Source of the DNA: Tubulanus polymorphus
Lineage: Eukaryota; Animalia; Nemertea
Assembly: GCF_964204645.1 (NCBI RefSeq)
Contig: NC_134031.1
Span: forward strand, 4,650,001 to 4,714,000
DNA: 64,000 bases
Direction: 5' to 3'
Shown here: positions 1 to 64,000 of the stretch, in pieces
Numbering within the stretch: the first letter of the stretch is position 1
How the letters are laid out: every line of letters starts with the position of its first letter
The notes under the pieces: generated by a model
What the model was told of the DNA's origin: nothing
Seen by the model: the letters and a program-made list of their open reading frames with translations, nothing else
Database searches by the model: none
Made by a program: the position numbers and the translations under genes

Positions 1-3000
1 TTAGGATTATAGACGGCCGTTTTCTGTCGCGGTTTTCACCTGAATTTTGCGTAATTAGATTTTTCGAAAAATTAGAACGAGTGGATGCGATGAGTCGGAT
101 AAGGTTATCGGGAGAAATGATAAATTCCTAGAAACGACGGAGAATCGACGCGTGACCGAGAAGCTCGTCTTGGAAATAGAAACGGCGTCAGAAAAGCGTG
201 CGTTGACTGGCTGCTCCATCTAACATCATTACAGCCAATAGAATGGCGAATGAGATGGGTAGAAAAATGGATAGATGGCAGATCGGATTCCGAAATTGCT
301 AGAACTGAGGCGAACCTTGGACTCTCAAAAAAGCTATATCCGATACTCTGGAGTTCAGAGATCTGCTTTACAATATAATGCTTTAAATCGCATTCTAAAG
401 TGTAGTCCTGACAGTGAAGGTGCACCTGCCTGGCCTTAACCATATATTAGTGACGGAACTTTTAGGTGAAAGTCGAGTCTTTCAGAGAAAAGAACCCCTG
501 ATTCGCCATCTCTAGCGTACCGATCAAACGTTTATGATACTTACATCAGTACAATCCAAAATTCAATGTCACAATATTGATCAAATGAGTACCGGGTTTT
601 TATGCGGCGATTTTAATCCTCCCATTTACACCAGTTTTAAACTGTCAACCGAACGGCAAGAGCATATCGGAATAGAAATGTGTAAATTATGGAAATTACG
701 ACGTTAAATGTAATCATTTAATGCACATGTACATTTCTGAACCCTGTCGGTTATAATACGGTGATAAGATTCGTGTTTACGGCTGGTTTTTAAGATAAAC
801 GCAATCGATGCAGATTCTGAGAACCGTGCAGGTGATCGTGACAATAAGCTATGTCATAAATACAACAGGGGGAGACATTTTACCTGTTACCGCAATATAG
901 GTATAGTTCCTTCCTATGTATACAGGTTGATTAGTGGCCTAAACAGTAACATATAACTGCAAAACCAGGATGTATAATTTCAATGCATGATTTCTACTCA
1001 CAAAAAAAAAATACAAAAAAAACAGGTCTGGGGCATATGTATGGTTATGACGTTATGGCCGTTTTTATATCCGCAGTCAGTATAGACGGCAATAAATAAA
1101 TTCATAGAATAACACTTTCATGACGGTGTCAACAACGAATTCTTTTCTGCTAAAATGATAGCAATTCATGACTAGATTCTTGTTATTTTCGGTGTCAGTC
1201 AACCTGTCAACGCTCGCTTTAACGCTAATTTCACGAAAGTCGCCACCGGAAAGAGCTGAACGCTTAACGATTATCAATCCATCAATTCATAAACGTAGTT
1301 ATTTCGTTCGAGAATCGTTTTTGATATCATCGTGTCACGGAAAAGGAGGTTGAAATATAGAGATGGAAGTTACTTATGCAAGAGACCGCGATGACGAATT
1401 TGTGGATAAGTGGAATCGTTTTCATTATTGAGCCGTGGAAATTCTTCCCGTATTGATCTAAGCGTAAAACCGGCAAGTTTTTAGTAGCTACAAGAATAGA
1501 ATCTTCGACGGGCGATATTCTAATAATGAAAATTTGAAGGCACTCGGGCGTCATTGAGCACGTTAATATGCACGATGTAAATCTAAATTTTAAGGCAGTT
1601 AAGAAACACTTCCGTAGATCCCGTAATAAGTTCCGCTAGATCTGCATATTCATTTTTGCAATACATTGCCCCAAAAGCAGGGTTCATTTTCTCAAGGATG
1701 CTTCGTAATCAAGGTCATTCAAGGCCACCCAAAACTAAGATACGGGACCAATCCAAAAACTCGTTGCCAAAATCAAGGCCGACCCCTTGTGACAACCATG
1801 AACCAGCGACTAGTGGCGACGTTGAAATTCAATAAAACTCGTCCATCGCTGTTAAACGTCAACAAAATGTCATCAATTTAAACATGTCATCGGTGAAAAC
1901 GTCTGGCAAAGATCGGTAGACAAAATATCATTGGAAATTGATCAAAGTATCTATCAAAGTTCGCCAGAAATGCCACCGAAATAATTTTGAAGATACAAAA
2001 TAAAAATTCAATGCTTCTCCCTTGAATTGAATATCTTAATATAATAATTTTTCAGATTCAAGAATTTCAAGCACCGCAAAGATGTAAGTCGCTTTACATC
2101 TTTATTTTCCTGCTCGTTTACTACCGATTGGTCCCTCTGTTGCAACTGATACTTGATGGACATACCGCGGAATGAAGGGTCATCGGAGATCACATTGTAT
2201 CGCCGATAATTCTCATTTTCGACCATTTTTTCCGATGACAGTTTACCCGCCGAACGTCTAAAACCAATCTTCCAAAGTGGCAATCTGATCGACCCGCGGG
2301 TCAAACCGTTCGCGTTGGCTTTCAGACGAGAATTCGATTAAGTTGTCAAATAGTTGGACTTACACCAGCAGCAGAAAATATCTGCGATGAATTTAATCGA
2401 AGCGAACGACGTCAAAACTCGTTGCTTAAAAGAATGGACGCAAGATGTTTACGAAGATTCGATACATTGCAGCTATGGTATTTTGATAAATCGTTGAGAT
2501 TGCGCGCGCCGCCGTTTGCGATCATTAAAAGCATTCCAAAAATGCACCGAAATGCAACTTCGACGACGGTTTAAACCGAATTTTGAATTCCATCGTCGAA
2601 CAAACGAAGCCTCGAGGCGATTATAGCGATACGGATGTGGGAAAATGCGTTCAGTATACTTGTGAAGAATGTGCTAATGTCGCTTGCGCGCGCGACAAAA
2701 CGCCGACAACGTTTGATGTTGCATTTTCGCAAGAACTCTCTGAAAATAATGAAAGTCCATGATTTGCACTATTGCCATCTGAACCAGTTTCCGTCGGTGA
2801 CAATTCGACGCAATAAAAGCAAATCAAATTAAACAGCGCCGCGGGAAGTTGTTCCTTACGTTTACCTTCCCCACGCAGACGACAATTATAATATGTGTTT
2901 TCGGCGGAGAGACTGTTATCGTGTTGTCATCGTACGTGATTCAAATAAACAAACATATACTCGATATGAGAGATGAGAAACGAAGGTATTTTCCACACTG

Positions 3001-6000
3001 GCACAGATCGCCTCAGATATAGCTACTAATTTGTCTGAAGATATCTGTTCGTCTGAATAATGTTCAACGAGATGAAGCTATCCCGACTTAAGACCATATC
3101 GGCTAGAAGAAAGTGCATAAATCTAAATGGCAAATGAGGACTAAATGAACATAAACCAACACGAACAGACAGTTCGAATTCTGATTCCCAACACACGTAT
3201 CGTCTTCGATATATACAATACATTATCCAATAATGAAGAAAAGATTTCTCCGTATTTGTTGATGCTGTTGTTCCACAAGAAAAACCTAAACGAAAAATCT
3301 AAAGCGCTACGAAACAAAAAGCAAAAAAAAACTGCTGCGAAAGGTAAATTTCTATACCTGCTTCGCCCGAGAACCATCATCCGGGCATGAGGAATACACG
3401 ATCTCCATCTTTTGTTGATTCGTAAATTATTAGGCACAGCAGCGCGTTTAGACATTCCGTTATCCATTATACTCATTGTCTTGACACGTCTCATTTATAG
3501 CTTTAGCTTTATATCACAATCATCTGTTAAATCCTCGATCTATTCGACGCAATTTCAGTAATGAACTGCGCAATCGGAAGCTTAACATTTCATTCACACC
3601 TTTTCTATTCGCGCTTTTCACGACGCCTTCTCCCGATTTGAGATTGTTAATGTCACAGAAATTGAAGCCAGTCCGCCGCAGTGCTGAGGAGCAATAGTCG
3701 TCGTCACACCTCCAGCTGAATGACACTTTCACTCGAGTCAGCTTTGAAAACTAGGTATCCCGCGAGATAAACCGCGTAATGCCGCCGCGAAATTTCGTCT
3801 GCTCAATAACGATTTTAATCACCTGTTTATATAGTAAGAAACGTCAGCTATCGCGAAATACGTTTTAAGCCGCTATCGATCTACAGAAAATCGCGGCGAA
3901 CATTAACGTACGCGAATAAGAGTATGTAGCAAGGTGGAGTGGAATTAAAACTATAATACAGCTCCCGTCGCTGATGACGTGTTCGTACCGACCGAGTGGT
4001 GACTCTCTCTCTCTCTCCCGTTCGTTCGTGCTCCTGAGATATCGCTTTCGATTAGCGACTGAGCTTTACCGGATCATCGAATAGCGACTCAGTCTCCTGT
4101 CACATCCCGCAGACTATAGGCTCAAATAGAAACCGACTGGAATCTTAGTCATCAACAAGTGGCCGTGTATACATATACAGGATCGTATGCCGGCGTAGAG
4201 GCAGAAATACAACCGCGTTAGGTAAACTCTAATCTGGCGAGATGAGAGCTCATTACTAGAACCGAGATCCGTTGATAATCCGGTCGGAGGAAGCGAATTA
4301 AACCCCCGATTTCACCGGCGCATCTAAACAAATAAACAAGTCATTAACAGTTCAGAATGATAGTTCCTGCATAGGCTATAGGGAGTAACCCGAAAGGATT
4401 TTATGATGTTCAAGCGATTAAAAGATCTTCGACGTAATGAATGCAGAATAAGAGAACATCGATCTAGTAGTGAGGTGTTAGAAGCCCGTGGTACAGTGTA
4501 GAAGGCTGAATTGTAACAATAAGCAAAAATTCAAACACGCGTGTATCATTCTGCGCACGCGATCAAAGTGTTTCCCGGATGACAATTGGTCAATTTCCAG
4601 CACGGACTATGTGTGGTACGTGTACACAGCGTGAGACCAATCCCGCGAATATGACAATTCGATATAAGAGAAAAAAAACAACTTCAGCCGGCGGTGCATA
4701 TCGGCGAAGTCGGGAAGATACAACCGAATCAACGTCAACACGGGTCGACATGGAAGCAGAATGCTAAATAACCTATTCCAGATCGAAACGACGAGAACGC
4801 AAAATTGCAACGAGATAATATATGCCCGTTAAGAAACCGTGTCTTCGTGGTAAAACCCGCAAAAAATCATCGCAAAAATCTACTTCAGCGAATTACTTAT
4901 TTTCCATTGGGGAAAGCTGCGTACGTCTTCATACATGTATTGGTAGAGAATAATGGCCGTTCGAATGGCAATCACCAAATGGCCTAATAAAACACTTGGC
5001 TTATTGGTTACTCGTAGTGAAAGTCAGTTTTTTTAAAATGAAAATTTGAACTCGATTTTTTGGCTTCCAACTCCGAGAATTATCGAACGAGTCATTGGTT
5101 AGATATTAGATTCGCTTTCTCACTCGGTTTATGGTACGATTTTACTGATAAAAATTGATTTACTAATCAGAGAAGTTGATACGACTTTACTTCAAATGTG
5201 AAGGAAAGTGGAGCCCGGTAACCCAGTACCACTAGCGATCCTGGCGGATAATCGCTTGCCACTGTAGCGTTTCCGCTACCCCTTGCTCAACTTTCATACC
5301 GAACTCTCTCTCTCTCTCTTCTCCTTTCAGCTAATCTCAATTATAAATCACGTTATCTTTTCAGTCTTTTTTCTTGTGTGTGCGATCGTATCAATGATGT
5401 CATCGGTAACTCGGGTAAAATGCCGAAAAGAAACGAGCCGTGTATAAATCATTGATTATGTACAAGACGACTAACGCTACACAGAACATAATGGGCAAAA
5501 CGGAGATATCAATCATTAAAGGGAATAACATTAACTGATCTTTACTCGTGTCTAATTAGTCTAACGGACCACATCGATGCAGATCATTCAAACACTGAAC
5601 CGTATAGCGTTCCGAGTTGAGCGTCGAGATTGTGAAATACCACACAGAAATCTGGCTAAAACGACATCCAGGCTAACTTCTGCGAAGTGTATTTTGTCGG
5701 GGTATGCCCATACCTCTCATCGGGGCTAACTTGTTCATACATACCATTTTTGATGGCAGTAAATGAACCTTCAACACTAAATCTTACACGAAAAGCTGAA
5801 TAACATTTCTATTTCGCTTTGGCAAGAATTAGAGTGTTTAGTGTACATGCATACATGTTTATTTGATGATAATGAATGTTTCGTTAATCCCATATGGGAA
5901 TACAATTCTAGTCTGAAGTACGGTCTGAGAAGGATGTCATAACCGTAGAGCATTTAGAAATTCGAAAAAGAGCTTTTTCTTTTCCGGTTTCAGGGCAGCG

Positions 6001-6667
6001 TTCAGCGACACCGGACACAAATATCGTACATTGAACAACGATCTTAAGAAAATGACAAATATGAGCTTTATCGAAATAAATGAAAGGCACTATCAACATT
6101 CTTTAGTATCAGCGTCTCGCAGTGTGGGCAAGATATTACGCAAGAAGGGTGGCTTAGGACGAATTTTTTCAGCTCACCGATCAATAAATACGGCAATGTT
6201 AAAATGGCATCTAGAAACAAGGCAATTTCAATTTTAATCCGATCTTGAACAGCCATTATCCAGAAATTGGCCCCGGCCACGTCTTCGATTCAATAAAGTA
6301 TCGCGGAAAATTTACAATCGAATGGAGCATTCGTTTCGATGTATCGATTTTCTGTTTCCTCGAGTCATCGGTAAACAAGAATTCTAGCGAAAAATCATTT
6401 TCAATTTCCTCCTTGTTCAACGGCATTCAGTTCAAGATGAAGTTTCCCGTTCCTGTGAGAATAGCGCGCGTATCGAAAAAAAATCCCATTCAAGCCGAGG
6501 CATCATCGATATCATACCCGAGGACCTGGAATTGTCAATTCAGATTTCTTCGAAAGAACACGGACGGAAGTGCAACACCGCGTTAATCTTAGCCAGCCAC
6601 GAAGGCTTTCTACGCCGACTGTTTGGCTCAATCGATCCGCATGTTATAAATCAGTCTGCTCCAAACC

Positions 6668-7038
6668 ATCTCTTTCTCCCTCTCTCTATCTCTCTATCCT
6701 TCTCTCTCCCTCCCCTCCCTCCACTCCTCTCTCCTCAATCTCTCCCTCTCTCTCTCCCTCCCCTCTCTCTCCTCCCCTCTCTCTCCTCCCTCTCTCTCCC
6801 TCTCCCCCTCTCTCTATCCCTCTCCCTCTCTCTCCCCATCTTTCTCCCTCTCTATCTCCCCCTCTCTCTCTCCCCCTCTTTCTCCACCCCTCTCTCTCTC
6901 TCCCCCTCTCTCTCCCTCTCTCTCCTTTCCTTCTCTCCCTCCCCTCCCTCCTTCCCTCTCTCTCTCCCCTCTCGCTCCCTCTCTCCCTCTCCTCTCTCTC
7001 CCCTCCCTCTCTCACTCTCTCTCCCTTTATCTCTCTCC
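6668..7038. repeat. Low-complexity polypyrimidine/polypurine (CT/CCT)n tract, ~370 bp
   Basis: Almost pure C/T on + strand; explains the S/L/P- and E/R/G-rich ORFs at 6532-7202. Confidence 0.97.
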
Positions 7039-10000
7039 TGAGATTCCGTCGAGATCCGTGTCTCAGAGAAGATTCTAAGTCCAGAGACGACTGAAATTTG
7101 CCGTCGCTTAGTTTGAATAATTGAGCAGCTTCTGGAGAAACATTGACCTATATAGATATCTACCGAGGACACTGTGGCCTGTCTTCGACCACACTTAGGC
7201 ATTCAGACAACGTCATCCATCAATAATGTCTCCTCGAACCGTCCATGATAAAACTAAAGACTTCGCTATAAATACGTTATACAGCGTAATACATTTCGAA
7301 GCTAAAGCGGATTATAACGACAGTCTATATGAATTTTCAGTATAAAAAATACGGAGTCGACGAGCAATCTAAAATACATTAATAATCAGGTGTCATCTAC
7401 AAGGCTATCTCGATAATTTATAGCTGTTAATGGCTGGCCAGAACGACTGTGAAGATCTTAAAGTAGTAGCAGCCGATATCACCGAACACACTACTACTAA
7501 CCGGCCTAATGGATTATTCCAAAAACACTGCCACCACAACGCGAGTGAAACATAACAGGCTGTCGTGTTCGTTTTACAAAGTGCGCGAACCTATACACAT
7601 TTCCCTTCCAGTGGAAAAATGAAAACAAATTGCATTTCGCCATTCGGCAATTGGCGTGAATGGCAGTTAGTGGCGACTGTTGACTATTGCTCGGGTAGAA
7701 ACGTGCTGCGTACGGATCCTGAACAAGTTAATTACGTATCGTATTTCTCGTAACTCGGGGACGCAGTGTTTATATGCGAGCGCGCGTTTGCGTCCAATAA
7801 AACACCGATTCATCAATGTATCGACTGCGATTTCATGGTTTGCGAGGATGCAACACTTCAGAAAGTCTCTCGAGGATGAAAATCGCGTAATGTATCACTG
7901 ATTCCTCATAAATATGGAAATCTGTAAGCATTTCTGCGCGCTGACTTCTGAGAACGGCCGCGTTGCTTTCAGCGTCGTTGGTATACCAGCCCACAAAGGG
8001 GTGATTTTTAACCCCAAATCTTGATGAAGCGCAATCGCGATCGATCATATTATAACTGAAATCATGACACCTCGCAAATAACATATTTTCGTGGAAAATC
8101 TCTAATAATATACATAGAACACGACGCAAAGTCAGTAATATACACTTAAACAGTAACTGTTTAAATACTCAAGCAGCAGTTGGGGCCTGAAGTTTCAGAT
8201 TTGCAATATAGTTTATGATGGAATATTCATCACTATCGTATCCCGCGAGGAAACACGAAACCGAAAAGCCCATTACTTCACGAGAAGCCGCATTACCGTG
8301 CTCTCCATTATTGTGAAATTTTAAGACCCTTTTTGAAGCAGTCTCTCGTGTAGAAGAAAATAATCCAACGCCATCCGTACGTCGTATACGCCTAACACGC
8401 GGGTCGCCTGAGCAAAAGGTCGCTTTCAATGAAGCTTAAATGAGAATTTAACCTGGACGATTGTTTACAAAAAGAATAACTTCCATTAAAGAAATATATA
8501 CGAAAGTCAACGCAAATTGGACTTCGAAAATCTAACCCACAACGATGCGAGTACGTTCTTATAGCGCGAGACAATGTCGCAATCAAAGAACAAACTGAAA
8601 AATGGCTAAGCCAACGTGTTGAAATATCTACAATGAACGAACACGCATTAGACAAAAAAACAGAAGCCAAAAAAATTGGGAAAGAATGCCGTCATGTGAA
8701 TCATGTCATCCAATGCCATAAGGTTCAGAAGCAAAATATGTCTTTGTTATATCCCGGTGATAATGAATTTTATTTTGTCGCTAAGCAACAACGCTGAATT
8801 CCAAAAGCCCATTACAGGTACATTCTCCGAGGGATAGACAAGGCCCCCGTGGGAAAAGTGCGCAAAGAAGTGTATATCTATACCGAAGTGCGCACACACA
8901 AATTTTACACCTTTCACTGATAATAGCGTTATCAGAAAAAAACATAGTAAGAATTGTATCCACTTTTACTATCATATTTCTTCAGAAAATATGTATACAA
9001 TATATATAATAATAATCTTATCATAGCTTGACTTTAGATAAGATGCGGGGGAAATTCTCCTCGTAGCAAACGGAATGAGATCTGCGCAAAAACACTGCCT
9101 GAATATATACATGAACGCCATCGATTTGCCGCAGACGAACAAGGGGCCATCCGCGTGACCACATTGACACTAACTGTACGCCAGTCGTCGTCGGTTCTGA
9201 TCATGTATCAGCGTCTTGTCTAGATTTCGAACGCGGCGGCAGGAAATTTTCAGAGCCAGTTCGACTGTAAAAAAATCAATGTTTGTTGATGCATTACAGG
9301 ATCACGATGTTTGTCACTTCGGATTAAATATTTAAAGTCGTCCCGAGAGCGCAAATATAGCCGCCCGCCGTAATACCAAATAATCAGCAGCGAGATGTAC
9401 AACCTCTCAGACGAAAGGTCGGAGATTTTTCCTCTGATTCGCCACCGGTTGTTTCCAAGTGCGCTGACGACTGGAAATGTCTGAGTGCCTGAAAATGCAC
9501 GGCACGGGTTTTTGGCAGATGCAATTTCTTGTAATTGGTGAATGCCTCGCTAAACGCATTGCCATCACAAGCGAGAAAGATCCGGCGACCCCCATTAGCA
9601 AGCGTCTACGACAACGTTTTCGCTTATATATGGTCATCAATTCTGCTCCGTAACCTTGGACTTGCGCTAGGCATAATCGCGCGCAGATCTCCTGAGTGAT
9701 TGCTAGAACAAACTTTATCATCGGTCATAGTAGATGATCGTTTTTACGGCAGAGTAAAGATATAAACCCCGGCGTACGGTACGCCGTACGTACAGTCCCC
9801 GTTAAGAGAATGACGAATCACGATATTACGATGGCCGAATAAGATATGCGACCTTGGCCCGATGGAAAAAGAATGTTGTCATGGCTCCATATGATATTGA
9901 CCATTTAATCTTAAAAGCATCGTTAATCGTGCATTCTGTTGAAAGATGGTACAGTTTCAGCTAGATTATGAGACAAATGAAAGCAACTAGGAAAAAGCCA

Positions 10001-12804
10001 TTCATTTGAAAACGTCTGCTAATATAAGATTCTCAAGATACAAACTTCGTCAGTATAAGCGTCGCTACCGACGTACGGGAAATTAACATATGGCGTTGCG
10101 AGAAAAATCCATGCTTAAATACTCAATACGGTGTCAGACGATCTCGTTTAGACCGACATGAATTTGTTCAACGTACTTGATTGGAAAATGATAAAAACGA
10201 CGCCTCGCCAAAAATGTGAAGTAGAGCTCTCGAATAAAGCGCGGCAATATGAGCGATGAGTGAATGGCGCGTGTGATTTTAGACTGGTATTAATAAAGCC
10301 TGTTTTGAAACATTTATCGATCTTGAAATAGGGATGGTTTCCCGTCTTACGCGTTTGATTGGTAGATAGATTTGATTGATTGGTTTGTTTTGATTGCTAC
10401 ATATTTGGCGTGTCACTAGTACAACCACACCTGCCGGCAACAAACGATGTCTTGACTATAACGTTCGAATCATTGAAATATGGCCAGAACTCTCAGTACT
10501 GTCCCGATTCGTGCAGTAATCCCGGAACGAGCTCATAGATGTAATATGTAAGTCTCGATTGCGCAACTCGGTCTAGGAGTCTCTAGTCGCAGACAAATTA
10601 ATTAAGCAAAATGTCCTCATCGATAAAAAGAAATACTTCTACGGTTTTTGACTCGTCCAATCAAAAGAACGACGGACGTAAGATTTCCACTGCTCATCTC
10701 AGCTATACCGAGTATGAGACAACTGCCATTGGCATTCCATATTTCGATTTCAATTCCCAATTGCCTTAGTTTAAATGTGGTGCAGTAAAGCCCACTCCTT
10801 GGTCACTAATGACCATTCCTTGGTCGACTTTTTACACTGACATATTTCTTTTCAGACTGAAAACAGAAGCCATCGTTTTACATAGGCTGACAAGTAAAAA
10901 ATGTTTCAGTCTAGAGTCCCCAATCTAAAAACATCATAAATCCAGACAAAATTTCGGTCGACATAATTATCGGTGATAATGACTTTTCTGTACTATCGGT
11001 CGAATTTCAAGTGATATTCATTTTTCATCTAGTTATTCCAATCGGTACATGAAATGTGGCAAAATATCATCCAAGATTCCTGCATCGATATTTTCTGTCG
11101 AAATTAAACTCATACATAGCAAACTGCTGGCGAAGTCTCTCGATAAAAACGAACCCTTTCGCCGTTTAACGACGCTCAAGTTTTGACAGAAAGACAAGCG
11201 AACACAAAGCACAAATGGAAGGAATTGATAACTATTTACCTACGCTTCCTGAACACGACGCAGTTATAAGCGCAACACCTTTTTACGTTCATCATCATGA
11301 TTGCGCTAATCCGAATAACAGTGTCCGTTAAAATGTATATAGCGTCCTTTGGAGAGGGCAAACTGGCGGTTGATGTTGCTTGGAAGTTGGCATTTCATCG
11401 ATGATCTCAGCGCATTGACGGCGTAGCGATATAAAGTGTCAATAAATCCCTGTCATACATAATGCATACAATTCACTCGTCTGTCATACGACTGCCTCCA
11501 ATCATTAGGCCGTTTATCTTTTTTTCTGCCTCTAATCAAACTTCCACTTATTCCTAAATGAGTATTTCTCCGATATCTTTATTAATACATTCAGTGGATA
11601 TGAGGGATATGATATCAGCGCGCACCGTACGACGTTGTCAATATGGATCAGCCATTTTAGGTAAATCGCTATACCGACACTGTACTTATTCTCTCCGTTA
11701 CGAATCGAACTACTCGCCGCTGATTGTATAGCTAGTTAATTTTCTAGCATCCACTTCAATCAGCGCACGACCTGAATTGTTTTAAGTCTAATTCCATGGT
11801 CGAGTTAACATTTTAGTTAGGTAATAAGAAATCAATTGATATCAACTCCTGAAGCAGCAGAAGACAACACTCTGGAATTCGACATTTTGACTCACGCCCT
11901 GATTTCCGAATTTTTCCATAATCGCCAACTCATCCAACTACAATACCACAAAATGAACGTGGCACGCATAGTGTTCATGGGAAAATTCTTTCATTGTACG
12001 TATATATATATATATATATGCACTTTTTTCTATATTTCTCATCAGTTATCAGTGAACTGTATATAAAGCTTTTTTAGGGGCAGTTCTATTTCGAGAAAAA
12101 GGACACTTTTTAATAATCTTGAAAAGGGGCCCTTTCCTTACTTTTCATTTTCCAAAAAAAAAAACATGAAAATGATCATTGTATTCTCATTTCGAAAAAC
12201 CTGTACGTGGATTTTTGACAACGATTTTTTGAAGGGCACTTCCAATATTTTGGGTTTTTTTCACTACCCTAGACGCCCCCCCCCCTTGGAGCGGGCCTGA
12301 AATTCACTAATAACAACATGAAAACCAGATAGCTCACTATACAACAGTCCATCATTTTCAGGGCCATGGTTTCGCTCGTATCTATAATCTAAATGCGTAA
12401 CCTAAATCACACGATTGAAATCGTAGATTGTATCTACATGCTGATCGGTGTATACGCCACTCTCAAACCAACATCAATTAGACAATTTCATATCGCGTTT
12501 CATCTTTTCGCTACAAATCTCCTTAGCCCGCAGAAAAAAGCTCAATACGCTGACAAATATAGCGTAAGTAGTCACCGTGAGCTCCGGTCGGGTATTGAAT
12601 TTCATCGGCGTGTACAAAACATTCATACGTGAAAAATGAAACGAGTTCTGACATTTTGTGGATATCGTGTACGAAAGGAAAAGGTGCATCGGTGTAAGAA
12701 GCTTATAGTCAATTTTCCAGTTGTAGGATTTTCATGTTCAGAGTCCGTTCTTATGATCTCTAAGGACTTTCCGACTTGCGATCGCGATTTGAGACATCGT
12801 CCAT

Positions 12805-12839
12805 CCTTGGAGTAATCATTTGAAATGATTACTCCAAGG
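12805..12839. repeat. Perfect 35-bp palindrome (17-bp arms)
   Basis: CCTTGGAGTAATCATTT-G-AAATGATTACTCCAAGG. Confidence 0.95.
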
Positions 12840-15800
12840 TTCATCTATCGTGAAACGATTTTCATTCAGCAACACCGGCAAAACAAATAGTGACCTTGAC
12901 CTTGATGCCAATGGCGCACTGATAAATGCATTCGAAAAAGTCTTTCATTCATTTTTGAATTTTCTATTTTTCGATCCGACATATTTCCGACCATATTTTA
13001 CTCGAATTTCCAGAAATATGAATTCCATGCAGCCGCAGGTGTTCGGCAGTATTTCATTCGGAGATTTTTAATTTCATTCAGTTGACAGGCCGTGATCGAC
13101 GGGTCTTTCATAAAGAGCGAGACAAGTCGCATTGATAAAACGACCGTCCGTCTATCCATCAATGATATTGCTATACATGACGTGTAAAACACGAGCGCTG
13201 GGACTGTCAACAAAAGAAAAGGCCAAAGAAAGTGAACTATATGCACGAATGGCTACAGGGCAGTCGGAATGAATTGGGGCCAGAGATGAGAGAACGCCAG
13301 CATCGTGCAGATCAGACTACCTGACAATCAATAACTGTTTTCGCCAGAAATGAGAGTAATTTGAAATCAAAATAAGTAGTTTGATTGAAAATGAACTAGA
13401 AATAATTCTCTGATTTTGAGAGTATTTGATATTTTTGGGAGTTTAGTAGAAACTACTCTCTAGTACATAGTCGTGTAGTCAGGTCTGCATCATGATTCAA
13501 ATAAATATTTTCAGTGCTAAATCTTGGCTCTAATATTAAGTTCTAAAGCTTGCAACAGACGAGGCGAATTTCTTCGGCGAATCATTCAGCCGGGATTGAA
13601 TTTGGGAGACCAAATTATGAGAAAACACGCTTAGGCGAATTCGGTACGAATACTGATACACCGATCAGTATCTTTTTCGCCGAATTTATTCGGTGTTGGT
13701 GAAATCAGCAGTCAGCATTCTTTCGCCTAGTTTATTCGGTGTAGGCGACACACTGGGTGGAATCAACGATCGCCGGTTAAAAAATTCGGCAGTAATATCG
13801 CAGCGTGTTTGATTCGTGCGAGTCGATTTGCTGATTAGAAAATTCGCATCACGTCTCAAAATTCGCCGAGTGATTTCGCCAACGAAATTCGCCCAGTCTA
13901 TCACTAGCTCCAGACAGACGATGTTATATCTGGTGTAGCACTTGTTGATTCGAGAGAGCTGGCGCAGAACGACCGATCCGTAGCACCATCTATCCAGAAT
14001 CGATAACACTTCAGAAAAACTCTTCAGGATGTTTCCGCATCCGAAATTGATTTCGTAACATTTCACCGTAAATTTGGTTATCTTGATATTGTAAAATATT
14101 CCTACCTGTATGACTTAAGCTTGAGCGGGGCATCGCATCTAAAAATAGAAGAAAAATCAGATCAGCTGATAAGGTGTTTTAATTATTGTTGAGTCTGGAA
14201 CAAAAGATTATACAGCTGGAAAGCAAACTTCAGGAAAATCGAAATAAAACCCGGTTTTTTCAGAATAATTTCAACTTAGTTAGTAGAGCTTTTAGTTAAT
14301 GCGGTAAACAAAAGCTTTAAGTTAAACCCGACAACTGATACGAAATTAACTAACTATACCTTCGCTTTGGTTGAATCATTACATGAACTTTTTCAGTTTC
14401 AGTAAATGTTTTAACTAATACTCGTCCACGCGTACTGCATACAATGTCCTAAAACCTCGCTGGCTCGCTAAACGATAACCTCTTTACCCAAAATCGAATC
14501 AAGCGTAATACGCGTACATTCTGTACTAATAGCCGCTAATATCAACTTAGGGAAAATTAGGCAACGAAATCAAGAGCTGTTACGAAAACAGGTCGCGTTG
14601 GGTTAACTACCTTATGCGGTAACAATTTCATATATACGTCCAAACGATTAATAAATCCTTAAATGTGCTAATTACGGCTTCAACATACAGCAGGCTATAT
14701 CCACCGTTGAACTGGCAGAGATTTGTCGTTGTGCAATTATCGAAGAACAGTCCAAAGTCCGCGAGCCGCTTATAGATATCGCGTTAGAGTTTCAGATAGA
14801 AAAACCCCAAACCGATTGAGAATTCGAGATACGAGGTCGACTATAGAATGACGTCCAATCCTAGTAATAAAGATCAACCGCGGTATTTCAACTGATTTTT
14901 ATTTCAAAGCCCGTAATTAAATTCGCCGTGAGTAGATTAGGACCTTGGAGTACATATGTAGTATGGAAGCTATTGTATATATAATATTGTGGTAACCGTT
15001 ACTGGCCTTAATTAATAAATAAAAGCCCGACTCATTGAATGATCACGGCTATAATTACAAATATCCACAGGGCTCGCGCTGTTCCGACTATCATAGTTTA
15101 CTATACACCGTTAATAAAATGCCTCTGATCCCACCGCGCTGATCGGATCATATTTTTCGTAATACGTCATCGTATCAAAACGCTACGCATTACTGATTTA
15201 GAGAAAGTTCCAAAATAAACTCGAAGCGAAACGACCGGTTAAATCATGCTTTAATCGTTGCGTCAGTATATCGGTAACTTGAGGATTAAACAATTTGTAT
15301 ATGAAGTGATGTCTCCAAAAAGATTAGTCAATGATCACTTTTAAATAGACTTACGCCGATAAAGAAATTAGTTTGTCTGCGATAAAGGATTTTCGCGCTT
15401 TCAACATGTTTGGATTAACCTTCGTAATCCATATTCGATATGCTAAACAGACGCAGCTTCGTCGATCGAATTAGAAATCTACAAACCTGGCTCTGGCAAA
15501 CAGCAACAGCTTGAAACAGCCGTACATGCTGGAAATTTCAGGTCGAAACAAATCCTATAAAATCCTAGAGATAGAGTGAGAGCTCATACGAAAAGTCGCA
15601 TGTTTCATGCGCAAAATCCGAGTGAACTGGCAGAAAACATTCATTCAAAAATAGCCACACCTTCGGTGGTCGACAAGGCGCTATACGAATGTCGCATGTC
15701 CTTTTAATCTTTTTTTGAATATTTTTGCCACGGGTGGCAAAGACGAATGCTGAATGAAATGCGTACATTCGAATGGCCAGCGTGTGCGCCAAACGGGACA

Positions 15801-18800
15801 ATTACAAGAGGTCTTAATACAGTTCATCGGAAACGATTCTTACATCGCGCGAATGAAGCCGCCTGTCACAATTTAACGCACCTTTTCAAAAAGAAAGGCC
15901 AGAGGAGGTCAGCGTCGTCGATCCACGCGCGGCGAATTTCCGCCTCAATCAAAAAATACGATTCATTATTTTCATTCATGAAAATCTCTGTTGTACATTG
16001 AGCATTTTCATGTCCGTGTGCGATCAATGGAAATATTGTCTCGTAAAAATTATAAGAAAACAAAATTCGCCCCGTTCGAAAAATAAATCTACGCTGAGTC
16101 ACTCGTACATAGCGCACGCAGCTTCTCGTGATTCCATATTTTCTAAATGTTTATACACAGCGATACTGATAGATAATACCGTCGAGATTCATAATCAGAC
16201 ATTGTCTGGGCTCTATATTGATCAAAGATTTCACTTACTGTCTTCTGTGTCCATCGTCGTGACGTGCATTTCGACGGCCGGATAACCGTCCAGGGCTGAA
16301 GGAACCTTTTTTCCAAAACATAATTTTCTTATTTACATTTCATTAGCCCGCGATTCGTGTACTCATCATACTAAAAATCAATTCCCGAAGTTCAACTTCG
16401 CCACACGCCTGAATCTTCGGCGTATTTCTAACTGATGTCCATGGAAGATGTGATGGCTTTTTTCTAAAATCTTTCGATATATACCCGTTGCATGTAGCAG
16501 TGTTAACGAAGAAATAGATTTACAACTTTATTCTATATTCGCAAAGCTAACAACGTCGTTAATACGCAAACATGCACGATTAATATATATCCACGATATG
16601 AATCGTCGAAACCATAAATGATCGAGTTCGTGATTGAATACTTCGTCCGATATATACGTAGTTCAACATCATGAGTGAGAAAGTGGTCAACAGATGAAAT
16701 GCACAATACAAAACCAGCCAACGGTTGTAAAAGCGAAGTTGTGATTTGTCAGCATTTTCATGATTTAATGCGTGGTTTCTAGCTAGAGATATATTGAGGT
16801 ATTGCAAACAACAAGGAACAAACTTAACAAGGAACCAACATCGCCATAAATGTAAACAACATTGATATAGTTTTTTTGTTCATAACGAGCGATGTGGGTA
16901 CTTTTCAATAAAAAGTGATACGCGCAGATAAAACTGCGATAAAAAATTCATTGTAAAAACGTTAATTGCACAGGATGTATTTCAAAGTCGATATTTCGAA
17001 ATGCTAAAAACAAAAGTCTAAAAAAACCCTTAACTAAAAATGTTTTGGTAAAGCCAGACTTGTTTAAGCGAAGTGACGTCGTTAGGAAAATAACTCATGT
17101 GTAAGAATTACATTAATATTTTTCAGGATATAACTAACCTTTCGTGTGTCGTTATTTTCAACTTGTATGAAAATTTCGTTGTGGAGGTACTATACTCCAT
17201 GTTTACCGCGCCAGAGAAAGAAGATCGGGCAAAACATACGTTCAAAGAGTCTCAAACTTGAATTGTATTAAACTCGCGGTGGGAAATATCAACTATCAGA
17301 TTCCCACTATGGCGGCAAACAAAGGTAAAATAGTTGATATATACTTCTTCGGGTCTAGCGTACTTCAAAGATAACGAATGATGCTCAGCGGCTCTCAGCG
17401 GTATAACGGAAACCTGTAACCTTCTTCCGCCTTGCCGGTGATATACGTTCGCGATTTTTTTATTGAGCTAATAATCTATTACTGGCCACCTGTTTTACTG
17501 ATGACAAGCAATTATTTCCGACGGAGCACATCCGACCGACGTTCATTAGACGAATTTGCACGGTCGAAGCAGACGTGTATTTCTACATGAAAGACGCGAC
17601 TGAATCTTCGCGCGTTGCGGAATCTGCGGTGATTGATCAGGTTGGGAAAAATATGAATTCATCGTCGGTAAAGATTCTCAAGTGGAACTGGTCGAGACTG
17701 GTCTGATGATAAGATTGTTTGACGCTGTGTTGATCGATAGTCGAGTTCTATGTTTCCAAACAACTAAACTGTATGAACAGCAAGTCTTTTATTCCAGCGC
17801 TAAGTCTCTGTGCATGGCAAAAGTATAACTACGTAACATATACCCACACAAATTGAAGCAGGTACGTCTTTAGACCGATGGCTTTTGCATTCGAAGAGCA
17901 TCGAGAATCCAATATCTAATCCGAGTTAGTGCTTACCAGTGGAATCGGCGTACTAATACCCGGATCCATGCGCTTTAAAACGAACATTGTTTGCTGTACA
18001 ATGCCATAGAAAACTTCCTCGTTACAAAATATACCGTAGACGAAAAAATAAACCCGAAATAAAGCTCACACGCGTAATTTTGAATCCAACCATTCGGGTC
18101 ATTCTGCGCATCTATTGTCGAGGAAACTCCTGATGGAAATATAGGTAAAATGCCGACAAGAGAATAGCTCTCCTATGTTGTAAAAATTGTACAGCACCGA
18201 AGGAAAACAGTGCCGCGACTACAAAATAACAGGATGTTTCAACAAATAACACATCCTGCAGGTAGTGAGGAGAACACAGCGAGTTATACCCTCTATACTC
18301 TACGATGTTTTGAGAAAATTCTACTCTAATTTAACTCAGGCATTATTTTTAATAGTATTTCAGCGCTTAGTGCAGAAACTAGGGAAACCTAGTACGTATA
18401 GTAACAAGGGAACATATTGCGAAAGTAAAAAAAATATGACATTTCGGGTTTGTTAACTTTATATGAGGAGCCTTCAGTTTTATGGATCAAAAAGCTGTTC
18501 AGCAATGAATTTGATTGGCAAGGTCAATTTCCGGTTTATATATAATGAACAACTGCGTATAGTTAAAGGTCATCGCGCAAAACCATTCATTTCAGATCGA
18601 AAATATTTGCCATTTTCAAAGTCAGATATAACGTATATATTACTTAGGTTCCTTAACGATATTTAATCCAATATAGAACCTGAAGCTGCATTCGTATATA
18701 CATTATATATATATATATACCTCAGAGCAAAATGATACCACAATTAACTCTATCAAAATAGATCGAATGCCTTTTTACCGACACATCGAAAATTCCATAA

Positions 18801-18874
18801 CTCATAATTATATGACTCATTGATGAGGAACCGGAGTAGTTTTCACTCGTCCACAACTAAATTTCATAGACTAG

Positions 18875-18977
18875 GATCCAGTTCCACATTTCGTTGTTAC
18901 ATTTCTAAAAATTTAAAATGAATAAATTTAAATCTTAGTATCAAACTTAACTGAGAAACTATATATGAAATTGGGTC
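18875..18977. mobile_element. Degenerate Harbinger-like MITE (family B related)
   Basis: Termini GATCCAGTTCCAC ... GAAATTGGGTC, flanked by TAG/CAG; the left terminus matches 60810-60917. Confidence 0.55.
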
Positions 18978-20677
18978 CAGAACGTTTTGACCCATTCGAA
19001 TTACTGCTTATTTGCCTACTAAGTGAATTGACCCGGATTAAAGTTAAAATTGGTCTGTAGATCTACCAGGAAGTTATGATCAATTTTATAAAATCGAATG
19101 CTTTTTATGGTGATCTAGTTAATACGACAATAGGTTTATGAATCTAATTAATGGGGGTTGATCACGATACCTGGTCGTGATTGAAGTTTTTCCCTGTGGA
19201 ACGGCTGACAAAACTGTAATTCATAACTCCACAAAACACGACTTCCCTGGTAATAGAGAACGAGAAATGAATTCAAAAAGTATTCGATTATACTTCGAGC
19301 AGCACGGCAGATGTATATGATGACATAGAATAAGGAGGAACACGACCTTGCAACGTGATAGACGCTTTGCAAACCACCTTAGGCACAAACATCTTTCTTC
19401 GCAAAGGATTCGAAACCCATATCACAACGATTGTGTTAAATACGGACGATTAGAATAATTCCTTTTTTACACATGATAAGTCTAACTTGTTTGGATAAGA
19501 AATGAAAGCTTGGCCCGAGAATTCCGTTTCATCGGTATCGGTAAACCTCTCAGTACAGGTGACCGATGAGAAAGTGAAATTGACACACAAAGCTGTTTAG
19601 ATAAGCGAGTGCGCTCTTCATAGAACAACAGTGTGCCGTACGCTGATAAAAAAAGCTCAGCATCACTTACTTCCCTAAATACTTGGGATTCTGTTGCAAG
19701 GTGAACTTGTTCCAAATTCAGATAACAAAAGGTTCATATAGGGGCATCTCTTAGTTATGCCTACAGCCAAATGTATTTTTGATACAGCGTACTGCTCATC
19801 CACTCTTACAGGAATTTGATCATGTATTTGGCCGTATTTTCTTAGCCCATGCATCATAACTGGGTTTGCCTAAATCTGGGCTTGCCTAAAAGCCACTTAC
19901 ATCTGCTGGCGACCCATGCTAAATAACCATAGTAGTTGAAACTGCTCAATTGACAAATCTACGTCTATTTCTATAAATTTTCATGAAATCAACATAGTCT
20001 ACACGATGAATTCTGTTGAAAAAGCCATCATATACAAAACGGGTGGAAATGAAGATAAAACCGAAACTATATGAGCTAAATGACAATTATTCATGGCAAT
20101 CTTGTCATGTTTGTGAACTTACTTAACCACGTGCATGGCACAATATCCGCGTTGTGTATGCGAGAAAAACAAACCCGCGAGACGCTAAAAACTAACTCTC
20201 ACTCGCCTCGCCGCCGCATTACCGCAAAACACAGCATCAACAGCGACGACGACTTGTCCCAGAAACAACTTGATAACCCAAATACATGATAATCTAATAA
20301 AGTTATGCCACTACGAATTACAAAACTTTTTTCAGGCGTCGTGATCGAGTTACGCGAGATGGAAAAAAAATCTCAGTGCGTTGATAAACAACATTTCTGT
20401 ACATTGTCTTTTATTTTACAGGCAAGCGGGCATCGGCCAGGTGAGAAGACAGTGGTGATGATAACCTCTAAATCGATAATTCCAAACTTTCCCCATACAA
20501 GCTACTTGCTTCGCAAACGCATTTCAATATACTCCTGATATCGCTTTTAAAAGTAATTTATTTTCAGATGGAAAAAGTAAACTCTCACGCAACCTAGAAA
20601 TAGGGAAATTGCACGATTAAGACTTCGATAGTCATATAGCTAAAACTCGACCGCCGATCACACAATTATATCTGTAA

Positions 20678-20749
20678 TTCGATTTCTGATTTCAAAACCA
20701 AACCCCCTGTTTCGCTCCTGGCAGGCGTGGTGGGTCTTTAAGGGACACT
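20678..20749 (-). repeat. Dispersed ~70-bp repeat, also at 52291-52363 and 52495-52551 (+)
   Basis: Reverse complement GTGTCCCTTAAAGACCCACCACGCCTG...GGGGGTTTGGTTTTGAAATCAGAAATCGAA closely matches the two copies near 52.3-52.5 kb. Confidence 0.85.
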
Positions 20750-20969
20750 CAATAGAAAAATCAAACGAAATTTACCAACCAAATAAATAACAGGGACAAT
20801 CCCTATTCTAAGATTAAAAAAAGTCACGTATTGCGGGAAATCAATAGAATACCAGCTTGCCAGGGGTCCGGCATCGCCCCCCGAACTCGATTCCATCAGC
20901 TTTAGCTTAGTGAGTTCGGATCCCTTGACGGATGAAGATGGGAAATACCGACGTACTATGTATACTTAC

Positions 20970-21243
20970 TTTCTACAGATGAAACAGCTTTTATGATACA
21001 AGGTCTTCTTCGCCCAGACTCGATCCAAACCGACGGAGAATCCGCACGCGGCACATTTCTCTTTATTACCATTGTTCAAAGAGTTTCTCCTCGTCACCGT
21101 GACGCGGTCGTTCGAGCCGCGTTTACCGTCCGGTCGACGTATCAGTGAAAACGATCGCTTTATGTTGTTCATATTAGGATCGAATCCCGCAGGTTGTAGG
21201 AGTTCTTCTAGTTCATTGTCCTGTTGTTGCACGTCCAAGGTCC
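20970..21243 (-). CDS. Internal exon of LIM-domain protein (first zinc finger and start of second)
   Basis: Acceptor ttttcag|GG (phase 1), donor AA|gtaagt (phase 2). Translates GTLDVQQ...KEKCAACGFSVGLDRVWAKKTLYHKSCFICRK = LIM pattern CxxC-x16-HxxCFxC. Downstream exons not located. Confidence 0.85.
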
Positions 21244-22227
21244 CTGAAAATACACGTATACTCAAGATATGTATATACATATATTTCGCAATCCACGAAA
21301 AGACAATGAAACTACTTTTTAGCACTAAGTTCGAAGTTCCCGTAATGATAACTAACTCACTTGAAAGAAATGCCTTAAATGGCGGTATAAAGCATCGTAG
21401 TTGGCAAAGTGTTGGCCATAAAAATGAAGCAGTAGGGTATATATTGAAATTCTATGTTTGCCATAGCCTCAAACCACAGGGTGTGTCAGCGTGTTCCACC
21501 CACGAAAAACCCCGATCCAGTAAGCCGCCAGAAACCGCAGACTGCTTTATTACATATAGGAAAACCCGGTGTCCTAGTTCTATACAGTATGAAAAAGGTG
21601 CGCAGGCTAAGATTGGGCACAGGACCAAGATGAGCTTAGCGTTGACTCCTCGTGCAACAGGCCCCATCAGAGTCCATAAATATTATAGTTTTCATTTCAC
21701 TTATTTCCGAAAAACCCAAGTCATTTACGCATGACAATAGTGCATAACAAATTTTAAACACAGGAGGAAAATAAGAAATATCATAATTGGGCCTCTAGTA
21801 AAAATATGCGAAAATCTTTCAGAGGATTTCCTAATAAATTATGTAAGTCCTAATGAGCTCGATATCGACCGACAAACGCGACGCTTTTACACCGTTTGCC
21901 GAATAGAATTATAAGCCGACAACTTAATGAAATCGTAATAATCAACACGACAATACATCTGTAGAATAAACATATCGAAATTATCGAATTATTCATTTAA
22001 GGTATGAAATATTTGGATTCTTAGAATAACTACAATCTGACTAATCATGAAACTTTGGTTTTCGCAGATTTCATCCAAAAACTATAAGATAGAGTTAAAC
22101 TATTGATTATAAAGCGAATTTATATGAGTCCGTGGTTAAACCACAAACCGTATCTGGGTCTAACAGCTTATCAAAACAAGTGGAAATACGTCTCAAGAAC
22201 CAATATTACGCCAGCGTATGCACCTAC

Positions 22228-22429
22228 CACATGTTGGCTCTGGTTCGGCCCCCGAACGACCGAAAATTGCTTTTTCGTATCCCTCGAACGGCGAACCGTA
22301 CCGGTTTATCGCCGGTGTTCTGCGCACGAAAACCGGACTTTTGGCCGCCCGACTAACGCGGTTAGTACGGGATGATGGCGGTGGCGGTGACAACGACGGC
22401 GGTGAGACTAATTTCTGGTAACGAGACAT
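22228..22429 (-). CDS. Alternative first coding exon (Pro/Ser-rich) of LIM gene
   Basis: ATG at 22429, 67 codons +1 nt (MSRYQKLVSPPSLSPPPPSS...EPEPTC); donor G|gtaggt in phase 1 matches the 21243 acceptor. Confidence 0.65.
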
Positions 22430-23951
22430 AATTATCTGCCGAGTTCCGAGCCGGCCGCTGCGTGTTGTCTGACACAATTCGATATAATCATAAAACTAAA
22501 AGCTTATAAGCGGCAACTGCATCCCCCGAATTGACGATTTCGGATATCGATAAACACGTGATGCTCATTTGACGACCTCAGGTGACGGACAAGTTCATCA
22601 CCTCGTAATACAACCGTTCGAACTTCAACACCGATCACAATAAATCCAAATACGAGTACGCGCTTATGAAATCTAGCCGACAAAACGTTAGTCTTTGTAT
22701 GGTGACTGTTTCAGTACTGTATCACTAGCCGGCTGTTTGTTCTAAATAGGTTTTCACGAGTCTTTACTTCCTGTTACTAACACACAGATAAATATATATG
22801 AATATGTTTCGCCCAGATTGTGCCAGCATCCTTTAACGTGAAAACCGTTTCCAAGTCAACGTTGGGACAGTAATTTATATCAGGAAACAACACGGGTCAT
22901 TACAATGGAAATGTTGGTTATGTTTCATTCCTGTATAATCAATCTATCATACTGTGTACGTATACTATTAGCTTTTTATATGATTCGACTAATAATTTCA
23001 AGTCAGTTACATCTTCTTCATTCAAATGACCTGATGTCTTGATATTTGGAAATAAATGAATTTTTAGAGATTGAAATAAAGCTCGAGATAAATAGCCATG
23101 GCGTCCATGAAGCTCGTCAGTTTCATTAAAACACCTACTTATCTATGACCAAAACTTTATCCCACTCGCTGTCTTTCTGTTTGAATTCTTTTGACATTTC
23201 GAGTGCTAAAACTAACGGACATATATATATAATAAACTTCGTCGCTAGTTTTTTTTCTAATCAAATTGAAAAGGCGCGGAGGAGTAAGACAGACTACGAA
23301 GCCAAATAATTGCTGCGCGAACTTACGATATTTTCCGACGCTTCCTAAATGAGTTTTGACTGATTTGCAAAACTTAAACTAAAGGCAACTTTAGAGAAAT
23401 AAAAAATGAATACAAACGTATTGATATTCTGGTATGAAGAACCACGCCTACGCCTTACCTGATACACTTCAGCTATAAATCCGATAGTTTATCGAATATA
23501 GGTGTTATCGGATCTCCAGCGATAACAACACAACGAAAACAAACCCTGGATATAAAAAGAAAAAACGCCGGGCAAAAACTGATGCATGACATTCACCATT
23601 TGTCAAGTGATAATTACCCACGCGCTTATGGAACATACGTTTGAGACCGTTATTACCGAGGTAATTAGAGGAAATTACCACACAAGTAGGACACTATTGG
23701 TTCCGTCTATACAGCGATACCAGAATCGACCGCGGATTATTTTTATTTCTCTCATTTCCTCGGAAAGTTTACCACCAGTGAAAGGAGTGTCATTCGTGTG
23801 TACTATCGAAAACGTCCGAAACGAGCGTAAATGCAGCTATCTTCTGCAGCCAGCGAAAAATGTCAGTTGTAGTACGATTAAACAGTAAATTCCGTATACC
23901 AAAAGTAATATCCCGAATCTAAGCGTTTTATTTTCAAAAGAAGCCTCTTAC

Positions 23952-23961
23952 CTTCTCCCAT
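23952..23961 (-). CDS. Possible 10-nt alternative first coding exon (MGE-G) of LIM gene
   Basis: ATG GGA GAA G|gtaaga: strong donor in phase 1; short enough to occur by chance. Confidence 0.3.
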
Positions 23962-24536
23962 CACAAGTATACTAATCTCAGTTTAACTCGTTTTAACTGA
24001 ATAAGGTTCCTTACGAGATGTTTCCATGACTATAAATTATCGCGTCCGGTATTTACACCGTTAAACCTCGTTATTTCTGCACTTTATGATAAATAATCAT
24101 CGACTCAATTCACCCCCTTTCCGAGGTAAATCAGTGCAGAGCGACCGGGGCTTTTTTTAAATAACACAAACCGATCGTTTCAAGACGGTCGAACGACCCA
24201 CCAAGATTTTACTATTTTCATAATTGATTAAATTTAGTAAATTATCAATCCCTCGTGTCGAAAACGAGTTGAATTAGGTAAATTACCTCTTATTATATAT
24301 TGAAGACGATACAATATGGTGGCTGATTCGGGCCACAAAATTTCAAATTCATTTTAGAAAAATCATGTTTAATATAAACAAAAGAATCGTAAAAACAACA
24401 AGTTTTGAAATCAAACTTTTTAGGTTCTTTTAGGTTTTTACTTGTTTTCCTGCCCTCAGAGTTGTGTTCGGCACCGTGCACCGAAATCAACATTTAGGTC
24501 CCGAAAACAACTTTTTAGGTTCTAATCTACTTGGAC

Positions 24537-24673
24537 CAGCGGTTGCATAGTCATGACTTAGACTTAAGTCCAGTGTTAGACAAACTTAGTTCTATAGCCT
24601 ATCTAACAACTTAAGTCCAGTCTTAAGATTTAAGACGGCTTTTGGACTTAAGCCATGACTGTGCAACTGGCCC
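24537..24673. mobile_element. Harbinger-like MITE family A
   Basis: Colinear with 40739-40876 (GTTGCATAGTCATG...CTTAGTTCTATAGCC...GACTGTGCAACTGGCCC); right flank CTG. Confidence 0.9.
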
Positions 24674-24784
24674 CTGGTCCAACTAGATTCGTGACTTTAA
24701 ACTACTCGCTCGGAATGTTATGAAGCGATCGCGTCCCCAGGGACTTAACTCTCAAATATTTCACCCAGAACATTTTTCGGTTAA

Positions 24785-24845
24785 AGTAATTTTAAGGACT
24801 TAAATAGATAAGAAATAAAAGTAATTTTAAGGACTTAAATAGATA
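24785..24845. repeat. Direct duplication of ~28 bp
   Basis: AAAGTAATTTTAAGGACTTAAATAGATA occurs twice. Confidence 0.9.
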
Positions 24846-25380
24846 TTGCCAGGACCTAAAAGTTGCAAACAGCGGACGCGGAAACAACTTTCTTTTTCAC
24901 CAGCACTTCTTTCAGCCGCCATAAGACAGACACTTCGAAGAATGAAAATGATACATCCGCACCATTATTATAGATGGAGTCTGCGTGTACGACGTAGCTA
25001 AATAACCGTATCGTGTACACGGCAAGGTTCATGATTCTATTATCGGCTTGATGATAATAAATCTTCTCTGGCGGAAGTAAAAGCCATGCTGTAATTACTA
25101 CAAAATCCAGGGGCCTGATTGCGATTGTTGAACGGGCCCTGAGTCCACCAGCCACACCCGTGTAAAAACCATAGAACAAACATGTGGTGATATCAGTTTT
25201 ACACGGAATGAGTTCAAATTGACACAATGCAACGAAAATGTTTAGCAATTTAATTATTTTAAAGCCATGAGTGCATGACACTTTGATGATATAAATAGAT
25301 CGACTCCAACAGTGGTTCAAACTTTTCAATAATCTCAATCTGCTTCGCGTTTGACCGATAAACCAGAGAAAAATGTTTCT

Positions 25381-25702
25381 AATAATATGATAATAATATG
25401 TGTCTTATATAGCACCAAATCCAGCTAGGCTAATCAGAGCGCTTTACATTTTTCGATATTATTACCCCGGCCATTCTATTACTCTAACATGTATCAGTCA
25501 TCTCTCCCTGGGGAGAAGTAACACCGAGCGGCTAACAAGCGTTCAGGAGTCATCTATCAGGCCAGGTACCCATTCACTCTAGGGTGGAGAGAGGCAATGA
25601 GGAAAAGTGTCTTGCCCGAGGACACTACGGCAATGACCGGCTACGAACCTACGACCTGGCTTCCCAGAGCCGAACGCTCTAACCACTCGGCCACACCGCT
25701 CC
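25381..25702 (-). mobile_element. tRNA-derived SINE, apparently full length
   Basis: Minus strand: GGAGCGGTG, A box TGGCCGAGTGG, B box GGTTCGTAGCC; central GTGTCCTCGGGCAAGACACTT...CTCTCCACCC...AATGGGTACC typical of metazoan SINE cores; 3' tail GTAAAGCGCT...CTATATAA then TAT repeats, resembling L2-type LINE tails. Confidence 0.88.
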
Positions 25703-25744
25703 AGTTCAAGGGATTCAAGAAAACATAATATTATCATATAATAC

Positions 25745-25886
25745 CTGTATATTTGATATAAATCGCTTTCCGTCTGTTGTACATTGAATTCAGCGATTTA
25801 GTCGGCATGTAAAATGTATCGTAGGTATCGGGATCTTTCTCGGGCCGGCCACACGCCATCCACATCAGCTGTTTCAACAATCCCAT
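25745..25886 (-). CDS. Alternative first coding exon of LIM gene (MGLLKQLMWMAC...)
   Basis: In-frame upstream TAA; ATG at 25886; 47 codons +1 nt; donor CAG|gtatt in phase 1 joining in frame to 21243 (…IYIKYT-G-TLDVQ). Confidence 0.65.
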
Positions 25887-27217
25887 ACTGATCCACAGCA
25901 ATTTCTTCCACGTTTTCAGCTTTTACGAATCTTCGCTCGACAACCGGGCGTCGAAGTTAATCTTTCGGGATACAAAGTGCCGAGGATGTTCACCGATGCC
26001 TCGTTGAATATTTTCAGGTAACAATTGGCGTTTTTCCCGCTTCTACTGCCGACGAAGAATAGTCGCAACAGAAAATTCATGACAGACGACCTAACATCGC
26101 TGAATTCACGAAACGAAATACTAACCGACGAACAACGAAACGCAAGGAAAACTTAATCACGAAATATAAATATCTGTCGCGGGGAGGACTGAAGACAGAC
26201 AATGAAAGAGTGAGTCATGTTTTGAAAAGAGGAACGTGCCCGGTATTGTTCATGACTGAACACTGACTGTCGTGTATAATACAGAACGCGAGATTGGGAA
26301 AGTGACCTCATCCTGATAAAAGCGGAACTCCACCCTTCGCCGGGACCTTTATCATAATAAGCCCATATCGTGAACACGTTTACATCTATGAGTCACAAAT
26401 ACAACTCAGATATATAAAAGACTAAACGAAATTTCAATGAACCAGCTGTCGGCTTCAGGGGACAAAATTAGAGCATTTGATATTATTATCAACAATTTTG
26501 CACGCGCGTTTCGGACAAAATAATGTAACCAAATACTTGATACGACGCCAGTAACCGACGCAAATCCCTGTCAGAAAAAAAAACAGACTGATAATTGTCA
26601 ACAGAAGCCATAAATTTCAACTTGTAGAATCTAAATTTGTAGCGACGACGATATGGGCGTCGTTGTCGTAAGAGAACAACAAAAATTTTGCAATTACTTT
26701 TTTTCTCGTTTGCATGTCGGTGATTCAATGTATTGCGTATAAACATCGATGTTGCGTGTGCTATTTAGAAATTACTCAGTACTTCACGAATATGAAAAAT
26801 TGATTTCACATCGCATTTTAAACAGTGTTCCGACGATGAACACCGCGATGCAATATGACAAACCAATATTATCGATGTATAGTGACTGTATGTACTATAT
26901 TCATAATAAACAAATAGCCGACACCCCTTATGTTTCTATACCGGCATGGTAGACCAATATGTTTACTAATCAAAATTCGATTTTCTATAAGATACAACCC
27001 AATCAAGATGATTCACGAAACCGATGAGTTATACTGTTATGACATTGACTATTTGCTTCCAGATATATATATGGACATTTTTGCCGATTTTCAATTCCTC
27101 AAATGCAGCCACAAGGTTCAGACAGCAGGCAAAAGTAAGTTCAAACAAAAGGTTTACCTCTATAAGTATAAAGCGAGACAATTTTATCGTAAAATACCAC
27201 GCGTACCAAAACAAAAG

Positions 27218-27275
27218 GAGCCGGTTTTATAGACTGGTATCACCTTTAACCCGGGGGGGGGGGGGCTAACCCGGT
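27218..27275. mobile_element. Half copy of MITE family C
   Basis: GAGCCGGTTTTATAGACTGGTATCACCTTTAACCCGGGG..GCTAAC matches the left arm of 56214-56318. Confidence 0.75.
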
Positions 27276-28462
27276 TGAAAATGAATTGACCGGTCCCTGT
27301 AGATTGTACCGCTACAGCTGTGACCCATAAGTTCCAGCGCATGATTTCGGACGAACCCGAAAGCACGCAGTGGGCTGGGATCGCTTTTTTGCCAGCGGAA
27401 CATTTAGCTTTTTATCAGAGGAGCCGTCTTCTATAAAGTCCGCAAGTACATACTGCTGACACCAGCAACGGAATCTCTCTGATTGAGCAATTCGGCTACG
27501 ACGCGAAATATCCGTAGAATTTTATCTTATGTGATAAAAAAAAAAGATTCCCGATGCCTGACTAAGCGGAAGATTATTTCCATCTTGTACTTCGCTACAA
27601 GAAATCGTCAGAAATAATGAAATAATGTATCATATAAAAGTCAAAAATCAAAATCAAAGTTTTTCTCATGCGTATTTGCAAATTGAAAGCATAAGATGAT
27701 TTATGATGAATATACGTATTCTGTTTGTTGATGATTCTCATAGGCTATGCACATACATATTTGCACAACTTACAGTCGGTAAATTTGCACACGTTGAAGT
27801 GAATTTGGCAGAAAACGAAACCTCTGATCAAAAATATCAGTACGTACCATATTTACATAAACAAAGCGACGCGGTCGATGTGTAAATGTATCTTTGCTCC
27901 CATCCTTGCTCTTTCTTTCGAAGCTCTCCAGACGAGCCGCATAACAACCATCGAATCATCTTCCACTTGCCCATGACGGCAACCGATACTCAGTTGCCCG
28001 GTTCTATAAATTCGCGTGTTGGCCGAGTCCGTATCCAGCGGTGGGCCTTACGCCGTTACCATCGCGATGACGATGGTCGTAAAACGCGTTAAAAACATCC
28101 CCGAGTCGCACACGCACGACGGTTGTTATTCGGATACAGTCGCGCTAGGTTTGTGATAATCCATCTATTGTAACTGCAATTATTTCTCGTATCATCGGCT
28201 GATGGCTACGTATGTCAGTGACAAATGTATCGATGCGTCGTTTTAACGATTACCAGTCACAATGACGGAAAGGTATACGACGGACGCATTAGCTTTCATT
28301 AATAATGCCACACGCGAGTCCCGAAATACCGCGAAAACGCTTGAAGACAAGCTGCCGTTGTTTATTCGTGAAAATATTCGCAATTTTAATGCACATTATA
28401 GTTTTTGAATAATAATTCATCCGTTTAATTCGTCATCCCAATGCAATACACCACAAACAAAG

Positions 28463-29342
28463 ATGACAGCTAGGATTTGCCTCGCGTTGTCGGTTGCCTT
28501 TGTCTTTTTCGCGTATTCAACTATACGTAAGTTTTACACATCCCAACAGTCATGGAGTAGAGCGTAAATGCAAATGAACTTGGATCTTAAATCACGCAGC
28601 GGAGGCAAGATTTCGAGACCTTTTTATTGAATTAGATCTGTAATTAATTCGATTACAACTAATGCGTTACAGCGTGTTATCGGGTATACGGCGAACACGC
28701 GTCCTGGGTCCATCACCGACGGTAACTCTTACTGACCCCGACGCGCTGTGACCATCTAACACCAGTACAGCTGGTCAATGAGACTGATTGTAATAAACCG
28801 CTGACAGTTCGGTCGATAACTATAGAAATATGTGTATATACATGTATGTCCCTCCGATATAATACAGAACATCTGTTACGCGCATATATGAAATGCCGTA
28901 ATCAGTTTTCTAGTAATTACGATGTTCGTCTCTATCGTGTATTTAGCTCAAAATCCCAGCCGGTATATACTGTGTATTGTCTTTTCGTGTTGATCGGTTT
29001 TCTCTCACATACGAACACTTACTCGATGAACAAACGACCTTATTGGTTATTTCCCATTCCAGAAGATGCACAGCGGTGAATACCATTACCGGGGAGAGCA
29101 CCAGAATCTCTCCCGCAGTATACGGTACGTACATAATATGCAACAGCGGCTAAAATCGTTATTTCCTTAATAATAATCTCTCGATCGTGTGGTGGCGTAT
29201 AGACGGCTTTCTGGTTTCAGCAGCCGAAGTAAAAAGTTACGTCGTCCAGGCATATCAGCTAATCTATACGATTTTCCTCTCGAATTCATGCCAGACACGA
29301 GTCATTCACGCGCGTCTGATATTCAACGATCCGATGAAGTGA
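28463..29342 (+). CDS. Candidate small secreted protein (~98-104 aa); exons 28463-28526, 28673-28721, 29063-29124, 29221(or 29203)-29342
   Basis: Exon 1 MTARICLALSVAFVFFAYSTI is signal-peptide-like and ends C|gtaagt (phase 1). Exon 2 has a ctaat branch point and ttacag acceptor. Exon 3 has ttcccattccag and G|gtacgt. The frame stays open across all junctions. The last exon is uncertain (alternative 29373-29431). Confidence 0.5.
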
Positions 29343-30687
29343 AGTCTTTGAAGGTTCTCGTTGATTTTCTAGATGCAGCTCCTATATCTAATTCCTTACG
29401 ATCATTCCTAAATTGGTCGATCGCTTCGTAGCACCGTTATAGAGTACGGAATATGCCCGAGCACGAACTGTCGTATCGTAGAGCAGCACACGCTGGATCC
29501 CCGCGGGACAATAAATATAATTTCTCCTGAGTTCATCATCCAAATTGGTGCCTCGTATTTTGACATTTCGGCGCAGCCGATAGCAATACACTGCAGGCGA
29601 GTCAGTCCGTCAATTCACCGGATTTTTTCTCCGGGACAAATCCTGAAAGCCCTTTTATATGCGTGTCACGTGAAATGCTTGATCACCCTCAGTCATTCGA
29701 CTGATGAAATTGTAAATACATGTTACCAGCTTCCGCGCGCAGCAGAAAGCGAAAGCATAGTTCAAGTCGCATTTTGATTTATAGCATAGCTACGTACGAC
29801 TCAACGACGTGGATATTTCCTAATAGACCCGCGTGCTGCAAATCCGCCAGTGTTGATATAAAATTCCAATAATCGCGCTTAAAACCCCCTCCATTTTAGA
29901 ATAGTACATTACTGTGAATGATTGCACAGTGCACAGACGCTCATTGACGGTCTGAAATATCACGCATATCCGGTTGTGGTTTTGAAAAAAATAAAATCAA
30001 TCGATTTTATCACATCAAAGAAAAAACTGTCGAATGGTTCTCCCGATATGCGTCATAACATTCAAATACTGACCGGAAATGACGTTGTGAAAGCATGATC
30101 GAGTTCGAAGATGACTTCTGAACTGGTCAATCAATTCAGTTTATACGTCCATGATCAATTTAAACACGTAACTAGCGCTTCGTAATATAATAATAATGCT
30201 ACTGCTTGTTAGAAATGATAGTGTCCTCCAGTCCTTCTACACACACACACACACTGTCCTAATAAACCAATGGTCTAATTTCTCAGAATATCTTACAGGA
30301 TGCACTGGTATACGTCCTGCGTGAACATTTCTGAAGAAAATTTTAAAAAAAATCTTTCTGCCTCGATAGTGAATATCCATTACATTCTAGCATTACATTC
30401 CATTGTTGAAATGTCAGATCCGCCTAAATGTGAAACTTTACTTGGAAATTGGCGATTGAAGTCGAAGCGATGATGGGATTTTTCGTGGAAAGATTCTTTA
30501 AGGCTTAGAGTCGTTCCCGTATTCTTCCAGATGCGATAATAATAGCGTAACGTGAATTGAATTAATATGTCAAGAACATTAAAACGTACGTGATTAAAAT
30601 CAGATTGAAAATTTATATGAGTTTTATGCGTTTCTGTCGATAAGGAATAAAAACATCATCACTTCCATGGATTAAAAATAATCTTAC

Positions 30688-30910
30688 CTGTTATTTTGAA
30701 ATTATAGAAATATTCGTCATTCATAGATCGCCTCTGTGGGTTTATTCTATGATTGTCGGGTGGTTGGGTTGCCGTCGAGTTTGTCGCCCAAATAATATCC
30801 TCCTCGAAATCTCTTTCGCGCGTTTCGTACGGGTATTTGGGTCTGATTCGGGGCGTGCTGTTCAAAGGATATGTTCGGCGATGGTATCGTTGGAAAGGAT
30901 GAAACGCCAT
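30688..30910 (-). CDS. Most distal alternative first coding exon of LIM gene
   Basis: ATG at 30910, 74 codons +1 nt (MAFHPFQRYHRR...YFYNFKIT); strong donor CAG|gtaaga in phase 1; upstream acceptor atttctag near 30943 suggests a further 5' UTR exon. Confidence 0.65.
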
Positions 30911-33881
30911 CGTCACTTCCAGTTGCTATTCACAGCTGTATCTAGAAATATATAGACTAATAACTATGATGAAAATAATCGACGAAAATGGTATATATCT
31001 TTGTACTCATAAAAGAACGTCATCTTCGTATCAGATTTATATTCCCTTTTCTAGTGGTAAGAAATAAGCATTGATTTTGTGCTCAGAGGTTTGCTGTCGA
31101 AACTATAATGTAAGATATATTCATCATTAAAAAGACGTGTAGCCTCGCCGAGTTTTCAGCAAATTGAATTATATGCTCGAGCTGAGTTGAATTGATATCC
31201 GACTGATTGAAAAATTTGACGGATGAGACTGGTATTGAATTTGGCTCATTGTTCAAAAGCCCATTGTAACAGAATGATCCATCGCGTATATAGGCCAAGA
31301 ACGGACCTATAAACCTTAAAGAATTTATTTCCATTTAGCTACATTCCAAATTATACCTGTTTATCATTTATATGAATGTATACTTTCAGCAAATATTCCT
31401 GACGTGCGATTAGAATATCATGTATTTCGATATCCGTTAAAAAGGGAAGAATTTCATAAAGCTTCCAGTTTCTATGGATTCAAGTGCAGCTATGAAATGC
31501 GCAATTCGGAGCTGTCCACTATAATTTATACATCATAGCGCCTGAGAAATTTAGGATTATCAAAACAATGAATATAGAATTAACAAGACAACCAGGTGCT
31601 CCACGTTAATCTGGAAATAGTTATAAAGATCATGTGCTTAGCACGTGGTTACTTACAAATCTCGAGCGTACTTCTGCTATTATGTAATAGTTTGCATCTG
31701 CCGAAAAAATTTTATTCTAAGTGCGATGAAAATATGTTCATCATATTGTTCGAAATGCTGGATCCATCATTTCAGCATCTCTTTTTATTCCGAATTGTAG
31801 AATGAACCTAATCTTGGAATGTAGTTAAATTGAAATTTAAATCTCTATGATTAATATTACTAAATGTTAGGGTTAGGGTCCTAAAACCGTTGACAGTCTC
31901 GTTGCAGCTGGTCGTCGTTGATTAAACGCAATATTTAATCTGAGAAAAACTCGGTGTCAAACAAAAGATGAACTTGGATGAACAAATAGTTACATGAATT
32001 ACAAGATCACAGAATGAAATGGAAAAATGCATAAACATATACAGATAAATGAATAAATACACATCGTCAAATGTATTTTTGATATCATAAATATACTTAG
32101 ACAAACAATACACTTGCTTTCATTACTTGAAAGACCTAATCGTCATATAATATCATTTAGAAACATTATCGGATCAATTGATTATTAATCCGTTAAAAAA
32201 CCGTACGATCGAAACTTACAGTTATTCGAGATTATTAAATCCGAAACGAGTTCGTCTGCTGCGTATAGCGCATCGTACGTTACAAGTAACAACTATCCGT
32301 AGACTTGCTCCCCGTTGAAAAAAAGCGCACCAATCTTCTCTCTACTGATGATAGTGACAGGTTTCTGCTCGTATTGAAGATACCACCCGCGATAATATGT
32401 ACATACGGTCTTCTCGCCGATGCGCTTGTTGGTGGTGTGTTATACAACTTAACATTACGGCTATTTTACAACTTAATCGATGAATTGTCAATATTTCAAA
32501 TATTGTAGAGATGTTGTCCCAGACTCTCCTATTCAGATAACGATCAACAAGAGCACTCGAAGTCAACCCCCTTAACAACGCAAATCATTCGATTTACACC
32601 TACACATAACGGCCAACACTACCGTTTGGATAATCGGAATAGGAGAATTTTTAATTGGCCAATTTTCGTCGGAAATTACCATTGCGAGCCATTGATGATC
32701 AAATTCCAACTTCTGATTGAATTTATCTTTCAATGGGGAGAGGTCAAATGTCGCATTCACGACCAAACTGGCGGCGTTGGTGGTCCAAATCCAATGGACC
32801 ATCTGTTTCATAAATTGAAAACAGATTGTTCCATATCTAACGTACATGCATTACATAATTGATTCTCAATTTTCTCGTATGAACCAATTAAACTTAGCCG
32901 GTAAATCGTGGGATTTTTCGTTTCGAAAAGGAAGGGTTTTTTAAAGTAATTAACTGAGAAATATTCTAAAGTATTTTATTCCTCGTCTGGGTGGTTTTTA
33001 TGCCGAATTACAAACCTATTTAATGGTACTCTTTTTAAGAAAATCCGTTTATGCCATAAAATCGGAATCAATCGGAAATGCTAAAAAAAGGTTTTTTCTC
33101 CTAACCGGATACTTGAACTTATACTGAATTCCGTATTGCGAAAAATTACCGCGGTTTTAAGACTATTTCATTTTTCAACCAATCAAAAACAACAAGTTCC
33201 AATCAATTGCACAAATCTTTGTTTATTTATAAGAACGATTATACTTAAAAAGGACAATTCTTTTGATGTCTTCGATTGGCACACGTGGGTTGCCTGGATG
33301 ATAGGAATGAAAAATTTAAGTAGAAACAAATAAACCAAATAAAAATACTTTTAAAAATGTAATTGTTTAGAAAATGTCTGTTTGGTGTCTTTTTAGCATA
33401 ATAATTGCGCGGACGCTTATCGTCGCTTTTTAGTGTAGACTGGTTGCCTGTCCCATTCAATATGAAGAGACCGATAACCAGTCTACTTTTAGTGCAACCC
33501 GGTAAAGGCGCGTCTGTTTGAAGGTCGCCGCCAACTTGATAGTCCTCCGATCCACTATGGATTTCACTTTAAGATGTGATTAAAATTGATTTTGTAAACT
33601 CCACGAGCTTGAAGTGCGACGAAATTATCATAAACAAGTAATGAAGCTAAAATTCGATTTAAAACAAAGCTATTTAGCCCGCATGTCCTTCCCTCTCTAG
33701 ACCCATCATAATAGTAGGCCTACCGCTCAAATTCAATCGCCATCCTCCAACCTCCTTCCCTGACCCCTTGTTAAAATCTTCTGCAAAATGGAAATTGAGG
33801 ATACTGTTGTTAAGCCTGTACAACCCCAAATTCTGTTCAATTATCTGTCTATCACCTGATTGAAATCGGACAATCCTGAAA

Positions 33882-36800
33882 ATGTCGAGCGAAGAGAGTG
33901 GCGCTATCAACAAAGAAATAAAGCAATATCTGAAACTGTTCTGCATAACCGATAACGAGAACGACCTGTTAGAAATTGTTCAACGGATCGAATCGATCGC
34001 GGTGATTCATGATTTCGCGGATGACAAAATATTGACGAGCGAATTTTTTCGTAAGGCGACGTCAGTTTTTCGTTCACCTTACGCGCGAGAACTCGTCACA
34101 GCGCTGATAGCGGCGCTGAACGGATTCACCGCTAGAGATCGCGTGAGGGAACGGGTTCTGAAAGGAGGAATTCATCGCGACGTTTTAAAAACCCTTCGAT
34201 CGGTCGTCGGCTCGAAACATCCGTTAGACCGCGTACTAGCCGACCAAGCGTCGTTATTCATGCGCAATCTTTCGAAAGTTCCAATGGCGTTAAGATTTCA
34301 TTTCATCGATGATAACGTCGTCGGGGTTTATACGAAATTGCTCGACTGCTGGGACTCGCAGATATTCCAGCCGTCGGAAAGCGCGATGAACCGTCTCGGC
34401 GAATTGGCGCTCGGAAAATCGCTGATCGCAATCGTCGCCGCCGACGAAGAGAAACATTTCGTGCGAAGATTAAAAGCGCTGCGCGACGTGTTGGAAATTC
34501 CGTGTTTCATGCGCGCGAAAAGTCTCGAGCTCTACGATACGACGTCGCCGGACAAGGACGTCAACATCAGAGTCGAAATGATGAAACTCGCCGATATTTG
34601 GAGCGAAGTAAAACTCGATGCGGATAATTTGAATGAGGACCGAACCGTCGCCGTCGTTGAAGAAAAGAAATACGTCGATGTCGAAGTCACTTTTGTCGGT
34701 GAGTTTTTCGTTCATTGAAGAATTGCCAAAGTCTTCATGTTTTCATGCTAGGAACCATGATTTTAGAAGTTTTGAAAATAATCCATAATGAATGGCATGA
34801 AAACGTATTTCTAAAATTGATTGAGTTTATGAAATGGAGTTTCTGTGCTCTGGTTCAAATGAGTTGAAGAAGACTTCTTTAGCAATCCTTCAATACAGTG
34901 CAAAATGGATAGAAAATCAATGGCTTATTCAGACTACAGTTTCACTGGTTGTATAAAGACCAATATTGGAGATATTCATTAGATTAAGCAAAATATCCCC
35001 AAAAAATCAATCCCAGAGAAAAAAATTGGCTTAAGTCATTTATTCGTAAGGTAATGCATTCCTCCTTTTCACAGTTGATGGATGTTCGTTTTGGGCTCAG
35101 CTTTCGAAAACGAGCATCGACAAAGTCAAAGAAATTCGGCAGAAAATAACTTCATTCTCGCCGGAGGAACGGAAGTATTTGCAGATGCCGCCGCCAAACG
35201 GCTGTTTTGTTTGTCTGTCACATGACTCTAATCCGATCAATGGGTGAATTATGATTTCAGTATATTTTCAATATTTTAACGTATTTTTTCTCCTATGCGC
35301 GACAGATAAGAATTTGCATCTTTATATCTTATTTTTTCGCAGGTACGCTCGCGGTATTGTATTAACCAGTACTGAAAACAGTACAACAGTTTTTACTTTG
35401 GATTATGGTGTCAAAGTCACTGTTCCGTGGAGTCAATTATTTTATATATCTCCGAAAATGGGATTGAAAGGTTTAGGACCCCAGGCAGTTTTCTGTCGAT
35501 TAAACGGTGAGTTTTCAAAAGCATATATCAGGGTTCATTCGTAGCGAATCAATGTGCTTTTAAGTGCTTAGTTTTGAAGGGCCCTCACCTTTCACAACAA
35601 TTTCAAAAAGTGTTCAAATACAAAGTGCTTACTTTGGACTTTTTGTATCCCAAATTATTTTTTTAGGAAAATTATGCATTATGCCAATATTAATGCCTGC
35701 ATAAAAAAATATAAAGAAATACATAGGACGAAGCTGTGCAGTCTTTTATGCGTAATAAAAAAAGTAACACTTTTGCCTTACGAAAGTGCTTAAAAAGTGC
35801 TTTCTAATACTGTCGAAGAGTGCGGAAAAGCGCTTACTTTTGTCTCAGCCGCATGTACTAAGCACCCTGTATGTACTGTTAACTCTACCTAGCAAGTCCG
35901 GTTGGATTCTACTAGTTCGCCAACAAACCCTAATCAAATTTGATGATAATGATAAGTAAGTTACGTGATGACACCTTTCTCCAATAGGTACATGTCCTGC
36001 GACGAGTCACAGAGCAGTTTTAAACAACATTTTGGGAACTTTCTATAACTTGTCGATTGACTCTATCTCTATTTGTAAGTAGAAATGGAATTTGAAGGTA
36101 TCAGTATATATTTTGACCGAATTGTTCCGAATTGTATGGACCATAGATCTCGGCCAATAAGCCAGGGACGGATCTTCTGCGAGACTCTCCTAGGTCCGGT
36201 CAAATTTTTGCCCCATTTATTTTAAGGCAATTTGATAAAAAAAGTACATTTCCTTGACACCAATTAAGAAAAGTACCATTTATGACAATTTTGTCAAAAA
36301 TTCTAGAAATGGATAAAAGTGATGCTGCCAGAATGCCATTTCTTAATAATTTGCCCTAACATATTTGGTAAGACCCTCAGACCACCAGATTTTTTCTCTA
36401 AAATATCATGGTGAACGTTTCACAATCTCACTCTGCTCTCTACTCTACTCTTTCTAGGTAGGTGTCTGTTTGATACTTCAGCGATGGATCGACTGTTGCA
36501 ACTTTCCGTATGTACCGATGCTGATGTATCCATGCACGCGTCGAACGTCATCGGTAGTATAGCCGCTCAGTCATCCCTTCGTGAAAAAGTTGCGCAGAAA
36601 GGTGCTTTGAAACTAATGCTCGGTAGGTATAGTGCCACAGACCCCCACTTGCGTCGACCAAACGCTGATAGTAAAGGGTTCGATACAATGCATACGATAA
36701 AGGACTCAGATACCTTTAGTTAAGTTTGCGCTCGGTAAAATTTGACTTGTGAAAATGTAACATCAGATACTACAGTCGGCCTCATTAGCAGTTTTTAGAA

Positions 36801-39800
36801 CTTGACTGATACTATGTTCAGGTATAAAATGTACGGCAACAAGCAGCTCATTAGACTGAGCTTTGAGAAAGGAGGACAAAAGACTGATAATAAACTAAAC
36901 CCGCAGTGACGATTTTACAATTTATATTCCGACAGTTTTGAAGTTTTGACATAGTCTTAGTAATGGTATACGGTACATTAGTTACATATATATTGGTATA
37001 AACTGTCTTATCTGTGTCTTAGCGATCGTCTCTTAGTTCTTGTCCCTATCCTTCTTTAGCAACATCTATATTTTTAAACTACTATATACCTGAATTATGT
37101 TATTTACGTTTCTCTGAAAATGAAGTTAAGCCAAAATTTCGAAACTGTCAGAAAATAGATTGTTAAATCATCAACTGTGGGTTTTGTTTTTAGCACTGAA
37201 ATACTGGGATCGATATCAGTCAGTCTCCCAGTAAAAAAAAAGACAGTGATATGAATCTTCTTACTAATGTTTAGTGGTAATCATATTTACAGACTTGTCA
37301 GTAACAGCAGCTACAGAACCATTCAACGACGATAAAGCCCGCATTTTAAGTGCTTCACTCGGCGCTATCGTCAATATTTTGTACAACTGTTTGGACAATA
37401 AGAACATGTTCCTCGGGTTGGATGGTAAATATTTTTTTCTTCGAAAACCGGAACCCAGTTCCGTAGTTGTGAGTAAGGTTTGAAATTATGTAGCTGATAG
37501 TTTTATTGCAATGAAAGGGTGGCCACTGACCTGGAAAGTTCAGGGAATCTGAAATCTCAGGTAAAACTCGGGGAATACGGATATGTTATTGACCACACGT
37601 TTCTTTATCACTGCATGATTCATAAAAAAATGAATAAATTGTAACATTTTAAATCAAGAAATTTCTCAGATTTTCTGTTATTACATGGAAAAGTCAGGGA
37701 AAATTTTGTAAATTTGTAAATTGGCAGAAAGTGGCCACCCTGAATGGTTAAAACTCTCAAGCTCTCAGTCAAAACTGCGGAACTGGGTCCTTGTTATGTA
37801 TACTGAATACCATTAAGTCGATGAACCTTTCTTTCATTGCCTTACCGACTTGCTCTGTCCCTAGGCTTGGAAACAGTAAGATACATTTATAAGAATGTAA
37901 CCCATACAGAATGTCGTGGTCGAATTAGTCAATTAATCAACGTATTGAAAGCCCAAAATAAAGCGACGAGATGTCAAGTCGCAAAAAATAAGCCGACATC
38001 AACAAAATCCGAGTAAGTGCAGCTGGTAGATATATATCTCTGTTGATAGTTAGACGGCCGTCATATTTTGTTTTCTGTTGCTTTCATCGTGACCGTTCAT
38101 GGTTTGCAGCGGTGATGTGGATTACTTTGCGCGTCCGAGACGGAAATCTGTTGAATTATCCCAGCACGCGATTCGTAAAGTTACAATGGTAGCTTTGAAT
38201 AAAGAAAGGCTGAAAGATGTAAGTTCATCAGAAACCTGTGTTTATATACTATAACATGGTCCCTGCAACTCCTCAATTCCTTTTGAAAACTTTTAAACAG
38301 AACAGGCTTTTTAAATTGAAATTCCTATGATTTCAGCAAAATGCCTTAGACTCCTTTGAAACGCAATTAAAATTTTTTTAGTACACAACCCATAACTCTA
38401 TATTTCTATATTCCTATATTTGGAACCAGAATATTCTAGTTATCCAATTCTATGCTTATTGAATTAGAAATCAAGTTTATAATTATAAAAGATCAAAATT
38501 TCCTTACAAGACCACCAAATTAACAGCTTGCGGAGATAAACAGTACCGACTTTAAGAGAAGTCTTCTGTAATTGGGATATGAAAGTGATGGAGACATTTC
38601 CTTGAAATTTGAAAGTTTCTCCTATTTAACTTCTTGAAAACTCCTTAGATATTCCAGAATGGCTGATCTGTTGAGCCCCTGCTATAAATGAGTGATTTAA
38701 GGAGGGTTAATCTCTTGACCTCATTCAACATTGATCATTGATTATCAATCTGTTTGTGCAGGATTCGAGCGATGAAGAAGTGAATGAGCCGCTGTTGATG
38801 AAAAACCGGTCGAATGACTCACAAACCGATGTGGTTCCCGTGAATGCTGCCTATATGAATGTAGACTGCTCCTACTACGTACAAGGTATTCTTTCCCTCA
38901 TTTCTAGCAACTGATTATCAATAGATGTTTGTTCAGTCTTGTGGATATCAGTAAATATACACTGCCTCACTAACATTGATTTGACTACTCATTGATACAA
39001 AAAAGAAACTTATATCGCATGGATCAAGATTCGGAATAATTTGCTGATGATGTGTGTATGTTTACATATTGGAAACTAAGGAAATCGTTTATGATTTTAT
39101 AGGTTTGCTGGTCAATTTCAAACATGATGAGAAAAATGAGATTATTACGACTACGCAATTGCATCAAATATCTTCCGACGTTCTGGAGAAAATTGTCTGC
39201 GGTTTCTTGAATAGCGGTGAGTGTTCTGGTATTCTGCACTAAAGAAGCGTTGGGGTCCTACAGAGGTTGGCATCTGTGGCATATGTCCCCTTATTGTATG
39301 CCCGATATAAGTCGTAACTGGCAATAACAGAAATCTTAGTAATGGAAACATGTTTTAACTATAGTAAGTACATAAACAGGGTAGCCACTTACCTGGAAAT
39401 CAGGGAGAAGTCAGGAAAATGTTCTTCTCTTCAGAACAGTCAAGGAATATTAAGGGAATTTTGTAAAAAGCTTAAAGTCAGGGATAAGTCAAGGAAATAT
39501 GTTAAAATCACTGTATCGCACGTAAACAATGTGTTACAAAATATATTTTACATATTGGACTGTGTTAATTGATTGGGTTCTTAGCAGATCGAGTCAGGAT
39601 AAACAATGATAAACAGCATGTCATAGAATAGACAGGTAAAAAACAGGATTGATATCCCACCCCCATTGAAACCTCAAACTACCCTCACTGTTACCCTCTT
39701 CAAAAATTCCTGCGCCGCGTCATAAGAATGAAAGACTAATGATTTTTGTATTTTTCTGCAGGTATCACCGGTAGTATTTATTTCGGAATAGCCAAGGAGC

Positions 39801-41406
39801 TACGGGTGATCGGTATACGCATCACGAGACCGGAACGAGATGAATTTCGTCTGGCGGTCGATCGATTCATGGGTCGCCTGAAACCGATCATAAATCCCAC
39901 AGCGTACGAGGTCACCTATTCGCCGGTGGTCTACAAACAGAATCACGATTCTCCCGAATCCAGGATTCATCTGAACGATCTACACGTGATTGGTATGTGT
40001 TAGAATTTTGTTCAGAATATTAGTCCTTTTTGATTACCGGTGCCTGTCTATAGGACACTCGGTTTTTAATTGTCGCATATTTTTCTTACATTTTGGAAAT
40101 GATCAGTTTTCAACCCGGCCTAGAGGTCAACAAGAGTACCAACTAGACTGCAGGGGTCAGATTCATGTGAAAAATGTGAAGAATTGTGAAGCATAAATGT
40201 CTGCTTCAAAAATCGTGGAAAAAAAACGGAAGAATTCGACAAATTCATGAAAAATAGGATCGTGATCAGTAACCGCTTATGTTGTTATTGTACCTTGATA
40301 TGAGAAAATCTGAACCTGTAAAAGAATTTGAAAAATTCTGGTGTTGCGAAAATTCCAGAGTTCATCAATCTGATCGCTGAGATTCTGATCCAATTTCGTT
40401 GTGTTTCTTGCTTGTGCTGGGATCTTATCCGTAAAGACTAACTAATTATTTACACGTTACGATTGAGCTTTATTTGCGATACGTCCCATGACAATGGCGT
40501 CATTCTCCCATCTCTAAATCATGTGACATATTTTGATTGATTCATACAAAACATTCCTCTTTTCCTCTTTCAAGATTTTGAATTTAATTGATCGAGAGCA
40601 ATCTATGTTACTCCCTGCATTCCTCGGCAATTGGAACTATGAGATACAATCCCTTGAAACTGTACCATATTTTCATGGAGATTAATACCAGGATCGTTGC
40701 CCGCATTCTACAGCATGTTGTGTTTCTTGCTCGTCCAGGGGCCAGTTGCATAGTCATGGCTTAGACTTAAGACCAGTCTAAGACCAACTTAGTTCTATAG
40801 CCAATCTAACAACCTGAGACCAGTCTGAAGATTTAAGACCACTTTTGGACTTAAGTCACGACTGTGCAACTGGCCCCTGGGGTCTTATCCTTAAGCTTCG
40901 GCAGTAGATAAAGACTGACCAATAGATATGCACGGTGTTACGACCAAGTTTTATTTGTGTTATGTCCAATGGCATTCTAAAAATCACATGACATAATTTG
41001 AATGATACCGGGTACGCGTAGTATATAAACGATGTGTGTTGAATGTTGCAGAGATTAAAATAAAGAGGTGCTATGACGCACTATACTGCTGTCACGATGG
41101 AAAGAACTATTCCAGAACGAAAAGTGCCGAAACTATAGAATGCAGCGCTCAGGTTTGTGCATAGTACATCAAATAACGGTGTCTCCAGCAGTTGAAATTG
41201 GTTCAATAACCATAGATTCACTTAGAACTCACAAATTTGTTTTTTTTTTTTAGGCCGTGCGTGAACGAGCATTAGCGATTGCAGAAGACAAGTGGGGTGC
41301 TGAAGTGGTTCAGCTGCGGCAAGAAATTGCCGCATTAAAAACGATGATTGAAGATTGTCGAAAAGATTCAAAACCGAAGAAATTCGTGCCAAATAAGATT
41401 ACGTAG
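33882..41406 (+). CDS. ARM-repeat / Tudor / Schlafen(AlbA_2, SLFNL1-like) fusion protein, 837 aa. 13 exons: 33882-34698, 35075-35243, 35343-35506, 35988-36074, 36458-36622, 37293-37424, 37865-38012, 38110-38218, 38762-38885, 39103-39216, 39762-39992, 41052-41152, 41254-41406
   Basis: All introns GT-AG, phases consistent (1,2,1,1,1,1,2,0,1,1,1,0), total 2514 nt ending ACG TAG. Tudor: VEVTFVVDGCSFWAQL...GYARGIV...VFTLDYG...PQAVFCRLNG. ARM: ASNVIGSIAAQSSLREKVAQKGALKLML and SLGAIVNILYNCLDNKNMFLGLDGL. AlbA_2: VCGFLNSGITGSIYFGI...VIGI...RLAVDRFMGRLKPII. Confidence 0.9.
34666..35506 (+). other. Extended-Tudor domain coding region (end of exon 1 to exon 3)
   Basis: N-terminal strands YVDVEVTFVVDGCSFWAQL, helix, barrel with YARG and DYG motifs, closing PQAVFCRLNG motif. 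Confidence 0.85.
35529..35869. mobile_element. Degenerate hAT-like MITE
   Basis: CAGGGT...ACCCTG termini with several internal AAGTGCTT subterminal repeats; no clear TSD. Confidence 0.6.
36897..37185. mobile_element. Inverted-repeat element with degenerate Penelope-type hammerhead motif
   Basis: Arm 36897-36950 is an inverted copy of ~37130-37185; + strand tct-CTGAAAA-T-GAAGTT...AATTTC-GAAAC-TGTC-aga. Confidence 0.55.
37515..37742. mobile_element. hAT-like MITE family E
   Basis: AGGGTGGCCACT...AGTGGCCACCCTG TIRs with TCAGGGAA subterminal repeats; related copies at 39377 (partial) and 48482-48735 (inverted). Confidence 0.8.
38870..41300 (+). other. Schlafen/AlbA_2 domain coding region (exons 9-13)
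   Basis: YYVQGLLVNFKHDEKNEII / EKIVCGFLNSG-ITGSIYFGIAKELRVIGI / RDEFRLAVDRFMGRLKPIINPTAYEVTYSPV / HVIEIKIK / LYCCHDGKNYSRT follow the AlbA_2 motif order as recalled for SLFNL1. Confidence 0.85.
40739..40876. mobile_element. Harbinger-like MITE family A, best-preserved copy (138 bp)
   Basis: TIRs GGGCCAGTTGCA / TGCAACTGGCCC, flanks CAG and CTG; an empty paralogous site exists near 40415. Confidence 0.92.
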
Positions 41407-41460
41407 TTGAATAATGATAAACATAGCTATGTAGACTGCCTTCAGTATTACAGTATAATG

Positions 41461-41640
41461 TTATCAAGTTTTTGTAACGAACAAGCTTTTTTAAAAAGAA
41501 ATGCATTTAATTAACCCAAGAAACCATAAGTATTCCGTAAGTGCGTAGCATTATATGTTTGAATGATGATATGTTGCAATGTAGTTTTATATTATCAAGT
41601 TTTCGTAATGAAGAAGCTTTTTAAAAAGAAATGCATTTTA
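41461..41640. repeat. Duplicated ~48-bp segment in 3' UTR
   Basis: TTATCAAGTTTT..TAA.GAA.AAGCTTTTT..AAAAAGAAATGCATTT at ~41461 and ~41592. Confidence 0.85.
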
Positions 41641-43110
41641 TAGAATGAAATATGTTCGTTTTAAATTGTCGTTGAACAAGTTGGGGAGGAGATCACTTAT
41701 TATGGGTATAAGTTGCCTGGTCAAACCGTTAATTAATGCGATGAAATGGTGAGCATTAAGACCAAAGAAGGATTTTTTATCAGGTGAAGGACTTGCAGGA
41801 GACAAGGTTTTTTTCAACTTGACTACCGGTATGCTATGTTGGTTGACTAACAGTGAATGACATACCCTCTATATCTGTATGGTAAATCCCTGATTATCTC
41901 ACGATGTCAAGTCCCTAGCAGTGGTTGGTAAACAAACTTTGACATCACTAGAAAAACCCTTGTAATGGGGCAATGAATATTGGAACTGAGGGATCAAGGA
42001 CTGAGTTTAATTAGGTCAGTTCTACAGTAACTCGCCTTACTCTGACATGGCCAACTCAATTCGGATGAAAATGAAATAATTTTCTGACATTCTAACCTAT
42101 TGTCCTATCCATAACTCAAGACTGCTTACGTCGGGCCGAGTTTGTCTGAGAAAAAGGTGGTTAACTTATCGTGGCGATGATTAAGGTCCAAAGGGGTTGG
42201 CTACAGAGGAACGACGAGGCCATGACTCGAGGAATTCATATCCTGTAATCACTGGCCAGTTATACTTAAACATCGACAAAGATATATCACTTGATGTACC
42301 TGTTTTATTTGTTTTCAAACAATTCCGTTTATCATACGTTCTACATGTATAATCTACAGTTATATACTTGTTCTAACGAACAAAATGCATCACAATTAAA
42401 ATGCATATGGCTTCTTGCAACAGGAGGTCGAAAGCGAAAATTGCCTTTGACCAAAAAATAGTTTCCTGAAATATCGGTATTTTCTTCCTTTCGCAACCAC
42501 AAATCGACCCGAATAAATATGTTGTATTCCTTTTCAATTAAGCTTGAAGTTCTTATAACACTTACACGTCTGCATAGAATCTGTAGTAACCCATGTTGTA
42601 AACAAAGGCCATCTAATCTACCTATCATAAAATATCATATCGGTGGTGGTAGTAGTAGTATTTACAGATAAATTAATCTAGTTATAATAAAGTTTACATA
42701 GTTTAATCGATAATATATTATAATACTGAGGTATGTACATCATTTACACATTACTGTACAAATTCATGAGTATATATTATTACTTGACCACAACACAAGA
42801 GTTTATATTGTTTATGATACAATGTAGTCGTCGTGAAGAATTATATTTGAGTTTCTTTACACAGAATTTTTATAGATTTCAAATATAGTCGGAGCAGCTT
42901 TATCTGTATTTATTTATGAAAGCTATGGTTAGATAAATATTAAGGAAATACATTAAAAAATTTCTTTCATTGAGCATGCATTTTTTGTTCTTACAAAAAT
43001 TATCTTTATCGTGTTTAGATAATTAACGAAATATAGCAAATGTGAATCAAGCTAAAAATCACACAAATATAGGTCACAGCCTTCACAAAATCGAATAGAA
43101 ATATAGAGTA

Positions 43111-43290
43111 TCATATAGAGAAACCACTGTTATTGCTTTTTTCTTACGTTTCGGATGGAATCCTTCCACCCATCTTCAGAGTTTATTTCAAAAACTCATT
43201 TCAAAAGATGGGTGGAAAGATTCCTACTGAAACGTAAGTAAAAAAACAATAACAGTTGTTTAAATTGATAATGTGGGTTTCTCTAAATGA
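43111..43290. mobile_element. Palindromic element with an inverted pair of Penelope-type minimal hammerhead motifs
   Basis: Long imperfect inverted repeat. Minus strand act-CTGAAGA-T-GGGTGGAA-gga-TTCCATCC-GAAAC-GTA-ag (43179-43145); degenerate copy on + at ~43202-43239. Confidence 0.7.
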
Positions 43291-45191
43291 TATATACATC
43301 AAGACTGGGAATAGTTTTTACTATTTACAATTTAGAAACTTGGAGCTTTGATAATGTGCAGTAGATAAGAATGACATCGTTCATTTCTATTCTTCACGGG
43401 CCATCAGAAGCCAAGTAATGAACTTTGGTCAATTACCATTGACAAACTGTTGTTAATTAGAGACAAAATTAGTTCATTTTCAACCATTTCGACCGTACAG
43501 TCGAATTTACGTAACTCACAAACTATGAACAAGGTTGGCCTACAGGCAGGATCTAGTTTAAAAGAAAGTTAAAAACGAATACGTTCTGGACCCGGTTTCA
43601 CGGTACTAATCCGGATTGATTCGAACTTTCAAATTCAGTGAAATGAATATGTGTACGCCTACCAACTTATAGTCATAATCTCGTTTTGTGAAACTAGCTC
43701 CCTACCTAGGAGTTAAGTAACAACCATTCTGTACAAGCAACCCTGGACCCAGTTTCATGAAAAGGATGAACTTTTAAATCAATTTAATATTTATTATTAA
43801 TTCAAGTATCTTATAGCCATTTAGGAGTTGATAATGTTTGCGACACTGGCCCCTGGGCTGATTTTAAAAGTGCCAAAATATTGCACCAAACCTCTATCAC
43901 ACATGCCGGTAATATACAAATATGCTACGCAATCGAGTACATCTATACACAACAGGCATTCTTTCACACTCCATCGTAGAAGAATATCACAGGCAAAATA
44001 AGCAGTTTGTGACAAAAATACCTCACTCAACAACACAGTCAAAAAGCATTTCTTTAAAAAAATCATTTACGAGCAGAAAGAATAATTACTTCCAAGAACC
44101 ATAACTTCCCTCTGGAAGACTTGACTTCTGAAACCAGCACGCATTTTTTTCATTTTGTATGTTTACCCGCAGTATATGTGATACTGTACTGCGCCATCTT
44201 ATCTTTTCGGTCTTGGTTAATTTTGATGCAGCTGAATCCAGTTCCACGATACCTCTTAGTTACATATCAATTTTAACAAGGAATTGTCAAACTGGATTCA
44301 AAAGATCAACAACCGAATAATTTTTTCTCCGCAAAAGCAATATCTGGTTTATTTGAAATTATGTCTTATATATCTATAGGATTTAAATCGATAATATCGA
44401 TTCTGTACGAGTTAAGCGCAGTTTACAAACTGGATGAAAATATCTAAAGCGCCGTAATGAAGCCCCATGAATAACCACAGCATAGCATGATAGCACGAAC
44501 CATATCCGACGTACCCGTGCTGGTAATTGTTTGAACAACTGCGAAGAATTACGACAATAATAGCAGTTAACACTGACAATGAAAATCACCCAGTAGCAGT
44601 TAGCCCAATGCTTGCATTAAATGTACATGTATAAATATACATACACATTTCATCTACAAAAATACGATCCTATATACTGGTCTCAGAAAGGTCACTTCTT
44701 TTTTAATTACGATAAAATTTGCCAAGTGTCAAAATAGTTGTCATGTTAACATGTGCTGCATAGAAAAATATGTTGTGCGAAATTTCAAAATAATTTTTTT
44801 TCTTCATGATTAACATACTAACAAATGAGCAGACTCTTTTCGTAAAATGATAACATACAGCAGGGCCCAGTGGCAAAGTTGTAAGTCTGTTGAAAACCAG
44901 TCCAAGGCAGTCTTAGTTCAATTACCACTCGTACAACTTAAGACCATTTTTCGACTTAAGTCTGCGTCGTAATAGTTTCGAATAAATTTCAACCAGGAAT
45001 AAACGTTAACTTTGATGCTTATTTACAGTATGAAGGAGTTTTTTCATGTCGACAAACTTTTCATTTAAATGAACTAGATTAATTTCTTAATGAGACTAGC
45101 ATTTCCACACATAGTTGATATACACACACACACACACACGCGCATCGTAAAATGCCCTAATTCTATAGCGGTATTATGCCGAACAAGGTTT

Positions 45192-48100
45192 TTAGGTACC
45201 AGCATTTTCCGGTTCCGGGGCAGACGTAAAGCTTTTCCGTCGCATCATCAATTTTTCGGGATCGTTCGAAGCCATATTCGTAAAATCGCGGAAGACATCG
45301 TTGAACGTTGCATCGCCTGCGGTGAAAGTTTTGAAATACATAGACAGTGAAAATATCAAAATCTCGCAAAACTCATCGACCGATATTAGAGAACTTACCA
45401 GGAGTTCCAAACAGACCTTCTGTTTCTTTCATTTCTTCGTTTAATTTTGCTAACCTTAGTCTTTGAAAATGAAGAATGAAATCGTTTTAAAAATTTCAAA
45501 AGTGAAAGTTGTGAAACGCAACAATCAGGAGCCAGTTTTATACAGAAGAGCTCTCAATCAGTTTCTACTTGCTTGAACACTGTACTTACAGAGTGACTAT
45601 ATCTGCATCTGCGGAATTCATCGCGATCGCCAATGGATCAAAACCCTCTCCATTCACTGCATGTTGATTGGCTCCGCGTTTTAGAAACTGACACACTTGC
45701 CTACGATTATACAATAAAAAACGAAAATTTAGATTTTCCTTTCGCCGATTTCTATTTGGAGCAAATCTATGAAACTTACCCGGTATGTCCGAGCAGAGTC
45801 GCGTGATGGAGCGGAGTTTGCCCTTGTTGATCTTTCACGTTCAGTTTAGCACCATTTAGAATGAGAAATTCACACGCCGACAGTGAACCCTAAATCAAAT
45901 ATTGAAATATAAGTTTCAACTGGTTGTAGGGCAATTTTCGATAGCCGGAGATCAGCAATATTTGTCCAGAAAAACAACTGCATTTGTAATTTCCAATACG
46001 TAAAGAATATTTTCAGTTCTAACAGCGCGACCAAGTTCTATAGTTACGTATTCTATCTAAGTCCATAAAGTCAAAGTGAGTTAATTTTCAATGACTTATA
46101 AACTCTGTCATCAAATCTTAAACTGGCGAATTGGTTGCCAAAGTCTCATACGTATTTACATATCAATAACAATTGCGCCTATTGCTACATTATCCAGACT
46201 TTCACAAGATTAATTACAGTAGTTAGCAGTTCAAGTGCAACTGTAAAAAATTTTGAACATTTGATCCATTCTAACTCACACTTTTGACGGCTTGTACGAT
46301 AGAAGTGCGGTCTTCATCGGCCGGATTATTCCAGTTTGGAGAAGCGCTGTGAGCTAATGCTTCTAACATAACCGGTAGATTTCGAGCCTCCGCTGCGCGA
46401 TACAGTAACATGTTTGGATTGAGAGATGTGACGTCCTCCAAAGATGTCGTCGATTTTCTATCTACCTCCACATCTGAGGACACCGACTCCTCAGAACTTT
46501 CCAAATCCATGTCTGAAATTAATCTATGTATTTGAATTGCAGTTTTTGCATGATTCATAAGATTTCTCCAAAGAGAGATTTCAAATATGAAAATCAATTA
46601 AGTAATAAGGCCAGCTTTTTTCATATCTTGTTCCGGTGAACACCAAATTTCAACTGGTTTTGGGCAAGGCACGGAGTCTGGTCTGGAGGTTGGTATGCAA
46701 TTCTAGTGCATTAGATCAAGATCAGTACAGAGGATAAGAAGCCAAAATCAAAGTGGATTTTCAAAAGAAACTTGGTCAGGAACGGGGATTTGAACCCCTG
46801 TATCCACAGCTGAACAATATGCTTGCCATTTGGACCAACTAAATCTTTTACAGGGAGGTTTAATACAACAACAGGCGGAACAAAATAGATATCGAAATGA
46901 TATTGAAATCTTACTTATAATCTAATTCTAAATTTGAACAGACGCGGGGGTTCACCATGAACAAATAACAAAACTCTGGCCTTATGATAAGCAAAGGGAT
47001 AGATATCAATGTCTGATAGATTAAAACATACTTCTAGTGACACTTTCATCAGGTTTAGACGCTGAACCAAACACGATTACATCCTGAGTACTACCACCTA
47101 AACCACTGTCCTCACTTTCACCTAATAGTTACACATACGTTACACATAAATTAGCTATTAGAGAAATAGAACCAGACATGTAATCACCAGGATCCGGTTC
47201 CACAGTTGTGAGCTAACGAGCTAACTCTGAGTTAAAATTATTTCATTTTCAATGTTTCAACTCATAGTCAAATCTTAACTCGGAACTGTGGAACTGGATC
47301 CGGCGACCCATTTCCACAGTTGTGAGATAAGAGTTAGCTCTGTTCATTTTCAAAGAGTCAAATCTTAACTCACAACAGTGGAACTGGGACCAGTAAAACT
47401 GTAAAATACCTAGAGTTAACTGTAATGACGAAGGATCGGGTTTGTTGCTGCTGTGTATTTGAGACTCATCAGCCAACCTCGCGTCCTCGTCGTCGACCAC
47501 CGAACTCGCGTCTACGAATCTATCCGGCGATGTCTTTTCGTCTGGACTCTCCGAGCGGTTGTCCGTCGGAGTGAGCGTTTTCGCCGGAGACTGCTTGCTG
47601 CGACTGCCCGATCGTCGGCGTCGTTTATAAACGCTCCACTTGCGACCGGGTCGCGGCTGGTGCGATTGTTCTGGAGATTTTTCGGGTGTGCGCACGGGCA
47701 GTTTCTGCACGAATGATTTCTGTATGTATTTTGCGCGAATCCAAGCCTCACGAATTTCTCTGAAATGTACAGCCGAATGCAGGCTTCATCTTCACATTAT
47801 TTTTCTTTGTATTTTTTTTCAGGCTATCACTGGGGGATTTATAAGACTAAGCTATCTTTGGTTTTGGTGTATGGTATGATTTTTAAGGCAGGCTGAGGTC
47901 CGACTTGCGACTGCCAGTGACTTGATGTGTTTCTCTGCCAGCGACTATTCCAGTCACACATGTTCCACTCTCTGCGATGCAACATTACCGTCTGTCACAG
48001 TCGTATTCAATATATGCTGCTCTTGCAACTGACAAGAAAGCCACACAACACCATCACTGACTCTCACAATGCAGCCATTTGCAACCAGTTGCAGGTGCCT

Positions 48101-50749
48101 CACAAGCAGTCACAAGTCGACCTGCACAAGCCATTTAGTTTGTCTTACCTGCTGCTGTCACTGGCTGCGCGTTTCGCAATAGTTTCATCAACATTTGCTT
48201 CGTAAATGCGATTAACTACGGTATTACCCAACTCTGACATCACTTTCAACTGTTCTGGTTCCCAGGCGTCCAAGGTTAGTGAACGCACCTTCGACATATG
48301 TACACCGAAACTCCTACAATGTACAAGTTGATTTCGTTAAGCGAGCATCAGAAAAGGCAAAATAGATGACAAAAATGTTGAGGCAACATGTTGATCTCTT
48401 ATTTCTGATCAAAATTGGCACATTCTCTATTTGTTCTGATAGAAATGTCAATTAAGACTTATTTCACTGATTTTCCTTTGCCAGGGTGGCTACTTTCTAA
48501 TCCCTCGAGTTTTCCCTGATTTGTCCATGTTATTACAAAAAATCCCTTGACCGAAATTTCTAGGTTTAAAGTGTTACAATACATTCATTTTTTATTGAAT
48601 CACATAATGATAAAGAAATACATGGTCAATAGCATAATCCAAATTCTCCAGTTTTCCACGATTTTGGCAAAATTTGTTGAATTCCCTGATTTTTTTCTAG
48701 ATTTGTCTGAGTTTTCCAGGTCAGTGGTCAACCTGTTTACAGAAAGATTACTCTAACGGGTAGAAAACTGGATATATTTACCTGTGAATACCAGAACATT
48801 CTATACAAAGAGTTATTCCGAGATTCATACTCGACCACCGCGGATTTTCAGCCTGACAATCGCAGCACATCTCGTTACCGCCGATTTGTAATATCGACGC
48901 CAATCGACTGAAAAATTCATAAGATCAGAAATTTAAAACTAAAATCGAAAATCGAAAATACTTTTTCATCGAGAGATTTCGATCGTAACCTTTTCTTTCC
49001 GATTCTCATAGTAGCTTCGGTAGTAGGCGAATCGGAGGAGGTCGACGGTTCGTCCGCGGTAGAAACGCTCTGAGGTTCCTCGTGGTCCTCGTGATCGGAC
49101 ATGCTTCGCGAATGATCACGATACGCCTTCGACACGGCTGCCTGGATCGCGTTGATCCACATTTGACATTCCTTCTCGGAATCCGCCTGCAGCATGTGGT
49201 ACCTGACGCGAAATGGAAACGAGACTTCGCATGATTGAAAATGCTACCAAAATTTCATCAAATATTTATATCATACAAATTCAGGGGCGGATCCTGAGGC
49301 AGACTTTGACAGGAGCACAAAGAAATGAAAAGGGTATATATACTGATATACTGAAAAAAGGGCAAGTTAAGAGTATTCTGGAAAATCATGAAATTTCAGT
49401 ACATTTTCATATGAGTGACATTTAAGAGAATATAATCTGAATCATGTGCTGTGGACTGCCCTGTCATATTAGTTGTAGGTGAAAAAGTGCCCTGAAAAAA
49501 TTGCCATCGTATTTTTCAAAAGGGCATAGGAAAATTGGGACAGTTTCACGTGCTCCTTGTGCTCCCATCTGGATCCGCCCCTGAAATTGTAAGGAATAAC
49601 TGAAAAATACATTTTTTTCCAAATCTTCAATGAAAATACGAAACCAGAGCTTGATGCAGAGCTGCCATCTAGCATCCAACCCATTCATCTAAACGCAATT
49701 TGTAGTAAAGTTTTTTTACCTTCCAGGAGCGATAACCTCGAAGCAGTATCTACGATCAATCTCGTAAGCCGGTTTCACCGTGCACAAACGTAAATCTTCT
49801 TCCATTATCGTCAGATTGTCTTTACCTCGTTTACGATACACTAACTTGTTGTCTTGTATCATAAACCATCGTCTGAAATATCCATGGAAATCATACAATA
49901 TATTAATCGGGAACGATTTGGAAAAACTGACCGCATTTGTGCTTTTTCGTGTAGCTAACTGGCAGCCCAGATGGAGATATAGGAAATTTGCTTTATCGAA
50001 GCCTCTACAGGAGACAGTTCTATTGCGCAAGGTCTTTCTCTAGCCGCGATCAAACGGAGACGATTTGGCCCGGCTCAGACTAGGGCCAAATTTTGCCCGT
50101 GCCTAATTAGAGAGTGCGTTCACACGCAAACCATTCACTCGATACTAAACAATGCTCAAACAAAGCGAAGTGGATCATTTCCGGCGCCAGTTGCAATTCA
50201 AACGCAATCATTTGTCTGGTGCTAAAATTTGGCTCGGGCCTGGTCCGACGTTTTTGGTCGGGCCAAACAGGCTCGGGCCCATTTGGCACCCGTGTGAACA
50301 GTTGTTCCGGACCAAATTTGGCCCGGGCCAAGAATGCTCGTGTGATTGCGGCTTCTGTCTCTGAGCACAATGGGAATAGCTTGCCAAATGAAACCCGAAA
50401 TATTGATCCATTTTATCTTTTAAACTAAATCAATTAAAACACTTTTATCCAAAGAAGATTCAGTAATTGAAAAGCAATTTGTAATTTTTATGATATGATT
50501 TTTAATATTAAAAGAGATTTTATTGTGTAAAGCCCTTTTAAGCAATAAATTATTACTATTATTATTATCATTATCATTATTTTTATCATGTACTATGACT
50601 GAATGTTAAAATCCTCTAGAAAGCCAAAATACATACCTGACCCACGATTTAAAAGCATTCGTCGTCTTCTTGAAAAGGTAACCCTCCATTTTGATATCTC
50701 CATTTTTGTCGATTTCCGGAGACTGTATCGGTGCGCTGAGGGCTGCCTC
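45192..50749 (-). CDS. ACAP2: ArfGAP with coiled-coil, ankyrin repeat and PH domains (ACAP1/2/3, centaurin-beta family), 3' part, 616 aa. Exons 50637-50749, 49720-49872, 48990-49202, 48782-48907, 48149-48313, 47410-47759, 47032-47121, 46280-46512, 45780-45889, 45590-45700, 45399-45460, 45192-45316
   Basis: PH: MEGYLFKKTTNAFKSWVRRWF...EEDLRLCTVKP...RRYCFEV...LQADSE. ArfGAP: GNEMCCDC...[39 protein letters not shown]...REAWIRAKY. Ankyrin: ACEFLILNGA...TPLHHATLLGHTGQVCQFLKRGA...DIVTLLRLA. C-terminal GDATFNDVFRDF. Phases consistent. The symbol denotes the family; BAR exons were not found in the window. Confidence 0.95.
47191..47390. mobile_element. Two tandem MITE family B copies (47191-47300, ~47305-47390)
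   Basis: GATCCGGTTCCACAGTTGTGAG...ACTGTGGAACTGGATC, then a second similar unit; outer flanks CAG/CAG. Confidence 0.88.
48482..48735. mobile_element. hAT-like MITE family E, inverted relative to 37515-37742
   Basis: CAGGGTGGCTACT ... CCAGGTCAGTGGTCAACCTG, with TTCCCTGA repeats. Confidence 0.75.
49282..49583. mobile_element. MITE with CAGGGGCGGATCC termini
   Basis: Perfect TIR CAGGGGCGGATCC / GGATCCGCCCCTG; related degenerate copies at ~55250-55535, ~57585-57846 and ~59369-59587. Confidence 0.85.
50043..50352. mobile_element. MITE family F (GCCGCGATCA termini)
   Basis: GCCGCGATCAAACG ... CGTGTGATTGCGGC with internal GGGCCAAA/TTTGGCCC repeats; same family as 63168-63419. Confidence 0.8.
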
Positions 50750-52290
50750 CTGGAAAATACGACGAAATACGCGAAACATTAAACTAAGCATTGACAGCTT
50801 GAAATTCTTAATCGTATTATTACCGGTATTTTTTGAGGAATCGTCTCAAGCCGGTCATAAAATCGGCCTTTAATAAACCTACCCCAAAAGCGAGATAACA
50901 ATATTGGGGAGACATCAAATGGTTCGAATCGACAGAGCAACGCGCTCAGAGGTGAAATAAAAATATCTCCCCTTCAAAGAACATTAAACTGTAACATAAC
51001 TACGCGGCTAGGTATCGTAGAGGCGTTATAATCGTCATAATCTTCCAAGTTTCCGGATTAAAGAGAAAATAATTAACTGCATGTAATAGGGGCATAATCT
51101 ATACTCAGCCGACCGTGAAGCGAGGTAGTCTACAAACATATAAAACACGAAAATATAACCTATCTTTCTTAAAGATTAGATAGACGTGGCCTAGATTTAG
51201 GGAAATACCTTGACTATTTGTGGCAATTGAAAAAAAATTCAGTAGCTAACATATATACATGAAAAGGTACAATCATTAGTCTATCAAATATAAGTCCCAC
51301 AATCACAGGTTCAAAAAAGATTTTAAAACATCAAAACTACAAAAATTAATTAAAACCTCGTATTTCATTCGTCTCTCGCGATTTATTGCGTAGTTTTAAT
51401 ACATTAGTCCTATCAGTTTGCATTACTTTAGAAATGAGATCTACAAATCCTATTTCAAAGCGATAAGTACTGTTGTTCATAGGTCATTTAGTACCGTAAA
51501 TGCAATAGTTGATTCAAAAATTTGAATTCAATTAGGACGCGCATTTTCAAGTGATCGATCAATCTACTGAATGATTCGGTTTGTCAGTCTACTGGAGAGG
51601 ACGGTGGGGGGATGGTGATACATAAGTAGGCACATTAAAGATGTTGTTGGACCGCGTGGTACGTACATACACAGCAGAGACCCAGAAATCACAAGAGTAC
51701 GAGTAAAACACATTACTACACGAGAACGCTCTTCGTTTCTTGTTGCTCAAAGGAAAACGAGTTTATACAAGATTCAAATAAAAAGATCCGTTTATAACCA
51801 CTTTCAAACTGTAGCAAAGTTCATTGACTGACATGTTAATAACACGTTCCTGTTACAAATATTCTGAAAGAACTTTCTAAAACAAGAGCGCCAGGGATTC
51901 GTGTTGAGTCACTTCTGACTTTTTTTATTACATAGCTCATAATCCGTAGTCTGACGATAATTTTCATACTTTCACGTCGATCGGAATTCATTCCGACAAA
52001 TTAGTTAGTTACTTCTCGGCCGTATTCCTATGAAAGAATGACTAATTCGCAGTAATATTGGGACACTGCTGAGTTCCAGTCACTACAGCAGGTCTTCACT
52101 GGCCCACGAACTGTATAAAAGCCCAATCAATGTCAGACATGGCAGTATCTTTGAACCTGTGGAGCAGTGAACAGCTTCAACAGTTGGAACTGGAATTTCC
52201 CCTATTATCCGAGTCAGTTAACCAATTTGGATTCTCCTTTTTGTAGGAATCATCCCCCTTATCATTTGATTGGTAAACTCGATTAGATTT

Positions 52291-52555
52291 GGTGTCCCTT
52301 ACAAACCCATAACACCTGTCGGGAGCGAAATAGGGGGGTTTGATTTTGAAATCAGAAAATCGAAGTACGGATATGGCTAAATGGCTAGTTGAACGTACAG
52401 CAACAGATCTTCACTGTTTTCTTTTTAATCTTAACATAGGTAGTGATCCTGTTATTTATCTTATTGGTAGATTTCGTTTGATTTGTTCCGACTCGGTGTC
52501 CCTTACAGACCCACCACACCTGAGGGTTCGATTTTGAAATCAGAAATCGAAGTAC
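52291..52555 (+). repeat. Two local copies of the dispersed ~70-bp repeat
   Basis: GGTGTCCCTTACA.ACCC...GATTTTGAAATCAGAAA(A)TCGAAGTAC twice, ~205 bp apart. Confidence 0.85.
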
Positions 52556-54468
52556 AGAATGTGTGATCGGCGGTCCAATACAGCAATTTTGTTTAAATCT
52601 AAGTACATAATTGGAAATTTCTGTTCCATCAGCTTGAACTTGCAAGCGACTGATTGGGGTTGCTGCTGCCAAATTTAATATACTGAGATTTTGTAAGTAA
52701 CTGTACTACAAGATATTTACTGTTAGCACGTTTACTGTTATAGATATTTACTGTTAGTTTGATGACTTCATTTTCTAAGGGGTCGTCATAAATTAAGGAA
52801 TTTCGGTGCAAATCGATTGTATTTTAATAATGGTTCTTACAACGGAATCGTAAACAACTCGCGCCGATTGTTGTGCAATTAATATTTTTTAAGCGCTTGA
52901 ATAAACCCTGCGACTGTTAAATCTCATGGATCAAGTCGTCAAGTACGTGTATACACCCGACGAAAAACGTTAAATTCATCTCAATATTTACGTCTTCGCA
53001 TCTGAAATCTGTTTTCAAATGAGTTTGAAAATTAGTGCACAGCATGACAAAACCGCACCAGGGTGCGCAGCACTGATCGACATCTCCTGGTGCACAGAGA
53101 CCCGGGCTGCAAACCTCTGAAAAGTGCTATCAGCAACAAATTGAATTTTTTTCATTAACATTTCAGTGAAATATGAAAGAAAATGTTGAAATCAATCAGT
53201 AATAAACAGTAAGACCCTCAGTAACATCTTTCACATTACTGTACGCATCGAACAAATCAAATCAGTATTTTTCGCGACCAAAGGAACAAAATACTGAAAA
53301 TCAGGAGCAGTTGGCAGCTCCGCAAACTAGAAGACCACAATAGGCCACGATTAAAGAAGATTTTTGGACTTGAATTATGACTGCACAACTGGGTATGAGT
53401 TCAACAAAATATACGAATGAAATGACCTACTCGGAGATGCGAAAAGAGCATTTTTTCGCCAAAAAACCTAAGCTTCATATTCAAATAAACGTTTTTATCT
53501 AATCGAATAACAGCGGACAAAATGCGTCGCGTGAAATGAACTGCGTTTTTGTCGATTCTTGCGAAAAAATGACGACGTCTGCGATGTATGAGTAGAAGCA
53601 TTCTACGCGTCGGGAGTTATTATACATCGCACAAAAGCGCCGAGATCGTTGTATTTGTGAATCGGACCATTAATCGCAATGGTTAATAGTGCCATTGCGT
53701 AAACTCAGGAGTCGTGTATTGCTTTCAAAGTAACACAATATTCGCTTCTCAATTTGCTTCACAGCGGGGAAACATCGCGCTACCGGCAATAGTAGGCAAT
53801 GAGGTTTGATGTTTGTTCGGCGGTTCCCGAATCATCGTACGAGTAATTCCTCCACCGCGTGTCGCACGATGGCGCGATGCGGAATGAGGCGACGCGAAAA
53901 ACTTTCACATGCAAATCACGAAGATGTCGTCCTACTCGACTGAGACCGTGTCCCGCTCCATTCAAACGCGAAACTGACAATCATTCAAAACATTTTCAGA
54001 TCGATTTTCTAAAAAACGTTTTCAAGTTTGAACACTGTCCCCCCTGTTCACTAGCGATACTTGAACTCTTCTCGCCGAAAAATCCGTCGACTGACTTGAA
54101 TGTACCCACCAATGACTAGCGACTCTATTTTTGTAAGACTGCGTGTACGCGTTTTTTTTATATCATATCAACACGTTGTGCCACAGATGCTGAGAGCGCA
54201 AGCGTGCCTCTACATGCGCGAGTCAGTTCTCTTTCGTCTCAGCGGTTCGACGAGGTGAAGGCTACCTCTCTCTTAGCAGCCGCGATCTAGGATTTTATTC
54301 GATGAAAAAGAAGGTAAGACCCGACGAGTTGACAGTTGACTATCGAGGTTTAGATTCCAAAAGGCGTAGATTTTACACTTGTCCATTCATCTTTAAGTCA
54401 CTGTTGAGATAGAAAAATCATGACTGTGCAACTGAACCTAAAATTGAGATGGAGATCACCAGTGTTTT

Positions 54469-54957
54469 TAAACTAGGCCAAAAACTATCAATCCACATCT
54501 CCCATGACTATTTTTGATACACGGAATTAACATATAACTATATTCTCACGAATGAGATTGGAATCCACAAATCGAATTGAAGTTATTCTACCAATAGAAA
54601 TGACAGACCTTCATCGGCAGACTTTGAACATCAGAACTTTGATTCTAAACTAGGCTATCAATCCATATCTTCCATGACTACTTTTGATATTTGGTATTAA
54701 CATACAACTATATTCTCGTGAACGAGATTGAAATCCATATAAACTAAAAAAGATCCCCGACCTTCATCGGCAGACCTACAGTCAGAACTTTGATTCTAAA
54801 CTAGGCTAACAACTATCAATCCATATCTTACACGACCAGTTTTGATATTCCATATTAACATACAACACTGTTCTCATGGATTGAATGAAAAGATTGAAAT
54901 CTGATAAACCCGAAAAGTTTTTCTCCCGATAAAAATCACAGACCTTCATCGGCAGAC
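54469..54957. repeat. Tandem array of three ~150-180-bp units
   Basis: Each unit reads TAAACTAGGC...CTATCAATCCA.ATCT...TTTGATA...ATTAACATA.AAC...AGATTG.AATC...GACCTTCATCGGCAGAC. Confidence 0.92.
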
Positions 54958-56213
54958 GAAGTCTGACATCGTTTTTTTCCCCGCTGCTAATTGACTAGCC
55001 AATGACGATTATGACGTATCGTGGAAGTTTATGGGAAAGTTGTGTAAACCGTCGCTCGTAAAGTTCACCAATTACTGACGAAAGAAATGAGTTTCGATAA
55101 TTGTGCCGAGCACGGAACGGATTGTGAATGAAAGGAAATGGGCCCTCAGAAAATACCACCGGGTTCATATCATCGAGAGCACTTATAACTGAAGCCTATA
55201 GAGTTTATAATAGGACCGCGTGTGAGCAATATTGTAACGTCTCAAACTAGTGGGGCGGATCTATGATTTTTTGAAGGGATGGACCTGGAAATTTGAATGG
55301 ACACTTCATTTGAAAAAGGCCGATTTGGCAATGCGAGGGCTGGCGGCAAGCTCAAACATCGGTGGGGGTCCTGTGGCCCTACCACAGAAAACTAGGACAA
55401 AAATCTAGGCCCATTTCAAGGCCAATTTGGTTTCATTTCTCGCCTTTTTAAAATTTCTATTCCCAAAAAAAAGTTTGGAGGGCGCATTCGAATTTTGGAG
55501 GGTTTGGTGGACCAGTCTACCCCTAAATCCGCCCTTTCTATCCTTGCAGAAAAGGAAAAAAGAGGTTCAAAAATTGACAGGAATCGTAAAAAATAGGAAC
55601 AAAAATTGACAGGAATCGTGACATCGTCGGATAAATATTTTCGCCTACCCTACTGGGAATATTTGTTTTATTTGAGTGGGTCTGTTAAATTGGTTCTCTT
55701 AAAACAGATGCGGCCGGTTTCGAATAACAAAACGGATTATCAGCTTTTTTTCTTCTCACTCGCGGAAAAACGTCGGTCATTACAGAGCAGTTAAACGGCT
55801 GAAGAAATCTGAGAGAGTATGATTTATCGTTAATGATAACCGACCTCTTCACAGAAATCTAAGACTGCAAATAATCATAATTATGTTATCAATTTTTTAT
55901 GGTTGATTACTGGTAAAAGTACGGATCGAATTAGCTAGATCAGAAAAGTGTGGTTTCATTGAAATTCTAGGGAGGTATCTACTGTTGGTGTCTGGTAAAG
56001 CAATATGACCACACATTTATTTAGAAGGAAAACCGCAACAAGAGTTTTTTCTCTACGCAATTTAAGTTAACCACTAAAATGAACAACCTGCCATATTTTG
56101 TCATATTTCCGCCCAGAAAACCGGAAATTAACATTAAGGACCACCCAAAAATAGAATGAGTAAGGCTAAAGTTAAGGATTAGGAAAGCGTAGATGGCTTT
56201 GGTTAGTCTCCTT

Positions 56214-56318
56214 GGCCTGGTTTTATAGACTGGTATTATCTTTAACCCGGGGGGCTAACTTTATTTAGAATTGAGTTAGCCCCCAGGATAAAGACAATAC
56301 CGGTCTATAAAACTGGGC
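56214..56318. mobile_element. Palindromic MITE family C
   Basis: GGTTTTATAGACTGGTATT...GGGGGCTAACT / AGTTAGCCCCC...AATACCGGTCTATAAAACT. Confidence 0.85.
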
Positions 56319-56553
56319 AAATTGCAACCTAAGACATCACAGCTATCAGATCTATGACTGATGCAAATTATGTATTTTTTCTATTTTTCAATACTTACTA
56401 TGGAATTTCCACTATTGAATTGTTACCTAGATACTTGTGAGTTGAGAAGCCTGAATAAAGTCAACTTAAAACAGATAATCTGGATTCGAAACGTTAAAGG
56501 CAGATTGTTTTGGGTTAATCTCCTAAACAACAAATTTCAACTTATGAAGTCTG

Positions 56554-56830
56554 GGTGTCCGGTTCCATAATTATGGCTTACACTTAACACCAGTCTAATA
56601 TGATCTCAGTACTAAAGCCAATCTAACAACATAAAGACTCAAGATTCAAGACCACTTTTAGACTTAAGCCTTGGCTAAGGTACCGTCCCCTGGGGCAAGT
56701 TCCATAGTCGAGACTTAAAACCAAAAGTGGTCTTAAACCTTAAGTCTGGTGTTAAGTTGTTAGATTGGCTATAGAACTAAGTTTGTCTTAGACCTGTCTT
56801 AAGTCTATGCCCTGACTAAGGAACCGGCCC
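56554..56830. mobile_element. Two adjacent, oppositely oriented MITE family A copies
   Basis: Arrangement CTG-[56554-56689]-CTG-[56693-56830]-CTG; the second copy is the reverse complement of the 40739 type. Confidence 0.88.
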
Positions 56831-57275
56831 CTGGGCCCTATCAGATCTTAAACTGATACAAATTGGGTATCTTAATTTCAATTTCCAATACTGATTTTGT
56901 CGATTCCACTATCAAATCTCAACCCGGATATACAAGCGCTGTAGTATAGGCTCGCTAAAACTGAATGAAGGTGACGTTAACGAGGAAATCTTCAAACATC
57001 TACTCACAGAATGATACCACGAATATGAGTTATTGTGTTGTTTTACGATGTTTTTACTATGAGTGATGTTATGTCTAATAAGTTCGCTATTAGTAAACAC
57101 CGAATATAAACCTGCTCTAATATAACGCAGCTGTACACATGAAAAGAACGCTTAAAATAACACTTTTTCCGACGCGGCCCAAAAAATTTTCAGTTTCCAT
57201 TTTGTTCGGTCCATAAAACCGCGAACCACGTACGAATCATTAATCATTATCGGTCAGGTTTTCTAAAAAGCTTAC

Positions 57276-57296
57276 CGCACGATACTTATCCAGCAT
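57276..57296 (-). CDS. Candidate alternative first exon (MLDKYRA) of a BAR-less ACAP isoform
   Basis: atcATG CTG GAT AAG TAT CGT GCG|gtaagc; phase 0 matches the 50749 acceptor. Confidence 0.4.
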
Positions 57297-57706
57297 GATT
57301 AAAACGCGCGCAACATCGTAATTCGCGTTAACATTCTACGTTATCCAGCTCTAAAAATGTCTTATATTCTGCATAAGAATACGAGAGATCATCGAGTATA
57401 AGTTTTCAATAGTCAATGCCCTGTATAATACATACACATGTATACCGACGACGCGCTTACAAATAACCTGCCCCGAGATATTTATATAGGAATATTTTGT
57501 TAAGAATATCCACAGTCTATCCACACGTTACCAAACACGGAAATAAACTTTGTAGACGAGAGTCAAAAATATCAAATACGCACAATCGCGGATGCAGGGG
57601 TGCTTTGGGTGTCTAGAGCACATCCCCCACCCCCCATTTTGGAAAATTTCCTTCATACTATTCATTTTCAGCTATTCAGCGCTACTTTATAATATATATA
57701 ATTATA

Positions 57707-57721
57707 TTATTCTAATTTCAA

Positions 57722-57768
<47 letters not shown>

Positions 57769-57786
57769 TAATTGAAATTAGAATAA
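57707..57786. repeat. AT-rich palindrome: 21-bp perfect arms around a (TA)n microsatellite
   Basis: TTATTCTAATTTCAATTAATT-(AT)n-AG-AATTAATTGAAATTAGAATAA. Confidence 0.93.
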
Positions 57787-58510
57787 GACTAATTTTAAAA
57801 ACTTCTTGAGGATGACCAGCAGAGCAAAACACTAGATCCACCCCTGGCATAGTAACAACGCACTACAAATCTCGCTTTTGCCGACTAAAAATATATTGAA
57901 CACCGAGGTATTTTCAAATATTTCGTTCGACCATGAAAAAATAGGAATTAAAAATAGAGTAATAAAGTTTTTTAAATCGAAAATGTCAGCGCCTTCGCGC
58001 CGGAAATAGATCTAAACACCCCTTCAGCAGCGTACGATCATTAAATCATTTCGTTGCCCCCATTTTTATCGGGAAGTTTCGTTTTTCATCATCGGAGAAT
58101 GCTACTTGAGAGTGGGCGAAGAGGTGATTAGCGCTTTTAACCACCACCTCATATACGTGGCTACCTGTATTAACCTCGTTCTTTTTTTCCTTCGAAAAAA
58201 TAAAGTACACCCGGGGAAAAAAATGCAAGCAAAAATCTAAGACAAAAACGTCATCGACTCAAACTGCGAGGATAGAAAAATACGTCCTGTTTTAGAAATA
58301 GCGCTCCGACCGCATAGTTACCGTATCTGTATCATTGGAAGCTCTTGCGTATTGTTGATAAAAGTTTCGTTCGAAATGTACTCGTTAAACCGCCGGAAAC
58401 TCTCAGCGGCCCTGGCCACCGCCGGCCATAATTTCAAGTACCAACTATATTATACGACTTTGACCGGAGAGCAACCCTTAAATCATAAACCTATACTATA
58501 AACAACATCG

Positions 58511-58812
58511 ATGTAAAATCCCATAATTGTTGCAAGACTAAACAGTTTATTTAAATCACTAGAAATATTTCGGGTGGTTACCTGTCTAAAATTCAGGAGC
58601 CAGTAGCTTGAAAGTTGGTTAGACTTAACCAGTGGATAGTTGACATAGTGACAATTAAAAGTTCAATGTCACTATAGTATTTATCTGCTGGTTACCTTTA
58701 ACCAACTTTTAGCATTCGGCCCCTGGTAGTAAGCGGGTAGTAACCACCCTAAATATTTCTAGTATTTCAAATTAACTTTTTAGTCTTTTACAACAATTGC
58801 GGGATTTTACAT
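58511..58812. mobile_element. Foldback element with ~70-bp inverted arms containing a nested MITE (58597-58722)
   Basis: ATGTAAAATCCC...CTAGAAATATTT.GGGTGGTTAC versus GTAACCACCC.AAATATTTCTAG...GGGATTTTACAT; inner element CAG-GAGCCAGTAGC...TCGGCCC-CTG. Confidence 0.85.
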
Positions 58813-60809
58813 GACTTAGTATCGTTTCATTACGGATTTTTTTAATCTTCCTGATTCATCAATATACATAGTCCTGACGAATAGAGCAAAATGGAAAAAA
58901 GATATCTAGCATTTTTATCAATGGCTGCTGCGTGGAGTTTGGAATAATTTTTTTCCAATTATCGAAGGTATCAGAGTTTGCATACTGAGTTGCAATACAA
59001 ATGGAACAGTTCGATTCTTAGCGAGGGCTGCGACCTGCTGTCTAAAATGATACATTTGATGAGACCGAAACTATTTCAAGTGCCTCCTCAACAAAACGAA
59101 CGAGAAAAACTGCTTTGTTAACTGCTCGTTATTATCTGTCAAAAACTGAGCAAAAACTGAACACAGCATGATCGATGCTTTTCCACGAAATAGATATAAC
59201 CCAGTGAGTTTGACATAGAAACTGTTATAATGAAATATTTTTAGAGTATAGAAGTTCTAGAAACCTAGTCCTACAAGAACAGCCGTGTATTAGACATCTA
59301 CACAGATAGCATGAGACATACCGGTATCGACTCTAATACCCAACCGGATTAAACAATGAAGAGATATAATGGGCGGATTTAGGGGTGGCGGACCGCGTAG
59401 ACTGGTCCATCCCCTTCAAAAAGTCTGGACAAATACTTTTTGCAAAGAAAATTTTAAAAGACGAAATACAAATCCAAATGGGCCCTGATAAGAAAAGCCC
59501 CTTTTTACCTCGAGTTTTAGTGGGACGGCCACCAAAACTCCCGCCAATGTTTCGCACTTGCAGCCCACGCATTGCCAAATCTGCCCTTTCCTAAGTAAAG
59601 CGCCAATTCCAATTTGAATCCGGGATCCACCCTTGGGTATACTGAAGTTATATGAACTTCTGATTAAGAAATATATCACTATGGGTATGGGTATCTATAG
59701 CAGTAGTGCTACGAAAGACACCTCTCTCTCTCTCTCGCACATTGATCCAAGGCAATTCCATATTTACCTCTTCGTCATTCTCCTCATCGGTATCCCAAAT
59801 GAACGGACTGTAACCACGACGACACGTATACGGAGCCAAACATATGAATATTTTCATCATCGTTTTTTTTTTTTGTCGCGACGTTTTTATCGACCTCGAC
59901 CGACGCGATATCGCGCCATGTATTTAGCAGTTACGAAATCAATGCGATTCTCACTCTCGCAGATGCGCGTCGTCGAATTCGCCCGTAAATCTACACCTGC
60001 CCGATATCGTATCATAACAGGGTCGGTCGATGATTCTGAATCCGATTAACCGTAACATCTAATCCATTTGAAGTGTCTTAAAAACGACGGCTAATTCATA
60101 TCAACAACTTCGATTCGAATCTAATCCAAACCAAGCGAAAACACCGGTCAAAGTCGAAGTATACTCATAACGGCGCTAGGCCCCGTAGTAGTAAACTAAA
60201 CGCGCGCGCGCGGTCAGGTCATATCAAACGTACTACTGAGATAAGTTATAAGAAATCCCCACCGACATATATATATACGCAAGAGTTCGATAGATAGATA
60301 GAAACATGGTTGATAATCTTTGGCATTGTTTTCCTATAAACTTTGGCCCGCGATGTACGACTTCTCCAGTTAAACTAATACGAACATTCGTTGCATATTT
60401 TTACATGTATAAATAAAACGAGGATGTACTGTCACAAACGATTGCCGCGATTAAAATCTGATGGCCAGACTTTCGTTATTCGCGTTTCACAAAGTTATCT
60501 CCCCGGTCGGTTTGTTGTATATCGAATAAATAAATTATCCGATGAATCATTTCTAAAACATCAAAGAGCACGAAATGGTTTTCTTTTCAACGAGAGGTGT
60601 TGATCCGATTTTGAAAATAATATACAAAATTTTCAATACATGTATTTTTATAGGCAGACACGTCAAGTTTTCAATTCAGGGACAAAAAAGACAATTTTCA
60701 GGGACATAATTAGGGAAAATGAAGAATTAGAATAATCTTTAGAGGAACTGTAGAAAATTGTTTCAGGAATGGCAATAGTTCTTTCAATAGCATCAAAAAT
60801 CACCTTCAG

Positions 60810-60917
60810 GATCCAGTTCCACAATTGTGAGTTAGAGTTAACTCTGAGTTAATGTTAGTTCCTTTTCAATGAGTTAACTCAGAGTTAAATCTTAACTCGG
60901 AACTGTGGAACTGGACC
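60810..60917. mobile_element. Harbinger-like MITE family B (108 bp) with CAG TSD, nested in a degenerate hAT-like element (~60652-60985)
   Basis: CAG-GATCCAGTTCCAC...GTGGAACTGGACC-CAG; surrounding CAGGGAC repeats and AGGCAGACACGTC / GACTGTCGGCCT ends. Confidence 0.9.
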
Positions 60918-61203
60918 CAGGGTCCCGCCAATCAGGGACAGTTGCGGGAACTTTCCCCGACAATCAGGGACTGTCGGCCTCTCTGTCTAGGGCAGCAATC
61001 GCAGCGATCTAGAACTAGGGAATGGATTTTTTCAACGCGCTGAAGTGCGTCATTTTCTTTGAAAAGTCAATTACTAAAAAAGTACGGCGACATTTCCGAC
61101 GAACTTATAGTTTGTTTTATCGCGATCATTAACCGCTAATTAAACCGTAATCGCAGTGCGATGATATTCGATGATATTTTCTTTTCTCGTGTATATGTTT
61201 CAG

Positions 61204-61468
61204 ATCTGTGACGTACTTTACGTGTGCATGCGCAAGGAATCGAACAACACCAAATATAGAACACTGCCTTATCAACGTTGACGAGTTATCAACTTCTAGA
61301 GGCAATAATCGTATAACATTTCAACAAACGCCGAGGGTTTATCAAGAGGCCATAATAATTAACGCGGGACAGAAGGCTCATTGTTGAAGTTGTTGTGTGG
61401 ATACTTTTATCATTACCGCTTCAGACGTTCGTTCAGATCGGATCAGACCTGCCGACTACTACTACGCG
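61204..61468 (+). other. Probable 5' UTR exon of the LRR gene
   Basis: Pyrimidine-rich acceptor ...atgttttcag| at 61203 and donor GCG|gtaagc at 61468, just upstream of the ATG at 61693. Confidence 0.5.
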
Positions 61469-61692
61469 GTAAGCATTCACCGATCAATCCGGATCATCCG
61501 TTAATCCGGCTTTATATAAGAAGTCGACAACGCACAACGAAACCTAGCTTTATATAAGTTGTCGACAACGCAAAAGAAAATCTAGTTGGCGGGAGTTCAT
61601 CGTAAGCTAGGATCTGAAGCTGTTGGACTTACGCTAATGCTGCCGTTACTTTTGAGATTGCGTTAATTCAATCGCGGTATTTTCGCTGAATC

Positions 61693-63132
61693 ATGTATTA
61701 TTTGCTATTGGCGTTGCTCGCGTTTTCGGCGGCGTCCGTGCCGAACGTCGCCGCCTACACGCACGAATTCAAGGACTACCGCGAATTTCTCAACGATCCC
61801 GAATTCAATTTCATCATGTGCCCGATGAAATGCTTTTGCGACGACGAAAAGGTCTACTGTCGCAACGCGAACTACACGCGTATCCCGCAGGAATTCAGCA
61901 AAGCGATCTCCGAACTGGCTCTGGACGGGAACCGACTACAGACCCTGACGCGCAACAGTCTGGACAGGTACCGGTACCTACGCACGCTGAATCTATACGA
62001 TAACCATCTAGATTACATCGAGCCGGGCACGTTTACGAATTTGAAATATCTGCGATACCTGAATCTAGGGCGTAATCGTTTGGAATACCTGGCTAGCAGT
62101 ATGTTTGACGGGCTGCACAAGCTGCGCACGATCAACCTTCAAGCGAACGGCCTACGCGTCGTTCCCGACGTCGTCAAATCGTTCGCGCGTCTCAACGATC
62201 TGAATCTCGGCGAAAACCGCATCGTCGAATTGCCGAAGGACACTTTCGTCAAAAATCCGAAAATCCGTCTGCTCAACGTGAGTCACAACGCGATCGCGAC
62301 GATGCACCGAGAAGTTCTGAAACCGCTGACGCATTTACGGTACTTTCTCATCAACGATAATCCGTTGGGCGACGCCGGCAGCGAGTTGGACTTGACCGCG
62401 AATCGGCGTCTGTACTTCATCGACATGTCCGATACGATGCTCCGCGCCGTCCCGAAGAATCTGCCGGCGACGCTGTTCGACTTGCGTCTGCCGCGCAATC
62501 TCATCGATTGGATCTACGTCGAAGACTTCAAAAACACGACCGCGTTGGACATTTTGATCTTGAACAACAACGCGATAACACACATCGACGACGCGGCGCT
62601 GGTCAACTCGACGAATCTACGCGAATTGTGGCTGAATCACAATAAACTACAGCGCATGCCGTCATTACCGTCTAGTCTGCGCTCGCTTTACGCCGACTTC
62701 AACGAAATCTACGAAATCCAACGCAAGACGTTCGCGTCGTGTCCGCGTTTGGAGTTCCTATCGATGCAAAAGAACAAGATTCGCGACATCGAAGCAGAGA
62801 GCTTCAAGAACTTGTCGCTGCGATCGGTCGACTTGAGCGCGAATCGAATTCTCGAGTTGAAAACGTTCACGTTCTGCGACCTGAAGAACCTCGAGAAACT
62901 CGACTTGTCGGTGAACCCGCTCGTCAAACTGGACGCGCAGAGCATGCACAACGTCGACAATCTACGCGTGCTTCAAATGGCGCGAACAAACGAGAAATCT
63001 CGACGCGAATTCGACGATGGCGGCTCCGATTTGGACATGTTGGAACGCATGGCCCATCTGACACACCTCGACTTGTTTAACAGTTCCGGAATCGCCAAAA
63101 AATGGATCGCCTCGAGAAAAGTTCTCCGAAAG
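61693..63132 (+). CDS. Extracellular leucine-rich-repeat protein, first coding exon (480 codons; gene probably continues past the window)
   Basis: Signal peptide MYYLLLALLAFSAASVPNVAA; LRRNT cap CPMKCFCDDEKVYCRNANYTRIP; ~15 LxxLxLxxNxL repeats; no LRRCT before the ORF stop; donor AAG|gtaacg at 63132. Confidence 0.93.
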
Positions 63133-63167
63133 GTAACGACACGAGAAATTTCCATCGATCGATTTTA

Positions 63168-63419
63168 GCCCCAATCACAGGGAGGTACCAACCGAAGCCT
63201 GTTTGACCAGGGCCATATTGGCCGGACCAAAAACGTCAGACCAGGCCCAGTCATGGGTCAAATTATAGCATGTGTATTGTAACTGGTTCCCAAAGTGATG
63301 CACTTTGCACTTAGTGGTTTACATGTGAACGTACTCTCTCATTAGTAGGCACGGACAGAATTCGACCTGGTCCCAATCCGTGCTAATTTGGCCCGGGGCA
63401 AATCATCTGTGATCGCGGC
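63168..63419. mobile_element. MITE family F with TTA target-site duplication
   Basis: TTA-GCCCCAATCACAG ... CTGTGATCGCGGC-TTA; a 3-bp TWA TSD is typical of PIF/Harbinger. Confidence 0.85.
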
Positions 63420-64000
63420 TTATATTGGCAGAATCATATAAAATTCAAGTGTCTCTCACATAACGCGCTACTGTTAACACTTGACACTGAGAGCCCAAAA
63501 GTTTGACCATTAAATTTATCTTTGAACTGATTATTGGAATCATAAAGTCAATCCTAGGAGGTCTATAAATTGAAACGAAACACAGGATTTCTATAAACGA
63601 TTTCTTAAAATGCACATACAATCAAACCCTCTGAATCAGCTTATCCCAGATTAAGATCTAATTGAGATATTATTGACAATCCACATATATATATATAAAT
63701 ATAGTGCATAAAATATGATGTTTAATCTGGTTTTTCTGACTTTCGTATATTAGCACCCATTACTGGCATAATTTCATTCAGAACTACTAGGAAACTAAAT
63801 GAATTTTGTCGGTCGCAACTAATCCAAATTAAGCGAGGTTTGCCTGTACTCATCATCTGGACTAATATAATATGCGCGGGTACGATAAACAAAATTTCAG
63901 TCATACCAATCCCTAGTTTAGGAATTGCTGATCCTTCCGATCGTCGGCAGTTTTCGGTTTCTATCACAATATTTTCATAGAACGAATATTATGTGGTTTA

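Follow-up and report, generated by a model that had tools for sequence, protein, structure and literature searches.

The window, a 64,000-nucleotide stretch of the genome of the ribbon worm Tubulanus polymorphus, carries the gene LOC141907998 as 13 exons, all on the + strand, with GT..AG borders and with phase kept from an ATG at 33882 to a TAG at 41404-41406. The exons sum to 2514 nt, or 837 codons plus a stop, and the resulting model is identical to the 837-aa protein P0003 (RefSeq XP_074653860.1, annotated as "uncharacterized protein LOC141907998 isoform X1", Tubulanus polymorphus), which contains every exon translation in order. The phase-consistent 13-exon reading frame of 837 residues put forward by the original prediction thus equals a RefSeq protein, and its introns from E3 to E13 are backed by spliced contigs. 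A six-frame search of the worm's own genome matched only these 13 exons. LOC141907998 is therefore present in a single copy, and it is transcribed into one spliced mRNA.

Transcript contigs were searched for exon joints over a 6,000-letter stretch. Run X2 (2024) contained spliced joints for 10 of 10 introns from E3/E4 to E12/E13, and nine of these ten were also seen in run X5, which comes from a separate study (2014). The E1/E2 and E2/E3 junctions lie outside the searched stretch and are supported by the RefSeq model, by phase and by the homologue P0002, whose corresponding stretch is an uninterrupted open reading frame. A 1717-nt contig of run X2 holds joints E3/E4 through E9/E10, while a 978-nt contig of run X5 runs through E8-E9-E10-E11-E12-E13 into the 3' UTR; the Tudor exon and the first Schlafen exon are thus linked by one contig, and exon 8 and the stop by another. 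The possibility that a gene predictor had merged a neighbouring Tudor/ARM gene with a Schlafen-like gene has next to no probability. A long disordered linker does separate the two halves, and nothing further favours such an artefact, whereas single cDNA contigs from two independent studies cross that linker and intronless transcripts of other organisms hold both halves in one reading frame. The crossing contigs rule out the two-gene artefact and uphold the expected single gene and single transcript.

The encoded protein has an armadillo (ARM) solenoid with a Tudor insert, followed by an acidic disordered linker of about 100 residues, one Schlafen-type AlbA_2 domain and a C-terminal helix predicted to dimerise. 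The order that had been read from the DNA (ARM, Tudor, ARM, linker, single AlbA_2 and coiled coil) is borne out by Pfam, Foldseek and the structure models. Confidence in the models is low to middling (mean pLDDT 50.9 over the full protein and 63.7 over the AlbA_2 piece), with input alignments of only 5-9 sequences. Exon 1 (33882..34698, residues 1-272 plus 1 nt) is an open frame with a GTGAGT donor and is identical to P0003 residues 1-272. It provides the start codon, the N-terminal armadillo-like repeats (about 1-200; modelled helices 3-201, pLDDT 76-88 over 11-130), then a spacer of low confidence and the opening strands of the Tudor region (starting near 261). The second armadillo-like block begins in exon 4 (35988..36074, residues 385-412, with joints on both sides in run X2), continues through exon 5 (36458..36622, residues 414-467, pLDDT 81-92, contig joints) and exon 6 (37293..37424, residues 469-511, joints in runs X2 and X5), and ends in exon 7 (37865..38012, residues 513-560, contig joints), where the linker starts. 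Contig joints also flank the two linker exons, exon 8 (38110..38218, residues 562-597, pLDDT <30) and exon 9 (38762..38885, residues 598-638), the latter acidic and Ser-rich.

Residues 1-200 and 391-553 are all-helical in the structure model, and these flanks matched exclusively armadillo-repeat proteins in Foldseek (best E 1.8e-7). All 50 matches listed are armadillo proteins (designed ARM, beta-catenin, importin-alpha, plakophilin and Vac8; E 1.8e-7 to 3.5e-5, Foldseek probability 1.00), aligned over about 530-620 columns that bridge the Tudor insert. The flanks therefore belong to the armadillo class of tandem three-helix repeats wound into a superhelix, and they account for roughly half of what is ordered in the protein. 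The Pfam family ARM_ARMC5 stays below its cut-off of 79.9 bits (E 0.024 in the Tubulanus protein and 1.4e-7 in the relative L019).

The Tudor domain is encoded by exon 2 (35075..35243, residues 274-328), with a phase 1 acceptor and donor, which supplies the N-terminal strand and helix extension and the start of the core, and by exon 3 (35343..35506, residues 330-383), which carries the core with its conserved D-Y-G motif, matches Pfam TUDOR by itself (E 3.4e-4) and is joined to exon 4 in runs X2 and X5 (joint 35505/35987). Over residues 261-384 the spliced protein matches Pfam TUDOR PF00567 at 40.2 bits (E 4e-10, cut-off 23), covering profile positions 3-121 of 121, and its closest solved structures by profile are TDRKH (1.8e-6), TDRD1, Papi and TOFU-6 (6e-4). 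We asked of a methyl-arginine-reading Tudor that it keep four aromatic cage residues and an Asn after D-Y-G. In alignments to TDRD1 (4b9w) and TDRKH only the Tyr of D-Y-G is retained: W-Y-R-A has become y-a-R-g, the F/Y two before the Asp is Leu, and the Asn is Val, Phe or Met. The aromatic cage is thus degenerate, as is also the case in TOFU-6 (PMC10567574).

An extended Tudor had been predicted, and in the model its N-terminal half stands (strands 267-282 and helix 284-298) as in TDRKH/Papi, TDRD1 and TOFU-6, which share this PF00567-type fold with its strand-helix extension. Its C-terminal half does not: no SN-like strands were seen in the model, where a low-confidence segment (364-391, in a Tudor part of generally low pLDDT) is followed directly by confident armadillo helices, so the domain is probably not a full extended Tudor. 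The surface with which TOFU-6 holds PUCH lies on its SN-like domain and would be at least partly absent here. Germline TDRD scaffolds likewise combine Tudor domains with other modules in a large scaffold. The Tubulanus Tudor differs from theirs in sitting inside an armadillo solenoid, with no C-terminal SN-like half seen, and the protein lacks a KH, LOTUS, MYND, helicase or RRM partner domain; it carries a Schlafen-fold domain, which we found in no characterised TDRD protein.

The AlbA_2 domain is spread over three exons. Exon 10 (39103..39216, residues 640-676; joints 38883/39101, 39215/39761 and 39215/39587) encodes its N-terminal part up to the conserved C-G-F-L-N-S, exon 11 (39762..39992, residues 678-753, contig joints) its core with the G-x-x-Y-x-G strand, a helix and further strands, matching Pfam SLFN_AlbA_2 by itself (E 1.9e-3), and exon 12 (41052..41152, residues 755-787; joints 39991/41051 and 41150/41252 in runs X2 and X5) its final strands. 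Splicing branches at exon 10, whose donor is joined either to exon 11 (39215/39761) or to an alternative cassette exon with an in-frame stop (39588..39632; joints 39215/39587 and 39632/39759 in run X2). The cassette produces isoform X3 (P0004, 690 aa), which departs from the model after exon 10 and has no AlbA_2 core. In isoform X2 (P0001, 758 aa) the domain is cut after exon 11 by an alternative last exon, whose coding part (40107..40123) supplies the P0001 C-terminus and whose run X2 contig piece (40106-40763, joint 39991/40106) continues to about 40763.

Across residues 660-777 the spliced protein matches Pfam SLFN_AlbA_2 PF04326 with 35.3-38.3 bits (E 1.8e-8, cut-off 25.3), and profile matches to solved proteins comprise the AlbA_2 of SAMD9 (4.2e-4), rat Slfn13 (1.2e-3), SLFN11 and SLFN12. 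In Foldseek, ranks 1-12 all go to Schlafen proteins or SAMD9, at weak E-values (0.05-0.4), and the same chains gave VIA Z of 4.3-5.0 over 93-143 residues (rmsd 4-6.8 A). An ESM Atlas model of residues 630-817 reached TM 0.79 to an RRM+AlbA_2 cluster and 0.63-0.79 across AlbA_2 clusters. The expected C-terminal AlbA_2 domain is thus confirmed above cut-off and by the top 12 structural matches. It is not a Schlafen proper with a two-lobed core, as there is one AlbA_2 match only, and solved Schlafens align to it over their second lobe only (chain residues ~192-319). The fold is that of the SAMD9 AlbA_2 and of the C-lobe in the nuclease cores of SLFN5/11/12/13/14; compared with these, the Tubulanus protein has one lobe, no helicase or GTPase-like extension and a replaced catalytic Asp. 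A role as sensor or effector in innate immunity, like that of SAMD9 and Schlafens, with the repeats sensing a trigger and AlbA_2 binding or attacking nucleic acid, would fit the place of SAMD9 among the best PDB sequence and structure matches and the frequency of AlbA_2 in eukaryotic and bacterial defence proteins. We consider it unlikely, given a single-copy gene with no paralogue, an architecture retained across very divergent species, the lack of an NTPase or other signalling module, the loss of catalytic residues and a Tudor nearest to germline TDRD-type domains.

For an active Schlafen/SAMD9-type endoribonuclease we looked for the equivalents of an acidic triad in rat Slfn13, which we take to be E205, E210 and D248 from a count in the 5yd0 alignment and from the Slfn13 literature. 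In Slfn13 this Asp belongs to G-V-D-D and adjoins the invariant G-x-x-Y-x-G; the position is Asp in SAMD9, in SLFNL1-like exons and in an RRM-AlbA_2 gene of the worm's own genome. Alignment to Slfn13 places K (Tubulanus), P, R and R there in four family members. None of the four keeps the E210 equivalent, and the E205 equivalent is possibly retained in Tubulanus and L019 (MAFFT), in a region where the placing of the N-terminal Glu motif is uncertain. Within the family the Pfam match sets in only at profile position 19, 15, 20 or 5, as against 1 in the RRM-AlbA_2 gene, so the E-x4-E-x-K head is not recognised. The triad is hence incomplete in all four members, with the Asp and at least one Glu missing.

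The original prediction had inferred a Tudor-tethered Schlafen RNA-processing complex. Read as an enzyme, the protein would be a one-chain PUCH/PETISCO-like unit, a Schlafen-type endoribonuclease that is active and that its own Tudor tethers to partners or substrates. In favour of this, the fold most closely resembles the nuclease lobe of Slfn13, SLFN11 and SAMD9, a Glu is possibly retained in Tubulanus and L019, and a predicted dimer could give a two-lobed nuclease-like body; a lone acidic residue could also build an active site with partner residues. Against it stand the substitutions at D248, the loss of the second Glu and the unmatched profile head. Because the AlbA_2 domain is without the catalytic Asp and the full Glu pair in all four members, we regard a Tudor-tethered nuclease as quite unlikely unless a catalytic partner joins.

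The signature C-G-F-L-N-S ... G-x-x-Y-x-G is strongly conserved across the family. This speaks against an armadillo protein with a purely structural or trafficking task, such as one in sperm or cilia, in which Tudor and AlbA_2 would be protein-binding knobs with no RNA function. The share of armadillo repeats in the ordered protein, the degeneracy of both Tudor cage and nuclease site, and the testis enrichment of mouse Slfnl1, which is nevertheless dispensable for fertility (PMC7401030), would suit such a role. With a core nucleic-acid-binding fold so well kept, we find it improbable.

Exon 13 (41254..41406, residues 788-837 and the stop) encodes a long helix and then a basic tail; the sequence reads as a charged C-terminal helix without a TM helix. 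Residues 786-826 form one long helix in the structure model, and a homodimer model of the 630-837 piece is parallel and in register, with contacts 179-179, 183-183 and 186-186 (piece numbering), a partner pLDDT of 80 and at least 91% of contacts common to runs. Its ipSAE was 0.33 in three runs against 0.00 for the best control, just over the mark of 0.32, which is reached by 21 of 30 solved homodimers and none of 23 solved monomers (in eukaryotes, 17 of 29 and none of 30). The C-terminal helix is thus predicted to form a parallel homodimeric coiled coil. Since the P0005/L013 subgroup has no such coiled coil, the family as a whole does not share this way of dimerising.

The architecture is shared by three full-length marine transcripts and one partial contig at 25-33% identity. 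The L019 reading frame (833 aa) aligns in a single alignment over residues 214-818 (26% identity, E 1e-31) and matches Pfam AlbA_2 (E 2.8e-10); P0005 (1264 aa) and the L013 reading frame (1161 aa) combine Tudor and AlbA_2, and P0002 is partial (33% identity). L019 (36.8 bits, E 4.7e-9), P0002 (33 bits) and P0005 (26 bits) exceed the Pfam TUDOR cut-off of 23, under which L013 falls (18.1 bits). The LOC141907998 protein is one of a family with a common domain order that is uncharacterised and thinly sampled. The original prediction knew of no characterised protein with such an architecture; relatives exist in other marine animals, none of them characterised, and we found no paper on an ARM-Tudor-AlbA_2 architecture in the searchable literature.

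In C. elegans, PUCH consists of TOFU-1, TOFU-2 and SLFL-3 or -4 and docks on PETISCO by way of a helix of TOFU-1 that binds TOFU-6 on its SN-like surface; the PUCH Schlafen folds multimerise, and only TOFU-2 has the catalytic Glu, the other Schlafen subunits being non-catalytic (PMC10567574). The original prediction's account of PUCH and the TOFU-6 eTudor agrees with this work. PUCH/PETISCO and the Tubulanus protein both couple a single Schlafen domain physically to a Tudor, covalently in the latter. They differ in that SLFL-3/4 have a TM helix where the Tubulanus protein has a charged coiled coil and basic tail, and in the catalytic residues missing from the Tubulanus AlbA_2; the likeness is one of domain make-up. 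Proteins with RRM and AlbA_2 exist, as had been stated for vertebrate SLFNL1, and one is encoded elsewhere in the T. polymorphus genome (G000:C8:12457852-12458781) with its catalytic residues kept. SLFNL1-type proteins are likewise single-lobed and share the signature G-F-L-N-S, G-G-x-x-Y-x-G-V with the fusion, yet they have an RRM-like N-terminus in place of ARM-Tudor-ARM and retain the E-x4-E-x-K head and Asp that the fusion lacks (our alignment; bioRxiv 10.1101/2024.01.12.575368). An RRM-like N-terminus with an intact AlbA_2 is thus found in the separate gene, not in the fusion.

The explanation we favour, at about even odds, is that the LOC141907998 protein acts as a dimer, and without catalytic activity, as a scaffold or RNA-binding subunit whose AlbA_2 is a pseudo-nuclease. 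The armadillo surface and the cage-less Tudor would hold protein partners, and the coiled coil would pair the AlbA_2 domains, which may then either bind RNA themselves or pair with a Schlafen-fold protein that is catalytically competent, most obviously the worm's own RRM-AlbA_2 (SLFNL1-like) protein, in parallel to PUCH. Alternative splicing yields isoforms without all or part of AlbA_2, so the Schlafen module may be optional. Germline RNA granules or small-RNA biogenesis would be the setting that best suits a TDRD-like Tudor fused to a Schlafen fold, and a role there is plausible.

The ARM-Tudor-Schlafen fusion on one spliced mRNA in a ribbon worm is real and previously uncharacterised. There is a slim chance that it is a true Rosetta stone, in which Tudor scaffolds and single-lobe Schlafens would form an ancient animal machine for RNA 5'-end or precursor processing outside nematodes, with the fusion as docking pseudo-nuclease and the RRM-AlbA_2 (SLFNL1-type) protein as the blade. 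If so, it would predict a function for vertebrate SLFNL1 and provide a non-nematode counterpart for PUCH.

In the window (ribbon worm Tubulanus polymorphus, G000:C7:4650001-4714000), translation of LOC141907998 exon by exon gave 13 plus-strand exons (E1-E13) with canonical GT..AG borders and phase kept throughout. The reading frame opens with an ATG (33882) and closes with a TAG (41404-41406; 2514 nt, 837 codons). In an exhaustive HMMER search, exon 1 alone retrieved a 758-aa protein, P0001, whose 90% cluster comprises three RefSeq isoforms, all named "uncharacterized protein LOC141907998": X1 (P0003, 837 aa), X2 (P0001, 758 aa) and X3 (P0004, 690 aa). All 13 exon translations are present, in order, within P0003; the 13-exon, 837-aa model of the original prediction was thus correct in every detail and equals the existing isoform X1. 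We based whole-protein analyses on the records P0001 and P0003, matched exon by exon to the exon translations. The gene is single-copy, its own 13 exons being the sole matches in its genome in a six-frame search.

The locus is present in five public sequencing runs, four of which we compared over 35407-41406 (6,000 letters). Run X2, from a 2024 study, showed GT..AG joints at 10/10 introns from E3/E4 to E12/E13, seven of them sharing one contig depth (113.6), and run X5, from a separate study of 2014, showed nine of the same ten (E4/E5 was not listed). In a 1717-nt contig of run X2, E5-E7 lie at record positions 348-792 and positions 1-347 match E8, E9 and E10 exactly. This contig therefore links E3 (Tudor) with E10 (the first AlbA_2 exon), and by arithmetic it would extend about 500 nt into E1. 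A 978-nt contig of run X5 carries E8 (45 nt), E9, E10, E11, E12 and E13 plus 210 nt past the stop. The E1/E2 and E2/E3 junctions are supported by RefSeq, by phase and by the single ORF of the equivalent region in a partial homologue, P0002. Runs X3 and X4 covered the introns, lacked joints and look like DNA. Because spliced contigs of runs X2 and X5 cross the linker, and that of run X2 joins the Tudor exon E3 to an AlbA_2 exon, the gene is not two separate genes, and the single transcript that had been proposed stands. The same contigs exclude an annotation artefact in which neighbouring genes were joined. A run X2 contig also contained a non-canonical AT..TT joint in intron 6 (37546-37723), which skips 176 nt with only 20 letters on its shorter side and is probably a repeat or assembly artefact.

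Alternative splicing makes the Schlafen domain optional. A 45-nt plus-strand cassette exon with a stop (39588-39632) gives rise to isoform X3; isoform X2, in which AlbA_2 is cut in half, comes from an alternative last exon on the same strand (40107-40763). Joints for both were found in run X2 only. The domain is lost wholly in isoform X3 and by half in isoform X2, and contig depths cannot rank the isoforms. We rejected a further exon picked by eye (40577-40680): it terminates in a stop, no joint supports it, and all isoforms lack it.

On the minus strand across the gene, only short ORFs were listed, with no other annotated-looking feature overlapping it there. Intron 11 contains a 146-nt MITE-like element (40735-40880) bounded by 29-nt terminal inverted repeats with 90% complementarity. 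Across 40607-41006, all four runs showed contig depths hundreds to tens of thousands times those of the adjacent bins, together with many loose ends, which marks the element as a very high-copy repeat in the T. polymorphus genome. Downstream on the plus strand lies a single-exon leucine-rich repeat ORF of 491 aa (61693-63168; LRR_8, E 1.6e-51).

Pfam placed TUDOR at residues 261-384 of P0003 (E 4e-10, 40.2 bits against a cut-off of 23, profile positions 3-121 of 121) and SLFN_AlbA_2 at 660-777 (E 1.8e-8). The C-terminal piece alone matched AlbA_2 with E 2.2e-9 (38.3 bits against a cut-off of 25.3). When exons were scanned one by one, the Tudor and AlbA_2 matches were weak and the helical exons had no Pfam match. 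Overall, AlphaFold modelled the full-length protein poorly (mean pLDDT 50.9), with confident all-helical blocks at residues 11-130 (pLDDT 76-88) and 420-545 (78-92) and disorder at 554-654. In Foldseek, all 50 listed matches to this model were armadillo-repeat proteins (E 1.8e-7 to 3.5e-5), including designed ARM proteins, beta-catenin, importin-alpha, plakophilin and Vac8. The alignments run across the two helical blocks, which places the Tudor domain as an insert within, or between, armadillo repeats. The rival reading as a purely structural armadillo protein is improbable.

The model of residues 630-837 (mean pLDDT 63.7) has a strand-helix-strand core followed by a 41-residue terminal helix. 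Foldseek ranks 1-12 were all AlbA_2 domains of Schlafen or SAMD9, with weak E-values (0.05-0.4). VIA-align gave the same structures Z scores of 4.3-5.0, and unrelated small alpha/beta folds score similarly. The ESM Atlas's own model of residues 630-817 matched one RRM+AlbA_2 cluster (TM 0.79) and eight further clusters of AlbA_2 type (TM 0.63-0.71). A phmmer search of the PDB with P0003 residues 598-837 returned chance matches only, and the solved relatives surfaced by profile search. Pfam and the fold comparisons, taken together, make the AlbA_2 assignment secure: the C-terminal domain does model as AlbA_2. The predicted order of ARM, Tudor, ARM, linker, AlbA_2 and coiled coil is likewise upheld.

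Against 1.84 billion representatives, exhaustive HMMER with exon 1 matched only the protein itself and P0002, a 416-aa product of a Logan contig of SRR8850654 with 33% identity over the ARM-Tudor region. P0002 ends in an unspliced intron located at the Tubulanus E3/E4 border, which suggests that the two species share this intron position. On this contig (L001:1357-2499), read-through enters the intron and an armadillo-like exon resumes at about 2117-2300. Word-indexed searches with the whole of P0001 and with P0003 598-837 found only the protein itself; the same type of search with an alignment as query found P0005, a 1264-aa protein of an intronless 4-kb JGI contig with TUDOR and AlbA_2 both above the Pfam cut-offs. 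Automatic patterns gave no match to related loci in metagenomes. A hand-made degenerate C-G-F-L-N-S...G..Y.G pattern recovered L013 and L019, the other 68 loci being mostly contigs of bacteria or gut metagenomes in which the motif match is short. L013 encodes a 1161-aa ORF with 49% identity to P0005. The complete 833-aa ORF of L019 aligned in one piece to P0003 214-818 (26% identity, E 1e-31), with TUDOR (4.7e-9), AlbA_2 (2.8e-10) and ARM_ARMC5 (1.4e-7) matches in Pfam and a C-terminal helix similar to that of P0003; an exact-sequence look-up of this protein returned no record. Both domains of P0005 are collinear with those of P0003 (E 4e-9 and 7e-9). These members show the architecture to be conserved, at very low identity, in at least two subgroups, one with a short linker and a coiled coil, the other with a long linker and no coiled coil. 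The contigs of the other members look like eukaryotic metatranscriptome assemblies. Among ESM Atlas clusters of at least 50 members, none had the ARM-Tudor-AlbA_2 architecture, and a whole-protein feature search there gave no usable match. Our literature search found no paper combining armadillo, Tudor and Schlafen domains, in line with the earlier statement that no characterised protein is known to have this architecture.

The family profile aligned to rat Slfn13 over its second lobe, the catalytic one (5yd0, E 1.2e-3), as well as to SLFN11, SLFN12 and SAMD9 AlbA_2 (E 4.2e-4 for SAMD9). The second Asp adjoining the invariant G-x-x-Y-x-G is present in Slfn13 (G-V-D-D), in SAMD9 (G-V-K-D), in SLFNL1-like exons of other animals (G-V-x-D-D) and in the only other AlbA_2 match of the T. 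polymorphus genome (G-V-L-D). The four family members have K, P, R and R at this catalytic site. The second T. polymorphus gene (G000:C8:12457852-12458781; L079:814-1743) has an open frame of 309 aa in which an RRM-like N-terminus precedes the AlbA_2 head, and is likely SLFNL1-type. Its E-x4-E-x-K head is intact, and the Pfam profile aligns from position 1. In the family the head is not recognisable, Pfam matches begin at positions 19, 15, 20 and 5, and the first Glu is at most kept in Tubulanus and L019 (MAFFT alignment). The predicted Schlafen RNA-processing role was a fair lead, overstated in its enzyme side. An autonomous nuclease, which the match to the catalytic lobe might suggest, is quite improbable, and a SAMD9-type immune effector, suggested by the SAMD9 matches, is unlikely too. 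According to a preprint, vertebrate SLFNL1 keeps its catalytic residues and is uncharacterised (10.1101/2024.01.12.575368); mouse Slfnl1 is testis-enriched, yet dispensable for fertility (PMC7401030). Separately, termite-gut metagenome contigs L023, L025, L027, L050, L052, L053, L066 and L069 carry single exon-like SLFNL1-type AlbA_2 cores, as do L028, L062 and L071. These pieces keep the catalytic Asp, the contigs are AT-rich and resemble animal host DNA, and tblastn found no Tudor nearby.

The Tudor profile matched solved extended Tudors of TDRKH (E 1.8e-6), TDRD1, Papi, TOFU-6 (6e-4), Tudor, SND1 and Spindle-E. Alignment to these structures left the Tyr of D-Y-G as sole survivor of the cage: the W-Y-R-A Tyr position is Ala, Cys, Ala, Ala or Phe, Leu replaces the aromatic residue two positions ahead of the Asp, and Val, Phe, Met or Ile takes the place of the Asn that follows the Gly. 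The Tudor and Schlafen alignments together show that both the cage residues and the catalytic Asp have been lost. With the cage residues lost, canonical methyl-arginine reading is unlikely; TOFU-6 is likewise reported without it (PMC10567574). In the model, the Tudor core is followed by confident armadillo helices and no C-terminal SN-like half is seen, the Tudor part of the model being weak.

Modelled as a homodimer, residues 630-837 attained the mark set for the method, with ipSAE 0.33 in three runs against 0.00 for the best control, with a partner pLDDT of 80 and at least 91% of contacts common to the runs. The mark was also attained by 21/30 solved homodimers and 0/23 solved monomers (17/29 and 0/30 for eukaryotes). 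In the modelled interface, the two copies of the terminal helix (about residues 784-826 of P0003) lie parallel and in register. The prediction supports, and does not show, dimerisation through this helix.

We infer that the protein is a scaffold with a pseudo-nuclease AlbA_2. Its armadillo and Tudor parts would bind protein partners, and the dimerised pseudo-nuclease would bind RNA or recruit a catalytic Schlafen-fold partner, for which the RRM-AlbA_2 protein of the same genome would be the obvious candidate. This parallels PUCH, where TOFU-2 alone is catalytic and a Tudor protein holds the complex (PMC10567574). A germline or piRNA setting would be reasonable for a TDRD-type Tudor. The gene model is not new, since RefSeq already lists the gene under the name "uncharacterized" and gives precomputed matches for the two Pfam domains, and TDRD-like scaffolds and SLFNL1-like Schlafen proteins are known kinds that the family varies; the novelty lies in recognising the family and its likely pseudo-enzyme nature. 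In C. elegans, the Schlafen-fold nucleases of PUCH generate piRNA 5' ends. This raises the question of whether Schlafen-like proteins have a part in small-RNA or germ-granule biology in other systems, and of what the ancient orphan SLFNL1 does. A TDRD-like Tudor covalently tied to an SLFNL1-type fold, shared by what look like distant marine animals and with the Schlafen part optional, offers a concrete handle on that question.
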